A DNA stretch of 64,000 bases from a virus: IMG/VR virus record IMGVR_UViG_3300044970_001297, positions 28,789 to 92,788 of that record. One strand, given 5' to 3'. Made by a program: the position numbers and the translations under genes. The notes under the pieces were generated by a model, which saw only the letters and a program-made list of their open reading frames with translations, was not told where the DNA came from and did no database searches. Shown piece after piece: positions 1 through 64,000 of this stretch; positions within the stretch are counted from its first letter, which is position 1; each line of letters opens with the position of its first letter.

Positions 1-370
1 CAAGCCTCTCGCCTGTTCCCTTGGCAATCTCTCTGGTTGCCAACTTGCGAATCTGAGACAAAGTACCGACACGCGCATTCACGGGTGTCTTTGCATATGC
101 AAGGCACATCTTTCCAGCGCAACGAGACATGAACTTGCCGACACGCCCAGCGAAGTCCATTACGCCCTCGCTGAGTTCCTTTGGACCACCGACGATCTCT
201 GCGCTTGGTATGGTCGCGAGTGCCGTCCTCTTGGCATCTGATTGGTTCAAAGCCTGAATCACGACCTTGCGTGGGCTTCTGCCCTTTTCACCAGGCAACC
301 TGTACCGAACAAGGTAGTTCTTCTCGTTGCTGTCCTTCTCGTCCTTGCTTGTTTCTTTCTTTTCAGCCAT
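1..370 (-). CDS. Hypothetical protein, partial (runs off left edge); probable head internal protein
   Basis: Hand-translated from ATG at 370: MAEKKETSKDEKDSNEKNYLVRYRLPGEKGRSPRKVVIQALNQSDAKRTALATIPSAEIVGGPKELSEGV..., open to position 1; co-oriented with neighbours. Confidence 0.7.
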   Translation of the reverse strand, partial: MAEKKETSKDEKDSNEKNYLVRYRLPGEKGRSPRKVVIQALNQSDAKRTALATIPSAEIVGGPKELSEGVMDFAGRVGKFMSRCAGKMCLAYAKTPVNARVGTLSQIRKLATREIAKGTGERL

Positions 371-375
371 GTGTC

Positions 376-936
376 TTATCCTAGCATTGGCCTGTCGCCA
401 TTGTTGAGTTTTGATAGGTCGATCTTTTGATTCGTTGCGGGGCGGAAGGAGTTGATTGTAGGCTCCGTCCTCTCTGGCTGTGTCGTGGGCATCCCCTGCA
501 TTGGTTGGTTTCTGAATCTTTCTCTGCCGTTCAGGACACCCTCCAGAACAGAGCCAGCCTTGGGTGTCTTCTGCTGTGGCTTCGAAGCCCTTGGCATTTC
601 ATTCACAACCTGTCTGTGCTGTGGTTCCTCTCGTCGTGCTGGTTCGTGTGTCCGAACTGAGATTGTTTCCTTCGGCACATTGAACTTGCGCTCTATTGAT
701 TCTGAAAGTTTCTTGAAAGTCGTGTTCTCTGGTAGTTTCGATGCGCCAAGACGCTTGATGCCGTCGTTTGATGTAAACTTGTATTTCATGGCTTCAAAGG
801 TTTCCCTATCCTCAAAGATGTGCAATACAGAAGTGTTGTCTGAATAAAGAGTGAACAATGTATACTTCCCCGATAGATCGGGGTCATTGCTTTCCAAAAG
901 AACGCGAGTGATGCTTGATGTTAAAGAATCGGCCAT
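376..936 (-). CDS. Hypothetical protein (head-associated array)
   Basis: ORF 376..1008 trimmed to MADSLTSSITRVLLE (GGAGG RBS and late promoter just upstream); N-terminal L-L-E site. Confidence 0.7.
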   Translation of the reverse strand: MADSLTSSITRVLLESNDPDLSGKYTLFTLYSDNTSVLHIFEDRETFEAMKYKFTSNDGIKRLGASKLPENTTFKKLSESIERKFNVPKETISVRTHEPARREEPQHRQVVNEMPRASKPQQKTPKAGSVLEGVLNGRERFRNQPMQGMPTTQPERTEPTINSFRPATNQKIDLSKLNNGDRPMLG

Positions 937-956
937 CTCAGATGAATCCTCCGATT

Positions 957-964
957 TATTTATG
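957..964 (-). promoter_or_regulatory. T4-type late promoter (CATAAATA)
   Basis: Matches the gp55-sigma consensus TATAAATA; 20 nt upstream of ATG 936. Confidence 0.6.
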
Positions 965-967
965 AAA

Positions 968-995
968 CAACAAAGGAGAGGTTTCCCTCTCCTTC
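968..995 (-). terminator. Intrinsic terminator
   Basis: AAGGAGAGG-GAAA-CCTCTCCTT hairpin then TGTTGTTT on minus strand, downstream of ORF 1024..1977. Confidence 0.65.
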
Positions 996-1023
996 GTGTG
1001 CATACCACCTTGTAGCCTAAGGT

Positions 1024-1977
1024 TTATTCGTCGCTGAGAAGAAGTGCGAGTTCGTCTGAAACCTCGCCAGTCTCTGCGAAATCAGCAAGGATCTCTGCAA
1101 GACCTTCTTCGCCATATAGTTCGATTCCCTCTGCGAGGATCGCGTCGAGGATGTCAAAATCCTCTTCCTCTGCAACCTCTTGACGAGTTGCACTGGTTCC
1201 TGTGGTTCCATAGGTTGCGCTGGAGCCAGTTGGACGACCAGAGCCTAGGTTTGTCTTGCGACTCTTTGGAGCCTTTGAGGTTGTAGTACCACCAGAACCA
1301 AATGTTCCGCTGCCCAATGCTCTTGCTAGGTCGTATCCACTCTTCATGCCAGAGAATCTACCTTGATTCCAATACTCAGCACCAGCCTCTGCAACCTCTT
1401 GACGAGTTGCATTGGTTCCTGTGGTTCCATAGGTTGCACTGGAGCCAGTTGGACGACCAGAGCCTAGGTTTGTCTTGCGACCACCCTTTGGACCCTTTCC
1501 AAGGGTGTTGCTTCCACTGAATGTCTTTCCAGCATTCAATGCCTTTGCTATGTCATATCCACTCTTCATGCCAGAGAACTCACCTGTATTCCATGATGCT
1601 TCGTCGAGGATTGCCAACGCTTCCTCAATGTCGGCTTCTGTGATCGCACCCCTCTTGGCTGCTGTTCCGACAGATGCCTTAGCAGAAGACGATCCCTTGC
1701 CACCCTTGACGCTTGTTCTGTTGGATGAGGCAAAGTTGCCGCGACCACCGCTCTTGGCAGCAGTAGTGAATGCGTTTGGACTTGGCTTTCCACCACCCAT
1801 CTGAGATGCAAGCCATTGAGCCAACTGCATGGCATTCATTGCACCACCGATTGATGAATGTCCCCATTGAATTCCAGATGTGCCAGAACCATCTGTTGCG
1901 GTTCCTGCTGTTGATGTGGAAACTGCCTCTTGGACAGATTCGATTAGTGATGCGTAGCCGTCGCGGTTGATTGCCAT
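1024..1977 (-). CDS. Gly/Ser/Thr-rich repeat protein with acidic C-terminal helix; probable prohead core/internal protein
   Basis: 317 aa; internal ~73-aa duplication; LIE, ITE, LDE, VAE sites; acidic tail DILDAILAEGIELYGEEGLAEIL. Confidence 0.75.
   Translation of the reverse strand: MAINRDGYASLIESVQEAVSTSTAGTATDGSGTSGIQWGHSSIGGAMNAMQLAQWLASQMGGGKPSPNAFTTAAKSGGRGNFASSNRTSVKGGKGSSSAKASVGTAAKRGAITEADIEEALAILDEASWNTGEFSGMKSGYDIAKALNAGKTFSGSNTLGKGPKGGRKTNLGSGRPTGSSATYGTTGTNATRQEVAEAGAEYWNQGRFSGMKSGYDLARALGSGTFGSGGTTTSKAPKSRKTNLGSGRPTGSSATYGTTGTSATRQEVAEEEDFDILDAILAEGIELYGEEGLAEILADFAETGEVSDELALLLSDE
1167..1610. repeat. Two-copy ~220-bp tandem duplication inside ORF 1024..1977
   Basis: 1167-1262 nearly identical to 1386-1481; TATCCACTCTTCATGCCAGAGAA repeated at ~1335 and ~1557. 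Confidence 0.9.
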
Positions 1978-2033
1978 GTTCTTACCTTTCGTAGTTTCGA
2001 AACTTTATGAATGTGCTGATAGGTTCTAGAATA

Positions 2034-2168
2034 TCAACACTTGTTTGAATATTTAGCATTTCTTGAATTGCAACCCTCAAGGTTCTTCTTTCGGTTCAGA
2101 CTCTTCACGAAGATCTGATGCTTGAGGTCACGGATTCTTGGTCTTGCTGGTGTCTTCACTTTTGCCAT
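2034..2168 (-). CDS. Small basic hypothetical protein (44 aa)
   Basis: Hand-translated MAKVKTPARPRIRDLKHQIFVKSLNRKKNLEGCNSRNAKYSNKC; AGGGGA RBS. Confidence 0.5.
   Translation of the reverse strand: MAKVKTPARPRIRDLKHQIFVKSLNRKKNLEGCNSRNAKYSNKC
2050..2056 (-). promoter_or_regulatory. T4-type late promoter (CTAAATA)
   Basis: Upstream of ORF starting at 1977. Confidence 0.5.
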
Positions 2169-2182
2169 GATATAGTCCCCTT

Positions 2183-3394
2183 TTACTTGGTCTTGAGTTT
2201 ACCAGTTCTCTTTAGATAGTTATAGAGTGGACGCATACCCTCTTGGTTGTTCTGTCCGAAGTCGCCGCTACGAGCGCGGTTTCTGAAATCACGCATTGCT
2301 GCCTGAGCCTCGCGCTTCTTGGAAATCTGGCTCTTTGTCATCTTTGGCTTCTTGCCCTGCAAGCGATTTGCCATTGCCTCGACCGAACCAGAACCTGTGT
2401 CTCTTGCCACTCCCCTATCGATATTCAGGTTGCGGAATGATGCGATGGCTTTGCTGCGCTGATTGGCAAGGTTTCCTGCCTTCTGAGTGTACTTTCCACT
2501 CTTGCCTATGAGACTTCCGCCACCCTTGACTGCCTCGGCAGATGCTCCACCCTTCATTGCCATTCTTGCAGCAACCTTGGATTGGAGTTCCGCTGCTGCT
2601 CTTGCGACCTTTGGATTTCCTGTGTCATATGCCTTACCTCTGAGGCGCATCAACTTCTTGTAGCCAGCCTCATCCAACTGCTCGGCTTCAGCAAGACCCT
2701 TTGCCTTCATAGCAGAGTGCTTGAGTGCGGCTCTTCCAAGAACTGCCGATGTTGCTCCACCAAACTTTTCCTTGTCCTTGTAGAACTTCTTCTTGAAGGA
2801 ACGCTGCATGAAGTCTGCGACTTCGCCTTTGATGGGCTTCCCTGAAACATTGTGCTTGCGAATGATTCGCATACGCTTTGCACTGACTCCCTCTGCAAGC
2901 CCAACATCTTCTTTGGTTAGAATAGCGGTAGCACGCTTGACTCCGCGCTTTCTATTTTTCATCTTTCGTTCTGCTTCATCTGAAAGGCCCGATCCCACCA
3001 TCTGGTTGTAAGCAGACAACTCACCATAATCTTTCATTGACTTGTTGATGTAGGAACCAAGAGTCTTCTTGTTCAACTCGTCCAGTTCTTCAACTTCCTC
3101 ATTCACACCCAACTCCTTCTCCTTCTTGGCAAGGTTCCAGGATCGTGCATACATGACTTCCTTCCACCTCTTGCCGTATTGCTTCTTGAAGGATGCCTTG
3201 ACCTTGGGATCGGATGCCCAATCCTCCATGCCAGGTGCTGCCTTCTCTTCGATTGTCTCCTCGCAGATCTGACGAGCCTTCTCTGTGAGGGAGTTGAGGT
3301 AGCCCTCTTGGAGAGCCTTTGCGCGGTCAGCATCCACTGGATCGACCACAGATGCGATTGTCTCGTTGAGTGCCTTGATATCTCTTGTACGCAT
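2183..3394 (-). CDS. Basic modular head internal protein / polyprotein
   Basis: 403 aa; LNE, LQE, LTE, IEE, VNE, LDE, LAE sites separating K/R-rich blocks; LDELNKKTLGSYINK motif typical of T4-like head proteins. Confidence 0.75.
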   Translation of the reverse strand: MRTRDIKALNETIASVVDPVDADRAKALQEGYLNSLTEKARQICEETIEEKAAPGMEDWASDPKVKASFKKQYGKRWKEVMYARSWNLAKKEKELGVNEEVEELDELNKKTLGSYINKSMKDYGELSAYNQMVGSGLSDEAERKMKNRKRGVKRATAILTKEDVGLAEGVSAKRMRIIRKHNVSGKPIKGEVADFMQRSFKKKFYKDKEKFGGATSAVLGRAALKHSAMKAKGLAEAEQLDEAGYKKLMRLRGKAYDTGNPKVARAAAELQSKVAARMAMKGGASAEAVKGGGSLIGKSGKYTQKAGNLANQRSKAIASFRNLNIDRGVARDTGSGSVEAMANRLQGKKPKMTKSQISKKREAQAAMRDFRNRARSGDFGQNNQEGMRPLYNYLKRTGKLKTK

Positions 3395-3406
3395 TTGTAT
3401 TTCCTT

Positions 3407-3655
3407 TTAGAACTTTCTACCTGTGATCATGTAATCGGTGTTGTCTTGTGGAGTGCCAAGTGTGTTCACGACGCCGCCAACCACGCGCTTCACGGCACGG
3501 CCAGCCTTCTTCAACTTGCGAAGCAACTTCTTTGCATCCTTTTCGTTTGGCTTTCTTACTTCCTGAATGTCCTCGGCGGGAACAAAGATGTTTGTATCCT
3601 TTGCCCTGCCCTGTGGAGTGATGGAGTTGAGGTGTTGTAGGAACTGATTGTTCAT
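3407..3655 (-). CDS. Small head internal protein with duplicated leader
   Basis: 82 aa; first 32 aa (MNNQFLQHLNSITPQGRAKDTNIFVPAEDIQE) nearly identical to the leader of 8609..9949. Confidence 0.75.
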   Translation of the reverse strand: MNNQFLQHLNSITPQGRAKDTNIFVPAEDIQEVRKPNEKDAKKLLRKLKKAGRAVKRVVGGVVNTLGTPQDNTDYMITGRKF

Positions 3656-3667
3656 GTTGGTTCTTTC

Positions 3668-4882
3668 TTAGTTTCGTGGAGACTTTATGCCTTGATCTCG
3701 CTTTCGCATTCCGCGAGCCATGAAATTCTGTCTTGCAGTCGTGATCTCTGCCTTGTCGTGATAACCGCCTCGCGCATGGATCGCAGGGTAACTTTTGAGT
3801 ATTTCATTGGAAGCACCACCACGGCGAAGGGTAGCGACTTTTCTTTTCAAGTCTGCTAGATCGTATTCTGGTCCGTGTCCAAACTTACGATAGGCTTTTC
3901 CTACCTTGGAGCGAGTTGCTTCATTGACTTTACGAGGAGACTTCTTGCCATCCTCCCTGCTTCTCGTTGCCTTTCTTGCAAAGCGATATGTTGCCATTGA
4001 AGCATCATGTGGATTATATGTTGGATCGCGCGGCTCATTGCGATTGAATCGCCCTTGGGCAGCAGCGGCTTTCTTCATCGTCTCTGCATCGGCACCACCG
4101 CGCTGAAGCATAGCCACCTCCCGCTTGAGTCTTGCCAAGTTCAATGCTTTGCTCTCATCAGAGCCGACCTTGTGCTTGCCATATACCTTGAGATACTTGG
4201 AGCGAGTTGCTTCCTTGAGTTGCTCCTCTGCATCCTTCTTGTTCTGCATCCAGAACTTTGCTTCTTCCTTGTCGCCCTTCTTTACTGCCTTGACGATCTC
4301 GCGTTTCGATCCCTTGATTGCCTTCTTGAGTTCACCCTTTGAGTGGACATAGGAACCCTCATCAAGATCCACATCTTCGAAGATCTTCTTGCCCTTGGCA
4401 TTTGCCTTATCCATGGCACCCTTGCTGAATCTTTCATATGCCTTGTCTGCTGCTGGTGTGGTGGGCTTGTCGGTGAAGAAGCCACGAATTGTCTGCTTTC
4501 TTGCTCCACCACGACGAAGACGGCTTGCAGACAACTTGGAAAGTTCCTTGTCATATGCATCGGCGGTTTCGCGAGAAGCCTTTCCACTCACATGTGCGCG
4601 GCGAAGCCTACGCATTCTCTTCACGCCTTCAGAGATGGACTCTTCGTTCGTCTCTTCCTGCTTCTTTTCGGCGTTCTTGTCTAAAGGAGCCTTTTTGCCC
4701 TTCTTTGCAAGCCAAGCCTTTCCAGCAGCCATGTTTTCTCTTCTAAGTTGTGCTTCTGTCTTGGAGAAAGGCACTCCTCTACGACGAGCCTCGTTCATCT
4801 CAGGATGATCGAAAAGTGTATCGGTATTCTCGTTGAGTGCCTTGGCGAGATAGAGCCTCTGCTGTAGATTTGGTGAGTTCAT
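3668..4882 (-). CDS. Basic modular head internal protein / polyprotein
   Basis: 404 aa; LNE, MNE, ISE, IFE, LDE, LKE, VNE sites; two ATRSK...LKRxVAxLxRGGA modules. Confidence 0.75.
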   Translation of the reverse strand: MNSPNLQQRLYLAKALNENTDTLFDHPEMNEARRRGVPFSKTEAQLRRENMAAGKAWLAKKGKKAPLDKNAEKKQEETNEESISEGVKRMRRLRRAHVSGKASRETADAYDKELSKLSASRLRRGGARKQTIRGFFTDKPTTPAADKAYERFSKGAMDKANAKGKKIFEDVDLDEGSYVHSKGELKKAIKGSKREIVKAVKKGDKEEAKFWMQNKKDAEEQLKEATRSKYLKVYGKHKVGSDESKALNLARLKREVAMLQRGGADAETMKKAAAAQGRFNRNEPRDPTYNPHDASMATYRFARKATRSREDGKKSPRKVNEATRSKVGKAYRKFGHGPEYDLADLKRKVATLRRGGASNEILKSYPAIHARGGYHDKAEITTARQNFMARGMRKRDQGIKSPRN

Positions 4883-4919
4883 GCTTCTTCCTTATTTGCC
4901 TATTTTAGAACGCTTCTAT

Positions 4920-4927
4920 TATTTATG
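4920..4927 (-). promoter_or_regulatory. T4-type late promoter (CATAAATA)
   Basis: Overlaps stop of upstream gene, ~40 nt before ATG 4882. Confidence 0.6.
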
Positions 4928-6317
4928 ATTTCCGCAAAGGTCGGATGACGAGCCGTGAACCAAGAACCCGCCTATGTTCAGGATCACTTTCTCTGGTCGT
5001 GGGTAAAAATGATGGAGTTCCCTTGCTCTTTGCGACTTTCGGTTCGTGTGGCAATGTATCGCTTGCCCATATGCGCTTTTCGGGAACATCATGTGCGGGA
5101 ACTTCCCCCTTCGCGGTGTGGTGGAAGACTCTACCCTTCATCTTTGGATCCTTGCGGAGCCTGTTCCACACGGATGCGCCACCAGGGCTTTGCAATCCAC
5201 TGCTCCAAAGGTTTCCCTTCTTCTTGGCAATGTGCTTGTATGCGAGTGCCGCAAGGGACTTACCGATTTTCTTTCTTGTGTGCAATCCATGAACTTCCGT
5301 ATGAATGACTTGATGCTCGTCTCCATGGGACACCGTGGACACCTCACCCGCGACATGACCAGTCTGATCATGGACGATGTAGTGAGTCTGAACCTTTGGA
5401 TCGTCCTTGTGTGTGCTTGTATGGAGTGTGTATCCCTTGGCTACTCTTCCCGATCTCTTCGTGGGATTGCCTGTTCTCTCCACGGTCTTTGCGAAGTTTC
5501 TTGCACTGAGCAATCCACCTCTCGGCTTTTCAAGGACATTTGCAATCTCAATGTCCTCCCCAATGAAATCAAGGAACGACATGTATCCTTCCTTGACGAG
5601 TGCCTTCTTCTTTGGCTTTGCTACCCGTGCCTGTTGCTTCTGTATCAGGCTAAAGTACTTCGGCTTGTTGATGTGCTTTGGCATGAGTTCATGGGCGAGT
5701 TCTGTGTCGCCAGATGCAACTGCCTTGCGAAGCCTTCCTGCCTTTGCCACGCTCATGTCTCCCTTGCGAAGCCTTGCAAGGACTTCGTGCCTTCGCATAT
5801 CTCCTTCATGCCTCTCTGCACCCATCTGATGGAAACTCACCGTTGCCTTGTGAACCTTGCCATCCTTGTCCAATATTCCACCGTACTTCTTCACATGCCC
5901 CTCTATTGCGGTCTTGACACCACCTTTTTTCATCTGATCCGATCCAAGACCGATGGTGATGTGCTTGTGTCCCTGTCTTGCGAGATGCGCCAGTTGATGG
6001 AATGGACTCACATGTTCCTTTTCGGTTGTGCGAAACTGCATTCCCTTGTGTTCCTTGGCAATGTTCCTGTGACCAGAACGAATGACGGAACGCTTTTGTC
6101 CATGCGTCAACGGATCATCTGCCGATTGCTTCGATGCGGCACCGATGCCATGGTAGAAGTGCGTATGACCCGTCGAGGCAGCATGTGCAGCGGCTTGCCT
6201 TGCCATCTCATGGTGTCCAACGGTGTATGGGCTGTAGGAGCCAGGAAGGAGGAATGCCTTGCCAGATGGCTTGGGCTTGCTTGCTTCATCAATGGGAACT
6301 ATGTGTATTGTTTTCAT
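4923..6317 (-). CDS. Cytidylyltransferase-like nucleotidyltransferase fused to C-terminal GNAT-like domain
   Basis: PGSYSPYTVGH (T/HxGH motif), DPLT, GSD and RLRKAVASGD match the T4-like phage cytidyltransferase family; C-terminal HTRKKIGKSLA...QSPGGASVW; start trimmed to MKTIH. Confidence 0.75.
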   Translation of the reverse strand: MKTIHIVPIDEASKPKPSGKAFLLPGSYSPYTVGHHEMARQAAAHAASTGHTHFYHGIGAASKQSADDPLTHGQKRSVIRSGHRNIAKEHKGMQFRTTEKEHVSPFHQLAHLARQGHKHITIGLGSDQMKKGGVKTAIEGHVKKYGGILDKDGKVHKATVSFHQMGAERHEGDMRRHEVLARLRKGDMSVAKAGRLRKAVASGDTELAHELMPKHINKPKYFSLIQKQQARVAKPKKKALVKEGYMSFLDFIGEDIEIANVLEKPRGGLLSARNFAKTVERTGNPTKRSGRVAKGYTLHTSTHKDDPKVQTHYIVHDQTGHVAGEVSTVSHGDEHQVIHTEVHGLHTRKKIGKSLAALAYKHIAKKKGNLWSSGLQSPGGASVWNRLRKDPKMKGRVFHHTAKGEVPAHDVPEKRIWASDTLPHEPKVAKSKGTPSFLPTTRESDPEHRRVLGSRLVIRPLRKS

Positions 6318-6322
6318 AATGA

Positions 6323-6329
6323 TATTTAG
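6323..6329 (-). promoter_or_regulatory. T4-type late promoter (CTAAATA)
   Basis: Immediately upstream of ATG 6317. Confidence 0.55.
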
Positions 6330-6330
6330 A

Positions 6331-6362
6331 AAAAACAAGGTGGGGGATCGTGTCCCCCACCT
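6331..6362 (-). terminator. Intrinsic terminator
   Basis: AGGTGGGGGA/TCCCCCACCT stem then TGTTTTTT on minus strand. Confidence 0.8.
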
Positions 6363-6433
6363 GTGCGTCTGACTGGGTTAGTCTTCTTCGTGTTCCGACA
6401 TATACCACCATTCGGCAGTATCGAATCCACCTA

Positions 6434-7240
6434 TCAAACCGTCCACGGTTTGATTTCGATTGGTTCCATCTTTGAATGACTTGATCGGTTTGCATTTGAC
6501 CATGCTTTTGCTTCCTTGGCAGTCTTGGCAACATGAAGTTCCTTGCTTCTCTGCCAATCATAGACTGTCCAACCTCGTTTGCCTTGCTTTTCAATGGAAT
6601 GATTTCCCTTCACCCATCTGCGATGACCTAGTCCACGGCTATGAATCCACCCATCCTTGGCTTTGCTACCGTATGCTTCTTGAATCTTCTTTCGAACCTT
6701 GAATGCGGATGGTGCTTCATGCGTCGAGGGATCTATGATCGGATCACGGGCATAGTCGCTGTGCTTTCGCGAGTCCTTGGTTCCAAGATCGTCAGACTTG
6801 AACTTTCTTCGTGCGGACTTGCTGAGATTTGCGATTGGGAACTTCACAACATGAATGTTTTCGTAGTCGCGCTCACCAACCTCATGCTTGCGGCGATTGA
6901 CTGCATGGGCTGTCTGATCCACCCAATACCCTACGCCATGATGGTTGGTCACGAATGCGTGTCCCTGCGTGTGTTCCTTCTGGCTTGGGTAGTTGGTGCG
7001 TCCCTTTGGACTTCGTGGCTTGAGTCCACCCTTGACGATCTTCGCGGCTCTTGCGGCTGTGGTCGCATGGTAGACATACTTCTGCTTTTCTGAGTTAGGC
7101 ATCTCATGGAAGTCATGTGCATACGACCAGTTCTCATTGAGTTCGTTTCCATGTCCATCATGAATGAAGTGCTTTGGATATGCACGGGCAATCATCCTGA
7201 CTGCCGTTGCCTCGACTATGAACTCCCTGTAAGTCTTCAT
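6434..7240 (-). CDS. Capsid-targeted ADP-ribosyltransferase-like protein
   Basis: N-terminus MKTYREFIVE (T4 CTS MKTYQEFIAE); YVYHATTAARAAKIVKGGLKP...HAFVT...VVKF resembles the Tpt1/DarT-type ART fold. Confidence 0.65.
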   Translation of the reverse strand: MKTYREFIVEATAVRMIARAYPKHFIHDGHGNELNENWSYAHDFHEMPNSEKQKYVYHATTAARAAKIVKGGLKPRSPKGRTNYPSQKEHTQGHAFVTNHHGVGYWVDQTAHAVNRRKHEVGERDYENIHVVKFPIANLSKSARRKFKSDDLGTKDSRKHSDYARDPIIDPSTHEAPSAFKVRKKIQEAYGSKAKDGWIHSRGLGHRRWVKGNHSIEKQGKRGWTVYDWQRSKELHVAKTAKEAKAWSNANRSSHSKMEPIEIKPWTV

Positions 7241-7243
7241 GTA

Positions 7244-7612
7244 TTATTCCTCGTAGAAGCCTTCGTTGCTTCCGCCATACAACCGAATAAGACGACCAGC
7301 GAGTGCATTGGCTTCGTCCTCGCATGGTGATCCCGTGTCTCCGTCGAGTTCATCACCACATTCATCCTGCATCTGATGGACGAGTTCGTGTGCAATGGAA
7401 CGGCAGATGTCGAATGTGGCTCTGTTGCCACTCACAACACGAATGCTCTTGTCTGCTGGACAATACGATGCCGTGGTCATGCCATTCTCACGCACCTGAA
7501 CCAAACGAACATTCGGTGTGTTTGCAAGACCAAGTTCCTGTGCGGCAAAGTCAACGAAGTTTTGAATCGTCTGCTCGTTTGCCTCTGCGATGAAACGATT
7601 GAATGACTTCAT
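7244..7612 (-). CDS. Capsid-targeted zinc metallopeptidase-like protein
   Basis: N-terminus MKSFNRFIAE; IAHELVHQMQ (HExxH) plus downstream EDEANALAG. Confidence 0.75.
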   Translation of the reverse strand: MKSFNRFIAEANEQTIQNFVDFAAQELGLANTPNVRLVQVRENGMTTASYCPADKSIRVVSGNRATFDICRSIAHELVHQMQDECGDELDGDTGSPCEDEANALAGRLIRLYGGSNEGFYEE

Positions 7613-8295
7613 TTCTTCTTTGCCTTGAGTATGAGTTGAGTTCCAAATGCCCTGGTTGCCTTGGGCGACGAATAATCGTGCATTCGGATTCCCTTGGATG
7701 CTGCCTTGCGTCTGACTCCCCCACTACCAGAAGTCCATATGTCAGCGGGATTCATCTTGGATGCCTGTCCGATGTCCTTTATGTCTCCATCCCCTTTTCT
7801 ACTAACGACCGCACGGACATGCTTCTTGGTCTTGGGATCCTTCATCAGGTGCTGCCATACTGATGCACCACCCATACTCTGTTGAATGCCGCTATGAATG
7901 GTATAGCCGTGCTTTCCATGAAGATGCTTGTATGCTGCCACGGCAAGCGAATGCCCTATCTTCTTCTTCGAATGATGCGGGTGGATGGCTAGAAATCCTA
8001 CCCGCAAGTGCTTACTCGTTTCCGGATTATCACTCACATGATCATTTTCTATGTGTCCAACCACTTTCTTGCTTTTATCGTGGGTTATGAAGAAGTCATT
8101 ACCATTGTGGTTTCGATGGATAGAATATTCTTTATGAATCTTACCAAGTTTATGCATACGAAGCGAAGGAAGGCTTCGCGCGGCTTCAATATCCGAATGG
8201 AACTCATCATGAATACCTTTCCAGTCTTTGCGGTTTAATCTACTAATATTTGGTTCTAGTTGTATGTCCTCAAGTAGTTGGCGATAGGTCTTCAT
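7609..8295 (-). CDS. Capsid-targeted GNAT-like protein
   Basis: N-terminus MKTYRQLLE; IHPHHSKKKIGHSLA...QQSMGGASVW; paralogous to C-terminus of 4923..6317. Confidence 0.65.
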   Translation of the reverse strand: MKTYRQLLEDIQLEPNISRLNRKDWKGIHDEFHSDIEAARSLPSLRMHKLGKIHKEYSIHRNHNGNDFFITHDKSKKVVGHIENDHVSDNPETSKHLRVGFLAIHPHHSKKKIGHSLAVAAYKHLHGKHGYTIHSGIQQSMGGASVWQHLMKDPKTKKHVRAVVSRKGDGDIKDIGQASKMNPADIWTSGSGGVRRKAASKGIRMHDYSSPKATRAFGTQLILKAKKK

Positions 8296-8606
8296 TTATT
8301 TCCCTTTGCCATGTGGTGTGCAGTATGCATATATGCATTATGAATGGCATCATTCATCGTCTTATGAGTTCCATGTATGGTATTTAGACCAATGTCCTTA
8401 CCATTCACACGAATGTTCCCTGCCTGATATCCCCAACCACCCATGCGACTCCATCCCTTGACCACATGACCGACGATGCCACGATGCGAGAACATGGATG
8501 TGGTGTCATTGATCTTGCGAATGTTCGCACCATGACCAGATTGCTTGATCTTCACATATCTTTCATTGGAAGATGCTTCAGTGAGAAACTGACTGAATGA
8601 CTTCAT
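8292..8606 (-). CDS. Capsid-targeted small His-rich internal protein
   Basis: N-terminus MKSFSQFLTE. Confidence 0.7.
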   Translation of the reverse strand: MKSFSQFLTEASSNERYVKIKQSGHGANIRKINDTTSMFSHRGIVGHVVKGWSRMGGWGYQAGNIRVNGKDIGLNTIHGTHKTMNDAIHNAYMHTAHHMAKGNK

Positions 8607-8608
8607 GT

Positions 8609-9949
8609 TCAATCGTCCTCGTAATCGTCCTTCTCGTTCTTGTGTTCCTTCTCAATGTCACGAAGGACATTCTTTGGAACTGCCATGCCAATCCTCTTGT
8701 GGCGACGGGCAACCAAACGGGCAATCATGCTCTTGGTCGATTCTCTCTTTTCCTCTTCCTTTTCCTCTTCTTCGGATATCGAATTTGGAGTATTGGAAAG
8801 GTAGTCTTTCACCGAAGAAATGTAATCTGCTGATTTCGTGATCTTGGACTGAACCCATCCCTCAAGTTGGGAATCAGACTTGAGCATCGACATGATGTCG
8901 TTGGCATTTGCAATGATGGACTTGAGTTCACCCATTGCCATTCCACCCTCATCATCGACTTCCTTCTGCTCATGAAGATTGCCGTGGTATGTGTGGAAAG
9001 ACATCTGAATGGCATTGGAACCTTCCGCATGTGAACCCATCAGTTTAGGAACATTATGCTTTTGAAGAATACCCTGAATGCTTTGATGAAGTTTCGCTGA
9101 ATTCTTCGCCCCGATTCCCCCGATTCCCTTAGCATGTCCACCAGTACGGGCAAGTATCTTGCCGTGCTTTGCCTTGAGTTCACGGATTGCACCCTTTGGA
9201 AGATCATACAACCAATCTTCCATGGATGCCTTCACTGCACCTTCATATACTGGTATTGGATTCTTCCTACCCTTACCGACGAACTTCTTCAACCCATCAG
9301 CATCTCGCTTGTGCTTGTTGCTATAGGTGAGCATGAGAAGTTCAGGAACTGCGGGAATGGCATACTGTGCATACTTGGGGGCTTCCGTCATTGGAAACAA
9401 ACGCCCAGTCTTGCCAGCGCGTGATGCGGCACGGGAACGCATTCCAACCTCGCGATAGTACCTTTGTCTGCCCTCTGGACTCAAGCCACGAAGTCTCTTC
9501 TGTAGTTTGCCAGAGAAACTCTTGATCTCACCCTTGGTGTACTTGTCGTATGGATCCTGTCCTGGTGGAAGTATGGGCTTTGCTCTCCCCGAACGACCAC
9601 GATTTGGATCATTGGTCGAGACTGCTTCCTTGAGTGGAATGCCTGTCCTTGCGGAGAAGTCTCCAAGTGCGCGGTCGAGTTTCTTTCCATACCGCTTGGC
9701 ATTGCTGCTCATCTTCTTGCCCCAACGCTCCCTTGCGGCTTCATAGTCCTTGAGGCTTCCGCTACCCTCTCTCCAGTTGCGGGATGCATGTGCAAGTTTT
9801 CTTGCTGCCTTCCTTGGCATCCCCTTGAGGTTCTGTCCGACATCGGGAACGGCTTCGCTGATGTCCTTCGCGGGAACAAAGATGGATGTATCCTTGGCTC
9901 TACCCTGAGGTGTGATTGAGTTTAGGTGGTTTAGGAATTGGTTGCTCAT
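8609..9949 (-). CDS. Modular head internal polyprotein
   Basis: Start trimmed to MSNQFLNHL; ISE, LKE, MTE, VYE, LHE, ISE sites; EGGMAMGELKSI...WVQSKITKSADYI domain recurrent in T4-like phages. Confidence 0.75.
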   Translation of the reverse strand: MSNQFLNHLNSITPQGRAKDTSIFVPAKDISEAVPDVGQNLKGMPRKAARKLAHASRNWREGSGSLKDYEAARERWGKKMSSNAKRYGKKLDRALGDFSARTGIPLKEAVSTNDPNRGRSGRAKPILPPGQDPYDKYTKGEIKSFSGKLQKRLRGLSPEGRQRYYREVGMRSRAASRAGKTGRLFPMTEAPKYAQYAIPAVPELLMLTYSNKHKRDADGLKKFVGKGRKNPIPVYEGAVKASMEDWLYDLPKGAIRELKAKHGKILARTGGHAKGIGGIGAKNSAKLHQSIQGILQKHNVPKLMGSHAEGSNAIQMSFHTYHGNLHEQKEVDDEGGMAMGELKSIIANANDIMSMLKSDSQLEGWVQSKITKSADYISSVKDYLSNTPNSISEEEEKEEEKRESTKSMIARLVARRHKRIGMAVPKNVLRDIEKEHKNEKDDYEDD

Positions 9950-9953
9950 GTCT

Positions 9954-10535
9954 CTATGCCTTTGCTGTTGTTTTCCTTGGGTGCAAGTACAGGTGGTGCT
10001 TGTATCCTGTCCTTCGACCATATGCCAGTTTCTCATGCTGTTCGGGATCGTATTGCTGCATCTTGGGCTTCTTGCCCCATTGCTCCTCTGCAAACTTCAC
10101 CCTCTTCTTTGCCGCGAGTTGCCGCCAGATGTGGCGACCACCCTTTGTCTGTGCGTCATCGCTTCTTATCGTGTGTCCCGTCTTGTCTGCCAACATCATG
10201 TATGTCTTTGCCATCAGCCCTCGCACCAATGCCTTCTTTCCCCTGTGGCTTGGATGCAAGGAAGGACCACGCGGGATGATTTGCTTCTTGTGCTTGTTGT
10301 ATGGAACATGACCAACCGATTCGCCATTGTGCATGATGTGGACTATTCCATAACCACTCTTGGCCCCTCGGTGTCGTATCTCGTATGGACCGACCTTGCC
10401 CATGCGCTTGGTTCCATGAGCAGACTCTGGATAATGCTTAGAATCCCCGTAGTCAAGGACGGGTTCTTCGTTCAATAGACCAAGTTCACGAAGTGCTGCC
10501 TCTGCCAAGATCTTTCGTGCTTCTGTGTATCTCAT
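9954..10535 (-). CDS. GNAT-like protein with duplicated leader
   Basis: Leader MRYTEARKILAEAALRELGLLNE; LHPSHRGK...SDDAQTKGGRHIW. Confidence 0.65.
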   Translation of the reverse strand: MRYTEARKILAEAALRELGLLNEEPVLDYGDSKHYPESAHGTKRMGKVGPYEIRHRGAKSGYGIVHIMHNGESVGHVPYNKHKKQIIPRGPSLHPSHRGKKALVRGLMAKTYMMLADKTGHTIRSDDAQTKGGRHIWRQLAAKKRVKFAEEQWGKKPKMQQYDPEQHEKLAYGRRTGYKHHLYLHPRKTTAKA

Positions 10536-10616
10536 TGTCCTAGTTCCCTTAAAGTGTTGAAAGTGAAAGTTCCATTTGATGTTCCCACCAAATGGAACGG
10601 TGAGTTTCTTCTTTTC

Positions 10617-10913
10617 TTAGTTCTTTGGTTTGAGAACCCTTTTCGTCTCTTGACCAGCAACATTGATGTTCCTGTATGCCACACCCTTTCGCAACTTCAC
10701 CTTCTTGCCACCCTTGCCAATGAGGTTGGGTGATGCTCGCTCCCTATCGTCTCGCATCAATTCGCGATCAGCGTTCTGACGCCTTGCAAATGCGGTGTTG
10801 ATTGCCCTGCGGTTCTCTAAATCTCGTCCTGGTGTGGTATAGTCTTCATCCAATAGACCAAGTTCAAGAAGTGCTGCCTCTGCCAAGATCTGTCGTGCTT
10901 CTGAGTATCTCAT
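10617..10913 (-). CDS. Small basic protein with duplicated leader
   Basis: Leader MRYSEARQILAEAALLELGLLDE nearly identical to that of 9954..10535. Confidence 0.7.
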   Translation of the reverse strand: MRYSEARQILAEAALLELGLLDEDYTTPGRDLENRRAINTAFARRQNADRELMRDDRERASPNLIGKGGKKVKLRKGVAYRNINVAGQETKRVLKPKN

Positions 10914-11008
10914 TTTTCCATCTCCTTATGAAAGTTTAGGTAGTTGATGTGGGTTTATAGGTTTACAAATACCTTTATATGTAGAAAAAATATGGGTTGA
11001 CCGTGAAA

Positions 11009-11299
11009 TCAGCCATTACCCCATACGGTGCCACGACGAGATGCGGCTTGGTCGAGGTTCTCTCTGAATCGTTTGGGAACGCCCTTGGAGACCTTCTTCA
11101 TGACCTCTTTGAAATCTGCACCGGGGGTCAGGTTCATATCCACTGCTGCTGCGGGTGATCCGATCCAATCCCTTTGAATGGATTCAGAGACACCACAATG
11201 GGGACATGGATGGGAGCATGGGGTATCACGATTCGAAATGGATTGGAAAAGTTCGAATGAGTGATCGCAACGGGAACATCGGTAGTCATAGGTTGGCAT
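11009..11299 (-). CDS. FmdB-family zinc-ribbon regulatory protein
   Basis: MPTYDYRCSRCDHSFE...CPHCG. Confidence 0.85.
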   Translation of the reverse strand: MPTYDYRCSRCDHSFELFQSISNRDTPCSHPCPHCGVSESIQRDWIGSPAAAVDMNLTPGADFKEVMKKVSKGVPKRFRENLDQAASRRGTVWGNG

Positions 11300-11325
11300 G
11301 ATGAAAAAATCCTCCTGTCAGGTAT

Positions 11326-11781
11326 CTATTTCGATTCCTGACGGAGGTATGCGATGTATGCACGGGATCTTTTACGAATGGCAGAATGATTGACGGGTAG
11401 GTGCCACTCTCGTATGAGTCTGAGGGAATCCCGTTCGGTGTGTTCCTCTAGGGTGACATAGGATTCCCCTTCGATGGATTCGCCGTCATGGAGTTTCTTC
11501 CAAATCGAATCCCCGTTCTTCCATTGAAGGAAATGGCAATACTCATGTATGAGATTCGTCAGAACATTGATGGGTTTTCTATTACCCGTTCCTACTCTGA
11601 TGATGCCCCATTGGGATCCTCTCGGTTCTTCGAAGTACCCCGCTGCGGAGTGTACATTGTTGAACCTGACGGATCTACCCTTGGAGAACTTGAGATGCAC
11701 TCTATGAGTTTGGAGGTCGTGACGAATGAACTTTAGGAAGTTCTTCGCTTCGGGGCTTGAGTTGCTGAGTGTACGAATCAT
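11326..11781 (-). CDS. HExxH metallopeptidase-like protein
   Basis: LIHEYCHFLQW with downstream E (LEEHTE). Confidence 0.65.
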   Translation of the reverse strand: MIRTLSNSSPEAKNFLKFIRHDLQTHRVHLKFSKGRSVRFNNVHSAAGYFEEPRGSQWGIIRVGTGNRKPINVLTNLIHEYCHFLQWKNGDSIWKKLHDGESIEGESYVTLEEHTERDSLRLIREWHLPVNHSAIRKRSRAYIAYLRQESK

Positions 11782-11814
11782 GGCGTATTCCTCATCTCAT
11801 TTCCCCTCCTAGTT

Positions 11815-12132
11815 CTATCTAGGAATCTTTGCCCATTCCTCTTCGTACTTCCATCCATCCGAAAGGAAGAGTCGCCACATCACCCTTGCCTGTTCCAGAT
11901 TCCATCTGGTGCTTAGACCAGTGGTCACCATGCGGTTTCCTAGAAGTCGGACTTGCTTCGGCCCATCGTATGAATAGCCATCTTCGTACTTCGTATACGC
12001 GGCCATCATGATGAGAGGGGTTTCGTAATCCTTGTTTTCGATGATCAGGAAGAGCAGCCCCTGATCCCCCTTGGTGAGCCAGTGGGATTCGATTGCCTGT
12101 TCGTCTTCGGTGAGGTGGGTTGCGATGGTCAT
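11815..12132 (-). CDS. Hypothetical protein
   Basis: 105 aa; GGAGGAAACCCACAATG start context; C-terminal ARVMWRLFLSDGW. Confidence 0.7.
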   Translation of the reverse strand: MTIATHLTEDEQAIESHWLTKGDQGLLFLIIENKDYETPLIMMAAYTKYEDGYSYDGPKQVRLLGNRMVTTGLSTRWNLEQARVMWRLFLSDGWKYEEEWAKIPR

Positions 12133-12152
12133 TGTGGGTTTCCTCCTTTGGT

Positions 12153-14648
12153 TCAGGCGACGATGTCCATGAGGCGGTTGATGAACATGCGGTTCGTCTC
12201 GTCGCGCTTCATGGCAGCGATGAAGGCACGGGTCGCAGCGACCTTCCTGTTCTTCAACTTCTCAAACTTCGCATCCTCGTTCTTCGCGATCTCCTCGGCG
12301 CGACGGCGATCCTGCACCTGGACGAAGAAGTAGGAAGCGTATCCCGAATTCGGGTTGTTGATCGCGACGAACTTCTCGGCATCGAACTTCTCACGGAGGA
12401 CCTTCGTCTTCTCCAAGCGGGTGGTGTAATCGTCCTTGTCGGCAGTCGCGAGACGATCAAAGGTCGAGCAGTACGAGAGGCTCTGCATCATCATGATGCC
12501 GACCACATCGCATCCCGTGGCATCCTTGAACATGTTGACCACCGCGGTGTTGCCGTGACCCGTATGACGGCGACCGTTGGCGGCATCGATCATCACCTTG
12601 GAGACATGGCGGTAGTGACCACCGGTGTTCTTGCTCTTGCTGAGATCCTCAGGAGTGTTGACGCGGTTGATGACGCTCATGCCTTCGCCATCGGTGAGGG
12701 TGATGAAGGTCACCTTGGTGTTGCTGGACTTTCGGAAGTTGTTGACGATGTCACGCATGGCAAGGATCGACTCGTCAAGCGGGGTCGTGCCAAGCATCAG
12801 CGAGTCAACGCACTCGACCTGAGAGTAGCGACCGCTGACCATCTTGGCGAGGAGCGAGAGGCGACCCATCACCCGCGCGAACTTCTTGTTGTCCATGTTC
12901 TGGTTGTAGACCTGAACAAGGCTGAACGCCTCAAAGGTTGCCGTGTATCCCTTCGCAACGGTGCCAGCGGGGAGGTTGCAGACATGCTCGGTGAAGAGGC
13001 GACGCTCGTCAAGCGCACACCAATTCACGCGGGACGATCCACCGTAGCGAAGCGCGTCGGCGCGGGTCGGCTTCTTGCCGTCCTGATCCGCAGGGAAATG
13101 CTTGTTGTTCTTCGCGAAGAGGTCATCCGCGAACTTGCTGTACATGCTGTTGAAGAAGTAGACCTCGGCAGGGATTCCGACGCGACGGCAGAACATCAGG
13201 AGAGCCGCGAGTTGGCTCACGGTGTCGTTGAGCATGACGCTCATCGAACCCGACCAGTCGAGGAGGATCACGATGCCGTGGTTCTTCTCGTCGCGCTTGA
13301 TGGTCATGCGCTCAAAGATGTCCTCGCTGAACTTGTACTTGGCAAGGTTGCGGCAGGAGATGCGACCCGTCTTCGCGCTCGACTCGCGAGCGTAGTTGCG
13401 AGCCGCACGACGCACTTCGAAGCGACGGCACATCTGGTCGACCGCACGACGGTTCTCCGCGACGAGTTCCTTGAAGGCTTCCGCTGCCGCCTTGTCGAGG
13501 TGTTCCGACACGCTGCCCGTGATCTTGTGGTACTTCGACGGAACGCTCTGGTTCATCAGGTCGATGAACTCGTCGCTGCTCACGACGATCTTCGAAGTGT
13601 CGATCTGCGGGACGCGGATGGCGTGTTCGACAACCTGGTTGTTGACGAACTTCTTCATGGCCTTCTCCATCTCGCCAACGGTCGAAGCCGCATCGGGAGC
13701 GTACTGCTGCGCCTCGACCTCTTCCTTGCCGCCATCGGTCTCGTCTGAGGCTTCGGCAGTCGAGCCATCGTCCTGAGCCGATTCGTCGCCGTCGTTGCCA
13801 CTGGACGAATCCTCGCGCTCGCCGTTGCCCTGCTCGTCGCTACGCTCGCTCTTGTCCTCGGCACCCGCTTCGCGAGTCTCGGACGAATCGGTCTTGTCGT
13901 TGCCGTCCTCGCGGGAAGCAGCACCTTCGCGCTTCTCCTCGCCGTTGTCGCCGTCCTGCTCGGACGAAGCCGAACCGCTCTGCTGCTTGCCGTCGCTCTT
14001 GGTCTGGTTGGTGCGGCTTCCCTCGCCCTGCTCCTCCTCGCGCTCGCGCTTCTGGTTCTTCGCGAACTCGTAGACCTCGGCAGCGATGGCGGTGACATCA
14101 TCGAAGGTACGCGCCGCGTTGATCGCGTCCACGAACTTCATCTCCTCCGCGCTGAAGGGAACCTGAACGCCAAGGTGGATGCCCATCTTGAAGTGGATGT
14201 TCAGGCGGTCGATGGTCGAGAGGGAAGCGAGGTCGCGACCCTTGAGGTTGAAGGCATCCATGGTGCTGAGGGCCTGGTAGCCGTTGATGAAGTCGCGGCG
14301 AAGACCAGGAAACTCGCGCTTGATCATGCGCTCAATGCGAGCGTCTTCGATCACATTGATGTAGTCCTTCGCGACCATGGCATTCTTGGTGCCGCCGATG
14401 CGGATGCTGGCTTCCTTCCACGCATCGGCAGGAGTGTACTTGGCATGGCCGACCTCATGGCCGACAAGGAAGTCATAGACGCTCTGGTCCTTGTTGTCCC
14501 ACTGCGGCAGAACAAGCCGACGCGAGTCGAGTTCGAAGTAGGCAGTCTCGCACTCATGCGAGTGTTCGACGGTGAGGTTCTCCGACGCGAGCAGACGCGC
14601 CATGATGGAATTGCGAGCGGTGTTTGCGGTGTTCATGGTAGTAGCCAT
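12153..14648 (-). CDS. CobT-like protein: N-terminal HExxH peptidase-like domain, acidic linker, VWA domain
   Basis: GHEVGHA, NVIEDARIE, MIDAS DWSGSM, TPL, LTDGE; GC-rich codons; start trimmed to MATTMN. Confidence 0.85.
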   Translation of the reverse strand: MATTMNTANTARNSIMARLLASENLTVEHSHECETAYFELDSRRLVLPQWDNKDQSVYDFLVGHEVGHAKYTPADAWKEASIRIGGTKNAMVAKDYINVIEDARIERMIKREFPGLRRDFINGYQALSTMDAFNLKGRDLASLSTIDRLNIHFKMGIHLGVQVPFSAEEMKFVDAINAARTFDDVTAIAAEVYEFAKNQKREREEEQGEGSRTNQTKSDGKQQSGSASSEQDGDNGEEKREGAASREDGNDKTDSSETREAGAEDKSERSDEQGNGEREDSSSGNDGDESAQDDGSTAEASDETDGGKEEVEAQQYAPDAASTVGEMEKAMKKFVNNQVVEHAIRVPQIDTSKIVVSSDEFIDLMNQSVPSKYHKITGSVSEHLDKAAAEAFKELVAENRRAVDQMCRRFEVRRAARNYARESSAKTGRISCRNLAKYKFSEDIFERMTIKRDEKNHGIVILLDWSGSMSVMLNDTVSQLAALLMFCRRVGIPAEVYFFNSMYSKFADDLFAKNNKHFPADQDGKKPTRADALRYGGSSRVNWCALDERRLFTEHVCNLPAGTVAKGYTATFEAFSLVQVYNQNMDNKKFARVMGRLSLLAKMVSGRYSQVECVDSLMLGTTPLDESILAMRDIVNNFRKSSNTKVTFITLTDGEGMSVINRVNTPEDLSKSKNTGGHYRHVSKVMIDAANGRRHTGHGNTAVVNMFKDATGCDVVGIMMMQSLSYCSTFDRLATADKDDYTTRLEKTKVLREKFDAEKFVAINNPNSGYASYFFVQVQDRRRAEEIAKNEDAKFEKLKNRKVAATRAFIAAMKRDETNRMFINRLMDIVA

Positions 14649-14656
14649 ATGCTGTA

Positions 14657-14685
14657 AGTATACATTACATCGGCACTTAGGACAA
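14657..14685 (-). promoter_or_regulatory. Sigma70-like early promoter of cobT-like gene
   Basis: TTGTCC-N17-TATACT, 8 nt before ATG. Confidence 0.7.
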
Positions 14686-14721
14686 CCCACTTGAGCGTAG
14701 GGAATGAAATACGGGCAAGAT

Positions 14722-14750
14722 TGTAAGTCTTGGGAATATCAGGACTTACG
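14722..14750. promoter_or_regulatory. 11-7-11 palindromic site, copy 1
   Basis: TGTAAGTCTTG-GGAATAT-CAGGACTTACG; same geometry at 21601. Confidence 0.65.
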
Positions 14751-15055
14751 CAGAATGGCTGAAATCGGGCTGATTCGGGGGCATTATTCGGACGCGGGAC
14801 GGGGCAAGAATCTTTGGAAATCTTGCTGGGAACAGTGTTTTCGGGCTTGACGGCGGGTCTGGAATTTGGCATTGCCGTCTTCCCCATTTCCCACTCCCAG
14901 ACATTTCCCAAACTCCCCATCTCTTCCTATCGCATTCACTCAGACACCCCCCTACCCCCTCCCCCCACTTTTATTTTGCCCTATGTTGAAAATGCAAAAT
15001 CGGCTTGGCAATTTTTTCTCACCAAACCGATTTCCCAAAGTTCCCATTCCTGTTC

Positions 15056-15232
15056 CTACTTGCCTCTGCGGAGTGCGGCTACCTTTCCAAACAGGTACTC
15101 CACCGCATCATAGACGAACAGAGCCACATTCACCACAACGACTGAGGCTAGGAGCATCGTGTACATCGGAATGTACAGAAGCGCATCCTCGGTCTTCCAC
15201 TTCAGCAGTTGCCATCTTGTCGGTGTTTGCAT
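15056..15232 (-). CDS. Small membrane protein (58 aa)
   Basis: Hand-translated MQTPTRWQLLKWKTEDALLYIPMYTMLLASVVVVNVALFVYDAVEYLFGKVAALRRGK. Confidence 0.5.
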   Translation of the reverse strand: MQTPTRWQLLKWKTEDALLYIPMYTMLLASVVVVNVALFVYDAVEYLFGKVAALRRGK

Positions 15233-15966
15233 AGTTCCAATCCCCTTCCGATGTCACGAATGTATGTGAGGTTCTCCTCATCCGTCCAACACCCGCAGTT
15301 CATGTAGTGGATCTTTCCGATCATCTTGTCCGCTGGCTCATGGATGTGTCCGCAGATCACTCCATCGTACCCATGCTTCTCTGCGTACTCGGCAAGATGC
15401 CTTTCGAAACTTCCTATGAACATCGTTGCCTTCTTGAACTTGACCTTTATGAACTTTGACAATGACCAGTATCGAAATCCAAGTTTCCGCCTCACCCAAT
15501 TGTACCAGTCGTTCACCTCTATCAGGAGTTCATACCCGATGTCCCCGATCTTGGAGACGAATGTCCCGATCTTGTACTTGCACACCAGATCGAACTGGTG
15601 TCCGTGCAGGACAAGGTAGCGGCGACCGTCTGATGCCGTGTAGTCGCACCGCTCATGCAGATGGATTCCACCGAACGACCTCGACTCTGAGAACCGATGC
15701 ATGAACTCGTCATGGTTTCCCCAGATGTAGTGGACTTCACCAGACTTCCCCTTCTTCAGCAACTTCCGTATGCAATCGACATGGTCTGTCTGTGTCTTTG
15801 CATCCATTCGAAATGCCTGTTGGAATCGCCAGATGTCGAGGATGTCGCCCACAAGGAAGACATTGTTCGATTCGTCCTCCTTGAGGAACTCCTTCAGTCT
15901 TGCGGCTTTGCACTTGTTCGATGCGAGGTGGAGGTCTGAGATGAAGAGAGCGGTCTTTGTGGGCAT
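15202..15966 (-). CDS. Calcineurin-like metallophosphoesterase, LpxH/YbbF type
   Basis: ISDLHL, GDILD, GNHDE, HGH, CGHIH, NCGCW motifs; start trimmed to MPTKT. Confidence 0.85.
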   Translation of the reverse strand: MPTKTALFISDLHLASNKCKAARLKEFLKEDESNNVFLVGDILDIWRFQQAFRMDAKTQTDHVDCIRKLLKKGKSGEVHYIWGNHDEFMHRFSESRSFGGIHLHERCDYTASDGRRYLVLHGHQFDLVCKYKIGTFVSKIGDIGYELLIEVNDWYNWVRRKLGFRYWSLSKFIKVKFKKATMFIGSFERHLAEYAEKHGYDGVICGHIHEPADKMIGKIHYMNCGCWTDEENLTYIRDIGRGLELCKHRQDGNC

Positions 15967-15977
15967 GTTGCAGATAT

Positions 15978-16103
15978 CTATCGCCTCAACATGTTGTCCA
16001 TGTCCTTGCGGATCTCCTGCACGATCATGTGGATCTTTCCAGCGTACCACCCCGCACCGAATGAACAGATTGCGAGTCCGATTGTGAGAATCATCTCTGT
16101 CAT
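15978..16103 (-). CDS. Small membrane protein (41 aa)
   Basis: Hand-translated MTEMILTIGLAICSFGAGWYAGKIHMIVQEIRKDMDNMLRR; ATGA overlap with upstream ORF. Confidence 0.55.
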   Translation of the reverse strand: MTEMILTIGLAICSFGAGWYAGKIHMIVQEIRKDMDNMLRR

Positions 16104-16330
16104 GGCTGTTCGCCTCCGTAGTTAGTGAACCGTCTCCAACTCCTGCCCTGCAACACCTTGTATGCGTCTTCTACGAGTTTCGCAAGTTCCACGGTGTTGC
16201 CCGTTCGCGTCTCTGGGTTGTAGTAGCCGTCCCAATCCACAAGCAGGATCGAAGCGTTCGTGATCCGCTCCTCAAGGTCCTTGACCCGATTCTGAAGATT
16301 GGTGATTTCGGCATCAGGCATTGATTGCAT
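16100..16330 (-). CDS. Hypothetical coiled-coil protein
   Basis: Start trimmed to MQSMPDAE; operon-style packing. Confidence 0.6.
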   Translation of the reverse strand: MQSMPDAEITNLQNRVKDLEERITNASILLVDWDGYYNPETRTGNTVELAKLVEDAYKVLQGRSWRRFTNYGGEQP

Positions 16331-16685
16331 AGTTGTATCCTTGGCTGGAGTTCGCATCGTCTCGCGCACAGAACTCATCCTGCACCATCTCAATGTGTGG
16401 GCTGTAGTCTGTCTTCGCAAAGCCTTGCTCCAGCAGGGCAGTGTAGATCTCCCGTGCCACATCGATGTGCATCTTTCGCACTTCTCCCGAATGCCGAAAG
16501 ACGAACTTGCAGTACGAGTATTCGCCCTTGATGAATATCTGATATCCCGTCACGGGGTCGAAGAAGATCTGGTTTCCATCCACTCGGACCTGGTAGTGAT
16601 CTCCCCAATCCTGAAACGAGAAGACGAGATTGGGGCGACCTTGCGAATCGTTTAGCAGCAGGGTGTGTGTCTTTACTTCCTTCAT
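16314..16685 (-). CDS. Hypothetical protein
   Basis: 123 aa; ATGA overlap; AREIYTALLEQGF motif. Confidence 0.7.
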   Translation of the reverse strand: MKEVKTHTLLLNDSQGRPNLVFSFQDWGDHYQVRVDGNQIFFDPVTGYQIFIKGEYSYCKFVFRHSGEVRKMHIDVAREIYTALLEQGFAKTDYSPHIEMVQDEFCARDDANSSQGYNYAINA

Positions 16686-17035
16686 TGCTTCGAAACCTCA
16701 TACTTCTTTCCGTTGAATCCTTCGTGGGCAACCATCGACTTCCAGAGTTTCCTCAACACTTCGATGTCGTAGTACTTGTTCCCGATGAAGTCCTTGTTCT
16801 CCTCCTGCACATCGGTCAGGCATGACCATGAGAACACCATGGTCGGTTCGCCAGGCTCTTGTCCGCAGTACTGCACGACCTTTCCGCAGTACGGAGTTCC
16901 ATGATAGTCATTGTAGATCGTGAACACCATCATGCTTCGCGGACGAGAGTACTGTCCATTCTCAAGCACCTCCTCGCGGACAAGGATATGAATCGAATCG
17001 GCAGGAGCGAGGTCGTGAAGATCGTACTTGCTCAT
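16682..17035 (-). CDS. Hypothetical protein
   Basis: Start trimmed to MSKYDL (GAGGAG RBS); LRKLWKSMVAHEGF motif. Confidence 0.7.
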   Translation of the reverse strand: MSKYDLHDLAPADSIHILVREEVLENGQYSRPRSMMVFTIYNDYHGTPYCGKVVQYCGQEPGEPTMVFSWSCLTDVQEENKDFIGNKYYDIEVLRKLWKSMVAHEGFNGKKYEVSKQ

Positions 17036-17048
17036 TGTTGGATTCTCC

Positions 17049-17360
17049 TCAGGCGTTGGAGCGGATCGCGGAGGGCATGGTCGATGCCGCATGGATGAAC
17101 TTCGCGACCTCGTTCGTTGTGAGATGCCCAAGGACATTATCGCTGTTGTAGTCGAAGCCCGTGACATGCACCCACTCATGCGTATCGGCATCCCATGCCG
17201 CGACCTCTGCGGTGGTCTTGCCATCGGAGTAGTTGTGGTTTCCCCAACGGATGGAAACGGTGATGCGGTTCGCGAAGGTCATCGTGAAGCCGCGATTGTA
17301 ATCGGTGGTGACAAGGTTCAGACGGTTGAGGGAATCGGAGATGGAATTCTTGTTCGTCAT
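17049..17360 (-). CDS. Hypothetical protein
   Basis: Start trimmed to MTNKNS (GGAAACACACAATG); GFTMTFANRITVSIRWG..NYS...TAEVAAW is a recurrent phage family. Confidence 0.75.
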   Translation of the reverse strand: MTNKNSISDSLNRLNLVTTDYNRGFTMTFANRITVSIRWGNHNYSDGKTTAEVAAWDADTHEWVHVTGFDYNSDNVLGHLTTNEVAKFIHAASTMPSAIRSNA

Positions 17361-17382
17361 TGTGTGTTTCCTTCTGTGAGTT

Positions 17383-17595
17383 TCACCGACCACGCGCATA
17401 CTCGCGCTCAAGCCTCTCTGCTCCCCGCGATGTCCGTGCCACGAAGAGTTCACCCGCGGTCTTGTGCGAGTAGATGATTCTCGCATGGTACTTGAATGTG
17501 TGCTTGTCGCTGCACTTCACGCAGTGCTTCGTCTCTGGCAGGAACTCAAGTCGGGCATTCGGGATCTCGTTTCCGCAGTCTTCGCAATCACGCAT
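17383..17595 (-). CDS. TraR/DksA C4-type zinc-finger protein
   Basis: CEDCGNEIPNARLEFLPETKHCVKC. Confidence 0.85.
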   Translation of the reverse strand: MRDCEDCGNEIPNARLEFLPETKHCVKCSDKHTFKYHARIIYSHKTAGELFVARTSRGAERLEREYARGR

Positions 17596-17788
17596 ATGCG
17601 ATCCTTTCGAATGAGAACTTCACGGTCTTGCGTTCGATCCGCGCCTCTGCATCGTCGTGCATCTTGCGCTGCTTGATGATGCCCTTGCCGTTTCCGAACG
17701 GCTTGCAGATCGTGCGGTTGTGCTTCGTCACCGCTGTACCTTCGCGCTCCGCTTCCAAGTCGAACCTGTCGATGACTCGCTTCGGCAT
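17588..17788 (-). CDS. Hypothetical protein
   Basis: 66 aa; AGGAGG RBS; first gene after strong promoter. Confidence 0.7.
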   Translation of the reverse strand: MPKRVIDRFDLEAEREGTAVTKHNRTICKPFGNGKGIIKQRKMHDDAEARIERKTVKFSFERIAYA

Positions 17789-17808
17789 TGCGAACCTCCT
17801 GTACGACC

Positions 17809-17837
17809 ATCTTACCTCGGGGCGAAATCCATGTCAA
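17809..17837 (-). promoter_or_regulatory. Sigma70-like early promoter
   Basis: TTGACA-N17-TAAGAT. Confidence 0.75.
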
Positions 17838-17913
17838 GCCCCAAGACGAAACCAAGAAAGCACACGAAAAGATTCAGAACCATTGTGTGTTTCCTTCTGT
17901 GAGTTTTCTCAAA

Positions 17914-17986
17914 CGCTCCCGATAGGATTCGAACCTATGACCTGGTCTTTAGGAAAGACCCGCGCTATCCTCTACGCTACGGGAGC
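17914..17986 (-). tRNA. tRNA-Arg(CCT)
   Basis: Cloverleaf GCTCCCG...GGTTCGAATCC...CGGGAGC; anticodon arm GGTCT-TTCCTAA-AGACC. Confidence 0.92.
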
Positions 17987-17993
17987 AGTCCAT

Positions 17994-18359
17994 TCACGCG
18001 CCCTTGACGAGCATCGAAGGCAACTTCCACTCTTCGATGTTCTTGCTGTCCCGCACCCAATAGAACACGGAGTCGTTGTCATCCACCATGAGGGTGCCGT
18101 GGCATTCGCGCAGCATCTCGTCGCACTCGCTGAGGATCGCGGTCCTCGTATCCTTCGGGAGGTCGAGGATCTCGTCCTCCGTGATGATGATGTTCGCGAA
18201 GGAACCAGGCGGAAGCCATGCAATCGGATCCTCTGAGAAACACGCATTCCCCCGAATGCCCTCAAGCCATGCGACGAGATCGCAGACCTGTTCGAAGGGC
18301 GTGGTCACGATGTACGAAATCAGATTCTCCGCGACGAGAAGGAACTTCACCTTATCCAT
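17994..18359 (-). CDS. Hypothetical protein
   Basis: Start trimmed to MDKVKF; operon-style packing. Confidence 0.65.
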   Translation of the reverse strand: MDKVKFLLVAENLISYIVTTPFEQVCDLVAWLEGIRGNACFSEDPIAWLPPGSFANIIITEDEILDLPKDTRTAILSECDEMLRECHGTLMVDDNDSVFYWVRDSKNIEEWKLPSMLVKGA

Positions 18360-18756
18360 TCGCAGCACCTTCCTTTCCGATCAGTTCACGAAGCAGGAGA
18401 TCGTCGCCATCGGTGTCGTTGAGGATGCCCTCGACACGGAGCATCATCGTCTCACCGAAGTTCTCCTTCATGAAGTTGGTGAGTTGGAGGTTGAGAGACT
18501 TCGACTTCGGATCCATCGGAATGTTTGCATTCTGATAGACGATGTAGTTGTTTTCGATGATCTTCGAAAGGATCTTCGAAATCTCGTTGAGAGAGAACAC
18601 AGAGATTCGCGCCTCGTTGTACTTGTTCTTGAGACGGCGATTCTCATCATTGAGCGCGAGGATCTTGGAGACGATGATCTTCTTGCCCACCTCGCTCTCC
18701 ATGCACTTGAGGATGGCAGTTTCGGCAACGGTCTTTGCGGTGGAGTTGCTGCTCAT
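18352..18756 (-). CDS. Hypothetical coiled-coil protein
   Basis: Start trimmed to MSSNST (GGAAACTCGCAATG). Confidence 0.7.
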   Translation of the reverse strand: MSSNSTAKTVAETAILKCMESEVGKKIIVSKILALNDENRRLKNKYNEARISVFSLNEISKILSKIIENNYIVYQNANIPMDPKSKSLNLQLTNFMKENFGETMMLRVEGILNDTDGDDLLLRELIGKEGAANG

Positions 18757-18811
18757 TGCGAGTTTCCTTTGTTTGTTTTCGTGTTCTCGGAAAGACAGAC
18801 TACGCACTCAC

Positions 18812-19108
18812 TCACTCGTCATCGTCAAAGTACTCATCTTCGTCCTCGCCCTCCCACTCTTCCTCTTCGTCATCTTCGAACTCGTCTTCCTCTTCCTCGC
18901 AGTCGAGGTCTTCCCACTCGTTCTCCTCTTCCTCGTCTTCGAAGTCATCATCGTCATCGAACTCGTCATCGTCTTCGAAGTCTTCGCCGTCCTCGTCTTC
19001 GTCCTCCTCCTCGTCCCACTCGCTCTCGTCATCGTCGTAGTCCTCCTCAAGCGCAATGAGGGTGCGGTCGAGGTGGTCGCGGTAGAAAGTATCTTCGTCG
19101 TTGCTCAT
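18812..19108 (-). CDS. Hyper-acidic Asp/Glu protein (possible nucleic-acid mimic)
   Basis: 98 aa; last ~78 residues almost only D/E with interspersed F/W/Y; GAAACACACAATG start context. Confidence 0.75.
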   Translation of the reverse strand: MSNDEDTFYRDHLDRTLIALEEDYDDDESEWDEEEDEDEDGEDFEDDDEFDDDDDFEDEEEENEWEDLDCEEEEDEFEDDEEEEWEGEDEDEYFDDDE

Positions 19109-19132
19109 TGTGTGTTTCTCTCTTTCTCAGTT

Positions 19133-19420
19133 TCAGGAGGTGACGGTTGCAAGTTCGCGAAGCATGTCGGCAATCTGCTGCCAGTTGATCGTCGGGTCAT
19201 CGACCTTGACTCCATCGGGAGTCTCTTGCTTGCGGTAGTGGTCATCGAACGCGATGCTGACGAACGCCTTTGCCCATGCCGCAGTAGGAAGATTACCACG
19301 GGCATGGAGCCTGTCAACAGCCTTCACGGAAGTCTTGTAAAGATTCTCGTCGTTCGAAAGCCAGAGCGAAATGTTCCATGTGCTGTGGTTCGACCAACCA
19401 TTGTAAGTTTCAGAACTCAT
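19133..19420 (-). CDS. Conserved phage hypothetical protein (YNGWxNxxTW family)
   Basis: [21 protein letters not shown]...TPDGV...INWQQIA; start trimmed to MSSETY. Confidence 0.75.
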
Positions 19421-19440
19421 TGTGTGTTTCCCTCTGTGTT

Positions 19441-19731
19441 TCAGGAGTTGGTGTTCTCGTTGCTGCCGTTGCCGTCCTGTTCCGTCGTGTTCTGCGGAGC
19501 GACGGGTGCGGGTGACGGAATCGGGTTGTTGTTCCACACGATGCCACCGACCGCACGACCGCGCTTGAGCGTGATGCGGGTTCCATAGCGCGAGAGCATC
19601 AGGCGACGGATGGTGGACGCGGAAACGCCAGTCAACTTGCCAAGGGTCTTGAAGTTCGTCTTGCCGTTGTTGAGGGTGTTCTCGACGGTGTTCCAATCAA
19701 TGATGTTCGGGTTGATGGGCTTACGAGCCAT
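19441..19731 (-). CDS. Putative HTH DNA-binding protein
   Basis: [20 protein letters not shown]. Confidence 0.65.
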
Positions 19732-19810
19732 TGTGAGTTTCTCCTGCTGAAGTTTGAAATTTGAAAAACAGAAAACGAATTTTGAGTTTGCGGTCGCTTA
19801 CAAGTTCAGT

Positions 19811-20185
19811 TCATGCGAGATCTCCGTACTGAACTCCCGTCTGCGGATCGCTGTCTGAGGGAGTGTTGCAGCACGATGCACTGCGTCGAGCCTGTGCTGC
19901 GATTCGGACATTCTGTCGTTCGATCACGCGCTGAAGAGCCGCGTTCCGCTCGCTGAGATTGCGAACTTCTTCCTGAAGATCACGGATCTTCTTCTCGTCG
20001 CCCTCACACGCCTCGACTTCGTTCTTCCACCCAGTTGCCTTGCGAACCGCATCGGCGGCAACACGCTCAAGACGCGCATTGTCCTCGCGCAGTTGAATGA
20101 TGATCTTCTCGCGGTTCTGAATCGTCTCCGCGAGGGACTCGACCACGGTGCCGCACACATCGCTGAAAGAGGGAATGTTGCTCAT
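19811..20185 (-). CDS. Hypothetical coiled-coil protein
   Basis: Start trimmed to MSNIPS (GGAGTTTTCATCATG). Confidence 0.7.
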   Translation of the reverse strand: MSNIPSFSDVCGTVVESLAETIQNREKIIIQLREDNARLERVAADAVRKATGWKNEVEACEGDEKKIRDLQEEVRNLSERNAALQRVIERQNVRIAAQARRSASCCNTPSDSDPQTGVQYGDLA

Positions 20186-20254
20186 GATGAAAACTCCGAA
20201 TGTGAAATTTAGAACTGCGAAATGGGCGGTCGCATCGCCCACCGATGGCGTAGG

Positions 20255-21526
20255 TCAGAACGGGACAGTCTGATCCGACTTCTCGTCCGACTTCGCGCCC
20301 TTCTGCGCGTCGGTCGAGGTGTCCGCGATCTTGTTGTAGAACGAGTAGAACGACTCGCGGGTGTTCTCATCGAACCGCGCAAGCGCGAGGTTCATCGCCG
20401 TCTTGAGATCACCGAAGATCACATAGCCTTCGGCAATCGCGACGAGACGGCGAGTCGAGACGAGATCCTCGACCGCACCCGCCTCATACGCCTTGCGGAC
20501 GGAGTCCGACCAACGCGAGAGGTTCTCCGACAGAGTGGTAGCGACCGCAGCATCGACACCAAGCGCGTCGAACGCCTTGCTGAGGATCGCGATTTCCGTC
20601 GCGACGGGCGGGTACGGCTGATCGACGGTGATCTTGAACCGCTCAAGCAGGGCCTCGTTCTGCACACGGGTGCCGACGAAGCGACCATCGTCGCTACCCT
20701 TGCCCTTGGTGTTCGCGGTCGCGAACACGGTGAAGCCGCGCTCGGGCTTGATGAAGCGACCGACCTTCTTGAGGAAGACGCCCTTGCCCTCAAGCACGGG
20801 CTGAAGGCACATCGTCTTGAACGACCCAAGGTCGAGTTCGTCAAGCAGGAGAACCGCACCGCGCTTCATGGCTTCGACCACGGGACCATCGACCCACACG
20901 GTGTTGCCGTTGATGAGACGGAAACCGCCAAGGAGATCGTCCTCATCCGTCTCTTCGGTGATGTTGACGCGGAAGAACTCGCGACCCTCCTTCGCGCAAA
21001 TCTGCTCGACCATCAGGGTCTTGCCGTTGCCCGAAAGGCCGTTGATCCACGCGGGGAAGAACACCTTCGACTTGACGATGGAGCGCAGGGTCGAGAAGTG
21101 ACCCCACGGCACATAGATCGGATTCGTCGCGGGGACGAACTTCTCGACCTCGGTGACGAGAGCCGCGACCGAAGTGGGCGCGGGTGCCGACTCGACAACC
21201 GCAGCGACCGCCTTGGCGCGGACCTGAGGTGCGACGGGCGCAGACGCAGCGCAAGCAGCGACGGCTTCGGGGATGCTGTAGAGGCCGCGACCCGCACGAC
21301 GCTTCGCGTCGTTCGTGACCCACACGGGCGCACCGCTCATGCCGCACTTCTCAGCAGCAGCGAGAACCTGAGTACGAGTGTAGTTGTGTTCGCCGTCGCC
21401 GTTCCCGTAGAGCGAGACGATGGTGTCCACGAAACGACGCTGACGAGTCTGAAGGTTGCCGTACATGGTGACTCCGTTGTTGGTGTTGCGGATGGGCTTG
21501 GTGCTGTTGGTGATCTTCATCGACAT
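20255..21526 (-). CDS. cobS: CobS-like (MoxR-type) AAA+ ATPase
   Basis: Walker A GLSGNGKT, Walker B VLLLDE, ATANTKGKGSDDGRF, NEALLERF, STRRL; typical T4-like phage CobS. Confidence 0.9.
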   Translation of the reverse strand: MSMKITNSTKPIRNTNNGVTMYGNLQTRQRRFVDTIVSLYGNGDGEHNYTRTQVLAAAEKCGMSGAPVWVTNDAKRRAGRGLYSIPEAVAACAASAPVAPQVRAKAVAAVVESAPAPTSVAALVTEVEKFVPATNPIYVPWGHFSTLRSIVKSKVFFPAWINGLSGNGKTLMVEQICAKEGREFFRVNITEETDEDDLLGGFRLINGNTVWVDGPVVEAMKRGAVLLLDELDLGSFKTMCLQPVLEGKGVFLKKVGRFIKPERGFTVFATANTKGKGSDDGRFVGTRVQNEALLERFKITVDQPYPPVATEIAILSKAFDALGVDAAVATTLSENLSRWSDSVRKAYEAGAVEDLVSTRRLVAIAEGYVIFGDLKTAMNLALARFDENTRESFYSFYNKIADTSTDAQKGAKSDEKSDQTVPF

Positions 21527-21532
21527 GCCATA

Positions 21533-21561
21533 AGTATCTGATACTTTGATTCGTCTGTCTA
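21533..21561 (-). promoter_or_regulatory. Sigma70-like early promoter of cobS
   Basis: TAGACA-N17-GATACT, 6 nt before ATG. Confidence 0.65.
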
Positions 21562-21600
21562 CGGGGTCGGACGAAAATCCGCGAAAAAAGTCCAGATTTC

Positions 21601-21629
21601 TGTAAGTCTTGGTCTGGTAAGGACTTACG
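21601..21629. promoter_or_regulatory. 11-7-11 palindromic site, copy 2
   Basis: TGTAAGTCTTG-GTCTGGT-AAGGACTTACG. Confidence 0.65.
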
Positions 21630-21647
21630 GAGAAACAATCCGTGGTT

Positions 21648-22073
21648 TTAGTCGAGGTTTTCGCGCACCTTGCGCCAATAACTCAGAGTTGAGGGCTTTT
21701 TCCAACCTTTTGGACCGCCATTGTGTACGCGGGAGAGGGTTTCGAATGACCAATTCGGTGCGTAGCGAGTCCAGTACGCGATGACGATCTTCCTCGCGTA
21801 GGCTTCGTTCTTGCAGTCTGAGTACTTGCCACCGATGGAAGTATCGAAATCAACCGCGTCCTTCCAATACGAATAGTGAATTTGCAGAGGACCGATTGCC
21901 TTGCCGCCGTCACCGACAGCGTTTGCGGGATCCTTCGATCCGCCCGTCTCAACTTTCTGAACCGCGTCGAGGATGTTGTCGAAGTCGAAGTTTGCGGGAG
22001 GAGGAACCGCGACTGCCGATGCGGTCACGATGAAGGCGAGGATGGTGGGGAGAGTGAAGTTCGTATTCTTCAT
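21648..22073 (-). CDS. Secreted invertebrate-type (destabilase-like) lysozyme
   Basis: Signal peptide ending ASAVA; VETGG, GPLQIHYSYWKDA, YSDC, SRVHNGGPKG, TLSYW. Confidence 0.8.
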   Translation of the reverse strand: MKNTNFTLPTILAFIVTASAVAVPPPANFDFDNILDAVQKVETGGSKDPANAVGDGGKAIGPLQIHYSYWKDAVDFDTSIGGKYSDCKNEAYARKIVIAYWTRYAPNWSFETLSRVHNGGPKGWKKPSTLSYWRKVRENLD

Positions 22074-22084
22074 TGTGAGTTTCC

Positions 22085-22396
22085 TCAGAGGTTGATGCCG
22101 CTCTTGCGAAGATCAGCGATGATGGAGTCCGCGACATCCGAAATGCTGTCCTCCTCCTGCTTGGTCACGATGTCGATTCCCTTCTTGATGAACTCGGTGC
22201 CTTCGTCCTTGAGGATCTCGCCGTCGCGGATGGTCGAGTAGACGCGGCACTCAGCGATCAGGAGCGCGAGCAGCGATGCCGTCGAGGGGTCGATGCTCTG
22301 TCCCTTCGTGACATACGACACGATGGTCTTGCCGATCAGGTCGATGTTGGTGATGTTCTGCTGCGCGGTGATGATGTCGTTGTTCTTGTCGTTCAT
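22085..22396 (-). CDS. Hypothetical protein
   Basis: 103 aa; GGAAACACACAATG. Confidence 0.7.
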   Translation of the reverse strand: MNDKNNDIITAQQNITNIDLIGKTIVSYVTKGQSIDPSTASLLALLIAECRVYSTIRDGEILKDEGTEFIKKGIDIVTKQEEDSISDVADSIIADLRKSGINL

Positions 22397-22413
22397 TGTG
22401 TGTTTCCTTTGTC

Positions 22414-22728
22414 TCAGGACATGTCGGTCGAACGGAACAGATTGTTGTTGGCGTTGGCTTCGCGCTCCTCGCGGAGTCGAGCAATCTCCTTCCGAAGCGA
22501 ATCATTGTCCGCTTCGACTCCTTCTGCCCATGCGGTGAGGTCATTCACCGCTTCACGAAGATCGCGAATCTCCTGTGCTGCCTCACAGAGATCAGTGTTC
22601 GTGAGGATGTGTAGTGGAGGCTTGGTCAGAAGCCTATCAACGATGTCTCGCTTCGTTCCGCCATTCGCAGCGAGTTCGTGGAAGAGCATATGCGAAGCGG
22701 TCTTGGGCGTGTTGTTCTCGTTGTTCAT
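22414..22728 (-). CDS. Hypothetical coiled-coil protein
   Basis: DIVDRL...LCEAAQEIRDLRE; GAGAAACACACAATG. Confidence 0.7.
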   Translation of the reverse strand: MNNENNTPKTASHMLFHELAANGGTKRDIVDRLLTKPPLHILTNTDLCEAAQEIRDLREAVNDLTAWAEGVEADNDSLRKEIARLREEREANANNNLFRSTDMS

Positions 22729-22749
22729 TGTGTGTTTCTCCTTGTTTGT

Positions 22750-23064
22750 TCAGAGAGTCGAATCGCAGTTGTCGCAGATCTCGACCGCACGGTCGAAGCA
22801 TCCGCACGACTTGTAGTAGGTCGCGTTGTCGAGGTGCGTGAGCGGCACCATCATTGCCATCGAATTCTTGAACTTGCCATCGGAGTACAACTTGCCGACC
22901 TTCGCACGGAGTTCGCGAATCCGCGCCTCTGCCTGTTCGCGGGTGTGGTTCTGCGGTCCAGGCTTGTCGAAGATCAGCGACGGCTCTGCGGTCTTCGTCA
23001 CCTTGACGGAAACCTTGGTGCGGACGGGCTTCGCGGACTTCTTTGCAGTCTTGGTCTTGCTCAT
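22750..23064 (-). CDS. Hypothetical protein with C-terminal CxxC pair
   Basis: Start trimmed to MSKTKT; KSCGC...ICDNCD. Confidence 0.65.
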   Translation of the reverse strand: MSKTKTAKKSAKPVRTKVSVKVTKTAEPSLIFDKPGPQNHTREQAEARIRELRAKVGKLYSDGKFKNSMAMMVPLTHLDNATYYKSCGCFDRAVEICDNCDSTL

Positions 23065-23083
23065 GATGAAAACTCCTAGTTGT

Positions 23084-23455
23084 TCAGTGCTTGCGAACGA
23101 TCTTGCCAGAGAGTTGCCGATCCCTGCGATTGGAACGATAGTCATGCCGTCCCTCGGAGTCGCCCCAACTACTAGAACGCACAGCCCCAAGGGTCATGGG
23201 TGCGAGTTCCACCCGATCCCCGACGCGCACATCGGGAAGCCCCTCCTGCGTCTGAGACTTGCCGATGTATCCCATGAGTACCCATCCCTCATCGGTGCGA
23301 ATGCGGACCCACATACGCCACACCTTCGGACCAGTGCCGAACGGAACGGTGGTGCCATACACCGCCTTCTTCGCGACGATCTTCCCGCTGAAGGCGTGAG
23401 GAGTCTTGAAGTACTCCATCTTTGGCATTGGTTGGGGTGAATTGCTCTCGTTCAT
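23084..23455 (-). CDS. Hypothetical protein (possible OB-like fold)
   Basis: Start trimmed to MNESNS; beta-rich, VRVGDRVEL. Confidence 0.55.
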   Translation of the reverse strand: MNESNSPQPMPKMEYFKTPHAFSGKIVAKKAVYGTTVPFGTGPKVWRMWVRIRTDEGWVLMGYIGKSQTQEGLPDVRVGDRVELAPMTLGAVRSSSWGDSEGRHDYRSNRRDRQLSGKIVRKH

Positions 23456-23465
23456 CGTCGTGTTC

Positions 23466-23663
23466 TCAGAAAGGAAGGTCGAAGAGGTCGCCAAGGTCGA
23501 GTTCGCCGCCCTTGAGGTGTGCGCGTTCGCGGTCGCGGCGGTCGCACTCCTCATTGTAGGCATTCCACTCTTCGCGCGACTTGAACCTTTCGGGGTATTC
23601 GCGCTGCATTGCGTCGTTGGTGAGCCGTTCGAAGGCGCATGGGTTGTTGGTGTCGCTGCTCAT
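23466..23663 (-). CDS. Hypothetical protein
   Basis: 65 aa; first gene after promoter. Confidence 0.65.
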   Translation of the reverse strand: MSSDTNNPCAFERLTNDAMQREYPERFKSREEWNAYNEECDRRDRERAHLKGGELDLGDLFDLPF

Positions 23664-23671
23664 GATGTCCC

Positions 23672-23699
23672 ACTATGACAGAAAATCGTCCGAATGCAA
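23672..23699 (-). promoter_or_regulatory. Sigma70-like early promoter
   Basis: TTGCAT-N16-CATAGT with extended TG; T-tracts upstream. Confidence 0.55.
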
Positions 23700-23820
23700 G
23701 CCCCAAATGAGTCTGAGGCACGAAAAAAACGAAAAAAGGTGAAAATTGTCTCCGAATAGTTCGGAATTTTGACCGATAATGTGATTTTTGCCCCAAATTA
23801 GCATTTTCACACTTCGAAAT

Positions 23821-24057
23821 TCACATTTTGTCATCTTTGTGGCATGGGCAAGGGTACTTCGCTTCGTCCTTGATGCCCTGCAAGACTATGAAGTTGGATG
23901 GGATGTCCTCGGGATTGCGTAATGCTCTCGCAACTCCGTTGTCGAACTCGCTCTTGGTGAGCAAAAGTTCAAACTGATAGCCTTCGGAGTTCACATGTGT
24001 GCATAGAAAGTACTCGTCTGCCTCTCTCGCGGACTTCTTGTTGAGATTCTTTGCCAT
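23821..24057 (-). CDS. Hypothetical protein
   Basis: 78 aa; AGGAGG RBS; CTAAATA late promoter at 24077-24083. Confidence 0.7.
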   Translation of the reverse strand: MAKNLNKKSAREADEYFLCTHVNSEGYQFELLLTKSEFDNGVARALRNPEDIPSNFIVLQGIKDEAKYPCPCHKDDKM

Positions 24058-24090
24058 GTTTCAATCCTCCTATGACTATTTAGAGTTCTG

Positions 24091-24123
24091 AAACAAAACA
24101 AGAGGCTTTTGCAAGCCTCTTGT
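24091..24123 (-). terminator. Intrinsic terminator
   Basis: ACAAGAGGCTT-GCAA-AAGCCTCTTGT then TTTGTTT. Confidence 0.8.
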
Positions 24124-24149
24124 GGTCGATTTACTCGACCTATGAATGA

Positions 24150-24270
24150 TGACACTATGATGGATTACACCATCTTTTCTTGCTTTGTCGGTCGATTGAC
24201 TAGTATAGACCGTTTTACGCAAGAGCATCTCTTGTCAAGACCGCGTTTTCGTCAGAACGCCACTAGTGTC
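24150..24270 (-). ncRNA. Candidate tRNA-like structured ncRNA (~120 nt)
   Basis: Terminal GACACTA/TAGTGTC 7-bp stem, adjacent GATGG-TGTAAT-CCATC T-arm-like hairpin, two internal hairpins; no ORF; followed by terminator. Confidence 0.45.
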
Positions 24271-24273
24271 GAA

Positions 24274-24361
24274 TGGAGTCGGGGGGATTCGCACCCCCGT
24301 GCATTGGGATTGTTTGCAAAGATCAACGATGTCGAGTCTATGTATCGCGTCACTCGACTTC
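24274..24361 (-). ncRNA. tmRNA/tRNA-like element (tRNA-like domain only)
   Basis: 3' end ACGGGGGTGCGAATCCCCCCGACTCCA resembles tmRNA 3' end; AGACTCGAC resembles 5' GATTCGAC; acceptor 5' strand imperfect. Confidence 0.45.
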
Positions 24362-24607
24362 GACGCGAATCTTGAAATGTCCTTCCTTGTGCGGTTCGAT
24401 TCGAATCGACTTGATGACACCGAAGCCGTAGTCCGATCCAACGGTAATGAATGGACCACCTTCGGGGTCGAAATACGCAATCTCTGTGTTGTCCTCGTTC
24501 ATGCCAGCCCGACCGAAGCGAGACTCACCTTCGATTGTGAAGATGTTGTGTCCGTTGTCGGTGATGTTGCGAGGTTGTCCGTAACGAGACTTCAACTTGG
24601 TAAGCAT
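24350..24607 (-). CDS. Conserved phage hypothetical protein
   Basis: 85 aa; KSRYG...YFDPEGGPFITVG; AGGAG RBS. Confidence 0.75.
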   Translation of the reverse strand: MLTKLKSRYGQPRNITDNGHNIFTIEGESRFGRAGMNEDNTEIAYFDPEGGPFITVGSDYGFGVIKSIRIEPHKEGHFKIRVEVE

Positions 24608-24642
24608 CTGCTTTCTCCTGCTTGAGTTCTCTCTGTCAGAAG

Positions 24643-24716
24643 CACACCTGGCTGGATTCGAACCAGCGACAAACGGATTAGAAATCCGTTACTCTATCCT
24701 GCTGAGTTACAGGTGT
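24643..24716 (-). tRNA. tRNA-Arg(TCT)
   Basis: Cloverleaf; anticodon arm ACGGA-TTTCTAA-TCCGT. Confidence 0.92.
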
Positions 24717-24727
24717 GTGTAAGGATT

Positions 24728-24865
24728 CTACTTCGGCTTCTTGGGGGAGGTCTTTCTCTTTGGCTTCTTCTTGCCAAAGATTCTATCCCAATTCTCTGCC
24801 CACTTCTTCTGGTCTACGGGGCGATACGAATCACCTTTTCCTGCGCTGTGCCGTCTGTTTTCCAT
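24728..24865 (-). CDS. Small conserved T4-like phage protein (45 aa)
   Basis: Hand-translated MENRRHSAGKGDSYRPVDQKKWAENWDRIFGKKK...; GKG..RP....NWDRIF motif. Confidence 0.75.
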   Translation of the reverse strand: MENRRHSAGKGDSYRPVDQKKWAENWDRIFGKKKPKRKTSPKKPK

Positions 24866-24883
24866 GCAGTCTCTCCATAAAAA

Positions 24884-24976
24884 GGGAACGGCAGGGGGAG
24901 TTACCCCCTGCCGTCGTTCTAGTCTAGATCTAGACTTCTAGTATCGGAGCATCCGCTGACCCCGACTGCCGTTCCC
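24884..24976 (-). ncRNA. Structured RNA / terminator with alternative long-range stem
   Basis: GGGAACGGCAG...CTGCCGTTCCC closing stem, three internal hairpins, followed by TTTTT. Confidence 0.5.
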
Positions 24977-25004
24977 ACGCGGACAATAATTATATTCTGT
25001 CAGT

Positions 25005-25298
25005 TCAAAGCAGGAAGCGATTGCCCTGGGCATCGAAGCCGTAGGTGCGGGTGCCGGGGTGCGTGTCGATCATGCTGTAGACCGTCTCGCCACGGCTGTT
25101 GGTGTTCGACTCCACGATCCAGTTGCCGTGCGTCTCGACGCGCTCACGGATGCTGGAGATCATCGCACGGAAGTTCTTCACGCCGAACTTGCTGTTGGCC
25201 TGAGCCGAAGTGAGCGACTTGCCCGAAGCGAGGTAGTTGATGACCTGACGGGTCTTGGTGAGCGAACGGGTCGAACGGGTCTTGGTGGCAGTAGCCAT
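25005..25298 (-). CDS. Winged-helix HTH DNA-binding protein
   Basis: VINYLASGKSLTSAQANSKFGVKNFRAMISSIRE; strongly biased GC-rich codons. Confidence 0.75.
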   Translation of the reverse strand: MATATKTRSTRSLTKTRQVINYLASGKSLTSAQANSKFGVKNFRAMISSIRERVETHGNWIVESNTNSRGETVYSMIDTHPGTRTYGFDAQGNRFLL

Positions 25299-25384
25299 AC
25301 TCTACACTCCTAAACATTGACTGCTTCACTTTGAAAGAGGAGTTCGCACCGCAGTCCCGTGCGTTCCTCAACTGTTGTGCTACA

Positions 25385-25412
25385 AGTATATCTCTGAATC
25401 GTCTGCTGTCAA
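25385..25412 (-). promoter_or_regulatory. Sigma70-like promoter
   Basis: TTGACA-N16-TATACT. Confidence 0.75.
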
Positions 25413-25469
25413 TATCTGTCGAACGCGAATCGAAAAGAATCTTACTTTGCTTCTATTTGATTCTGAATC

Positions 25470-25679
25470 TTACGCGCTCTTGGCAGGAGAGAGATATTGT
25501 TCAAAATCCTCTCCGTAGATCTCGACTCGCTTTGCTGGACTCAGAGATTGAAGTTCAGCAACCTTGTCGATTCCATATTTCGCAACCCGCTCATCGGCAG
25601 TCATGCGAAACAGGTTCTTGTCAAACACATGCTTTCCTTGAAAGCAACTCTGCACCCATCGTCTAAAAAACTCACTCAT
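25470..25679 (-). CDS. Hypothetical protein
   Basis: Start trimmed to MSEFFRR (GGAGG RBS). Confidence 0.6.
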   Translation of the reverse strand: MSEFFRRWVQSCFQGKHVFDKNLFRMTADERVAKYGIDKVAELQSLSPAKRVEIYGEDFEQYLSPAKSA

Positions 25680-25680
25680 C

Positions 25681-26214
25681 TCATGCACCTCCACCTACTA
25701 TGAACTTCTTGCCCTTCAACCGCGTGTTGAAGTCGCCAACATTGGTGCTGATGCCAGCACCACCGATACGCGCTCTCTTTCCCTTCGGAACCCAATCCGA
25801 CTTGCCAGTTCCGTGGAACACGCTGCCGTGCTTCTTGGAAACAGAGAGAACGGTGTCTTGACCAAACTGCTCCCCATGCTTCTTGAGATCCCTAAGAAGA
25901 GTAGCATGATCTCCTACGCTACCCCGTTTGGGTGCGGGAAGTTGACCAGAATGAACCATGAAGGTCTTCTCCTTCACCTTCTTCTTCTCTCCATTGTGGT
26001 CTTCGATGTACTCGCCCTTGACTGGAACAGGAGTGTATCCATGCTGCTTGAGGCTTGCCCTGAGTGCCTTCGTCCTCTTGTTGTTCTCAGCGGGAGAAAG
26101 ATTCCCACGGCTTGCTGATATGAAACCCACCATGTGACCACCTTCGATGTGACCATGTAGACGGGAAAGGGAACGCCTTGCTGCCTCTGAAATGAACTCT
26201 CTATATGACTTCAT
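25681..26214 (-). CDS. Capsid-targeted DUF3293-like protein
   Basis: N-terminus MKSYREFISE; ISASRG...EN..R...L...GY..V.G.Y.E...EKTF...FGQDTVL. Confidence 0.75.
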   Translation of the reverse strand: MKSYREFISEAARRSLSRLHGHIEGGHMVGFISASRGNLSPAENNKRTKALRASLKQHGYTPVPVKGEYIEDHNGEKKKVKEKTFMVHSGQLPAPKRGSVGDHATLLRDLKKHGEQFGQDTVLSVSKKHGSVFHGTGKSDWVPKGKRARIGGAGISTNVGDFNTRLKGKKFIVGGGA

Positions 26215-26237
26215 GGAAAAGTCCTCCTGTATGGAGA

Positions 26238-26245
26238 TATTTATA
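26238..26245 (-). promoter_or_regulatory. T4 late promoter, perfect TATAAATA
   Basis: 23 nt upstream of ATG 26214, followed by AGGAGGA RBS. Confidence 0.75.
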
Positions 26246-26456
26246 CTAGCCCGTTTTCCTCATCAAACTTAGCAATCCTGTCCATGGCGCAATTGCTGAG
26301 TTCTTTTTGAGTTTCCTTGAGTTTCCTCTGAAGTTCCATGATCTCCCCATATGCGTCCCCAATCAGAATGAGGACATCCTTGGGAAGGTCCGTGCGCTTG
26401 GTGGCAACGCGAAGGCGGTAGTCGATATGCAGATGATCGTCATCTTGCCACATCAT
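26241..26456 (-). CDS. Hypothetical protein
   Basis: 71 aa; ATGA overlap. Confidence 0.65.
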   Translation of the reverse strand: MMWQDDDHLHIDYRLRVATKRTDLPKDVLILIGDAYGEIMELQRKLKETQKELSNCAMDRIAKFDEENGLV

Positions 26457-26833
26457 GCATCCTTGCCCTTGATCTTCTCCTGCTCTGCCTTGAGATCTTC
26501 CTTACGAGCCTCCTGCAAGATCTTCTCGCGGTCTTCGTCTAATTGAGCGTCGATCCTGTCAAAGATCTTGCCAAGATGCTTTGCCTCAATCGTAGCACCG
26601 TCCTCTGCCTTTCGTGCAGTGAAATATAGTGCTTCGCGCATCATCTGGTACTTCCAGCGAATATGCTCAAGTTGCAGGACAACATTGCAATCCTGCACGG
26701 TTATCTCATCGGCATCCTGCATGTGTTTTGCCAATGTCTGCATCTTTTCATCGCTGATCTCCGTGAACGGGAGAATCGGCGGTTCTGGTACGAATGCTAC
26801 GGATGCTGCTGTTAGAATTGCTGCGAGTTTCAT
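26453..26833 (-). CDS. Hypothetical protein with N-terminal hydrophobic signal
   Basis: MKLAAILTAASVAF; GGAGG RBS. Confidence 0.7.
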   Translation of the reverse strand: MKLAAILTAASVAFVPEPPILPFTEISDEKMQTLAKHMQDADEITVQDCNVVLQLEHIRWKYQMMREALYFTARKAEDGATIEAKHLGKIFDRIDAQLDEDREKILQEARKEDLKAEQEKIKGKDA

Positions 26834-26949
26834 GATTTACTTCCTCCGTCGATTGGTTGAAATGTTAGCAATTGCGAGTAGAGCAGTGACACCACGACGA
26901 ATCCGACTGTGGAAAGCCCAAGCAAGATGTTGAGAGTGTGTGGGGTCAC
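26830..26949 (-). CDS. Small membrane protein (39 aa)
   Basis: Hand-translated from GTG: MTPHTLNILLGLSTVGFVVVSLLYSQLLTFQPIDGGSKS; fills gap with 4-nt overlaps on both sides. Confidence 0.55.
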   Translation of the reverse strand: MTPHTLNILLGLSTVGFVVVSLLYSQLLTFQPIDGGSKS

Positions 26950-27230
26950 TTGCTTTTCTCCTTGTAGCAGTCCCAACCCAAAGCGTGTGCAATATCTTCC
27001 TTTGATGAATTTTCCGATCCCCGTTCATTGTACTCCGCAAAACCACAATACATCCGTCTTGCCTCATTCCGTTCATCTGTTCTTTTTGCGAGTTCGGCAC
27101 GAAGAGACTCAATCTCTTTGGCACAACTTGTCAGACATTCAGTTGGCATACCATCCATCATTTCCACCATCCACTTGCGATTTGCTACTATCTCGTCAAG
27201 TATCCAAGGATTTGGGGTGTAATCAGCCAT
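26946..27230 (-). CDS. Hypothetical protein
   Basis: 94 aa; ERNEARRMYC...LGWDCYKE. Confidence 0.7.
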   Translation of the reverse strand: MADYTPNPWILDEIVANRKWMVEMMDGMPTECLTSCAKEIESLRAELAKRTDERNEARRMYCGFAEYNERGSENSSKEDIAHALGWDCYKEKSK

Positions 27231-27489
27231 TGCCGTCCTCCATCAAGAAGTTTTTCTCGGTGAGTTTTTCAAATCGCTCGTCAAGAGCCTTTTGCATCTT
27301 TTTTCCATCTTCCGATTTCTTCCATGTTTCGATGGCAGGATGGCTACAAGAACAGACAAGTGCTTCGTCAGTGTTGGGACCGACAAGCATTCCATCCCAC
27401 TCTCCGCACCAATGCCAGCCCTCCTCCCACTCTTCCTTGGTGAGTCCTGTTCCTGATCGGTCAAGTTCGATGTAGCGTTCTCTGTTCAT
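27223..27489 (-). CDS. Hypothetical protein
   Basis: Start trimmed to MNRERY because upstream part is tRNA-Leu; GWHWCGEWDGMLVGP. Confidence 0.7.
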   Translation of the reverse strand: MNRERYIELDRSGTGLTKEEWEEGWHWCGEWDGMLVGPNTDEALVCSCSHPAIETWKKSEDGKKMQKALDERFEKLTEKNFLMEDGNG

Positions 27490-27491
27490 AA

Positions 27492-27576
27492 TACCAGCGA
27501 CAGGATTCGAACCTGCATGATCAATTACGATCAGCGCATTTTGAGTGCGCCGTGTATACCGTTCCACCACGCTGGC
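27492..27576 (-). tRNA. tRNA-Leu(CAA)
   Basis: Cloverleaf with long variable arm; GCGCA-CTCAAAA-TGCGC. Confidence 0.92.
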
Positions 27577-27586
27577 GTAAATATCA

Positions 27587-27943
27587 TTAAGAGGAGTAGT
27601 GTTCTTCTCTATGACAATTAGCACATAAAATTACACATTTACTCATTTCTTCTTTTAGAGTATCTAAAGAGAAGCAGGATTTGGCTAGTTTTGCAACATT
27701 TTTAGTTTTTGCTTCAACATGATGAAAGTCTAATGCACAAGCATGTTTTTTGTAACCACATTTGGTACAGCCAGTTTGGACTTTGTATTCATTTATGAAT
27801 TTGGTATTTCGTTTTCTTGCAGTTCTGTTCCTATCACGAAACTTGTCCTTGTTATCAAGGTAGTATTCATGTGCTTGCTCTTTTGTCCGTTCGTAGTATG
27901 CTTTTCTATATCTCTTCTTTTCTTCTGGATCTTTATATGGCAT
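27587..27943 (-). CDS. HNH homing endonuclease
   Basis: CTKCGY...ALDFHH...KCVILCANCHREEH; AT-rich; between two tRNAs; own CTAAATA at 27963-27969. Confidence 0.85.
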   Translation of the reverse strand: MPYKDPEEKKRYRKAYYERTKEQAHEYYLDNKDKFRDRNRTARKRNTKFINEYKVQTGCTKCGYKKHACALDFHHVEAKTKNVAKLAKSCFSLDTLKEEMSKCVILCANCHREEHYSS

Positions 27944-28008
27944 GGATTCAAACCTCCATGCTTATTTAGGAATCCGAGAAAGTTCACCGCGCCACATTCA
28001 CACATCAA

Positions 28009-28082
28009 TGCCCCCCCTGGGACTTGAACCCAGACAATGCGGTTTAAAAGACCGCTACTCTAGCCAATTGAGTTAGAGGGGC
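28009..28082 (-). tRNA. tRNA-Lys(TTT)
   Basis: Cloverleaf; GCGGT-CTTTTAA-ACCGC. Confidence 0.92.
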
Positions 28083-28093
28083 AGTATTTTCAC

Positions 28094-28360
28094 TCAGCCA
28101 TTCAAAGTAGTTCCAACCTTGCGGAACGACTTGATGGTATTCACATTGAACGACCGCCATTGTGCGGCATCCATGTCCCACACGGGAATGACATCTGGAC
28201 CGCTGCCATCCTCCGTGAGTAGTGTCTTCGGATTCGCAATCGGTGCAATGCTTGTCGAGCGAGTGCAGCGAAGTGTCCGTTCGCTTCCGTCTGCCTTGGT
28301 GAAGACCACCTCACAGACACCTTGATGAAGCGATTCAACGATTTGAGTCTTCTCTAGCAT
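28094..28360 (-). CDS. WYL_2/DUF2693-like SH3 beta-barrel protein
   Basis: VCEVVFTKADGSERTLRCT...VWDMDAAQWRSF; start trimmed to MLEKTQ. Confidence 0.8.
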   Translation of the reverse strand: MLEKTQIVESLHQGVCEVVFTKADGSERTLRCTRSTSIAPIANPKTLLTEDGSGPDVIPVWDMDAAQWRSFNVNTIKSFRKVGTTLNG

Positions 28361-28458
28361 TTGCTTGTTCCTTCCTGTCCATTGCTTCTTCTTGGGTGTT
28401 CCATTCTCCTCCACGGGAGACGGAGTTCGATTGTACGATCCGTAGAGTGTACGCAAGA

Positions 28459-28677
28459 TCATGCACCCCCGATTGCGGGGATCCCCCCTGACGGGTTAGA
28501 TACGGCTGACGGGGAAGCCCCCGTCAGGGGGGATGTTGGTCGATCAAAGATGGACTTCTTCTTCTTTGGAGGTGCCTTGACCTTAGCCTTGGCTCGACTC
28601 TCTTGAACCTTTGTCTTCCATCTGTTCTTTGCCTTGCGGTGCTTCTTTGCTACACTTCTTGCCTTGCTGTTTGGCAT
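28459..28677 (-). CDS. Small Lys-rich protein
   Basis: 72 aa; AGGAG RBS. Confidence 0.55.
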   Translation of the reverse strand: MPNSKARSVAKKHRKAKNRWKTKVQESRAKAKVKAPPKKKKSIFDRPTSPLTGASPSAVSNPSGGIPAIGGA

Positions 28678-28678
28678 C

Positions 28679-29002
28679 TCATTGGCTCCTTGAGTTTTGA
28701 ATCACTTCAACGATGCCGTTGCCGACATCGCCAACCTTCTTGTTCACTATGGTAAGTTCTCCACGGATGGAGTCAAGACGCTTCATGCACTCATTGAGAA
28801 GAATGTTTGGATCGTTGTCCTTGAGGGAGTGAATCTTTTCCAACTCCGCAATGTCGTACTCAGATGGGAAGTGCTTGAGTCGATCCCTCGCTCGCTTTCT
28901 TATTTCTCTTGGAACCTTTGGAGTTTCCTTCGGATCCATCAACGCCAGCATGAAGTGCCGTGCGTTTCGTATAGCCTGAAACATCTCGCTTGGTAGCGTC
29001 AT
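28679..29002 (-). CDS. Conserved phage hypothetical protein
   Basis: LMDPKETPKVPREIRKRARDRLKHFP motif. Confidence 0.75.
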   Translation of the reverse strand: MTLPSEMFQAIRNARHFMLALMDPKETPKVPREIRKRARDRLKHFPSEYDIAELEKIHSLKDNDPNILLNECMKRLDSIRGELTIVNKKVGDVGNGIVEVIQNSRSQ

Positions 29003-29222
29003 CTTCGTACTCCTGATCGTAGATCACTGAAAAAGATTTCCAGTCCTTCTCATCTATCTTGCAGACTGAATACACTTGTTCCAGTTTCATGGATTTTCGG
29101 AGTGCATTCATTGAATCGCACATTTGGATTGCGAGATTCTTTTTCTTGAAGAACAAGAAACCACCCCCATCTCTCAGGAGGTGTTCCTTGTCTTCGCGGA
29201 TTGAGATTGCATAACATGGCAT
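28860..29222 (-). CDS. Hypothetical protein
   Basis: 120 aa directly after tRNA-Glu; 3' part overlaps next ORF. Confidence 0.5.
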   Translation of the reverse strand: MPCYAISIREDKEHLLRDGGGFLFFKKKNLAIQMCDSMNALRKSMKLEQVYSVCKIDEKDWKSFSVIYDQEYEDDATKRDVSGYTKRTALHAGVDGSEGNSKGSKRNKKASEGSTQALPI

Positions 29223-29229
29223 GGAAGAA

Positions 29230-29304
29230 TGATCCTGTGGGGATTCGAACCCCAGTTGGGAGATTGAAAGTCTCCAGTCCTAGACCAGACTAGACGACAG
29301 GACC
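29230..29304 (-). tRNA. tRNA-Glu(TTC)
   Basis: GGAGA-CTTTCAA-TCTCC. Confidence 0.92.
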
Positions 29305-29307
29305 GAA

Positions 29308-29379
29308 AGCCACTTGTGAGATTCGAACTCACGACATTCACATTACAAATATGACGCACTACCTCTGTGCTAAAGTGGC
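29308..29379 (-). tRNA. tRNA-Thr(TGT)
   Basis: TCATA-TTTGTAA-TGTGA. Confidence 0.9.
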
Positions 29380-29384
29380 TTGAG

Positions 29385-29466
29385 TGGTTGCGGAGGGATT
29401 CGAACCCCCGAAGACTATGTCAGGAGTTTTACAGACTCCCCTCGTTGACCACTTGAGTACACAACC
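29385..29466 (-). tRNA. tRNA-Tyr(GTA)
   Basis: GGAGT-CTGTAAA-ACTCC; long variable arm. Confidence 0.92.
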
Positions 29467-29469
29467 GAA

Positions 29470-29540
29470 TTGTCCGACCTAGATTCGAACTAGGACAAAG
29501 AGAACCAGAATCTCTTGTGCTACCGTTACACAATCGGACA
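29470..29540 (-). tRNA. tRNA-Gln(CTG)
   Basis: AGAGA-TTCTGGT-TCTCT. Confidence 0.9.
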
Positions 29541-29541
29541 A

Positions 29542-29628
29542 CGGAAGATGTGGGATTCGAACCCACGGTACACTTACGCGCACACAGCATTTCCAATGCT
29601 GCTCCTTCAACCACTCGGACAACCTTCC
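29542..29628 (-). tRNA. tRNA-Ser(GGA)
   Basis: CAGCA-TTGGAAA-TGCTG; long variable arm. Confidence 0.92.
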
Positions 29629-29634
29629 ACGAAA

Positions 29635-29705
29635 AGCGGGTAACGGGATTCGAACCCGTGAGGAAAGTTTGGAAAACTCACATGTTGCCGCTACATCATA
29701 CCCGC
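29635..29705 (-). tRNA. tRNA-Gly(TCC)
   Basis: GCGGGTA...GAGT-TTTCCAA-ACTT...GGTTCGAATCCC. Confidence 0.9.
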
Positions 29706-29777
29706 AACGAAATCGCGTTATTCGCAGAATGCGCGAACCCTCTGCCGCCACTTATGGTAGACGGACACCATCAGTCA

Positions 29778-30101
29778 TCAGCGACTGCGCTTGCACGAAT
29801 CAGCGCACTTGCTGTCGATGGTGTCGTGAAGATCGCGCTCGACATCGTCAATGCGCCGACCGATCTCGCTCTGCACATCATCGATGCGACGATGCATCGC
29901 GTCGTTCTCACAGAAAGAACGCTCCTGCTTGAACTGCGAGTAGTAGTACAGGGCGAGTGACGCGAAGAGGGTGATCAGCCCGTAGTTTGCCTTCTGCGCT
30001 GCGTTTGCGCTCTCGGGGGAGAGGAAGGTGAACCACACGAAGACGAGAGCGGAGAGAACACCGACATACTTGAACACGCTGTTGTTGCTAAATCCAAACA
30101 T
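29778..30101 (-). CDS. Two-TM membrane protein with coiled-coil tail
   Basis: Two hydrophobic segments; AGGAG RBS. Confidence 0.7.
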   Translation of the reverse strand: MFGFSNNSVFKYVGVLSALVFVWFTFLSPESANAAQKANYGLITLFASLALYYYSQFKQERSFCENDAMHRRIDDVQSEIGRRIDDVERDLHDTIDSKCADSCKRSR

Positions 30102-30177
30102 TGCAAAAATCTCCTGTGAGTCGCGAAGGTTCGGCTTCTGTCGCAGCGACTCATGTGCGACAAGCCTGTTTGAGAAA

Positions 30178-30252
30178 TACGCCGTGTTGGATTCGAACCA
30201 ACTCTTATTCGGTTATAAATCGAACTGAGGATGCCAAGACCTCCCACGGCGC
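30178..30252 (-). tRNA. tRNA-Ile(TAT)
   Basis: GCGCCGT/ACGGCGT acceptor, TTCGA-TTTATAA-CCGAA anticodon arm, GTTGG-TTCGAAT-CCAAC T-arm. Confidence 0.8.
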
Positions 30253-30261
30253 GTTGTTCAC

Positions 30262-30531
30262 TTACTCTATCGTGTCTTCGGCTGCTGTCAACTCCCTCTT
30301 CAGAAGAATCTTTGACTTCTTGTTGCTGACATGTCCGTTCTCATTCTTGTCGAGATAGTTAGACTTCTGACGATCATCGTCGTGACCAAGGCGATAGTTG
30401 ATGGTATCGGCTTCGGTCTTCACACCCGACATCAGAATGTTTTCGATGGCAGACATGATCGCAAGGCTGTTCTTGAGCGCATTATCTTCGGTGAGGTTCA
30501 GCGGAATGTCAATGTGTAGTCTGTAGCCCAT
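30262..30531 (-). CDS. Hypothetical protein
   Basis: 89 aa; GGAGGAG RBS. Confidence 0.7.
   Translation of the reverse strand: MGYRLHIDIPLNLTEDNALKNSLAIMSAIENILMSGVKTEADTINYRLGHDDDRQKSNYLDKNENGHVSNKKSKILLKRELTAAEDTIE
30264..30291 (-). promoter_or_regulatory. Sigma70-like promoter of tRNA cluster
   Basis: TTGACA-N16-TAGAGT, 11 nt before tRNA-Ile. Confidence 0.65.
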
Positions 30532-30950
30532 TAGACTCCTCCTTCGGGAGCGGGTTGAGCCGTGACTGCCTCCTTCTTGGATTCATTGATTGCCCATATG
30601 TACGCAGGACCTGTCCAATGGCAGTGCTTCAGACCATTGTCCTCGTCGTAGAGGTTCCCGCGAATATGGTTGAGGCAGGGAGCCTTCCAACTCGCGGCAC
30701 GGAAGATGTCTCCGCTGCGCTTGTCAATGAAGCCCCATGCAGTCTTCTGCTTCACCCCGTTGTAGTCACTGGTGAGAACGATGCGGATGTACTTGTATCC
30801 CTCCTCATAGGAGGTGGTCCAAGAGTAGGGATTTCCGCTTGGGTGCAATTGGGTATTCGTCTCCGTGGTCTTTTCGCGAACAATGTCCGCCAACTTGTCC
30901 ATGAATGTTCCGAATACCGCCACGAAACGATGATCTAGTTCCATCTTCAT
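30531..30950 (-). CDS. Conserved phage hypothetical protein
   Basis: KYIRIV...TAWGFIDKRSGDIFRAASWKAP...RGNL; start trimmed to MKMELD. Confidence 0.75.
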   Translation of the reverse strand: MKMELDHRFVAVFGTFMDKLADIVREKTTETNTQLHPSGNPYSWTTSYEEGYKYIRIVLTSDYNGVKQKTAWGFIDKRSGDIFRAASWKAPCLNHIRGNLYDEDNGLKHCHWTGPAYIWAINESKKEAVTAQPAPEGGV

Positions 30951-30960
30951 GCTGAAGCCC

Positions 30961-31227
30961 TCATTTTGTATTTTGTTCAACCACTCTTCGAATCTGCTTT
31001 TCAGTGGATGCAAGTATGTCGCACCACATCTGATCTCTTGAGTTCACCTTTGTCATTGCCGACTTCACCACTAGGATGAGATCGTGGATTAGTGCTTCTC
31101 GACGGGAGTCGCTGACTCCTTCGAACATGTCCTTCTCCTCCATTATACTCTTCTCCTTTCCTTTGACAATGGGGACATCGTCATCTGGGTTGGAGTCAGT
31201 ATCTATGAGCATTCGGAACAACTTCAC
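30961..31227 (-). CDS. Hypothetical protein
   Basis: 88 aa, co-oriented. Confidence 0.55.
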   Translation of the reverse strand: MKLFRMLIDTDSNPDDDVPIVKGKEKSIMEEKDMFEGVSDSRREALIHDLILVVKSAMTKVNSRDQMWCDILASTEKQIRRVVEQNTK

Positions 31228-31669
31228 AAAGCCACCAATCTTCCTATATCTATGCGTCGAGGAGTCCCTCCCTCAACAAGTGCGGTCTGAAAGGCCACCA
31301 CGACCTTCATCGACACAAGAGTATCGTCTACTTTAGGGAAGTCAAGGAAATGAGAGAAAGAATGTTTTGCTCCCGTTGCAATCGATTCTGAATCAAACGA
31401 TCCAAAGATTTGATTCACCATGCTGCTTGACCCATACATTATATGAGGGTATGGTGATGAGCATGGCAGACGATGACAAGGACGATGAGACGGAGATGGT
31501 GGCGATGGGCTTCGCAAAGACAATCGTGTTCTTCCTGTTCACGATGGTGTTGCTCTCCGCAATCGCAAAGGCATCAATAACATTCTTTTGAATTCGAATA
31601 GAATGTTTTCAGAGTGGTTCCCGATAGCCTACTAAATAGGAGTGTCGGGATTGGACAAGAATCTTTATC

Positions 31670-32062
31670 ATGGTTGATCCCGAAAAACACCGCAAGTTGA
31701 TTGACTTCGCCTATGCGAAGTGCCTTGAGATTCCTCGCAGGAAGAAGCATTGCAGCATCATCCTGCACAAGAACCGAATCCTTGCCGTTGGCGTAAATCG
31801 TTTCAAGACGCATCCGCTTGCCGTCAAGCACGGCTACCTCTTCGGTGAGGTGCATTCCGAACTTGATGCTTTCCTGAAGTGCAACAGGCGCGAGGGGCTT
31901 GAACTATGGAACTTTCGTTTCAATAGCCATGGACAGATGCGTATCTCGCGTCCTTGCCCCAAGTGTATGCCATGGTGCGTGAAGTGCTTCGACAAGATCT
32001 ACTACACGATGGACGATGGCATCCATGAGTTTGAGATTGACCTTGCAGACCTCAGGTCTTAG
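31670..32062 (+). CDS. Zinc-dependent cytidine/dCMP deaminase-like protein
   Basis: KHCSII...VGVN...VHSELDA...SRPCPKCM (HxE + PCxxC); CTAAATA at 31632-31638. Confidence 0.8.
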   Translation: MVDPEKHRKLIDFAYAKCLEIPRRKKHCSIILHKNRILAVGVNRFKTHPLAVKHGYLFGEVHSELDAFLKCNRREGLELWNFRFNSHGQMRISRPCPKCMPWCVKCFDKIYYTMDDGIHEFEIDLADLRS

Positions 32063-33978
32063 TACGCAAGTCCCATCCTGAAAGCCCTCTCGTCAATGTC
32101 AACACCCGTTCGTGTGGTTGTCAGCGAAGACATCCACGATGTGGTGTTGTTGTTCGTCACGACGGCGTTGTTCGTTGGGGCTACCACTGTTGCTGGCGGT
32201 GGAGTGGACTTGAGATAGGCATAGTCAGACTGAAGACTCGACAGCGTTGCCGACGATGACGGTGTGGTCGCTGGCACAAGCGCACTCGCACCTCCCTCCA
32301 TTCCGACAGGAATCCTTCCGCCTTCCACTCCAGTCGGTATTCCACCACCCTCCATGCCTGTTGGTATTCCGCCACCTTCCATTGGAGTTGGCGGTGTTGC
32401 TACCGTTTCGCCTGGCTTTGGAACCATTGGTTCAGATGGTTGTGCGGTCGCGGTTGTTGGCGGTCCAACAACCGATGAAGTTGGCGATGTTACAGATACC
32501 GAGTTTACTTCACTCTCTGTTCTTTTTGGGACTTCCAAGAAAGATCCCAACCCAGGAATTTGTGTCGCAAGGTCATAGATCTTTTCTCCACCAATCATCG
32601 ATGCAAGGAATTCTCCCAATGCACCAGGACCATATCCCAAAGCATCAAGTGCGCCTACAATGGCATTTCCTGGACCAGGAGCGAGTAGGAGAGCAGCAAT
32701 TTGCGATCCGATGGAAGTCAAGGCACCAGCAAATTTGAGTCCTATCTGTTCTTTCTTTTCTTGATCGGATAAGTTTGGATTTTCTTTAATATCCGAGATA
32801 GCCATGTAGCCCTGTACTGCGGAAAGTACTGGTCCCAAGACTGAGAATATCGTCTTAGCCAGTGGTCCTACCCCGAGTTTGACCAATCCAGCACCAGCAT
32901 TCTTCACAGCACCCAAGGCTTTCCCGCCATAGTTCAATGCACTGCTACCGACAGATTTAATGCTTGCACCAATTCGCGAGAATAACCCTCCCCCACTTGC
33001 TGCACTTCCCGCTGCACTAGACGCACTTCCTGCTGCTTGAGATCCAGCACCCGCTATACTCCGAATTCTCGCTGGCGCATCGGCTCCTTCAAGTACCGCC
33101 GTACTTAAGGGAACGGCGGGAACCATCCGTGTCGCCGCACCCGCTGCACGGGCCGTACCCGCTGCACCAGCAGTAGCCGCACCACCCGCCCCAAACATTC
33201 CTGCCACTCTACCCAATCCAGGAATTTTACCCAGAAGCCTTCCTGCACCAAGGGACTTGGCATCGCTGAGGAAGTCGAATGTGTTTGCTATTTTGCCGAA
33301 CAGCCCTTCGCCCTTTGCAGCAACAGCAAGTTGCTCTTGGTCGTTCTTTCCATTGCCAAAATACTTCTCAAACAAGTCTTTGAAGAAAGTCTCTTCCTTT
33401 TCCTGCTTCTCTTCCTGAATCTCCCTATCTTTTTGCTGCTGTTCCAGCAACTTCTCTTCTTGTGCAAGGCTATCTGGTGGTGGAGGAACCTCGTCAGCAA
33501 GTGCATATGCACCCTCGCCATCCGCAGATGGAGTCAGTCCCTTTGCTTTATCCTTCTTCGTTGTTCGTTCTGTCTCTTGGCTTGATGGTCCAAAAGTCCT
33601 TGTCAATATGTCGAGGATTTCGTAGACCGAGTCTCTAATGTCGCCCATGGCACCCATGGACTTCTTTCTCAATTCCTTCTCCTCAAGTTCTCCCTTGGTG
33701 AGTTTCTTTCCCGTGAGGGGATCGCGACCCTGTTCTTCGAACATCTCGCGCTTCTTGAGGTCGATCTTGTCTGCAAGACCCTTGCCGACCAGCGGTATCT
33801 TCTCCAGAAACTTCATCTGCATGGTCATGACGCTTGACTTGAGGCTTGTGGTCACAGCCTCCTTGAATGTCAAGTTGACTTTCCTGAATCCCTCTTCCAT
33901 GGATTCTACTATAGCGTCTCCCGCATTCATTGCGGGTGCATTTTGGGGAATATTTCCTGATGGGCTTGGTAGTGGCAT
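32059..33978 (-). CDS. Baseplate hub / tail length determinator (gp29-like tape measure)
   Basis: 639 aa helical Ala/Gly-rich; position after gp26-gp51; C-terminal VVAPTNNAVVTNNNT typical of this slot. Confidence 0.65.
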   Translation of the reverse strand: MPLPSPSGNIPQNAPAMNAGDAIVESMEEGFRKVNLTFKEAVTTSLKSSVMTMQMKFLEKIPLVGKGLADKIDLKKREMFEEQGRDPLTGKKLTKGELEEKELRKKSMGAMGDIRDSVYEILDILTRTFGPSSQETERTTKKDKAKGLTPSADGEGAYALADEVPPPPDSLAQEEKLLEQQQKDREIQEEKQEKEETFFKDLFEKYFGNGKNDQEQLAVAAKGEGLFGKIANTFDFLSDAKSLGAGRLLGKIPGLGRVAGMFGAGGAATAGAAGTARAAGAATRMVPAVPLSTAVLEGADAPARIRSIAGAGSQAAGSASSAAGSAASGGGLFSRIGASIKSVGSSALNYGGKALGAVKNAGAGLVKLGVGPLAKTIFSVLGPVLSAVQGYMAISDIKENPNLSDQEKKEQIGLKFAGALTSIGSQIAALLLAPGPGNAIVGALDALGYGPGALGEFLASMIGGEKIYDLATQIPGLGSFLEVPKRTESEVNSVSVTSPTSSVVGPPTTATAQPSEPMVPKPGETVATPPTPMEGGGIPTGMEGGGIPTGVEGGRIPVGMEGGASALVPATTPSSSATLSSLQSDYAYLKSTPPPATVVAPTNNAVVTNNNTTSWMSSLTTTRTGVDIDERAFRMGLAY

Positions 33979-33979
33979 C

Positions 33980-34174
33980 TTATCTACTTCTTTGCTGCAA
34001 CTGCTGCTGCTTCAGTCGCTCGTTTTCTTCCTTTATGTGATTCACCAGCAGATTTACATAAACTTCTCTTTCCCAAGGCATCATATATTCCAACTCTGTC
34101 AGCGAGTACTTATGGTGCTGTAGCAATGCGAAGTTCGTGTTGTACAGATTCGCAAGGCTATCGTGACAGAGCAT
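33980..34174 (-). CDS. gp51: Baseplate hub assembly protein gp51-like
   Basis: LYNTNFALLQHHKYSLTELEYMMPWEREVYVNLL. Confidence 0.85.
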   Translation of the reverse strand: MLCHDSLANLYNTNFALLQHHKYSLTELEYMMPWEREVYVNLLVNHIKEENERLKQQQLQQRSR

Positions 34175-34875
34175 TATGTAAAAAAATCCTGCAACCCGCT
34201 GAAGAATGCCTTGAACTCATGTCCGCACGAAAGGCATTTGCAATCCGCTTCCTTCCTCACGGTTGGCATATTGAGGTAGAACTTTCCCACCAACTCAAAT
34301 TGACTGTTTGTCATCGACTCAATGAACTTCTGTATCTCTTCCTTTGTGAAGTCTTTCTTTGTGTAGACATTGTTCTCATCAAACACGGTTTCAATGGAGT
34401 CTGTCACGAATTCCAAAACTTCATCGACGGACATGTCGCTCATGTTTGGTCGTGCATCGGTCATGCATGGATACCTTATGATGATGCCGACCTTGTCATT
34501 CAACATTATCCTGTTTGATGTGTTCTCTGGAAACTTGACCTCTATTTCGTCAAGGTTGACGGTGATATCATTCGGCTTTTCGCACTTTGGGCATTTTGTT
34601 CTCAGTTCAAGCATTTCGCCAACTGACTTTGCCCGTATCTTCATGAACAGATATTCGATGTCGAACATCGCCATCTTTTCTGGTTGATCCACCCCATCGA
34701 CGCAACCCTTTATGAGGTCGCACATCGCACTAAGTATCTGCTTCTCGTCCTGACTTTCCAGTGCCATGTACAGCACCTTCTGCTCCTTGACCAGAAATGG
34801 CCTGAAGGTTGTCTCCTTCTTGGTCGAAGGTATTGTGATTCTGTATTTTGGTATTCCAAGTGACGGTAATGACAT
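34174..34875 (-). CDS. gp26: Baseplate hub subunit gp26
   Basis: FRPFLVKEQKVL, FDIEYLFMKIRAKSVGE, CPKC, CLSC, GLQDFF. Confidence 0.9.
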   Translation of the reverse strand: MSLPSLGIPKYRITIPSTKKETTFRPFLVKEQKVLYMALESQDEKQILSAMCDLIKGCVDGVDQPEKMAMFDIEYLFMKIRAKSVGEMLELRTKCPKCEKPNDITVNLDEIEVKFPENTSNRIMLNDKVGIIIRYPCMTDARPNMSDMSVDEVLEFVTDSIETVFDENNVYTKKDFTKEEIQKFIESMTNSQFELVGKFYLNMPTVRKEADCKCLSCGHEFKAFFSGLQDFFT

Positions 34876-34901
34876 AATTTACTCCATGTGTTAAAGTTGC
34901 T

Positions 34902-35828
34902 TCATCTTCCACCCAACAGTTCTTGTCTCAGGTCTCCGATTCTCTGTGCGGCCCTGTCCTCGCGTACCCTGTGAATCTCTCTTGCATTTGCCACAGATGT
35001 ATTTACTATAGACTTGGCTGTGGTTGATTCTTCGGTTTCACCGCGGTCGAACCTTGTGTTGTATGGGAAGGTTCTCTTACCTATCACCTGGTATTCCGAA
35101 TATGCCAGCGTCACATTGATGGTGACTATCTGATCGGTGGAATCGGTGGACAATTCTATGTCTGCAATGCTCTTGCAGAATACATTGTACAACTCGGTGC
35201 AGTAGATCTTCAGGTCTTGTCGGTCGAGTTGGTATATCCGCAGATTGGTCATGTAGGAATCTGGATACAGCAAGTCTGCTGTCATGGGCGAATAGACAGA
35301 ACCCATCCAGCCTTCGAAGAAATCTCGTTCGAAGTAGTCTTCACCCACCCTGAAGGTCATCTGAATCTCATTGGCATAGTTTGATTCGTATGCGAGTTCC
35401 ATAGGAGGACCATAAATCTTCAGGGGCTGTGTCTGCAATGCCCTTCCTGGCAAACTCATGCTTTGGCAGTTCCTCACCAAACGCTCGTTCTGAGGCCACC
35501 CAAGACCCTCTATCTCAAAATAGTATCTCGTAGGTCTGGCATAGTAGTTCATCCCAACGATATGGGCCATCTGCTTGCTGACGCTGCTTGTATTGGGATC
35601 CTTGTACTTTATGCCACCCGTCTCGTTGATCAAATCATCGTAGAACTTGGCTATTCTCGCATCTTGTTGCGCTCTATACGACTCTATGGAATCGAAAAAC
35701 GGATTGATTGGTTCCGTGGAACCACCGCGCAACCCAAGATCCTGTAGTGCCTGTTGCGTATTCTTTGCGGCAAGATCCCTTGGTATGTTGTATGGGCTTG
35801 GATTGTTTGTTCCTTGAAACTGCGTCAT
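34902..35828 (-). CDS. gp54: Tail tube initiator gp54-like (gp19 fold)
   Basis: ARPTRY, CQSMSLPGR, ERDFFEGW, INVTLAY. Confidence 0.75.
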   Translation of the reverse strand: MTQFQGTNNPSPYNIPRDLAAKNTQQALQDLGLRGGSTEPINPFFDSIESYRAQQDARIAKFYDDLINETGGIKYKDPNTSSVSKQMAHIVGMNYYARPTRYYFEIEGLGWPQNERLVRNCQSMSLPGRALQTQPLKIYGPPMELAYESNYANEIQMTFRVGEDYFERDFFEGWMGSVYSPMTADLLYPDSYMTNLRIYQLDRQDLKIYCTELYNVFCKSIADIELSTDSTDQIVTINVTLAYSEYQVIGKRTFPYNTRFDRGETEESTTAKSIVNTSVANAREIHRVREDRAAQRIGDLRQELLGGR

Positions 35829-35831
35829 CTG

Positions 35832-36527
35832 TTACCTTTGTGTTAGTCCCATTTTCTTCATCAACGCATAGGTCTTGCCCCAAACCTTTGTCGGTCTTGC
35901 TCCTACGAAATGATATGTCGGAAGATAAATTGCCTTTAGCCAATGCTCTGGTGGTATTCTGATCGGCTTTCTCCTGATGTTGTCATACTTGTATCTACGA
36001 ATACACGCTTTTCCATATTTATTAGGAAATGAAAAAAGTCTTCTCATGTTCATCCCAAGAATTCTGGCGTTTTCGTTCGACACATCCCCATTCAACTTGG
36101 TCATCAGGCTCAATAGCAGGATTTTTCTATACCTTGGGTAGAGGTAGTGTAGGTTGATTCCCATGAAAGTCTTGGGATCATCCTTGTTGTCTATCATTCG
36201 AATGACAAGTGGGAGCCTGTCCCAATAAGGAATCCTATCGCTTTCCGCCTCGTATACGAACGACCACATGGTTCCTTCCCTGCGGAGAGGGGTGTAGTAC
36301 TCTGGTATGCTGTTGCCAAGTATCATTTTCTTGGCACGAAGGTCGCGTTCGTTGGTTTCCGTTATCTCCCGATAAGCCTGAACGGCAAACTGCTCGTACC
36401 AACGAAGAGCGGCCACTTCATTGTCTTCCGTGGGTTCCTCCAAGTCCTCGTCCTTCATCATCGACATCTCTTCGAAGATTCTCTTGAAGGTCATTGGATC
36501 GTCTTCGTCTTGGTCTTTCTTTTCCAT
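35832..36527 (-). CDS. gp2: DNA end protector gp2
   Basis: PYWDRLPLVI, FMGINLHYL, CIRRY, WLKAIYLPT. Confidence 0.9.
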   Translation of the reverse strand: MEKKDQDEDDPMTFKRIFEEMSMMKDEDLEEPTEDNEVAALRWYEQFAVQAYREITETNERDLRAKKMILGNSIPEYYTPLRREGTMWSFVYEAESDRIPYWDRLPLVIRMIDNKDDPKTFMGINLHYLYPRYRKILLLSLMTKLNGDVSNENARILGMNMRRLFSFPNKYGKACIRRYKYDNIRRKPIRIPPEHWLKAIYLPTYHFVGARPTKVWGKTYALMKKMGLTQR

Positions 36528-36528
36528 G

Positions 36529-36987
36529 CTACCCCTTTATCCCAAGGTCTGATTCGGTAAGCACGATGAATTTCCACCCACGAGCCGCAGCATAGTTTTT
36601 GGCGGCTTCCCACTTGTTCTGATTCTTGATGTACTGAAAGGATTCGTACATGTATGTCTTGGTCTTTCTCTTCGGTTGCTTTGGTGGCTGTGTCTGCTTC
36701 TTTGGCTTTATCTCAACTAGGTAGGTCTGCAATTCGTTGTTCTTTTCCTTCACTGTGATTCTGAAGTCTATGAAGTACCTGTGTGTCTTTCCATCCATGT
36801 CGTATCTGTAGGGAACCACGGTTGATTCGCTCGACCACTCGACTATCGACTCCTTCATGTCGCAGTAGTTCATGAATTTTCTTTCCCAAGAACTCCTATA
36901 AATAATCTTGGTTGGATCCCCTTTGTACTTCTTGGGGTTTTTTGGGCTGAACACACCCTGTAGGAATCTGTTTTCTCGGTTAACCAT
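36529..36987 (-). CDS. gp4: Head completion nuclease gp4 (TnsA-like)
   Basis: PKNPKKYKGDPTKIIYRSSWE, WSSE, HRYFIDF, EIKP, NQNKWEAA. Confidence 0.95.
   Translation of the reverse strand: MVNRENRFLQGVFSPKNPKKYKGDPTKIIYRSSWERKFMNYCDMKESIVEWSSESTVVPYRYDMDGKTHRYFIDFRITVKEKNNELQTYLVEIKPKKQTQPPKQPKRKTKTYMYESFQYIKNQNKWEAAKNYAAARGWKFIVLTESDLGIKG
36897..36904 (+). promoter_or_regulatory. T4 late promoter TATAAATA inside gp4, driving plus-strand baseplate operon
   Basis: Perfect consensus 83 nt upstream of gp48 ATG. Confidence 0.65.
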
Positions 36988-38634
36988 ATGTCACAATACG
37001 CTCCAAACAACAAGTTATACACAGAAAACCAAACTATACCGAACCAACTTGAATACCCAATTCTTGGTGCTGCTGGTGCTGGCACTAGGAGAAGGGACAA
37101 GACTTCATTCTATAGATCGGGCGACGGTTCTCTTGAAGAACTCATAAACGCGACTTCGGTTGCTGGCAATCCAGGAATCGAAAGTGGCGCGGGTGATGTG
37201 CGAACCACTTCCATAGATCCAGATCAGAAAAACGAAATACTAGGAATACCGTCATTCTTATCGTATCCGTCTGATCTTGGAAAGAACAGAAGATTTCACC
37301 ACTTCGTGGTCTTCAATATTTATCAAGGATCGTCCGACACGGTCAGAACGAATTCGCGCAAGGCAAATCAGATAACGAGTTCTCTACTTGCGAAGGGTGG
37401 AATACAGTTCAACAATCAAGGTGGTCAAGGTGGGGCCTCTCCCGAAAATCAAACTGACATCTACAATAACCTCATAAAGGCAGGATATTCCCCATCACAG
37501 GCAAATCAGTTTTCCAAGGCTCTTTTCAGTGGTATAACAGGTCTTGAGGGAATTGGACTGAAATCGGACGAAAACATTGGCGCATTGGACAACCTTGCAC
37601 AAGGAGCATATTCAAATCCATTTGGCGTTGATCCAGAGACACAACAAGCATTGGATACCGCGTCGTTAATGTATGCTGTTCCTGTCGGAGCAGCAGTCAA
37701 TGTTGCTGGTGGTGTGGTACAAGGTGCTAAGGCTTTTGGTGATGGTGTTGTGAACACTTACGAATTTGCTTCTTCGTTTTTTGCCACAACCAACAGGGAC
37801 AAATTGGAGGACGCCAACAAAAACCCCAAGAACTTCAACCAACGCGGCGCAAGCGGAAGACTCGTAAACAGACCTAAGGAAGAGCAGAACATACTTCTGG
37901 CCAATCAGAGGTTCAACAATGCGAATATCAAGTCGAAGGATACAATCGCCCTTTATATGCCGCAGAAATTTGCAATAAACGATCAGATGGTATATTCCGA
38001 AGAAGATATGGGTACATCCAAAATGCTTCTTGATGCGTTGTCTGGCAAGCGAGGTGCTGTATCGGCTTTGCTTGAAAAAACAGGAAGAAAGGGTATTTCT
38101 GATGCTGTGGGTTTGATAGGGCAGATGGCTCAGAATTCTAATCAAATAATAGGCGGTGCGGTCAATGAAATAGCGGCAGAGGCAAATCTTGCCGCTGTGA
38201 GAGCCGCTGCGACCAGAACTGTACAGAATCCACGAAAAGAAATGATGTTCCGCGATGTGAACATCAGAACACATGCATTCTCATTCGATTTCATGCCAAG
38301 GAACGAACAGGAAGCGGAAACGGTACTCAACATAATAAGAATGTTCAGATACCATGCCCATCCTGGCTTGCAGGGTGGTGGTGGACACTTCTACACATTC
38401 CCCGCAGAGTTTGAGATGACATTCTACACGATACAGGAACCAAGTGGGATGGTGGTGGTAAACGACAACTTGCCAAAGATGCCAAGACTTGCATTGCAAT
38501 CGGTGTCGGTTGACTTTTCTGCGGCAGGAGATTTCAAGACATTCACGGATGCGAAGCCAGCATTCATTCGCTTAGAGTTGGGGTTCCAAGAGATGGAACA
38601 ACTTACAAACGAACACATCGTTCACGGATACTGA
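36988..38634 (+). CDS. gp48: Baseplate tail tube cap gp48
   Basis: LSYPSDL, IALYMP, NPRKEMMFRDVNIRTHAFSFDFMPRNEQEA, LELGFQE. Confidence 0.85.
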   Translation: MSQYAPNNKLYTENQTIPNQLEYPILGAAGAGTRRRDKTSFYRSGDGSLEELINATSVAGNPGIESGAGDVRTTSIDPDQKNEILGIPSFLSYPSDLGKNRRFHHFVVFNIYQGSSDTVRTNSRKANQITSSLLAKGGIQFNNQGGQGGASPENQTDIYNNLIKAGYSPSQANQFSKALFSGITGLEGIGLKSDENIGALDNLAQGAYSNPFGVDPETQQALDTASLMYAVPVGAAVNVAGGVVQGAKAFGDGVVNTYEFASSFFATTNRDKLEDANKNPKNFNQRGASGRLVNRPKEEQNILLANQRFNNANIKSKDTIALYMPQKFAINDQMVYSEEDMGTSKMLLDALSGKRGAVSALLEKTGRKGISDAVGLIGQMAQNSNQIIGGAVNEIAAEANLAAVRAAATRTVQNPRKEMMFRDVNIRTHAFSFDFMPRNEQEAETVLNIIRMFRYHAHPGLQGGGGHFYTFPAEFEMTFYTIQEPSGMVVVNDNLPKMPRLALQSVSVDFSAAGDFKTFTDAKPAFIRLELGFQEMEQLTNEHIVHGY

Positions 38635-38637
38635 TAC

Positions 38638-39507
38638 ATGTACGACAAATTACCAACAGTAAACTATGTCACGCCACAAGGCTACAGGCAGATGTCCGAC
38701 ATCACCGTCAGGTTCAAGGTCGAGCAGACGGTCATAGACGAAGGCGCATATCCGCTTAATATCACGATCAACGATACAGATAGGCCAGAGATTCTCGCAC
38801 ACAGGGTATACAAGGACTCATATCTGAATTGGATGGTTCTGAACCTAAACAACATGGTGAATCCATATTACGATTGGGTTCTATCCTCCGTTGCAATGGA
38901 CAACTACATCACCGAAAAGTATCCTGGCTACACGGTCTTTCTGACAAGCGTGGGTGGATCAACGGCATTTGAAGGTTCCTTCCGCACAAACGACATCGTG
39001 TATGCCACTGGCGTGAGCAGTGCCGATGCACAACCATCCATATTGGATTCGCTAAAGAACGCAAGGGTTGTTGAGTACGACCCGCAGTATTGCAGACTTG
39101 TCATAGACTTGACGCAGAAGACAGCATGGATACCCGCAGAGGGAGACCTCATTTCTGGTGCAAATACAAATGTCCTTGGAGAGGCCACCTACTATGTCGC
39201 AAGGATCGGAAAGGTGGCGCAGAGTCCATATGCAGTGCATCATTTTCAGAACTCCGATGGCGAGATATTGAATCCACGGATTCCAAAGTCACTGCACGGC
39301 GAGTTCCTATCAACCTCAAGTTTCGGGTTCACATTCGGAGCAACTCCGATTGGAAGGTACATACTTGAGGATCATGTGGACGATGTGGTGACGAATCGCG
39401 AATACGAAACAAAGATCAACGATGACAAGAGAAACATCGTCCTTGTCGATCCAGTCTATATTGCCAACATAAACCGAGATGTGGACTCGTTCTTGAACAA
39501 TGTCTAA
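38638..39507 (+). CDS. gp53: Baseplate wedge subunit gp53
   Basis: DRPEILAHRVY, NNMVNPYYDW, VHHF, VTNREYE..INDDKRNI. Confidence 0.9.
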   Translation: MYDKLPTVNYVTPQGYRQMSDITVRFKVEQTVIDEGAYPLNITINDTDRPEILAHRVYKDSYLNWMVLNLNNMVNPYYDWVLSSVAMDNYITEKYPGYTVFLTSVGGSTAFEGSFRTNDIVYATGVSSADAQPSILDSLKNARVVEYDPQYCRLVIDLTQKTAWIPAEGDLISGANTNVLGEATYYVARIGKVAQSPYAVHHFQNSDGEILNPRIPKSLHGEFLSTSSFGFTFGATPIGRYILEDHVDDVVTNREYETKINDDKRNIVLVDPVYIANINRDVDSFLNNV

Positions 39508-40813
39508 TACACCAGCAAGCACAACATCATACTCGCAGCAGAACGACTACCAGATTCTGAAGTTGCAGATAGTGTCGAACAACGGTGGAACACCCGTTGA
39601 TCTATTGCCGCAGTTCATCGAACTCATGACATTCGAAACAATATACGACACCAAGATGATCGGTGAACTGCTCCTGTTGGACGCACTGAACTATTCAGAG
39701 GCGATTCCAATAGTGGGAAACGAGACCGTGTTCATATCCTTCAAGACACCAGGTGCAGCGGATCCGATTGAAATAGTTGGCAAGGTCTTTGCTGTTTTGG
39801 GAAAGTCGCGTCGAAGCAACGAGAAGTCGGAAACATACAAGTTGCAGTTCATCAGCGAAACGCAGTTCGAAAACAACAAGGCCAAGATATCTTGTTCCAA
39901 GAAGGGAACGATAGCGAAGATAGCGGAAAAAATCTTCACTGAAAACTTCAAGCGCGCGAAGCCTCTTACGATAGATCCAGTGAACAGCAAGGAGTTTCAG
40001 TTCCTGTTTCCATACTGGTCTCCCCTCTATTCCATAAACTGGTTGGCACAGAGGGCATTCTCGCCTGGTCCATCGAACAGAACCACCCCATCATGCTTTT
40101 TCTTCTATGAGGATGTGGATGGCTTTCATCTTGCGGATATTGTTCACAGATCTCAGTTTCCCACGGTAATGACCTATAGACATGAGCCACACAATCCAAT
40201 GAACAGAACCGATGTGAATAGGTTCTTTGAGAAGGTTCAGGACTATCAGGTGGATGCATACTTCGACAGGGTTTCGGAATACAAGCGGGGAATGTACTCT
40301 GGCTATCTCATGACGCATGACATCACGAACAAGAAGATGGACTACTTCGAATACGATTACCATGATTCGTTCGGAAAGGTTCCACACCTGAATGCACAGA
40401 AACTCATCTCTCCGAACGACAGGAGTTTGGTCGATGCAAAGATGGGTTTCATGAACTACATGCCAGTGCAGACGAGCAGATTCGGTTCTGGAACTGAAAA
40501 CGATGTTCCCCAAAACTACTTGCCCAACAGGGCAAGCATAATCAACCAGTTCAATACAATGAAGATGACTTTGCTTGTGAATGGAAACTCAAGTCTTCGC
40601 CTTCTCGACATCATCAATTTTGAGATACCGAAGACAGCCTACATGAGTGCAACCGAGAAAGATTGGGAGGATGGTTATCTGAGTGGCAGATACATGATCG
40701 TATCTCTGAAGCACATGATAAATAGAGAGGTTGGTTACAACACCACCATAACAATGGCAAAGGACTCCTTGATCAGAGGAATACCCGATGCATACGAGAG
40801 GTCAACTTTTTAG
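39500..40813 (+). CDS. Baseplate hub protein (gp27-like)
   Basis: PIVGNE, FFFYE, VNGNSSL, LSGRYMIVSLKH; between gp53 and gp5. Confidence 0.7.
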   Translation: MSNTPASTTSYSQQNDYQILKLQIVSNNGGTPVDLLPQFIELMTFETIYDTKMIGELLLLDALNYSEAIPIVGNETVFISFKTPGAADPIEIVGKVFAVLGKSRRSNEKSETYKLQFISETQFENNKAKISCSKKGTIAKIAEKIFTENFKRAKPLTIDPVNSKEFQFLFPYWSPLYSINWLAQRAFSPGPSNRTTPSCFFFYEDVDGFHLADIVHRSQFPTVMTYRHEPHNPMNRTDVNRFFEKVQDYQVDAYFDRVSEYKRGMYSGYLMTHDITNKKMDYFEYDYHDSFGKVPHLNAQKLISPNDRSLVDAKMGFMNYMPVQTSRFGSGTENDVPQNYLPNRASIINQFNTMKMTLLVNGNSSLRLLDIINFEIPKTAYMSATEKDWEDGYLSGRYMIVSLKHMINREVGYNTTITMAKDSLIRGIPDAYERSTF

Positions 40814-40827
40814 AATGGAGCAATAGC

Positions 40828-40965
40828 ATGGAAGAAAGCGAAAAGAGAGTAATAACGCCAGCAGAAACCGAGAAGAAGTTGTGGAAGTTGCCATACACCA
40901 AGGAAGAGATGTTGGATTGGGAGAGATGGGGAAACGAAAACTTCGGCCACAACGAAAGGAACTGA
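40828..40965 (+). CDS. Small hypothetical protein (45 aa)
   Basis: Hand-translated MEESEKRVITPAETEKKLWKLPYTKEEMLDWERWGNENFGHNERN; GGAG RBS. Confidence 0.55.
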   Translation: MEESEKRVITPAETEKKLWKLPYTKEEMLDWERWGNENFGHNERN

Positions 40966-40971
40966 TTTAGG

Positions 40972-42129
40972 ATGATAATGGGTCAAAACGGATTTGTGTG
41001 GTGGTTTGGTGTTGTCGAGGACACCAAAGATCCGTTGACTCTTGGCAGGGTTCGTGTTCGCATTTTCGGATACCACCCCGAGAACAAGAAGACCCTGCCT
41101 ACAGCCGATCTTCCCTGGGCACATCCTCTTCTCGACATAACTAGCGCATCCATAAGCGGTGTCGGAAAATCCCCCACAGGACTCATCGAAGGATCCCATG
41201 TGTTTGGATTCTTTCGCGATGGGGACAATGCACAGCAGCCCATAGTGATGTTCTCTGTGGGTGGAATACCGCAGGAGATTGCTAACAAGGATGTAGGATT
41301 CAATGATCCATCTGGCACATATCCAACTCAGGAATATGTGGACGCGAAGCACAGCGATGTGAATTTCCTGGCGACGGGAAAAAACACAGAGCAGACAATT
41401 GTGCAAAGCAAGAAGGACAATGTGGTGTCCGATGTTCCTGTGGCATGGGACACATTCGAAAAGGAAAAGTGGTCTGAACCAGAGACACCCTACAAGCCAG
41501 AGTATCCCAACAACAAGGTGTTCACCACCAAGTCTGGCATGGTCGAGGAGTGGGACGATACTCCAGGAAAGGAAAGACACCACACATATCATCCTGGTGG
41601 TTCCTATGAGGAGGTCTCAAGTGCGTTCCAAGGCAATCCTCCTGGAACAAGAGTCCACAAGATCAAGGGAAACAACTACGAACTGATAGCGGGTAGTGAC
41701 TTCGTGCAGATAGACGGTTCCGCAAAGATCACCATAAAGGGCGATGCGAGCGTCTACATTGGCTCACGACTTACTGGTGGAAACCTAAACCTACAGGTTG
41801 ACGGGAATGTGAATCTTCAGGCATTCCGAGATGTGCGAGCGGTTGTCTATGGAACATGGGATGTTGCTGTGCTTGGGGACTACAGAGAAACAGTCATGGG
41901 CAACAAGTACACGACCGTCTATGGAAACTGCGTCAGTGAGATATGGGGTCTTGGTGGATTCGTGGTCAACTCCAATGTCGGTGATGTGATTCTCAAGACA
42001 CGCATCGGCAGCGATCTTGCTCTCTCTGGAAAGATCCCGACGATCAAGTTGAACTGCCTCTCCAGAAAGGGAGAGGTGGATGCCATGATAATTCCTGGCC
42101 TGTACCCAAACCCGTTCCTTGGAGGCTGA
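40972..42129 (+). CDS. gp5: Baseplate central spike gp5 (OB fold plus beta-helix, no lysozyme domain)
   Basis: WWFGVVED..DPL.LGRVRVR, LPWA, VFGFFRDG, YPNNKV, EWDDTPGKER, VxGN repeats. Confidence 0.9.
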   Translation: MIMGQNGFVWWFGVVEDTKDPLTLGRVRVRIFGYHPENKKTLPTADLPWAHPLLDITSASISGVGKSPTGLIEGSHVFGFFRDGDNAQQPIVMFSVGGIPQEIANKDVGFNDPSGTYPTQEYVDAKHSDVNFLATGKNTEQTIVQSKKDNVVSDVPVAWDTFEKEKWSEPETPYKPEYPNNKVFTTKSGMVEEWDDTPGKERHHTYHPGGSYEEVSSAFQGNPPGTRVHKIKGNNYELIAGSDFVQIDGSAKITIKGDASVYIGSRLTGGNLNLQVDGNVNLQAFRDVRAVVYGTWDVAVLGDYRETVMGNKYTTVYGNCVSEIWGLGGFVVNSNVGDVILKTRIGSDLALSGKIPTIKLNCLSRKGEVDAMIIPGLYPNPFLGG

Positions 42130-42130
42130 C

Positions 42131-42328
42131 ATGGCATATCTCGCTTGGAAAGGGACATACTCTCTGTCTACCGCATATCAACCAGGCGATGTGGTCTATT
42201 ACACCGACGATAGCATCACCTATGTCTGTGTCAGTAAATCGCAAGGAATACCGCCATACATTATTGATTCTGGATTTGAACCGCTATTTGATTTCAACAT
42301 ATCATTGTTAGATGGAGGAGAGTTCTGA
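42131..42328 (+). CDS. Small carbohydrate-binding-like protein
   Basis: WKGTYSLSTAYQPGDVVYY...YVC; C-terminal LDGGEF. Confidence 0.6.
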   Translation: MAYLAWKGTYSLSTAYQPGDVVYYTDDSITYVCVSKSQGIPPYIIDSGFEPLFDFNISLLDGGEF

Positions 42329-42585
42329 TGCTCATGGTTGGAAAACTTGGAGACTATGCTGGTGGATTCGTCAGCACTGGTGCATTCAGCGTATTGGTTA
42401 ATGATCGTCCTGCTGCAAGGATCGGAAGTGTAATCACACCACATGACTCCAATCCAGTCCATGAGGCGGTAATGCTCACGGGACTTCCCAGTGTGCTTGT
42501 TGAGGACATTCCCGTGAGCAGATCCTTGGATTTTGCGACATGTGGACACCCTCTTGTTGCCATCAGCAATGTGGAGGCTGGCTAA
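42328..42585 (+). CDS. PAAR spike tip protein (gp5.4-like)
   Basis: VLVNDRPAARIG, TPH, TCGH. Confidence 0.9.
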   Translation: MLMVGKLGDYAGGFVSTGAFSVLVNDRPAARIGSVITPHDSNPVHEAVMLTGLPSVLVEDIPVSRSLDFATCGHPLVAISNVEAG

Positions 42586-43574
42586 TGAGCAGTTATCCAA
42601 ACATCTTCGACGCTTCAAATTGCAGTCTGATATCTGGCTTGATCCCACCAGGAATCAAGAAGTTCATAAACGCATTCATGAATGGAAACCTACTTAGGAA
42701 TCCATTGGGGCAGATCACAGGGCTATTGGGTCAACAGATAGGTGATATGCTTGGAAGGCTTGATGTTCTGCAAGGCATTACCGAATTGGGCGACGATCTA
42801 CAGAAGTTGAATGACAATCTCACCAAATTGAATGCCGACTTGCAGAGATTCAAGCAACACACAGATATCTTGGCAGGAGTCATCAGAGATCCCGATGTTG
42901 GATATGCCACGCTTGATCAGATAATCGGCACCATGTCTGCATACAATTCCATGAAGGAAGTCCTTAAGGACCCTGGTGCTGTCCTTGAAGACAACTTTTC
43001 TAAGGCGTTTACCTCATTGAATCCAAGATTTGTCGGACCATTTTTCGAGAACTTCTCGGGAAACATGAATGAGGTCGAGAGACTCCTTGATGAGGTCAGT
43101 TATCAGATAACTTTGGGCGTAGATCCTGTAACTGGAGAGGAAACTTCCACCACTGGTATACTAGCCACGGCGGAAACATTGAGTGAGATAGGAAAACTCG
43201 CTGGAAACATAGGTCAACTTAGCGACACCATAGATGGTTTCATAAAAGGAGACAAGGCAACATATATCGCAGCAGCAGCGGCTCTTGCTGATTACGCGCT
43301 TGCCAACGGGTTGGTCGGAAGTATCCTATCGGATCCCTGCTTTGGTGGACAGGTTGTTATGAATCTCATAAGCACTGTTCAGGGAAGAGATGCACTTTCT
43401 GCTATTGCGCTTGAAAATGGAATCAATGTGAAAAACGACGCGGTGGATTTTGCTGGACTGGTGGCAAGTGCTGAGTACGATAGAGAACCATTGACAGAAC
43501 TAACTCCCACCACGGTGAATAATAGACCCCAACCCGAACCTGGTATTCCTGGTCTTCCTGGCTCTGGTGGATAG
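42585..43574 (+). CDS. Hypothetical alpha-helical virion protein
   Basis: Start trimmed to MSSYPN (TAATG overlap). Confidence 0.7.
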   Translation: MSSYPNIFDASNCSLISGLIPPGIKKFINAFMNGNLLRNPLGQITGLLGQQIGDMLGRLDVLQGITELGDDLQKLNDNLTKLNADLQRFKQHTDILAGVIRDPDVGYATLDQIIGTMSAYNSMKEVLKDPGAVLEDNFSKAFTSLNPRFVGPFFENFSGNMNEVERLLDEVSYQITLGVDPVTGEETSTTGILATAETLSEIGKLAGNIGQLSDTIDGFIKGDKATYIAAAAALADYALANGLVGSILSDPCFGGQVVMNLISTVQGRDALSAIALENGINVKNDAVDFAGLVASAEYDREPLTELTPTTVNNRPQPEPGIPGLPGSGG

Positions 43575-43656
43575 TGCTTTGGCACATTGAATATCCAAAG
43601 TGGAACATATTCATCATTTTGGTATATGATAAATATTTCCCTACTTTGGAGAACTC

Positions 43657-44295
43657 ATGGATACAGAGACATTACAAGGATGGGGTGAGGTGCTTGCTGG
43701 TGTTTTGGGCATTCTGACCGCTGGTATCGGGCTACTTGTAGCAGCGAAGCCCCTGTTTAGATACTTTAAGAAAAAGACAGCACTTAGGAAGGAAGAAACC
43801 TTCAACCATGTCAACATGCGGATATCTGACATGGTTAGCGAACTTCGAATGAAGACCAAAGCATCTAGGGTTTCCTTGACTCAGTTTCACAATGGGGGAA
43901 AGTTCGCAGACGGATCGTCAATGCGAAAGATGAGCATATCGCATCAGTCATGCGAACCGAAGACACCATCGACAATGCAGTTTCGACAGGATGTGCTTGT
44001 CAGTAGATTTGTAGAGATCATTCAACACCTCAGGGACAACAATCCATCGATACGAATGACCGACTCTCTCTTTGAGTCCAATACGAAGAAGTTCTGCGAA
44101 CTGCACGACATCATGGCTTTTAGCATACTGCCGCTCTTTTGCAGCGACAGTTTGGTAGTTTATGGATACATAACAATTGAGTGGTGTGAACTCAATATTC
44201 TTGACCATTTGGATGAACCAAGCGTCAAATCTGAGTTTGAATACTCCAGGGATCAAATATCGTTCCTGCTCAATTCGGGAAAAGACTATAGATGA
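43657..44295 (+). CDS. Single-TM protein with GAF-like domain; putative T-type holin
   Basis: N-terminal TM; ASRVSLTQFHNGG...KMSISHQ...YGYITIEW; ATAAATA upstream. Confidence 0.5.
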   Translation: MDTETLQGWGEVLAGVLGILTAGIGLLVAAKPLFRYFKKKTALRKEETFNHVNMRISDMVSELRMKTKASRVSLTQFHNGGKFADGSSMRKMSISHQSCEPKTPSTMQFRQDVLVSRFVEIIQHLRDNNPSIRMTDSLFESNTKKFCELHDIMAFSILPLFCSDSLVVYGYITIEWCELNILDHLDEPSVKSEFEYSRDQISFLLNSGKDYR

Positions 44296-44687
44296 ACAAG
44301 ATACGAAAAAACCTGTTCAAGGATCTTGATCTTGACTTTTCCCCGCATCCGATGACGGGTGATGTCCCACAGAAAAAGGACGAGGAGGCGGTTAAGCGAT
44401 CCATAAGAAACCTTGTCCTCATGAACAAGTACGACAAGCCGTTCAAGCCAGAGATAGACTCGCGACTGACAAGGCTCCTGTTTGAGCCAGCAACTCCCAT
44501 CACAGCGGTGATGTTGCGATCCAACATCATCGATCTTCTCAACAGATACGAGCCAAGAGCCAAGATAAACGATGTCATTGTCGTATTCAACGATGTGAAG
44601 AACATGTTTGAGGTAAGCATATCGTTCATGCTTATGAATACGAGGCAATCATCAAGGATGTTCCTAACCATAGAAAGGCTGAGATAA
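44292..44687 (+). CDS. gp25: Baseplate wedge subunit gp25
   Basis: FKDLDLDF, AVKRSIRNL, KPFKPEI, LLFE, RYEPR. Confidence 0.93.
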   Translation: MNKIRKNLFKDLDLDFSPHPMTGDVPQKKDEEAVKRSIRNLVLMNKYDKPFKPEIDSRLTRLLFEPATPITAVMLRSNIIDLLNRYEPRAKINDVIVVFNDVKNMFEVSISFMLMNTRQSSRMFLTIERLR

Positions 44688-46535
44688 ATGCCTAATCGCG
44701 CACTGACAACTCCAGTAACCAATCTGGATTTCGACTCCATAAAGAACAACCTCAAGACATATCTGTCTGATACGGAGGAGTTCAGCGATTTTGACTACGA
44801 GGGATCGGGAATCAATGTGCTTCTCGACCTACTTGCATACAACACCCATTACATGGCATTGTATACGAACATGCTTGCGTCCGAATCGTTCATCGATTCT
44901 GCTGTGCTGAGGAGATCTATTGTTTCCCTCGCCAAGAATCTTGGCTATGTCCCCAAGTCTAGGGTTTCTTCGACTGCAATCGTGGATGTTCAGTTTGGAA
45001 CCACGGCGGGTGTTCCATCCACGGTTCCACAAGGCACCAAGTTCTATGCCACGAAGGATGGCACGGACTTTACCTTCACGACAACCGAGGCATTCAGCAT
45101 AGACAAGAGCAGTGTTCCATACACGGCGACCGATGTAGAGATAAGGCAAGGTATCTACAAATCCGCTTCATTCATCTACAGCACCGATAGCAACTCCACG
45201 AAGTTTGAGATCCTTTCGGACAAGATAGATCGTTCACTCACAAAGATCTATGTGATGGCATCCCCATCGGATCTTACCAATGCGGACATTTCGTGGAAGG
45301 AAAACAGCAAGTTCATAGATCTGACTGCAACCAGCAAGGTCTATTTCATCAACGAGAACTATCGCGGAAACTATGAAGTTAGTTTTGGAGATGGCATCTT
45401 TGGAGCCAAGCCAGACGAGGGGAGTTTCATAACGATAGTCTACTTTGAGACAGACGGTCTGCTTGGAAACGACATCGGCAAGCGAGACACAGCGGATCTT
45501 CGCTCGTTTGAATTTGGCGGAATCGGTGGCGACGATTTCAATTCTGTAGTGACAACCACAACGCCTTCATATGGCGGTGGAGACAGGGATTCAAGCGAGA
45601 AGGTAAGATACACAGCCCCCAAGTTCTATCAGGCTCAGGATAGGGCTGTGACGGTCAACGACTTCGAATCAATAATCCTCAGCGAGTATTCCGCAGCGGA
45701 TGCTGTGCGAGTTTGGGGAGGAGAGGAGAACGATCCACCGATGCACGGCAAGGTGTTCGTCTCCATACTGCCAAAGAACACGGCATTGTTGAGTGACAAG
45801 CAAAAGGAAGCGGTCAAGCGGGACATACTCGACAAGAAGAAGATAGTTTCCGTCACTCCAGAGTTGGTAGACCCAGACTATACATTCATAAATGTGAATT
45901 GTCGGGTAACATATGATTCGGGCAGGGCATTCGTATCCGAGCCAGATATGCGTCAGATGGTGTCACTTGCCATCAGAAACTACTTCAATCTGTATCTTGG
46001 AAAGTTCAATGGGCCATTCAGATACTCTTCGTTGTCTAGATTGATTGACTTGTCGAGCAACAGCGTGGTTAGCAATAGAATAGACACTACGATTTACAAG
46101 AAGATAATCCCAACCCTTTCATCCGCAGGAAACTACACACTTGACTTCGGGATCCCGATCAACCACCCATATGATGGCTATGACCTGAGCATCGTCAAGA
46201 CATCCGTGTTCAAGCACAAGGACATCAAGGGAAACATCAAGAACTGCTTCATAGAGGACAATGGGCGAGGCAGACTCACGATGTACACATACAATGGATT
46301 GAAGAAGGTCATTGTCAAGGACAAGTTGGGAACAATCGACTATGCTACTGGAAAGGTTTCGATGGTTGGATTCAATCCCGTTGGAACAGGAGAACTTGCA
46401 TACATCGTGTTTGAGGTCACGCCAGATCAGAGGTTCGACATAATCCCAAAGAGAAATCAGGTTCTCACACTGGATCCAAATGCAGCGAACCCAATACGGG
46501 TGAACTTCATTGACACTGCCGTTGGAAACTACTGA
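44688..46535 (+). CDS. gp6: Baseplate wedge subunit gp6
   Basis: LDFDSIKNNLK, DFDYEGSG, LLDLLAYNTHY, FGDGIFG, QDRAVT, VWGGEEN. Confidence 0.95.
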   Translation: MPNRALTTPVTNLDFDSIKNNLKTYLSDTEEFSDFDYEGSGINVLLDLLAYNTHYMALYTNMLASESFIDSAVLRRSIVSLAKNLGYVPKSRVSSTAIVDVQFGTTAGVPSTVPQGTKFYATKDGTDFTFTTTEAFSIDKSSVPYTATDVEIRQGIYKSASFIYSTDSNSTKFEILSDKIDRSLTKIYVMASPSDLTNADISWKENSKFIDLTATSKVYFINENYRGNYEVSFGDGIFGAKPDEGSFITIVYFETDGLLGNDIGKRDTADLRSFEFGGIGGDDFNSVVTTTTPSYGGGDRDSSEKVRYTAPKFYQAQDRAVTVNDFESIILSEYSAADAVRVWGGEENDPPMHGKVFVSILPKNTALLSDKQKEAVKRDILDKKKIVSVTPELVDPDYTFINVNCRVTYDSGRAFVSEPDMRQMVSLAIRNYFNLYLGKFNGPFRYSSLSRLIDLSSNSVVSNRIDTTIYKKIIPTLSSAGNYTLDFGIPINHPYDGYDLSIVKTSVFKHKDIKGNIKNCFIEDNGRGRLTMYTYNGLKKVIVKDKLGTIDYATGKVSMVGFNPVGTGELAYIVFEVTPDQRFDIIPKRNQVLTLDPNAANPIRVNFIDTAVGNY

Positions 46536-48532
46536 TGAATACCGTACCTCTTCTATTCAATGGCACAGCAGCCACTCCACCCGCAACGCTCGCGTTGTCG
46601 GAGGAATCACCAAGGATACTAAAGAGGTTTGGGCCAAGCAACCTGATAGTCGATCAGGTGCCAGATTTCATAAACAGGGATCATACCACATTCCGTGCAT
46701 TTGTCGAAGCGTACTACGAATGGATGGAACGAGTCGAGAACCCATTTGGAATAATCGATAGTTTCACCGAACTGACGGATGTTGATCGTTCCCTTGGAAT
46801 ATTCTTTCTGGATTTCAGGGAGACATATCTCAAGAACTTTCCATACCAACTCGCGCGCGATTCGAATGGGAACATCGTCAGCGAAGCGAACTTCATAAAG
46901 AACATTCGCGAGTTCTACAGGTCGAAGGGAACTGAGAAGGCATACAAGTTCCTGTTCAGACTCATATACAACGCCGTCGCGGAAGTCTACTATCCATCGA
47001 AGGACATACTGCGAACATCCGATGGCAAGTGGACGGAGCCTGTATCGATAAAGACCACAAGCAATGGCGGCACAGGAAACTATGCGATTGAGGGAAGTCA
47101 GGTTTATCAACTTGATCCCATCAGCGGAGAAGTGATAGGATCCGCCGTGGTTAAGCAAGTCGTTCAATATAGGAAGAACTACTACGACATAACCGAGATA
47201 TATCTCAGGGATCTCATCGGTGATTTCCTCCCAAACAGGGAAGTGAAGTCCACAACCCTTGGATTCAGCGAGACGATATATCCAGTCGTGACACAGGTGG
47301 ACATATTGTCAAGTGGTCGCAACTATTCAGCCACCGATTCACTTGTAGTCACCAATACGGGGAATGGAATCGGTCTGTCCGTCGCCATTGAAACCATAAA
47401 CGAACGCGGACAGATAACGGCAATAAAGGTCATAGACTCTGGAATAGGCTACGAGCAGAACAAGGTAAATGTCACTGCCTCGACAAACAGCGGCGATGGA
47501 AACCTAAGCACAAGGGTGATTGTCGGTGGAGTCAGTCGCTATCCAGGATTCTATTCTGGCAATGATGGAAGGTTGAGTTCCAACAAGAGGATATTCGACG
47601 GGACATACTATCAGGACTTCTCATATGTCCTCAGGTGCGAGGTCGCCTTCAAGGAATATGCGGAGACCTACAAGAAACTGATACACCCAGCGGGATTCAA
47701 GATGTTCGGTGAGGTCTTGATCAAGCGGAACATAATAGACTCCCTTCCATTCCATTCCGAGTTTCAGCGATACGAGATTCCGTACATCGGACACTACACC
47801 CCATATAGGATGGGTACTACAGCGGATCTGTACTATGTGTATCCAAATGGATTCAATCCAAGGGGAAACACATTCAGTTCGTATCAGAACTACGGGTCTA
47901 GTGGTGGTAAACTGATACTCACTCCTATTGGATTCACATTCTCTCCTGGCATGACATGGGCAAGCATAGCCGCGATTGGTTCCAGCGGAAATGCGATTGT
48001 CGCCAATCTATTTGAGTTTGCCTACATGGGAGCCACACAGGCTGCTTTCTACCTCAAAAGCATAGACTTCAATCTATTGGATCCAACATCCGTCACTGGT
48101 GGTGGATTTGTGGAGGGAAGCACTGTATCGCTTGTCGGGGGAAGTGGAAACACCGCCTCACTTCAAATGATACGCTTCGGACTTGGAATAGTTCCAGAAA
48201 CTGGCGGATACACCCACAACGCGCAGGGCGCACCGCTTGGCAGCAGCCTTGGATTTGAGGGATACATAGAAGCACAGGGATTTAGTTATTCATATTGGGA
48301 AGTGTATCATCACCCGAATGTCAGGGGAACCGTGGGATATTCAAGCATATGGAGCGGTGGAACTGGTCAAGGTGCTTCTTTTGGAGATGCCAACATCGGA
48401 AGATTCTTCAAGATGCCAATAGGATATCATTTCCATTCAAATCCTGCTGGAACTCCATACGCTGGAACAACAGGCGCAAACAACGAGTATGGTCTGATTG
48501 AATCAACATCACTAGCATCACCGAACTTCTAA
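46535..48532 (+). CDS. gp7: Baseplate wedge initiator gp7-like
   Basis: QVPDFI, FVEAYYEW, FYRSKGT, SDGKW, YYQDFSYV, HPAGFKMFGE. Confidence 0.85.
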   Translation: MNTVPLLFNGTAATPPATLALSEESPRILKRFGPSNLIVDQVPDFINRDHTTFRAFVEAYYEWMERVENPFGIIDSFTELTDVDRSLGIFFLDFRETYLKNFPYQLARDSNGNIVSEANFIKNIREFYRSKGTEKAYKFLFRLIYNAVAEVYYPSKDILRTSDGKWTEPVSIKTTSNGGTGNYAIEGSQVYQLDPISGEVIGSAVVKQVVQYRKNYYDITEIYLRDLIGDFLPNREVKSTTLGFSETIYPVVTQVDILSSGRNYSATDSLVVTNTGNGIGLSVAIETINERGQITAIKVIDSGIGYEQNKVNVTASTNSGDGNLSTRVIVGGVSRYPGFYSGNDGRLSSNKRIFDGTYYQDFSYVLRCEVAFKEYAETYKKLIHPAGFKMFGEVLIKRNIIDSLPFHSEFQRYEIPYIGHYTPYRMGTTADLYYVYPNGFNPRGNTFSSYQNYGSSGGKLILTPIGFTFSPGMTWASIAAIGSSGNAIVANLFEFAYMGATQAAFYLKSIDFNLLDPTSVTGGGFVEGSTVSLVGGSGNTASLQMIRFGLGIVPETGGYTHNAQGAPLGSSLGFEGYIEAQGFSYSYWEVYHHPNVRGTVGYSSIWSGGTGQGASFGDANIGRFFKMPIGYHFHSNPAGTPYAGTTGANNEYGLIESTSLASPNF

Positions 48533-48533
48533 A

Positions 48534-50831
48534 ATGGCAAACAACGCTCTAAAAAACCTCCTGAAGACAGATCTCGTAGACAACATAAAGTCCGAGATAT
48601 CCAACAGCAACTACTACTATCTGTTTGTCGGAAGATCGACTCCATATAGCGATGACGCAGCAACTGCTACTGTGGAGAGCGACACCAATCCACCCTCCGT
48701 GGGCGAGTCGTCAAGAAATCAATACGACTGCTACCGCAACATGCTGCTTGCAAAGAGGATACGATCAGAGCATATACGGTTCATCGTCCCAAAGATAGAT
48801 TGGACATATGGAACCGCATACACTGCGTATTCCGAGACCACCGACATGTCTGGAGAGGATTTCTATGTCGTTACCACGGAATACAATGTCTACAAGTGCA
48901 TGGGTGCGAATGGACTCTCGACCATAATGCCAACGGGTCGATCCACGGACATCATAAGTTTGTCCGATGGATATCGTTGGAAGTACATCTACACGGTTCC
49001 TGAGAACGACATAGAATATATCACCCTTGAGTACATTCCCATATTCGTATCACTTGGCGAGTATCCCGAGCAGAGGGAGGTTCAGAATACCACCAAGGCT
49101 GGAACCATAGATACCGTTTCCATCAACGCGACACTAAGTCCAACCTTCTCCAAGATATTTGCAAACAACAGGGCAATAAGCAATATTTACAAGCCGACTA
49201 TCTCATCGGAACTTGGGATCACAGTAAATGCCGCTGGTTCTACATACATCTCATTCTCTCCAGTTGGCGAGGATGCCGATCCATCCAACGACTATTGGAA
49301 CAACTACGCGATCTATGTCAGCGAAGGACCAGGTGTCGGGCAATACTTCAGGATACTTGATTTCGTCAAGGGTGGTTCTGGAATAAGTTACTACTATGCG
49401 AATGTGTATCCTGCAATTGACCGTGAACTCACGGAAAGCAGCATATTCAAGATTGTTCCCAATGTGGTTGTAGATGGAGACGGTTCGGAGGCAATCGTCA
49501 TTCCAACCACCACTTTCGAGAAGAAGATATCTGCCCTGTCGATTGTCAATGGAGGAAAGAACTACACATACGCAAAGCCAAGGGTGACAACTGAAAGCGG
49601 AAGCGTCGATATTGGAGCGCAGATCACGCTTCTGAACAACTCTATATCAACAAGCCTCTCCACCCCGAAGGGTCATGGATACAACGCTGTCAAGGAACTT
49701 GGCGCATCCAACATAATGATCGTGGTCGAGATAGAGGGAACGCAGAACGACAAGATAACTACTCGCAACGAGTATCGTCAGTTTGGACTCATCAAGAATC
49801 CATTCCTTTACGGTGGCTCAACTCTTGCTGGCTACGATGGGGCGAACATTTCGGAAATGCTAATAAAGAAGCAGCCAGGAAAGGATCCATACACAGCCGA
49901 GTCGTTCATTGCGGGAAATTACATAGTTGGCAAGGAAACAAAGGCAACGGCAAAGGTTGTTGATTGGCAAACGACTCCAGGTTCAAAGTTCCACAAGTTG
50001 TTCGTGACCAATATAGTCGGTGACTTCAGGTTGTCCGAGGATGCATCGGATAGCGTCAGGGTCTACTACGCAAGTGGGTTCTCTGCTGCCTTTGCCACAG
50101 GGGATACAGTCAATCAATATGTCGGAACCATAGGCGTGACTCTTTCCGCATCGGGAACCATAACATCATATGACTATTACGACAAGAGCATATTGATAGA
50201 CACGACTTTGGGATCTTTTGCCAGTGGAAAGACCATGACCTTCTCTGGTGGCTATACCCTCAGTGGAGCGGACATCGTGGAGGTTGACGAGGAGTTCGGT
50301 GAGTACATAAGTCAGATTGAATTTGGATCAACTGGTGGAAGCGAAGTTCTCACCTTTGGTGGGGACGAAATATTCGGGCGAATCGCCTCAACAGCATTCT
50401 CTCCAAAGCAGACTGTTGATTTCGGTGAATATGACCTTACAACAAAACTTACCATTTCCGATACCAATCCACTGACAGATGGATCTATTGCAAGTTCTTC
50501 GGCGTTTGACGGAACCTTGTCGCAGACCGATTCGATCACCTTGAAGAAAGTCACTGCGGACATCATCGACTTCAAGGTGAATGGTGGCTTGGGGTTCACT
50601 GGCATTGCGACTCTTTCCAATGTCAAGGGAACATTCAACACAACTGATCGGCTGAAGTTCACCCCCTATGGTTCAACAGCCGAAACCACTCTGACAACAA
50701 CGACTGTGACCAGCATACAGCCACCAGAACTGACGATAGGATCGGGAGATTTGTTATACATAGAAAATGTACGCCCGATTGAAAGAAATTTGGAGCAACT
50801 GGAACAATTCAAGATTGTTATCGGTTTCTAG
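48534..50831 (+). CDS. gp8: Baseplate wedge subunit gp8-like
   Basis: FYVVTTEYNVYKC, DGYRWKYIY, GHG.NAVKELG, YRQFGLIKNP, SGDLLYIENVRPI. Confidence 0.88.
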   Translation: MANNALKNLLKTDLVDNIKSEISNSNYYYLFVGRSTPYSDDAATATVESDTNPPSVGESSRNQYDCYRNMLLAKRIRSEHIRFIVPKIDWTYGTAYTAYSETTDMSGEDFYVVTTEYNVYKCMGANGLSTIMPTGRSTDIISLSDGYRWKYIYTVPENDIEYITLEYIPIFVSLGEYPEQREVQNTTKAGTIDTVSINATLSPTFSKIFANNRAISNIYKPTISSELGITVNAAGSTYISFSPVGEDADPSNDYWNNYAIYVSEGPGVGQYFRILDFVKGGSGISYYYANVYPAIDRELTESSIFKIVPNVVVDGDGSEAIVIPTTTFEKKISALSIVNGGKNYTYAKPRVTTESGSVDIGAQITLLNNSISTSLSTPKGHGYNAVKELGASNIMIVVEIEGTQNDKITTRNEYRQFGLIKNPFLYGGSTLAGYDGANISEMLIKKQPGKDPYTAESFIAGNYIVGKETKATAKVVDWQTTPGSKFHKLFVTNIVGDFRLSEDASDSVRVYYASGFSAAFATGDTVNQYVGTIGVTLSASGTITSYDYYDKSILIDTTLGSFASGKTMTFSGGYTLSGADIVEVDEEFGEYISQIEFGSTGGSEVLTFGGDEIFGRIASTAFSPKQTVDFGEYDLTTKLTISDTNPLTDGSIASSSAFDGTLSQTDSITLKKVTADIIDFKVNGGLGFTGIATLSNVKGTFNTTDRLKFTPYGSTAETTLTTTTVTSIQPPELTIGSGDLLYIENVRPIERNLEQLEQFKIVIGF

Positions 50832-50842
50832 GAGCAAAGTAG

Positions 50843-53800
50843 ATGCCTTCTCACGATTTAGAACTTTTCAATGTAACTCCGTACTATGATGATTTCAATG
50901 AGGATAAGAGATTTCTACGGATGTTGTTCCGCCCAGGGTATGCTGTTCAGTCAAGAGAACTGACGCAACTACAGACACTGCTCCAAAATCAAATCGGGAT
51001 ATTTGGTGATCACATCTTCAAGGACGGAAGCGTCGTAATCGGTGGACAGATCACCACACAGACCCTCAATTTCGTTCGCCTCAGACCACAATCCCTGCAA
51101 ACTGCCACAACTCCGGTGGCAAAGACGCTGACATCGGATGAAGTTGTCGGTTACAACATCATTCAAAGGGATGTCGATGACAACATAATTGCTAAGGCGA
51201 AGGTGATAAGCCTTCTTCCTTCCTACAGTGCTGCCGATGACTATGCTGTGGCTATCGTCAGTTACATGTCTGGCAACGAGTTTACCGCTGGTGCAACCGT
51301 GGAGTTCGATACTCCAAATCTTCTATACGCTGCAATAGCCACAGATTCATCGACGGTTCCTTTCAAGGGTGATTGCCGAACAGTTGCAGTTGCCGAGGGT
51401 ATCTTCTACATCAATGGATTCTTTGTAAAGACAAACAACCAACTTCAGCCAGCATACGCGATAACGGATGAGATACGGCAGTTTGCCAATCCAACTGGTT
51501 CGATGGGACTGAATGTCAAGTCAACGATAGTCTCCGAGCGCGATGACTTTACGCTGCGGGATCCAGCCAACGGAAGTTACAACTACAATGCTCCTGGATC
51601 ACATCGTTATAGAATAGATCTTGAACTCATATTCACTGGCGTTTCCGATCAAACCAATTTCTTCGAACTAGTCAGATACGATGCTGGCGAAGTTGTGAAG
51701 AAGTTCGACAATTCTCAGTATCCAGAACTTGTCAAGATGTTTGCTCAGAAGAACTACGAGCAAACTGGAAATTACATTGTCAAGCCATTCTCCATCACCA
51801 TGAAGGAGAAGGACGCCACCACTCTGTATGCCGAGATCGGAACTGGAAAGGCTTATGTCTATGGACATGAGTACGAGTCTGCGTTCAAGGATCAGGTTGA
51901 GATTCCAAAAGCCAGGGAAGTTGGGGAATTCGAAGAGATTGAAGCACAAAATCGATTCGACAACTATGTCGTTGGAAAGTACAAGACACAACTTGGATTT
52001 GGTTACGCGGATAATCCTGGACGAGCGCAGTATCATACAGATCTATCGTTTTTATTCTATGGAATCGATGAGCAAGGAAATCCAGGAAATAGACCAATCC
52101 TTGTATACGGAACAACTGGCGCACCACTGACAACGACACATTATATTTCAAATGGATTTTCTGGTGCGGTATTCACGGCTTTAATGCACAAATTGGAACT
52201 TGGCTCCTCAGGAAATCAAGGAAATCATAGTCTGTTTCCCATAGGACAAAATGGTGCTGCTTATGGTCTGGAGATGAAGGCGTACCTTTCAAACATCAGT
52301 GTTTTAAGAGAGCCAACAACATCTGCACCAAATGCAAAACTAAATCTGTACAGTATAAATCAAAAAACTGGCGAATCAAGCAGAGTATTGTTTGATTTGG
52401 ACACTCTGCGGGATGTTGTCCCAGAGAGCAACAGCCTATTGCCGAAGTTCAATAATTTTGCAAATCAAAAGTTGTTGTTTCCGTTGAACGGAGATGTTCC
52501 GACCACTCTGATCAAAGACAACGACAAGATATCATATACACACACCGTCTATCGGTCATTTTCTGTAATCGATGGTGTGAATGAGCAACCAGCAATCGTA
52601 GTTGATCTTAATGATAGTTCATATAGTTGGTGTAATCAATATGGCAATGTGCCAGAAGCAAACAATGAGATAGTACTGACCAAGGGCGACGGGTACTATC
52701 TCATGTGGCAAGGCTCATCGAATGCATCTGCATCACAGGGAAATGCTTCTTATCCCCATCAAGGTGAAATACTGAGAATAGTTGAACCAGGAGTTCCAAA
52801 TGTCTCTGTAAATGCTGGCCCAAACAACAATTTCATTGTCGAATTCCCAACGGCAAAGATAACGGTGAACGGCAACGCCATTCAGTTCACCAAACCACTA
52901 TTTCCTGGTCAATGGGTTCTTGTTGGACGGGTTCGTGCCAAAAATCAAGTTCCAAGCAGCACTTCATATAACAAGATACGAATCAAGACTCTTCAGACGG
53001 GTGCTACGGAGACTATTTCCTCTGGATTGCAGACGAGTAAGCGGGTAATAAACGAATCACAATCATATGCCAACAATGTTGGAATATTCTCTTTGTATTT
53101 CCTTCTCGACAAGGCAGATGTCTTCAAAATCGACAGGGTCATTGACCTAACAGATGGTAATAGCGGAAATGACATCTCCTATAAGTTCGAATTTGATTCT
53201 GGTCAACGAGACAGCGTCTACGGATTGGGTAGGCTATATGTGAAGTCTAAGTATATCGGAGACTTCACAAGTTCTACTCCATTAGAAGAACCAACATACA
53301 ACTTCCGCGTTGAATATTCATATTTTACACACAGCGGATATGGTCCATTCGTGAAGGAATCCTATGCCAATTCTGGTGTATCATACGAAAACATCCCTGT
53401 GTTCAGCGATCCAAAAACTGGTGAGTCTATAAATCTAGTCAACGCAATCGATTTCCGTCCAGTTGAAACAATAATCGGATACAGACAACGCGGGGTGACG
53501 GGAAGTTTTTCCGCTGATGCATCAGCAGGATCGAACAATATCCCCGTTCTTGCATACGAAGGTGGATTCATTCCAGACAACTACTCCATCAAGAGCGATT
53601 ACACGGCATACTTGCCAAGAATCGACAAGATAGTGGTTTCCAAGAACATCTCTGCGGATGAAGAGAACACCACGATCAGGCGCATTCCTGGAATCGCCAG
53701 TGATTCTCCGCAGATACCAGAGGATCTAAACGAGTCGATGACTATTTCGATTCTCAGCATTCCTGCATATACTTACAATCCAGACGATGTGAAGACAAAC

Positions 53801-56566
53801 ATCATTGCAAACAGCCGACTTACAATGAAGGACATCATTGATGTCTCAAAAAGGGTTGACAATCTTGAGCAGCATGTTGTCGTAAGCGACATCGAATCAA
53901 ATGCTCTATACAGAGACATAAAGACATCCGATGGTCAAGATGCCATCATCAGGGCGGTTCTTGTGGATTCATTTGACGGACATTCCATTGGAGATGTTTT
54001 GAATCCAGATTACCGTTGTTCGGTGGATATCGAAAAGGGAGAACTAAAACCAGGCTTTGACTCTCATGCATTCAGCATGGAGTATACCGATTTAGATGCT
54101 GGAATAACACTGACGACAGACAATATACTCTGCGAGTCATTTACACGCTACGCAACTCCAGTAGTACAGCAAGACAAGGCAAGTTTCGTAACTGAAGTGA
54201 ATCCATTCGGTTTTCCGAATTGGGTTGGCGACATGACCGTTTCGCCGCATGGCGATTTCTGGTTTGACAGGGATTTCCGCCCATTGGTCAAGTACAACGA
54301 AGATGGCGTCAATGATGCTTGGGCTGCTGGAAATAACGATGGTTTGAATGGACACGGAACGCAGTGGAATGATTGGGAAAGCATCTGGTCTGGTCTATCA
54401 ATAGAATTGACGGAAGCAGAAAGCAAGAAGAATGCAGAGTTCTTTGCAAGAAGTCGCGAAAAGGCTGTTGCAGGATCACTGGATAAGAAGTTCTTCAACA
54501 AGGAAGGCATTCTTCGAAAGACCGAGACCATCGATTCGAACAAGAATGTGTATCAGGTTGATTTCAGAAAGAAAGACTACTATACGAATGTCTCCACAGA
54601 CACCGTGTTGAACAGCAGCGTCATTCCTTACATGCGAGACAACATATTGGTGTTCAATGCATACAACATGAAGCCTGGCACTCCAGTCTATGTCTTTGTT
54701 GACAATACAGACATGAGCGACATTTGCTATCAATACGACGATAGCGGGGCGACTCTTGATCTTGTCGCAAGAGGAACTGCATTTGGTACTCCGTTCCTGA
54801 CAGATCCTGCCGATGGATCTCTGCGAAATGTTGTTCTCCCAATACCACGCGGGCTTTTTGAAGTTGGCGAGAGGTTGATACGAGTCACGGATGATCCAAA
54901 CAACAATGTGCAGAATGCCACGACTGTTGCTGAAACCATATTCTTCTGCAATGGTATCAAGGGACAGAATGCATACGACATTCAATCTGTTCGTACACCT
55001 GAGATACGAAAGCAGACCCCAAACAGCAACAAGGTAGTGTCAACTCCTCTGTACAAGAGCAAAAACATCAACACCATCAAGTACAATAATTGGATAGATC
55101 CAATGTCTCAGACATTTGAGATCAAGAATGAAGTCTATCCAAATGGTCTCTATGCAGAAAGCGTGGATCTATTCATTGCCTCGGCAGATGATGAACTTCC
55201 GATCACAATCCGCATTTGCCCAGTCGTGGGCGGCATTCCCCACACATCAGTAGTGTTGCCGTTCAGCACGGTGGTCAAGAATCCAAGCGAACTCAATGTC
55301 GATTCATCGACTCCTGTGGCAACAACATTCAAGTTCTCCACACCAGTGTTCCTTGAACCAGGCGAGTATGCAATCACCATACACACGAACAGCAGACTCT
55401 ATTCCTTGTTCGCAGCCAAGATTGGAGAAAAGGATCTTCTCACTGATGAGAGGATATCATCCACATTCTCTGGTGGATCTCTGTTCAAGTCACAGAACAA
55501 TTCGCAAACAGTTGGTGAGAACAACACAGATCTAATGTTCAAGTTGCACAGATGCCAGTTCAACACAAACTCAAATGGTATTCGGACATTTGCTATAAAG
55601 ACGGTTTATGAAAATGACGACTATTCTGCTGATGACATCAAGAATATTGGGTTGCTTCAGCCAAATCTGTTTGTATTCACACCAGATAATGTCAGCATGG
55701 TTGGCTCTCTTGAGGCAAACGGCAGGACATATTTCTTCTCAAACAGCAGAAGCGTAAAACTCAATAACATATTGGATGAGATAAATGATGCATCGACGGT
55801 GGAGTTGAATCTCACCGCCACTAACACAAGCGATGGCATTAATACATTCATGATCGATATGGACAAGACAAATGTAATTGCCGTATCATATATCATCCGG
55901 GATCAACCAGAGATAATCACGGAAGCGACTCCATATGCATTCAGACCCAAGAGGAGAAGGCGCAGGAGGCTTGGAGTTGGATACTTTGGGACTCAGAGAT
56001 ACAAGCAACTTGCATCACAGATACAAAAACTTGGAGATAGACCAATCCCAAACAATTCAGATGGAATCGTCGGTGCTGGACTCAATAGAAGAGGAAGAAA
56101 GAAGTGGGTTTATAGTCCAAGAGGATTCGTGCCACAATACATCAGCAATCCGCTTGAAGATCTACCACTCGTAGGAATAAATGATGATGACAACTCAAGG
56201 TACATAACGAGATCCGCGACCATTTCAAATGGTCTAACTGCCAAGGAACTCAAGGTCTATTTCGATGCAAACCTTCCAAATGGGGCGTTCGTCAATGTCT
56301 ATGGCAAGACATACAACACCACCTTGTTTGCAAGAAGTCCAGACGAACAACCATATCGCGAAATGAGCGAAGAGCCATCAAGTGGATTCAGTTCCATATC
56401 TGGAACCAATCAGTTCTCGGTGGATGAAAACGACTATAGAGAGATGTCGTTCACACTAACAGCCCCGATTGACTTCAATACCTTCCTTGTGAAGATCTGC
56501 ATGTACACCTTGAACAAGGTCAATGTGCCGACCATCAAGAACTTGAGGGTGGTGGCAGTCGAATGA
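50843..56566 (+). CDS. Large virion structural protein (DUF4815/VrlC-like)
   Basis: PYYDDF...LFRPGYAVQSRELTQLQ..LQNQI, GKAYVYG, YLPRIDK, VDSF, VNPF, DPMSQTF. Confidence 0.85.
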   Translation: MPSHDLELFNVTPYYDDFNEDKRFLRMLFRPGYAVQSRELTQLQTLLQNQIGIFGDHIFKDGSVVIGGQITTQTLNFVRLRPQSLQTATTPVAKTLTSDEVVGYNIIQRDVDDNIIAKAKVISLLPSYSAADDYAVAIVSYMSGNEFTAGATVEFDTPNLLYAAIATDSSTVPFKGDCRTVAVAEGIFYINGFFVKTNNQLQPAYAITDEIRQFANPTGSMGLNVKSTIVSERDDFTLRDPANGSYNYNAPGSHRYRIDLELIFTGVSDQTNFFELVRYDAGEVVKKFDNSQYPELVKMFAQKNYEQTGNYIVKPFSITMKEKDATTLYAEIGTGKAYVYGHEYESAFKDQVEIPKAREVGEFEEIEAQNRFDNYVVGKYKTQLGFGYADNPGRAQYHTDLSFLFYGIDEQGNPGNRPILVYGTTGAPLTTTHYISNGFSGAVFTALMHKLELGSSGNQGNHSLFPIGQNGAAYGLEMKAYLSNISVLREPTTSAPNAKLNLYSINQKTGESSRVLFDLDTLRDVVPESNSLLPKFNNFANQKLLFPLNGDVPTTLIKDNDKISYTHTVYRSFSVIDGVNEQPAIVVDLNDSSYSWCNQYGNVPEANNEIVLTKGDGYYLMWQGSSNASASQGNASYPHQGEILRIVEPGVPNVSVNAGPNNNFIVEFPTAKITVNGNAIQFTKPLFPGQWVLVGRVRAKNQVPSSTSYNKIRIKTLQTGATETISSGLQTSKRVINESQSYANNVGIFSLYFLLDKADVFKIDRVIDLTDGNSGNDISYKFEFDSGQRDSVYGLGRLYVKSKYIGDFTSSTPLEEPTYNFRVEYSYFTHSGYGPFVKESYANSGVSYENIPVFSDPKTGESINLVNAIDFRPVETIIGYRQRGVTGSFSADASAGSNNIPVLAYEGGFIPDNYSIKSDYTAYLPRIDKIVVSKNISADEENTTIRRIPGIASDSPQIPEDLNESMTISILSIPAYTYNPDDVKTNIIANSRLTMKDIIDVSKRVDNLEQHVVVSDIESNALYRDIKTSDGQDAIIRAVLVDSFDGHSIGDVLNPDYRCSVDIEKGELKPGFDSHAFSMEYTDLDAGITLTTDNILCESFTRYATPVVQQDKASFVTEVNPFGFPNWVGDMTVSPHGDFWFDRDFRPLVKYNEDGVNDAWAAGNNDGLNGHGTQWNDWESIWSGLSIELTEAESKKNAEFFARSREKAVAGSLDKKFFNKEGILRKTETIDSNKNVYQVDFRKKDYYTNVSTDTVLNSSVIPYMRDNILVFNAYNMKPGTPVYVFVDNTDMSDICYQYDDSGATLDLVARGTAFGTPFLTDPADGSLRNVVLPIPRGLFEVGERLIRVTDDPNNNVQNATTVAETIFFCNGIKGQNAYDIQSVRTPEIRKQTPNSNKVVSTPLYKSKNINTIKYNNWIDPMSQTFEIKNEVYPNGLYAESVDLFIASADDELPITIRICPVVGGIPHTSVVLPFSTVVKNPSELNVDSSTPVATTFKFSTPVFLEPGEYAITIHTNSRLYSLFAAKIGEKDLLTDERISSTFSGGSLFKSQNNSQTVGENNTDLMFKLHRCQFNTNSNGIRTFAIKTVYENDDYSADDIKNIGLLQPNLFVFTPDNVSMVGSLEANGRTYFFSNSRSVKLNNILDEINDASTVELNLTATNTSDGINTFMIDMDKTNVIAVSYIIRDQPEIITEATPYAFRPKRRRRRRLGVGYFGTQRYKQLASQIQKLGDRPIPNNSDGIVGAGLNRRGRKKWVYSPRGFVPQYISNPLEDLPLVGINDDDNSRYITRSATISNGLTAKELKVYFDANLPNGAFVNVYGKTYNTTLFARSPDEQPYREMSEEPSSGFSSISGTNQFSVDENDYREMSFTLTAPIDFNTFLVKICMYTLNKVNVPTIKNLRVVAVE

Positions 56567-56733
56567 GGCAGTATTACAGAGACAAGTCATCGAAAACCTT
56601 GACCATAACTGATCCCGAGAAGGAGAAGGAAATCCTTTTCAGAAGGAAAGTCGATAGAGAGATTACTGCTTTAAAGAACGAGATAAATACTCTTAAAGAG
56701 AAATTGGACGAACTACTAGCAAAGAGAAACTGA
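56563..56733 (+). CDS. Small coiled-coil protein (56 aa)
   Basis: Hand-translated MRQYYRDKSSK...EITALKNEINTLKEKLDELLAKRN; ATGA overlap. Confidence 0.7.
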   Translation: MRQYYRDKSSKTLTITDPEKEKEILFRRKVDREITALKNEINTLKEKLDELLAKRN

Positions 56734-56734
56734 G

Positions 56735-59341
56735 ATGCCAACAGGTCCAGCAAACAGCAACTACATACTCCCCACGCTTACGCTGTCGGATACATTCTAC
56801 GAGTGGTATACCCTTACCAACAATGAGATCATTGATAAACTCAATAGGCTCAAGGTGTATCAGATCTCTGGAGCATCTGGCATCTGTGCCAGTCAGGGAA
56901 GCGATGGAATCGTAACTGTTTCCTTCGACAATGTAGTTCCTGGCGACCACACCTTCACCGGAAACATCACATTCGATGGCACTGTTACAACGGTAAACAC
57001 CAATCTAGTCACCATAGATGACTACAATCTCGTCCTTGGTGCAGTCAATTCAAGTGGCGGAACGGGTGGAACTTCCGATGCCATCATCACCAATGCTGGC
57101 GGTGGTGGATTGGTGATCGCTGGTGCATGTGGTGACAAGTACTTCCTATGGAAGGCGTTCGACGGCGGAAAGACATACACGGCATGGCGCATCAGCGACA
57201 GCCTTGCATTCGCAGGAGATGCCAAACTATATTCGGCAAACAACAAGTTTGTCCTGAGCGAGGGATCTGACAACACACCAGCGTCCAAGTTGATGGTCAC
57301 TACTCACGGATCTGGTTCCACAATAGACATTGAAACATACTTCGATTCGCCAGGCAAGACCTATGGCGCAATCAGTTTCATGAGCGATGGCTCGTCAAGG
57401 ATGATCAACTCCTCCTTGATAAAGAGGTTTGAGGGAATAACCACGGCTGCGTCTGCTGGAATCACCTTCGGTGTTGTTGTCAGGCACAACATCAACACTG
57501 GTGGATTGACATTGGCTAAGGCTGATAGTGCTGCAAATGCGGAGTCTTTGGGCATTGTTGTCGGTGTGAATGGAACAGCCGAAACAGTCGATGTAAGCAC
57601 AATAGGATATGTGAGTGGAAACTTCGCTAACGCCATCGACACCAACGATTCCATGTCCAATCTTGGAACTGGCGAGTTCTACTTCCTTTCCACCAGCCAG
57701 GCAGGAAAGATAACCAAGACTGCTCCATCTGCAACTGGAACTATTCGCAAGCCGATTCTCTACGCTCTTGGTGGTGACAAGGCAATGGTCATGAACTATG
57801 TCGGCAACAAGAATGTCGATATAGACTCTCTGTATTCGAAGTTGAATGCATCAAATGTCGTGATAAAGCACGATGCAAACTTCTTTTCCATAGGAGATGC
57901 CGTTAGATTCGAAGAGGGCATCACATCCGCAACCTTCCCATATGGATCGTATGTCAAGGCTGCAAACAACAGCGTAGAGCAAGCAGAGGCACTTGGAATC
58001 ATATCAAAGGTGAACTACGGAGGAAACTCCGCTGCCTCATTGATGACAGTTTCAGGATACATCGATCTGTCTGGATCGGGTCAGACATTCAATCCAGGAG
58101 CAGTTTACTTCCTTGGGACAGAAGCGGGATCCTTGACGGAAAGCACACCAATAAGCGTTGGTTCAGTTCGAAAGCCAATGTTGGTTGCAGTTACTCCGAC
58201 TGCTGGTATAGTGCAGAACTATGTTGGTCTTGTACTCAACTCTGGATCTGGATCGGGAACCAACATTTCTGCAAGCGGATCTGCTGCCAAGAACAAGTTG
58301 ATAAATGGAAACTTCGACTTCTGGCAGAGAGGTTCGACATTCGGATATAGAAATCCATCAACGGAGTCAGACAGATACAATGCAGATAGATGGAAACTTG
58401 TAAACAGCGGATCAGTTGCTGGCGATAGGCTAGGCATACAGATCAATCGGTTGCCGCTAGGACTTGGAGATCTTGACGAGTCTTCTGCATATTCCAAGTA
58501 TGGTCTTGAGATGGCAATAGGAACTGGTGGATATACTGCTGGAAGTTACACATACCTTTTCCAAAGGGTCGAGGGAATAGAGCATCTTCCTCGCGGAACC
58601 GCGACTGTGTCTTTCTACGCAAAAGCATCCATAGGAAATGCAAAACTTGGAGTTTCATTTAGACGAGACTTCGGTGGTGGAACGGCACCAGACTATGCCA
58701 CTACTGGTGTGGAAAGAAACTCGCAGAAGGTTCCAGGTTTTGTGATGAATGTTCCCACAAACTGGACGAGATTTAGCCATACATTCTCTCTGCCAGATTG
58801 TGCTGGTGGAATACTGGGAACAGGTGGGAATGATGGACCAGAGATTCAGTTCTATCTCAGAGCAGGAAGCGACCTTGTCGGTGAGGATGTGACCGAGGCG
58901 ATAAACCCAAACATCGCTGGTACATCAAGTTATTCGATATCGATTGCACAAGTTCAACTTGAATCTGGTAGTGTATCTTCATTGTTCGAACCCAATGAGA
59001 AATCTGCCGAGTTTACTGCCTGTCAGAGGTACTATCAGACAAATGCAAATACCACATCACTAGAGATGCCATATAGAGACCATGTAGATGGCGGACCATT
59101 TTTTGACGCAACAATGCTTGATTTTGGCCCCAGCGGTCTGGGAACACCAGAAATCATCTTCTTGCAGAATAGGATGCGAAATGCAAACTATAATCTTGGA
59201 ATAAAGACTTCAAATCTTCCATCGAATAGTTTATTGTCTTTAGCAGCAACTACTAAAACAACCAATGGTTTCCGAGTTGTGAGGTTGGGTAGTGTGTCTC
59301 AGGGATTTACCATGTTCTATGAAGCAGAAGCGGAACTATAA
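56735..59341 (+). CDS. Tail fibre-like structural protein
   Basis: LSDTFYEWYTLTNE N-terminus; two repeated AxA...ALGI...YFL...G..T domains; KNKLINGNFDFWQRG carbohydrate-binding-like domain. Confidence 0.75.
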   Translation: MPTGPANSNYILPTLTLSDTFYEWYTLTNNEIIDKLNRLKVYQISGASGICASQGSDGIVTVSFDNVVPGDHTFTGNITFDGTVTTVNTNLVTIDDYNLVLGAVNSSGGTGGTSDAIITNAGGGGLVIAGACGDKYFLWKAFDGGKTYTAWRISDSLAFAGDAKLYSANNKFVLSEGSDNTPASKLMVTTHGSGSTIDIETYFDSPGKTYGAISFMSDGSSRMINSSLIKRFEGITTAASAGITFGVVVRHNINTGGLTLAKADSAANAESLGIVVGVNGTAETVDVSTIGYVSGNFANAIDTNDSMSNLGTGEFYFLSTSQAGKITKTAPSATGTIRKPILYALGGDKAMVMNYVGNKNVDIDSLYSKLNASNVVIKHDANFFSIGDAVRFEEGITSATFPYGSYVKAANNSVEQAEALGIISKVNYGGNSAASLMTVSGYIDLSGSGQTFNPGAVYFLGTEAGSLTESTPISVGSVRKPMLVAVTPTAGIVQNYVGLVLNSGSGSGTNISASGSAAKNKLINGNFDFWQRGSTFGYRNPSTESDRYNADRWKLVNSGSVAGDRLGIQINRLPLGLGDLDESSAYSKYGLEMAIGTGGYTAGSYTYLFQRVEGIEHLPRGTATVSFYAKASIGNAKLGVSFRRDFGGGTAPDYATTGVERNSQKVPGFVMNVPTNWTRFSHTFSLPDCAGGILGTGGNDGPEIQFYLRAGSDLVGEDVTEAINPNIAGTSSYSISIAQVQLESGSVSSLFEPNEKSAEFTACQRYYQTNANTTSLEMPYRDHVDGGPFFDATMLDFGPSGLGTPEIIFLQNRMRNANYNLGIKTSNLPSNSLLSLAATTKTTNGFRVVRLGSVSQGFTMFYEAEAEL

Positions 59342-59353
59342 AAGAGGAATACG

Positions 59354-61168
59354 ATGGGAACAAGTGCATTTGATCCAATAGCATTAGCAGATAGCAGATC
59401 TGTGAAGAGCAAGATTTCCGAGCCTGGAATAACTGGCGAGGTTCTTTCTGTGGGAGATGTCATTCGGTGGGATCCATCCACGGATCTCTATGTCTTGGCA
59501 AAGGCAAACAGCCAAAACAATGGAAACTTCGTTGGAGTTGTCGAGTCCATAGACTCCACTGGATTCACCATCGTATATTCAGGTGAGATATCGTTGCCAG
59601 ATTCCCTGATGTCAACCATCAGCGGAGCAACTGGTTCCTTCATTCTGTACCTATCGGATACAAACGCAGGAAAACTAACAACTACAGCACCATCTTCTCC
59701 AGGAAGCGTGATCAAGCCAGTCATAATCATATCAGGAACAACCGATGATGGCAGCGACATAGTCGATGGCGTTGTCGTAAACACCGCTGGAGATGTGATC
59801 ATTGGAGACTCATCGGTTGACATCAGCGAGATACAGCCAGTTGGATCTATTCTTGCCTTTGCTGGAACTACTCACGACATTCCAGTTGGATGGGACATCT
59901 GCGATGGTGGATTCCTATCCGTATCGACATACCCCGATCTCTATGCGGCACTTGACGATGGAAAGGTACATGGGTTCATCCAAGGCTGCACCCTCAGTGT
60001 GAGGAGCGAAGGAGGATCCGAAATCCTAACGGCAGCAAACATCATCGGACAAACGGTGTTTGTTGGAAAGGCTGGAACCGAATATACTCTCACAGGGACA
60101 ATTCTAGCAGGGACTCCGAATGCCAATGGCACTGTCACTGGTGTCAGCATCTATGTCGAACCTCTTGCAAATGGCGAGCGACACAATCTTGAATTGACCA
60201 ACAATGATGTTGCAACATTTGGTTCAAATTTCAGATATTACACCATACTTGCACCATCGAAGACTCACTTCAAGAAACCAGACTTGCGAGCAAGATTCAT
60301 CATTGGTGATTCGCGAGGCATTACTGGCGTACAGGTTTCTGGATTCGACACATACATCACGGGCTTCTATGGTGGCGAGGAGGACCATACCCTCACCACA
60401 GACGAGATGCCAATCCACTCCCACGGTGCGACCTTCAATGCCACTCTTGCTGGAAACATTGGTGCAACACTCTCAGCAACCATGAATGAGGTTGGAACCC
60501 ATACACACCCCAATGTTAGAATACTTACAAATAGGGTTTTGAGCGCGAATGGAAACCAAAATGTATTTGTAAGTAGTACAAATAACGATCTTACCGCTAT
60601 GCCAGCCGCCGGTACTCACACCCACAATATAACGGGAACCGTCACCATATCGGCAAACTCACTGACACCAACCATCACTGGAACATTAGCAAATAGCGGA
60701 GCAGGAAACGCCCACAACAATGTTCCACAGCATATGGTTGCCATATGGATCATCAAGACTCGCAAGGATTCCGTGGCAAAGTTGTTCAGACTCGGACCAT
60801 CTGGTGGTGGAGCAATCATTGCAAAGAACACCGCCAAGAGATGGGCAAGGGCATCGTCTGGTGCTGGATGCACGGTGGATATTTCCTATGGAAGTGGATC
60901 GTGGACGGTTTCCAGACTTGGTCTTGGAGACTATCGCTTCACACACGACATGTTGAGTGAACTTGGAACCGCGGATCAGGAAAAATACATAGTTGAAGCG
61001 ACCGTCACAAAGAATGGATCGGGTGCCACACAGATGTTCTTGGCAAACCCATACAGTCTTCAGGGTCTTACATTTGGCGTTAGGGTATATGATGTCATTG
61101 GTGCAACACACAGCGACAACTTCCAGTACCTAAATCTCACCATCTATGGTGGTGGCACAGCACTATAA
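59354..61168 (+). CDS. Tail fibre protein with phage tail-collar domain
   Basis: PVGSILAFAG...GWDICDG...YPDLY, PDLRARFIIG, GGEEDHTLT..EMP.HSH, HTH metal-binding repeats. Confidence 0.85.
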   Translation: MGTSAFDPIALADSRSVKSKISEPGITGEVLSVGDVIRWDPSTDLYVLAKANSQNNGNFVGVVESIDSTGFTIVYSGEISLPDSLMSTISGATGSFILYLSDTNAGKLTTTAPSSPGSVIKPVIIISGTTDDGSDIVDGVVVNTAGDVIIGDSSVDISEIQPVGSILAFAGTTHDIPVGWDICDGGFLSVSTYPDLYAALDDGKVHGFIQGCTLSVRSEGGSEILTAANIIGQTVFVGKAGTEYTLTGTILAGTPNANGTVTGVSIYVEPLANGERHNLELTNNDVATFGSNFRYYTILAPSKTHFKKPDLRARFIIGDSRGITGVQVSGFDTYITGFYGGEEDHTLTTDEMPIHSHGATFNATLAGNIGATLSATMNEVGTHTHPNVRILTNRVLSANGNQNVFVSSTNNDLTAMPAAGTHTHNITGTVTISANSLTPTITGTLANSGAGNAHNNVPQHMVAIWIIKTRKDSVAKLFRLGPSGGGAIIAKNTAKRWARASSGAGCTVDISYGSGSWTVSRLGLGDYRFTHDMLSELGTADQEKYIVEATVTKNGSGATQMFLANPYSLQGLTFGVRVYDVIGATHSDNFQYLNLTIYGGGTAL

Positions 61169-61178
61169 GGGAGCATAA

Positions 61179-63161
61179 ATGGGAGAGTTTTCAGCACATA
61201 GAGTAACCATAGAGGCGGGAGAGAAGGTAGTTATCTCCTTGAATTTGCAACTCTATGTCTCTCCGTTCGGGGACGACTTGGTCAACAGCGGACTTGAGGA
61301 GGATTCTCCATTCAGGACTCCAAATAGGGCTTTCGATTACCTACAGGACAAGATCATTGCCGAATCTGGATTCGTGACGATAAACTTTGCTACTGGAATA
61401 TACGATCTTGACGATATCATCGAAATAGATCATCCTCAAGGCGAAAGAATAGCACTTGTCGGTGCAGAGCCAGAAGTCCTTCGTCTCCATTCTGTGAACT
61501 ACTACAATTCATATGGATGGACTGCTGCTGGTGTCTCTGGCTACTACAGTGGAATGAACCATGGAATCACCATCAACTGCGTTCGTCCAAGCGACAGTAC
61601 CGTCTTTGAGAACATCAATTCCAATTCCGAAAATTCAATCATACTTGTAATAAATGGTTTTGGAGTAATAATCGAATTTGCTGATAAAATAAACGACTCC
61701 AACTACAATCCGACATATTTCTATGCATCATATCCCCGCGATCCAAGAAACAATCTTCTACGACAGGCTGCTCTACTTGGTTGCCACAAGTTGGAAGGAG
61801 TCTTTGACGGAGGATCTTCATTGGCAAATGGAACAACTGGCGGATTCATGAGCATCAACTCCACCATCAGGGATGAATGGTTCCTGGTTCCGATGGCTTC
61901 TGGAAACACATCGTGGGGACGATACTTCGGTAATGCAGTTCCTGGTGCTTATGTGGGTGGTTTACCAGAAAGAACAATAGGAGATCCTAACTGGGCACTT
62001 GTCAAGCATGTTGATTATGGAAGCAGTGCCAATGGACCAACTGATGCTAACTTTATTTTCTGGGATCTAAATACTTTTCCATCCACATCAAATCGAAAAG
62101 TCTATCATAGAACCATACCACTTGGTTTTTATGGTTCAACCGCCAGTACGGGGATATCCTCTGGCTACATGGCTAATTTGATTGGAACCACATACCCAAC
62201 AGGAAGTTTCGGTGGACAGACAGCAGCATATACTGGAATAAAGACATCGGCAGAAAATTCTACTTCACCACCATCGATTTCTATTTCCGATGAAACCACG
62301 CGCCACTATTCTTTCTTGGGTCCAGCAAATTCTCAGATGAACGACAGCATACGATTTGGAAATAACTATCATGTATATGATGATAGGATTGGGTATTATC
62401 GCGGCGGAAGAATAGGAAACTACTTGTATGAACAGGCAAATATCACCTCACCCACCAATTTGATAGGGCATGTGGTAAATAGCAACAAGGTTTCCGTCAC
62501 TATTCTTCCGACCGTGTTCAAGAAAATGGGACATGTCATATCGGTGAAGTCTGGTGGTCTTCGCAAGATCAAGAACATATTCTTCGATGGCGTAGCCATG
62601 CCATACTTCTATAGCCTGATCGGTGCTGGTAGAATGAATGATACGGGCTACAGCAACAAGTGCGCCGTCTATGCCACCTCAAGCAAATTGGGTGAATCGG
62701 TTGCAAACGAGCCAGATGGACTTGGTTCTGGATTGTTCAGCAATGTCGGAATACGAGATTTCCATGTCGGGGTTTATTGCGACAACAACACCAATGGAAA
62801 TCTCGGAACATTGTCCATCAGCAACTGCTCATATGGCATGATAGCAAACAAGGGATCTTCTATCAGGACATATGGAAGCACATCCACGGGCTGCATGTTT
62901 GGTTTCTCTGCATTGAATGCATCCTCCATGATGGCAGACAGGTGCTTCGCATCTTTCAGCGGACACTCGGTGGTTGAGTTGAAGTTGAAGGACAAGGCTG
63001 GTTCCACGCTTGACTTCAATCAGAATTCATTCTATCACGGACAGACATACGCATCATCCGATGGGAAGATTCGTGGAACGGTTTATGATTGGGATTCAAG
63101 CCAGAAGACTCTGACAATCGCAGTCAGACACGGAATTCTTGAAGGCAAGAGACTACCATAA
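61179..63161 (+). CDS. Tail spike-like protein with pectin-lyase-type beta-helix
   Basis: LYVSPFGDD...SPFRT..RA...TINFATGIY; C-terminal SNCSYG/GF.A repeats. Confidence 0.7.
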   Translation: MGEFSAHRVTIEAGEKVVISLNLQLYVSPFGDDLVNSGLEEDSPFRTPNRAFDYLQDKIIAESGFVTINFATGIYDLDDIIEIDHPQGERIALVGAEPEVLRLHSVNYYNSYGWTAAGVSGYYSGMNHGITINCVRPSDSTVFENINSNSENSIILVINGFGVIIEFADKINDSNYNPTYFYASYPRDPRNNLLRQAALLGCHKLEGVFDGGSSLANGTTGGFMSINSTIRDEWFLVPMASGNTSWGRYFGNAVPGAYVGGLPERTIGDPNWALVKHVDYGSSANGPTDANFIFWDLNTFPSTSNRKVYHRTIPLGFYGSTASTGISSGYMANLIGTTYPTGSFGGQTAAYTGIKTSAENSTSPPSISISDETTRHYSFLGPANSQMNDSIRFGNNYHVYDDRIGYYRGGRIGNYLYEQANITSPTNLIGHVVNSNKVSVTILPTVFKKMGHVISVKSGGLRKIKNIFFDGVAMPYFYSLIGAGRMNDTGYSNKCAVYATSSKLGESVANEPDGLGSGLFSNVGIRDFHVGVYCDNNTNGNLGTLSISNCSYGMIANKGSSIRTYGSTSTGCMFGFSALNASSMMADRCFASFSGHSVVELKLKDKAGSTLDFNQNSFYHGQTYASSDGKIRGTVYDWDSSQKTLTIAVRHGILEGKRLP

Positions 63162-63181
63162 CAAAGATGGATGGCTAAAAG

Positions 63182-64000
63182 ATGACGCAGATACTTCAAG
63201 GAAACGAACACGGATCGCAAACCCAGATAAACACCACTGGTGGTGGTGTTGGTGGGGCTGGTGGCAATGGCTCTTCCGATCCATCGGTTCCACAAGGAAG
63301 CGCACCATCAAATTACGACTACGACATCGTATCGGATGGATCTTCAACTGGAGCATCCTACTTCGTTTCAAATAGTTCATCCCTGACATCGAATCAATGT
63401 GTTGCAATAATGTCTAGGGTTTCCGCGTTCTCAACGAACAGGACATCCACGGCAACTTTGAACTCATGCGTTGCATCTGCTGGCAACTTCGGATTCGCAA
63501 CCATGCAGAACTCGTCCTTGAGAAGCAACTACTGCATCTCTTCGCTGCATAAGTTCAACTACTACGCAGCAATGGCGTCTTCCATAGATGCCAACTATTG
63601 CTGTGCGGTCTTTCCATTCGACTACAATGTTTATTGCAATGCAAACTCATCATTCAATCCAGTCGAGTTTGAAAGTGCCACCGTTTTCTGGTCCGACGAT
63701 TGGTCTTCATTTCCCATACATTTCGGGGCATTTGGAAACTGCATTGTGTACAACAACTCGGATGCAGTCTCGACAAGAACCACCCCAACGGGCTTCTCTG
63801 GTGGCATAGTCACAAGTTCGAACATACGATTCCTTTGGTCTGACATCAAGGTTGGTGGATTTGGCACCTCAAACACGGCAAATTCCATTGGTTCAACCAC
63901 AAAGGTGAGTTACAGGTATGTGCCGCTTCCACACTCTGTTGACTATACCAATTATGCAGAGCAAAATCCTTCTGGAAATTTTAATTCTCCCCTGTCTAAT
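63182..64000 (+). CDS. Beta-helix structural protein, partial (runs off right edge)
   Basis: Hand-translated MTQILQGNEHGSQTQINTTGGGVGG...SCVASAGNFGFATMQNSSL...; no stop seen in frame. Confidence 0.7.
   Translation, partial: MTQILQGNEHGSQTQINTTGGGVGGAGGNGSSDPSVPQGSAPSNYDYDIVSDGSSTGASYFVSNSSSLTSNQCVAIMSRVSAFSTNRTSTATLNSCVASAGNFGFATMQNSSLRSNYCISSLHKFNYYAAMASSIDANYCCAVFPFDYNVYCNANSSFNPVEFESATVFWSDDWSSFPIHFGAFGNCIVYNNSDAVSTRTTPTGFSGGIVTSSNIRFLWSDIKVGGFGTSNTANSIGSTTKVSYRYVPLPHSVDYTNYAEQNPSGNFNSPLSN

Follow-up and report, generated by a model that had tools for sequence, protein, structure and literature searches.

Candidate polyproteins with shuffled basic peptides between head-protease-type sites in the internal-protein array of an uncultured T4-like phage

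The window, meaning the whole stretch of 64,000 nucleotides analysed here, comes from an uncultured phage that is T4-like by gp2, gp4, gp48/53/5/6/7/8 and 11 tRNAs. Its gene order resembles the T4 order ipII-ipIII ... tRNA ... ipI ... 2-4-53-5, and ORF A (2183-3394) and ORF B (3668-4882), both on the minus strand, are genes within the corresponding internal-protein array. The T4 internal proteins are the textbook example of phage proteins that are packed with the DNA and injected. The tagged genes of the array are co-oriented and are kept in relatives of the phage. The genes concerned are listed below, a site being the motif [LIVM]-x-E throughout.

2183..3394, minus strand: ORF A, 403 aa, net charge +38; after a leader of 11 residues that closes with a site come an acidic/helical stretch rich in sites, modules M2, M18 and M1, and the C-terminal module M0
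3407..3655, minus strand: small ORF of 82 aa, the minimal family member; it consists of a class-C leader of 32 aa with a site at its end, and a conserved basic C-terminal tail module, M5
3668..4882, minus strand: ORF B, 404 aa, net charge +44; a leader and five basic modules, with sites at residues 31, 85, 169/175, 224 and 321
6434..7240, minus strand: neighbour gene whose N-terminus nearly copies the capsid targeting sequence of T4 IPII/IPIII
7244..8606, minus strand: three neighbour genes (7244-7612, 7609-8295 and 8292-8606) with T4-type tags of 9-10 residues ending in a site; DNA repeat D4
8609..9949, minus strand: ORF C, 446 aa; a class-C leader (residues 1-32), basic modules M28 (33-108) and M14 (109-189), a 47-residue piece and then a near-neutral C-terminal part of 210 residues
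9954..10913, minus strand: two genes with a common, different leader of 12 residues, in which the site is followed by Ala; DNA repeat D3

A site ending at residues 9-18 is found in 11 of the 14 array genes versus 14 of the 84 other ORFs. The tag of 6434-7240 shows two differences in ten residues from the T4 IPII/IPIII tag and marks the array as a putative internal-protein locus. The T4-type tag of about ten residues is not found on ORFs A, B and C, whose own three leaders are different and measure 11, 18/31 and 32 residues, and DNA repeat D10 is common to the leaders of ORF A and ORF B. This absence of a T4-type tag would suit cytoplasmic DNA- or RNA-binding proteins, active in host takeover or genome compaction and never in the capsid, whose motif would simply follow from an Ala/Gly-rich composition in which acidic and basic stretches alternate. 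Against such a function stands the position of the genes inside a co-oriented tagged array that relatives also keep. The array has no match to the T4 late promoter TATAAATA; the 2 matches in the whole window both lie outside it. An 845-aa 'peptidase' (phrog_459) is encoded at 12153-14690, and Pfam gives no protease domain in it.

An earlier note on this DNA, made from the sequence alone, had described ORFs A and B as alternating acidic linkers and paralogous basic blocks of 50-100 aa. Divided at its sites, ORF B consists of the following parts.

4790..4882, minus strand: leader, residues 1-31, with sites after residues 18 and 31
4628..4789, minus strand: module M29, residues 32-85; predicted product of 6.1 kDa, pI 9.9
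4376..4627, minus strand: module M3, residues 86-169; a 75-member family with an [RK]GGA core, present in all three gene classes
4358..4375, minus strand: acidic linker of six residues, 170-175, between two adjacent sites
4211..4357, minus strand: module M8, residues 176-224; predicted product of 5.6 kDa
3920..4210, minus strand: module M4, copy 1, residues 225-321; 10.9 kDa, pI 10.4
3671..3919, minus strand: module M4, copy 2, diverged, residues 322-404; 9.3 kDa, pI 10.8

The acidic linkers are present in ORF B (net charge of -3 or lower in a 9-residue window) at sites 31, 85, 169/175 and 224, but the joint at B321 is without an acidic patch. By the same measure, the linkers in ORF A were recovered as patches at 45-50, 99-106, 168 and 236/242. 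The proposed block size holds for ORF B (49-97 aa) and only partly for ORF A, which has blocks of 68 and 161 aa and a weakly basic N-terminal part of 138 aa. The paralogy of the ATRSK-type blocks is clear, residues 222-318 and 319-404 of ORF B aligning with z = 18.8 against shuffles. The DNA at the M4 joint, 3905-3930 against 4196-4221, is 92% identical over 26 nt and is the best-conserved stretch between both copies. A second paralogous pair, A161-250 and B79-180, is present (z = 7.2) but weak, the first ~20 residues carrying most of the similarity and the profile-profile probability being 15%. The last two modules of ORF A are as follows.

2687..2890, minus strand: module M1, residues 169-236; 7.5 kDa, pI 10.7
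2186..2668, minus strand: module M0, residues 243-403 (161 residues); 17.4 kDa, pI 11.1, with an [RK]GGA core

Residues 1-27 of ORF B are near-invariant across collinear homologues, and I167, E169, L173, E175 and G176 are kept in at least 90% of its homologues. In ORF A, L166 and E168, which precede M1, are invariant in 25 homologues. ORF C had been ascribed the same layout as ORFs A and B, and this applies to residues 1-236 only, its last 210 residues being near neutral (pI 6.9) and built otherwise. The name '3-methyladenine DNA glycosylase Tag', given by JGI to some ORF C homologues, is unsupported by Pfam.

When 203 metagenomic homologues were cut at each site, the pieces fell into 96 module families and the proteins into 150 different architectures, with identical modules reappearing in changed order, number and gene class. 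The commonest module is M0, found in 120 proteins and almost always in last position. Among piece-to-piece matches 84% span at least 70% of both pieces, and partial, out-of-order homologue matches to ORF B stop at the sites of ORF B. As judged from these alignments the inter-site pieces appear to be discrete homology units that have been permuted, duplicated and swapped between genes. Piece matches, breakpoints and permuted architectures agree with the earlier claim of shuffled basic peptide modules with boundaries on a protease-type motif. The units of a viral polyprotein are independent, and at the sequence level the modules behave likewise, 3407-3655 being in effect a stand-alone leader with one module. 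Modules that end up as free peptides would be unconstrained in order and copy number, which would explain their free shuffling among related phages.

Of the homology breakpoints, 29-32% are no more than 2 residues away from a site, versus 11% at random, an approximately threefold excess in samples that are non-independent, being drawn from related sequences. The logo of the joints has L (62%) or I (17%) at P3 and E at P1, with an acidic upstream and a basic downstream side. At P1' the module joints have A in 34% and G in 32% (66% together), versus a background of 13% and 8% (21%). Homologue alignments with 36-37% mean identity have few invariant columns, and joint residues account for some of them. 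The joint motif agrees with the rule for T4 gp21, L/I-x-E with typically a Glu-Ala bond (PMC9026906). [LIVM]-x-E-[AG] was seen 13 times in the three ORFs versus 2.1-2.9 expected from the other proteins of the phage or from T4 (Poisson P = 4e-7 to 1e-5). Its density is 1.08 per 100 aa in the three ORFs versus 0.17 in the rest of the record, a roughly sixfold difference. In T4 the mean density is 0.23, and the established substrates gp22 (1.49), gp21 (1.42) and gp23 (0.96) head the ranking of longer proteins, the density in the three ORFs being close to that of gp22 and gp23. T4 thymidine kinase is likewise high in motif density, [LIVM]-x-E being a short motif.

Composition, to which the cytoplasmic alternative would attribute the motif, is indeed somewhat biased, the A+G content of the ORFs being 19% versus 15%. 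The share of sites followed by A or G that is predicted from composition is about 19%; seen were half of the sites in the three ORFs (and the 66% at module joints), versus 13% elsewhere in the record. The coincidence of breakpoints with the motif likewise argues against a by-product, and we regard a purely cytoplasmic role as very improbable.

The earlier note had named one folded domain spanning the sites as an observation that would speak against polyproteins, and AlphaFold shows no fold spanning the sites. The pTM was 0.21 for both ORFs A and B, the mean pLDDT 47 and 53, and the models are mostly low-confidence helices, the confidence in ORF B peaking in M8 (about 65-78). Some sites are inside predicted helices, e.g. 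the joint B224. Helical models with joints inside helices are compatible with long flexible basic internal proteins that are left whole between modules or trimmed of their leader alone, the joints being recombination seams or hinges between helical units. The joint DNA as the best-conserved stretch between the M4 copies points the same way, as does T4 IPIII, which is cleaved at its tag only (PMC9026906). Given the 92% identity of the M4 joint DNA, joint conservation could in part come from recombination or gene conversion. Yet the joints keep a pattern of 3-4 residues while codons and flanks vary, which is too short for a recombination substrate, and the Ala/Gly preference at P1' together with the invariant Glu fits a protease rule and not a hinge. 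The motif density is moreover about that of the multiply cut T4 gp22, and free permutation would be easier if the modules act separately. Chains that remain uncut are, on this balance, unlikely.

Homology searches led to no known family. In 50,697 phage records neither megablast nor tblastn matched the ORFs, no cultured phage carrying these genes came to light, and neither whole ORFs nor single modules rose above noise when scanned with Pfam and PHROG. A SAP/HeH-type DNA-binding domain, suggested by the [RK]GGA core, found no match in the Pfam/PHROG scans. PDB sequence searches gave E values of 0.16 or worse, the ESM Atlas only sub-threshold look-alikes whose own models are poor (pTM 0.18-0.20), and BLASTP against the three T4 sequences IPI, IPII and IPIII alone E values of 0.15 or worse, with no homology.

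Neither Peptidase_S77 nor head genes are found in the window's own record, a 53%-complete fragment. Peptidase_S77 was above the family cut-off in three large relatives (T4 as positive control, E 4e-113). In one of these, G001, where the locus is syntenic and ORF A has a full-length homologue, the Peptidase_S77 gene (locus L028, 1357-2004, minus strand; E 3e-39) adjoins portal, scaffold and capsid genes. Near residue 48 the capsid protein of G001 carries a site with Ala directly after it, and the scaffold of G001 is a separate, very acidic protein of 374 aa with a very acidic N-terminal region. Judging by these genes of relatives, the phage of the window may have a gp21-type protease as well.

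The very acidic N-terminal region of the G001 scaffold could bind basic chains, and the multi-site layout resembles that of gp22, whose fragments mostly exit the head (PMC7411985). The ORFs could accordingly be pictured as prohead-core assembly helpers like T4 gp22, gp67 and gp68, cut and with their pieces expelled before DNA packaging, so that none is retained or injected. Core proteins are conserved and essential, whereas here 150 architectures with phage-specific content are found, as for accessory cargo; pieces of pI 10-11 would be expected to stay on the DNA, and the genes are sited in the internal-protein array rather than among the head genes. ORFs A (+38) and B (+44), being basic, hypervariable and located in that array, do not fall into the prohead core/scaffold class, and a role confined to assembly is quite unlikely.

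Every test run at the level of sequence supports polyproteins in which shuffled basic peptides lie between putative head-protease sites, and module boundaries on the motif, the gp21-like joint logo, the tagged neighbours, Peptidase_S77 in relatives and the lack of a spanning fold together lead to this reading. ORFs A and B, together with the first half of ORF C, would then be capsid-loaded polyproteins cut into basic peptides of 5-17 kDa, a reading with a probability of roughly 0.65 in which loading, cutting, retention and peptide function are inferred. In T4, gp21 cleaves after L/I-x-E, ten residues are enough for capsid targeting, and the internal proteins stay in the head and are then ejected (PMC9026906, PMC7411985). 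By the proposed mechanism, a single chain with an N-terminal leader and several basic modules of 50-160 residues would enter the prohead core, on the assumption that it is loaded along with the T4-type tagged internal proteins of the adjacent genes. A gp21-type head protease would cleave after Glu at [LIVM]-x-E, mainly before Ala or Gly, and the leader and acidic linkers would be degraded or lost from the head. In T4, replacing the Glu with Asp abolishes processing and leaves targeting intact. The basic peptides (about 5-17 kDa, pI 10-11) would remain on the packaged DNA and would probably be ejected with it. They may condense DNA or act as injected effectors, the two roles proposed in the earlier note.

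The T4 protein IPI* blocks GmrSD. The modules may, by a more specific and doubtful suggestion, be a combinatorial arsenal of small injected effectors, e.g. inhibitors of restriction or other host defence, with polyprotein delivery allowing one leader to load many and shuffling taking place at the joints. If this holds, viral polyprotein expression would have a phage parallel in these ORFs, used to diversify counter-defence. The polyprotein form itself, if true, would let many different peptides be loaded cheaply via one address tag, and the protease joints would be the places where the peptide set is reshuffled from phage to phage. This bears on the charge balance of packaged DNA, on the diversification of early-acting counter-defence cargo and on T4-type heads engineered for multi-peptide delivery from one construct. 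The catalogue of 96 module families, with no match in Pfam, PHROGs or PDB, offers a defined set of candidates to be assayed for DNA binding and anti-defence activity.

The literature searched, whose journal coverage was incomplete, gave no account of internal proteins of a polyprotein type in T4-like phages. Among the phage records searched, the best match to the gp6 of the window (35% identity) is the cultured Methylophilales phage Melnitz (MZ577098.1). Melnitz has a gp21-type protease and a co-oriented array at about 13-19 kb, whose genes, a cytidylyltransferase-like one among them, start with short tags that close with a site, and two Melnitz proteins have three [LIVM]-x-E-[AG] sites each. 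It differs in having no homologues of ORFs A, B and C, and its site-rich proteins are less basic and without a clear chain-of-basic-modules layout.

In the giant phages phiKZ, 201phi2-1 and SPN3US many head-internal proteins are processed after Glu by a gp21-related protease, the propeptides may hold several sites, and the products are DNA-associated and ejected (PMC9026906, PMC7411985). These inner-body and ejection proteins resemble the predicted products in being cut after Glu at a short motif. Their motif is however S/A-x-E and not L/I-x-E, there is no homology to the ORFs, and a long propeptide is lost to leave one mature body, chains of interchangeable small basic modules not being described. 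T4 gp22, gp67 and gp68 are similar in being cut by gp21 at several L/I-x-E sites in the prohead, with gp22 also close in motif density. They are acidic and conserved, and their fragments mostly exit the head, whereas ORFs A and B are basic, hypervariable and outside the head gene block.

The closest likeness in setting is to T4 IPI, IPII, IPIII and Alt, with a neighbourhood next to a tRNA cluster and genes 2/4/53/5, the motif L/I-x-E before Ala and a nearly identical 10-residue tag on neighbour genes. Small basic products are common to both, predicted at 5-17 kDa here and about 8.5-21 kDa in T4. The leaders of ORFs A, B and C differ from the T4 tag, and there is no sequence similarity to IPI-III. 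To our knowledge a job is known for IPI alone among the T4 internal proteins, whose genes give one product each. The T4 genes each yield one mature protein by a single cut after the tag, whereas each chain described here would yield three to six products.

The earlier note had read two genes at one end of the window as polyproteins of shuffled basic peptides, cut at protease-type sites in the prohead, and both genes were borne out: ORF A (2183-3394, minus strand) encodes 403 aa with a net charge of +38 and ORF B (3668-4882, minus strand) 404 aa with a net charge of +44. [LIVM]-x-E sites, in which the Glu is P1 and the following residue P1′, are found after residues 18, 31, 85, 169, 175, 224 and 321 of ORF B. 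Cutting at those followed by Ala, Gly or Ser would give a predicted acidic leader of 31 residues, followed by five basic products, each 49-97 residues long and of pI 9.6-10.8, and the predicted products of ORF A include pieces of 68 (pI 10.7) and 161 residues (pI 11.1). The proposed acidic linkers were seen as patches at most joints and are missing at B321. The block repeat inside ORF B (222-318 vs 319-404) is solid (z = 18.8), whereas the block pair between ORFs A and B is alignable (z = 7.2) but weaker, with a profile probability of 15%. The same layout had been claimed for ORF C (8609-9949, minus strand) and holds for residues 1-236; the C-terminal 210 aa (8612-9241, minus strand) are near-neutral, of another kind and dissimilar to the basic modules. 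The JGI name of some ORF C homologues, '3-methyladenine DNA glycosylase Tag', has no Pfam support, the best match being PIN_8 (E 0.03-0.1). AlphaFold2 with alignments modelled ORFs A and B as strings of helices (mean pLDDT 52.5 and 46.6, respectively, pTM 0.21 for both) with no domain spanning a joint, and the single fold across the sites that the note had set against its own reading is absent from both models.

Over 100 metagenomic homologues, all unnamed, were found for each of ORFs A, B and C, and none in cultured phages. Matches to ORF B cover parts of it and do not follow its order: residues 83-175, 220-321 and 318-403 each turn up on their own, at other positions and with their order reversed, and the matches stop at the sites of ORF B. 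Splitting 203 family proteins at each [LIVM]-x-E gave 969 pieces that were 25 residues or longer; these clustered into 96 families (M0, M1 and so on), arranged in 150 distinct architectures, and in 84% of piece-to-piece matches at least 70% of both pieces was covered. As judged from these sequence comparisons, what evolves as a unit is the piece between two sites. The homologues fall into three gene classes, A, B and C, each with a fixed leader and two with a fixed end, M0 in class A and the tail M5 in class C, while inner modules (M1, M3, M4, M10, M11, M14 and others) switch classes and have up to 17 distinct upstream and 16 distinct downstream neighbours. The class-C leader is always N-terminal and M5 always C-terminal, only 29 clusters matching among 1.84 billion representatives searched, and the minimal member, ORF 3407-3655 (82 residues), consists of these two alone. 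No module matched Pfam, PHROGs or PDB sequences. A short core, [RK]GGA, is common to M0, M3, M4, M10, M22 and M23 (279 occurrences vs 15 in shuffles), profile comparison indicated weak kinship for M0-M4 (86%), M3-M4 (69%) and M4-M10 (51%), and cysteine is essentially absent from the family.

Breakpoints internal to both proteins lay within 2 residues of a site for 32% of starts and 29% of ends compared to 11% of random positions, percentages that come from related sequences and are therefore not a formal probability, and the breakpoint peaks sit exactly on P3 and P1. In 372 distinct joint contexts P3 was L (62%), I (17%), V (12%) or M (9%), P1′ was Ala in 34% and Gly in 32% (background 13% and 8%), P4-P7 were acidic and P3′-P8′ basic. 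Joint residues I83, E85, G86, I167, E169, L173, E175 and G176 of ORF B and E30, G31, L166, E168, L240, E242 and A243 of ORF A are invariant or nearly so in alignments with a mean column identity of 36-37%. The frequency of [LIVM]-x-E-[AG] per 100 residues is 1.08 for the three ORFs together and 0.17 for 74 ORFs elsewhere in the record, and Ala or Gly follows half of all their [LIVM]-x-E motifs vs 13% elsewhere in the record; for the 13 sites the Poisson P is 4e-7 to 1e-5. Calibration on T4 gave a mean of 0.23 per 100 residues, and the known substrates gp22 (1.49), gp21 (1.42) and gp23 (0.96) rank highest among its longer proteins; thymidine kinase is one false positive. On these measures the joints look like protease sites rather than chance. 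Identity of the DNA itself at some joints and leaders points to recent duplication or gene conversion, so recombination adds to the pattern.

The window is the terminal 64 kb of a 92.8-kb IMG/VR record (completeness 53%, CheckV) and its virus is a T4-like myovirus. PHROG profiles identified gp2 (DNA end protector), gp4 (head closure), the tail-tube cap and baseplate gp53, gp5, gp6, gp7 and gp8 from 34 kb onward, and 11 tRNA genes lie at 17.9-30.3 kb. By gp6 the nearest cultured phages are Methylophilales phage Melnitz and Pelagibacter myophages, at only ~35% identity. Two stretches with 59% G+C (12001-14000 and 20001-22000, vs ~47-50% in the window), containing an 845-aa phrog_459 'peptidase' and a cobS-like ATPase (phrog_249), may be host-acquired.

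The first 11 kb of the window form a compact, co-oriented, minus-strand gene array in which Pfam and PHROGs gave no names except a cytidylyltransferase-like and a weak GNAT-like signal. T4 gene order is ipII-ipIII-e ... tRNA genes ... ipI-57-1-3-2-4 and 53-5-6-7, and T4 IPII and IPIII both open with the 10-residue capsid targeting sequence MKTYQEFIAE, then Ala. Residues 1-10 of IPIII are enough for loading and the tag is taken off by gp21, which cleaves after L/I-x-E, originally observed as a Glu-Ala bond (PMC9026906, PMC7411985). ORF 6434-7240 opens with MKTYREFIVE, then Ala, a tag type common to three more neighbours. A [LIVM]-x-E ending at residues 9-18 was found in 11 of the 14 array ORFs vs 14 of 84 ORFs elsewhere in the record, and two further array ORFs have in common a 32-residue leader with such an end. 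This marks the array as a locus for internal proteins. Two of its products, and three strongly basic ORFs flanking it just upstream of the window in the same record (G000:C1 coordinates), are as follows.

1024-1977, minus strand: 317-aa Gly/Ser/Thr-rich protein, 13-residue leader with terminal site, very acidic tail
4923-6317, minus strand: tagged protein, 11-residue leader with terminal site before Ala, N-terminal half cytidylyltransferase-like (phrog_395, E 5e-8)
G000:C1 24877-25890, plus strand: basic ORF, net charge +36
G000:C1 27335-28687, minus strand: basic ORF, net charge +19
G000:C1 28691-29158, minus strand: basic ORF, net charge +22

The 1024-1977 gene carries a 219-nt tandem duplication (1167-1262 vs 1386-1481, 98% identical), and its protein is kept in G001 (L006 11652-12638), a large relative with a syntenic locus. 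ORFs 7609-8295 (E 1e-19) and 9954-10535, both with weak GNAT-like matches, are paralogues of the C-terminal domain of the 4923-6317 protein, and orthologues of this protein, each with its own tag, occur in G001 and phage Melnitz (14914-16866 of MZ577098.1). Leader DNA is repeated at 3567-3657 and 9861-9951 (82% identity) and at 10465-10547 and 10843-10925 (88%), and ORFs 9954-10535 and 10617-10913 have their first 24 residues in common. The similarity ends at the leader or shortly past it, indicating that the same leader has been joined to unrelated cargo.

No Peptidase_S77 match was found in the window's own record, which ends before the head genes, and three large relatives have such matches. 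In one of these, G001 (156.6 kb, 86% complete), gene classes A, B and C are all represented in a syntenic array, together with the cytidylyltransferase gene and a gene whose start nearly copies the T4 tag. The head block of G001 runs from the portal to the protease (215 aa), the scaffold (374 residues, very acidic) and the capsid protein, which has a site near residue 48, then Ala. The ~70-residue N-terminal region of the scaffold (L032 2958-4082, minus strand) is extremely acidic and may be a counter-charge partner for basic cargo proteins. The leaders of ORFs A, B and C differ from the T4 tag, and one possibility is that their products would be loaded by electrostatic capture on a very acidic scaffold.

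The best-supported reading, to which a probability of about 0.65 is given, is that ORFs A and B, and ORF C in its first half, encode capsid-loaded polyproteins cut by a gp21-type protease into small basic peptides retained with the DNA; loading, cutting and retention are what we infer. Even where their contexts are unrelated, the peptides remain 70-90% identical, an argument for specific functions over charge alone. Their presence and absence follow the pattern of accessory cargo, compatible with a counter-defence role as for T4 IPI*.

The cultured marine methylophage Melnitz-3 (MZ577098.1 13272-19275, L045) has a comparable array and could be used as a laboratory model. The products of this array open with short tags that terminate in [LIVM]-x-E; one protein of 130 aa has a net charge of +29, and two proteins contain [LIVM]-x-E-[AG] three times each. 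No description of polyprotein-type internal proteins was found in the literature searched, and the window contributes a quantitative catalogue of the modules. T4 internal proteins and gp21 substrates are a known kind, of which ORFs A, B and C would be a polyprotein variant.
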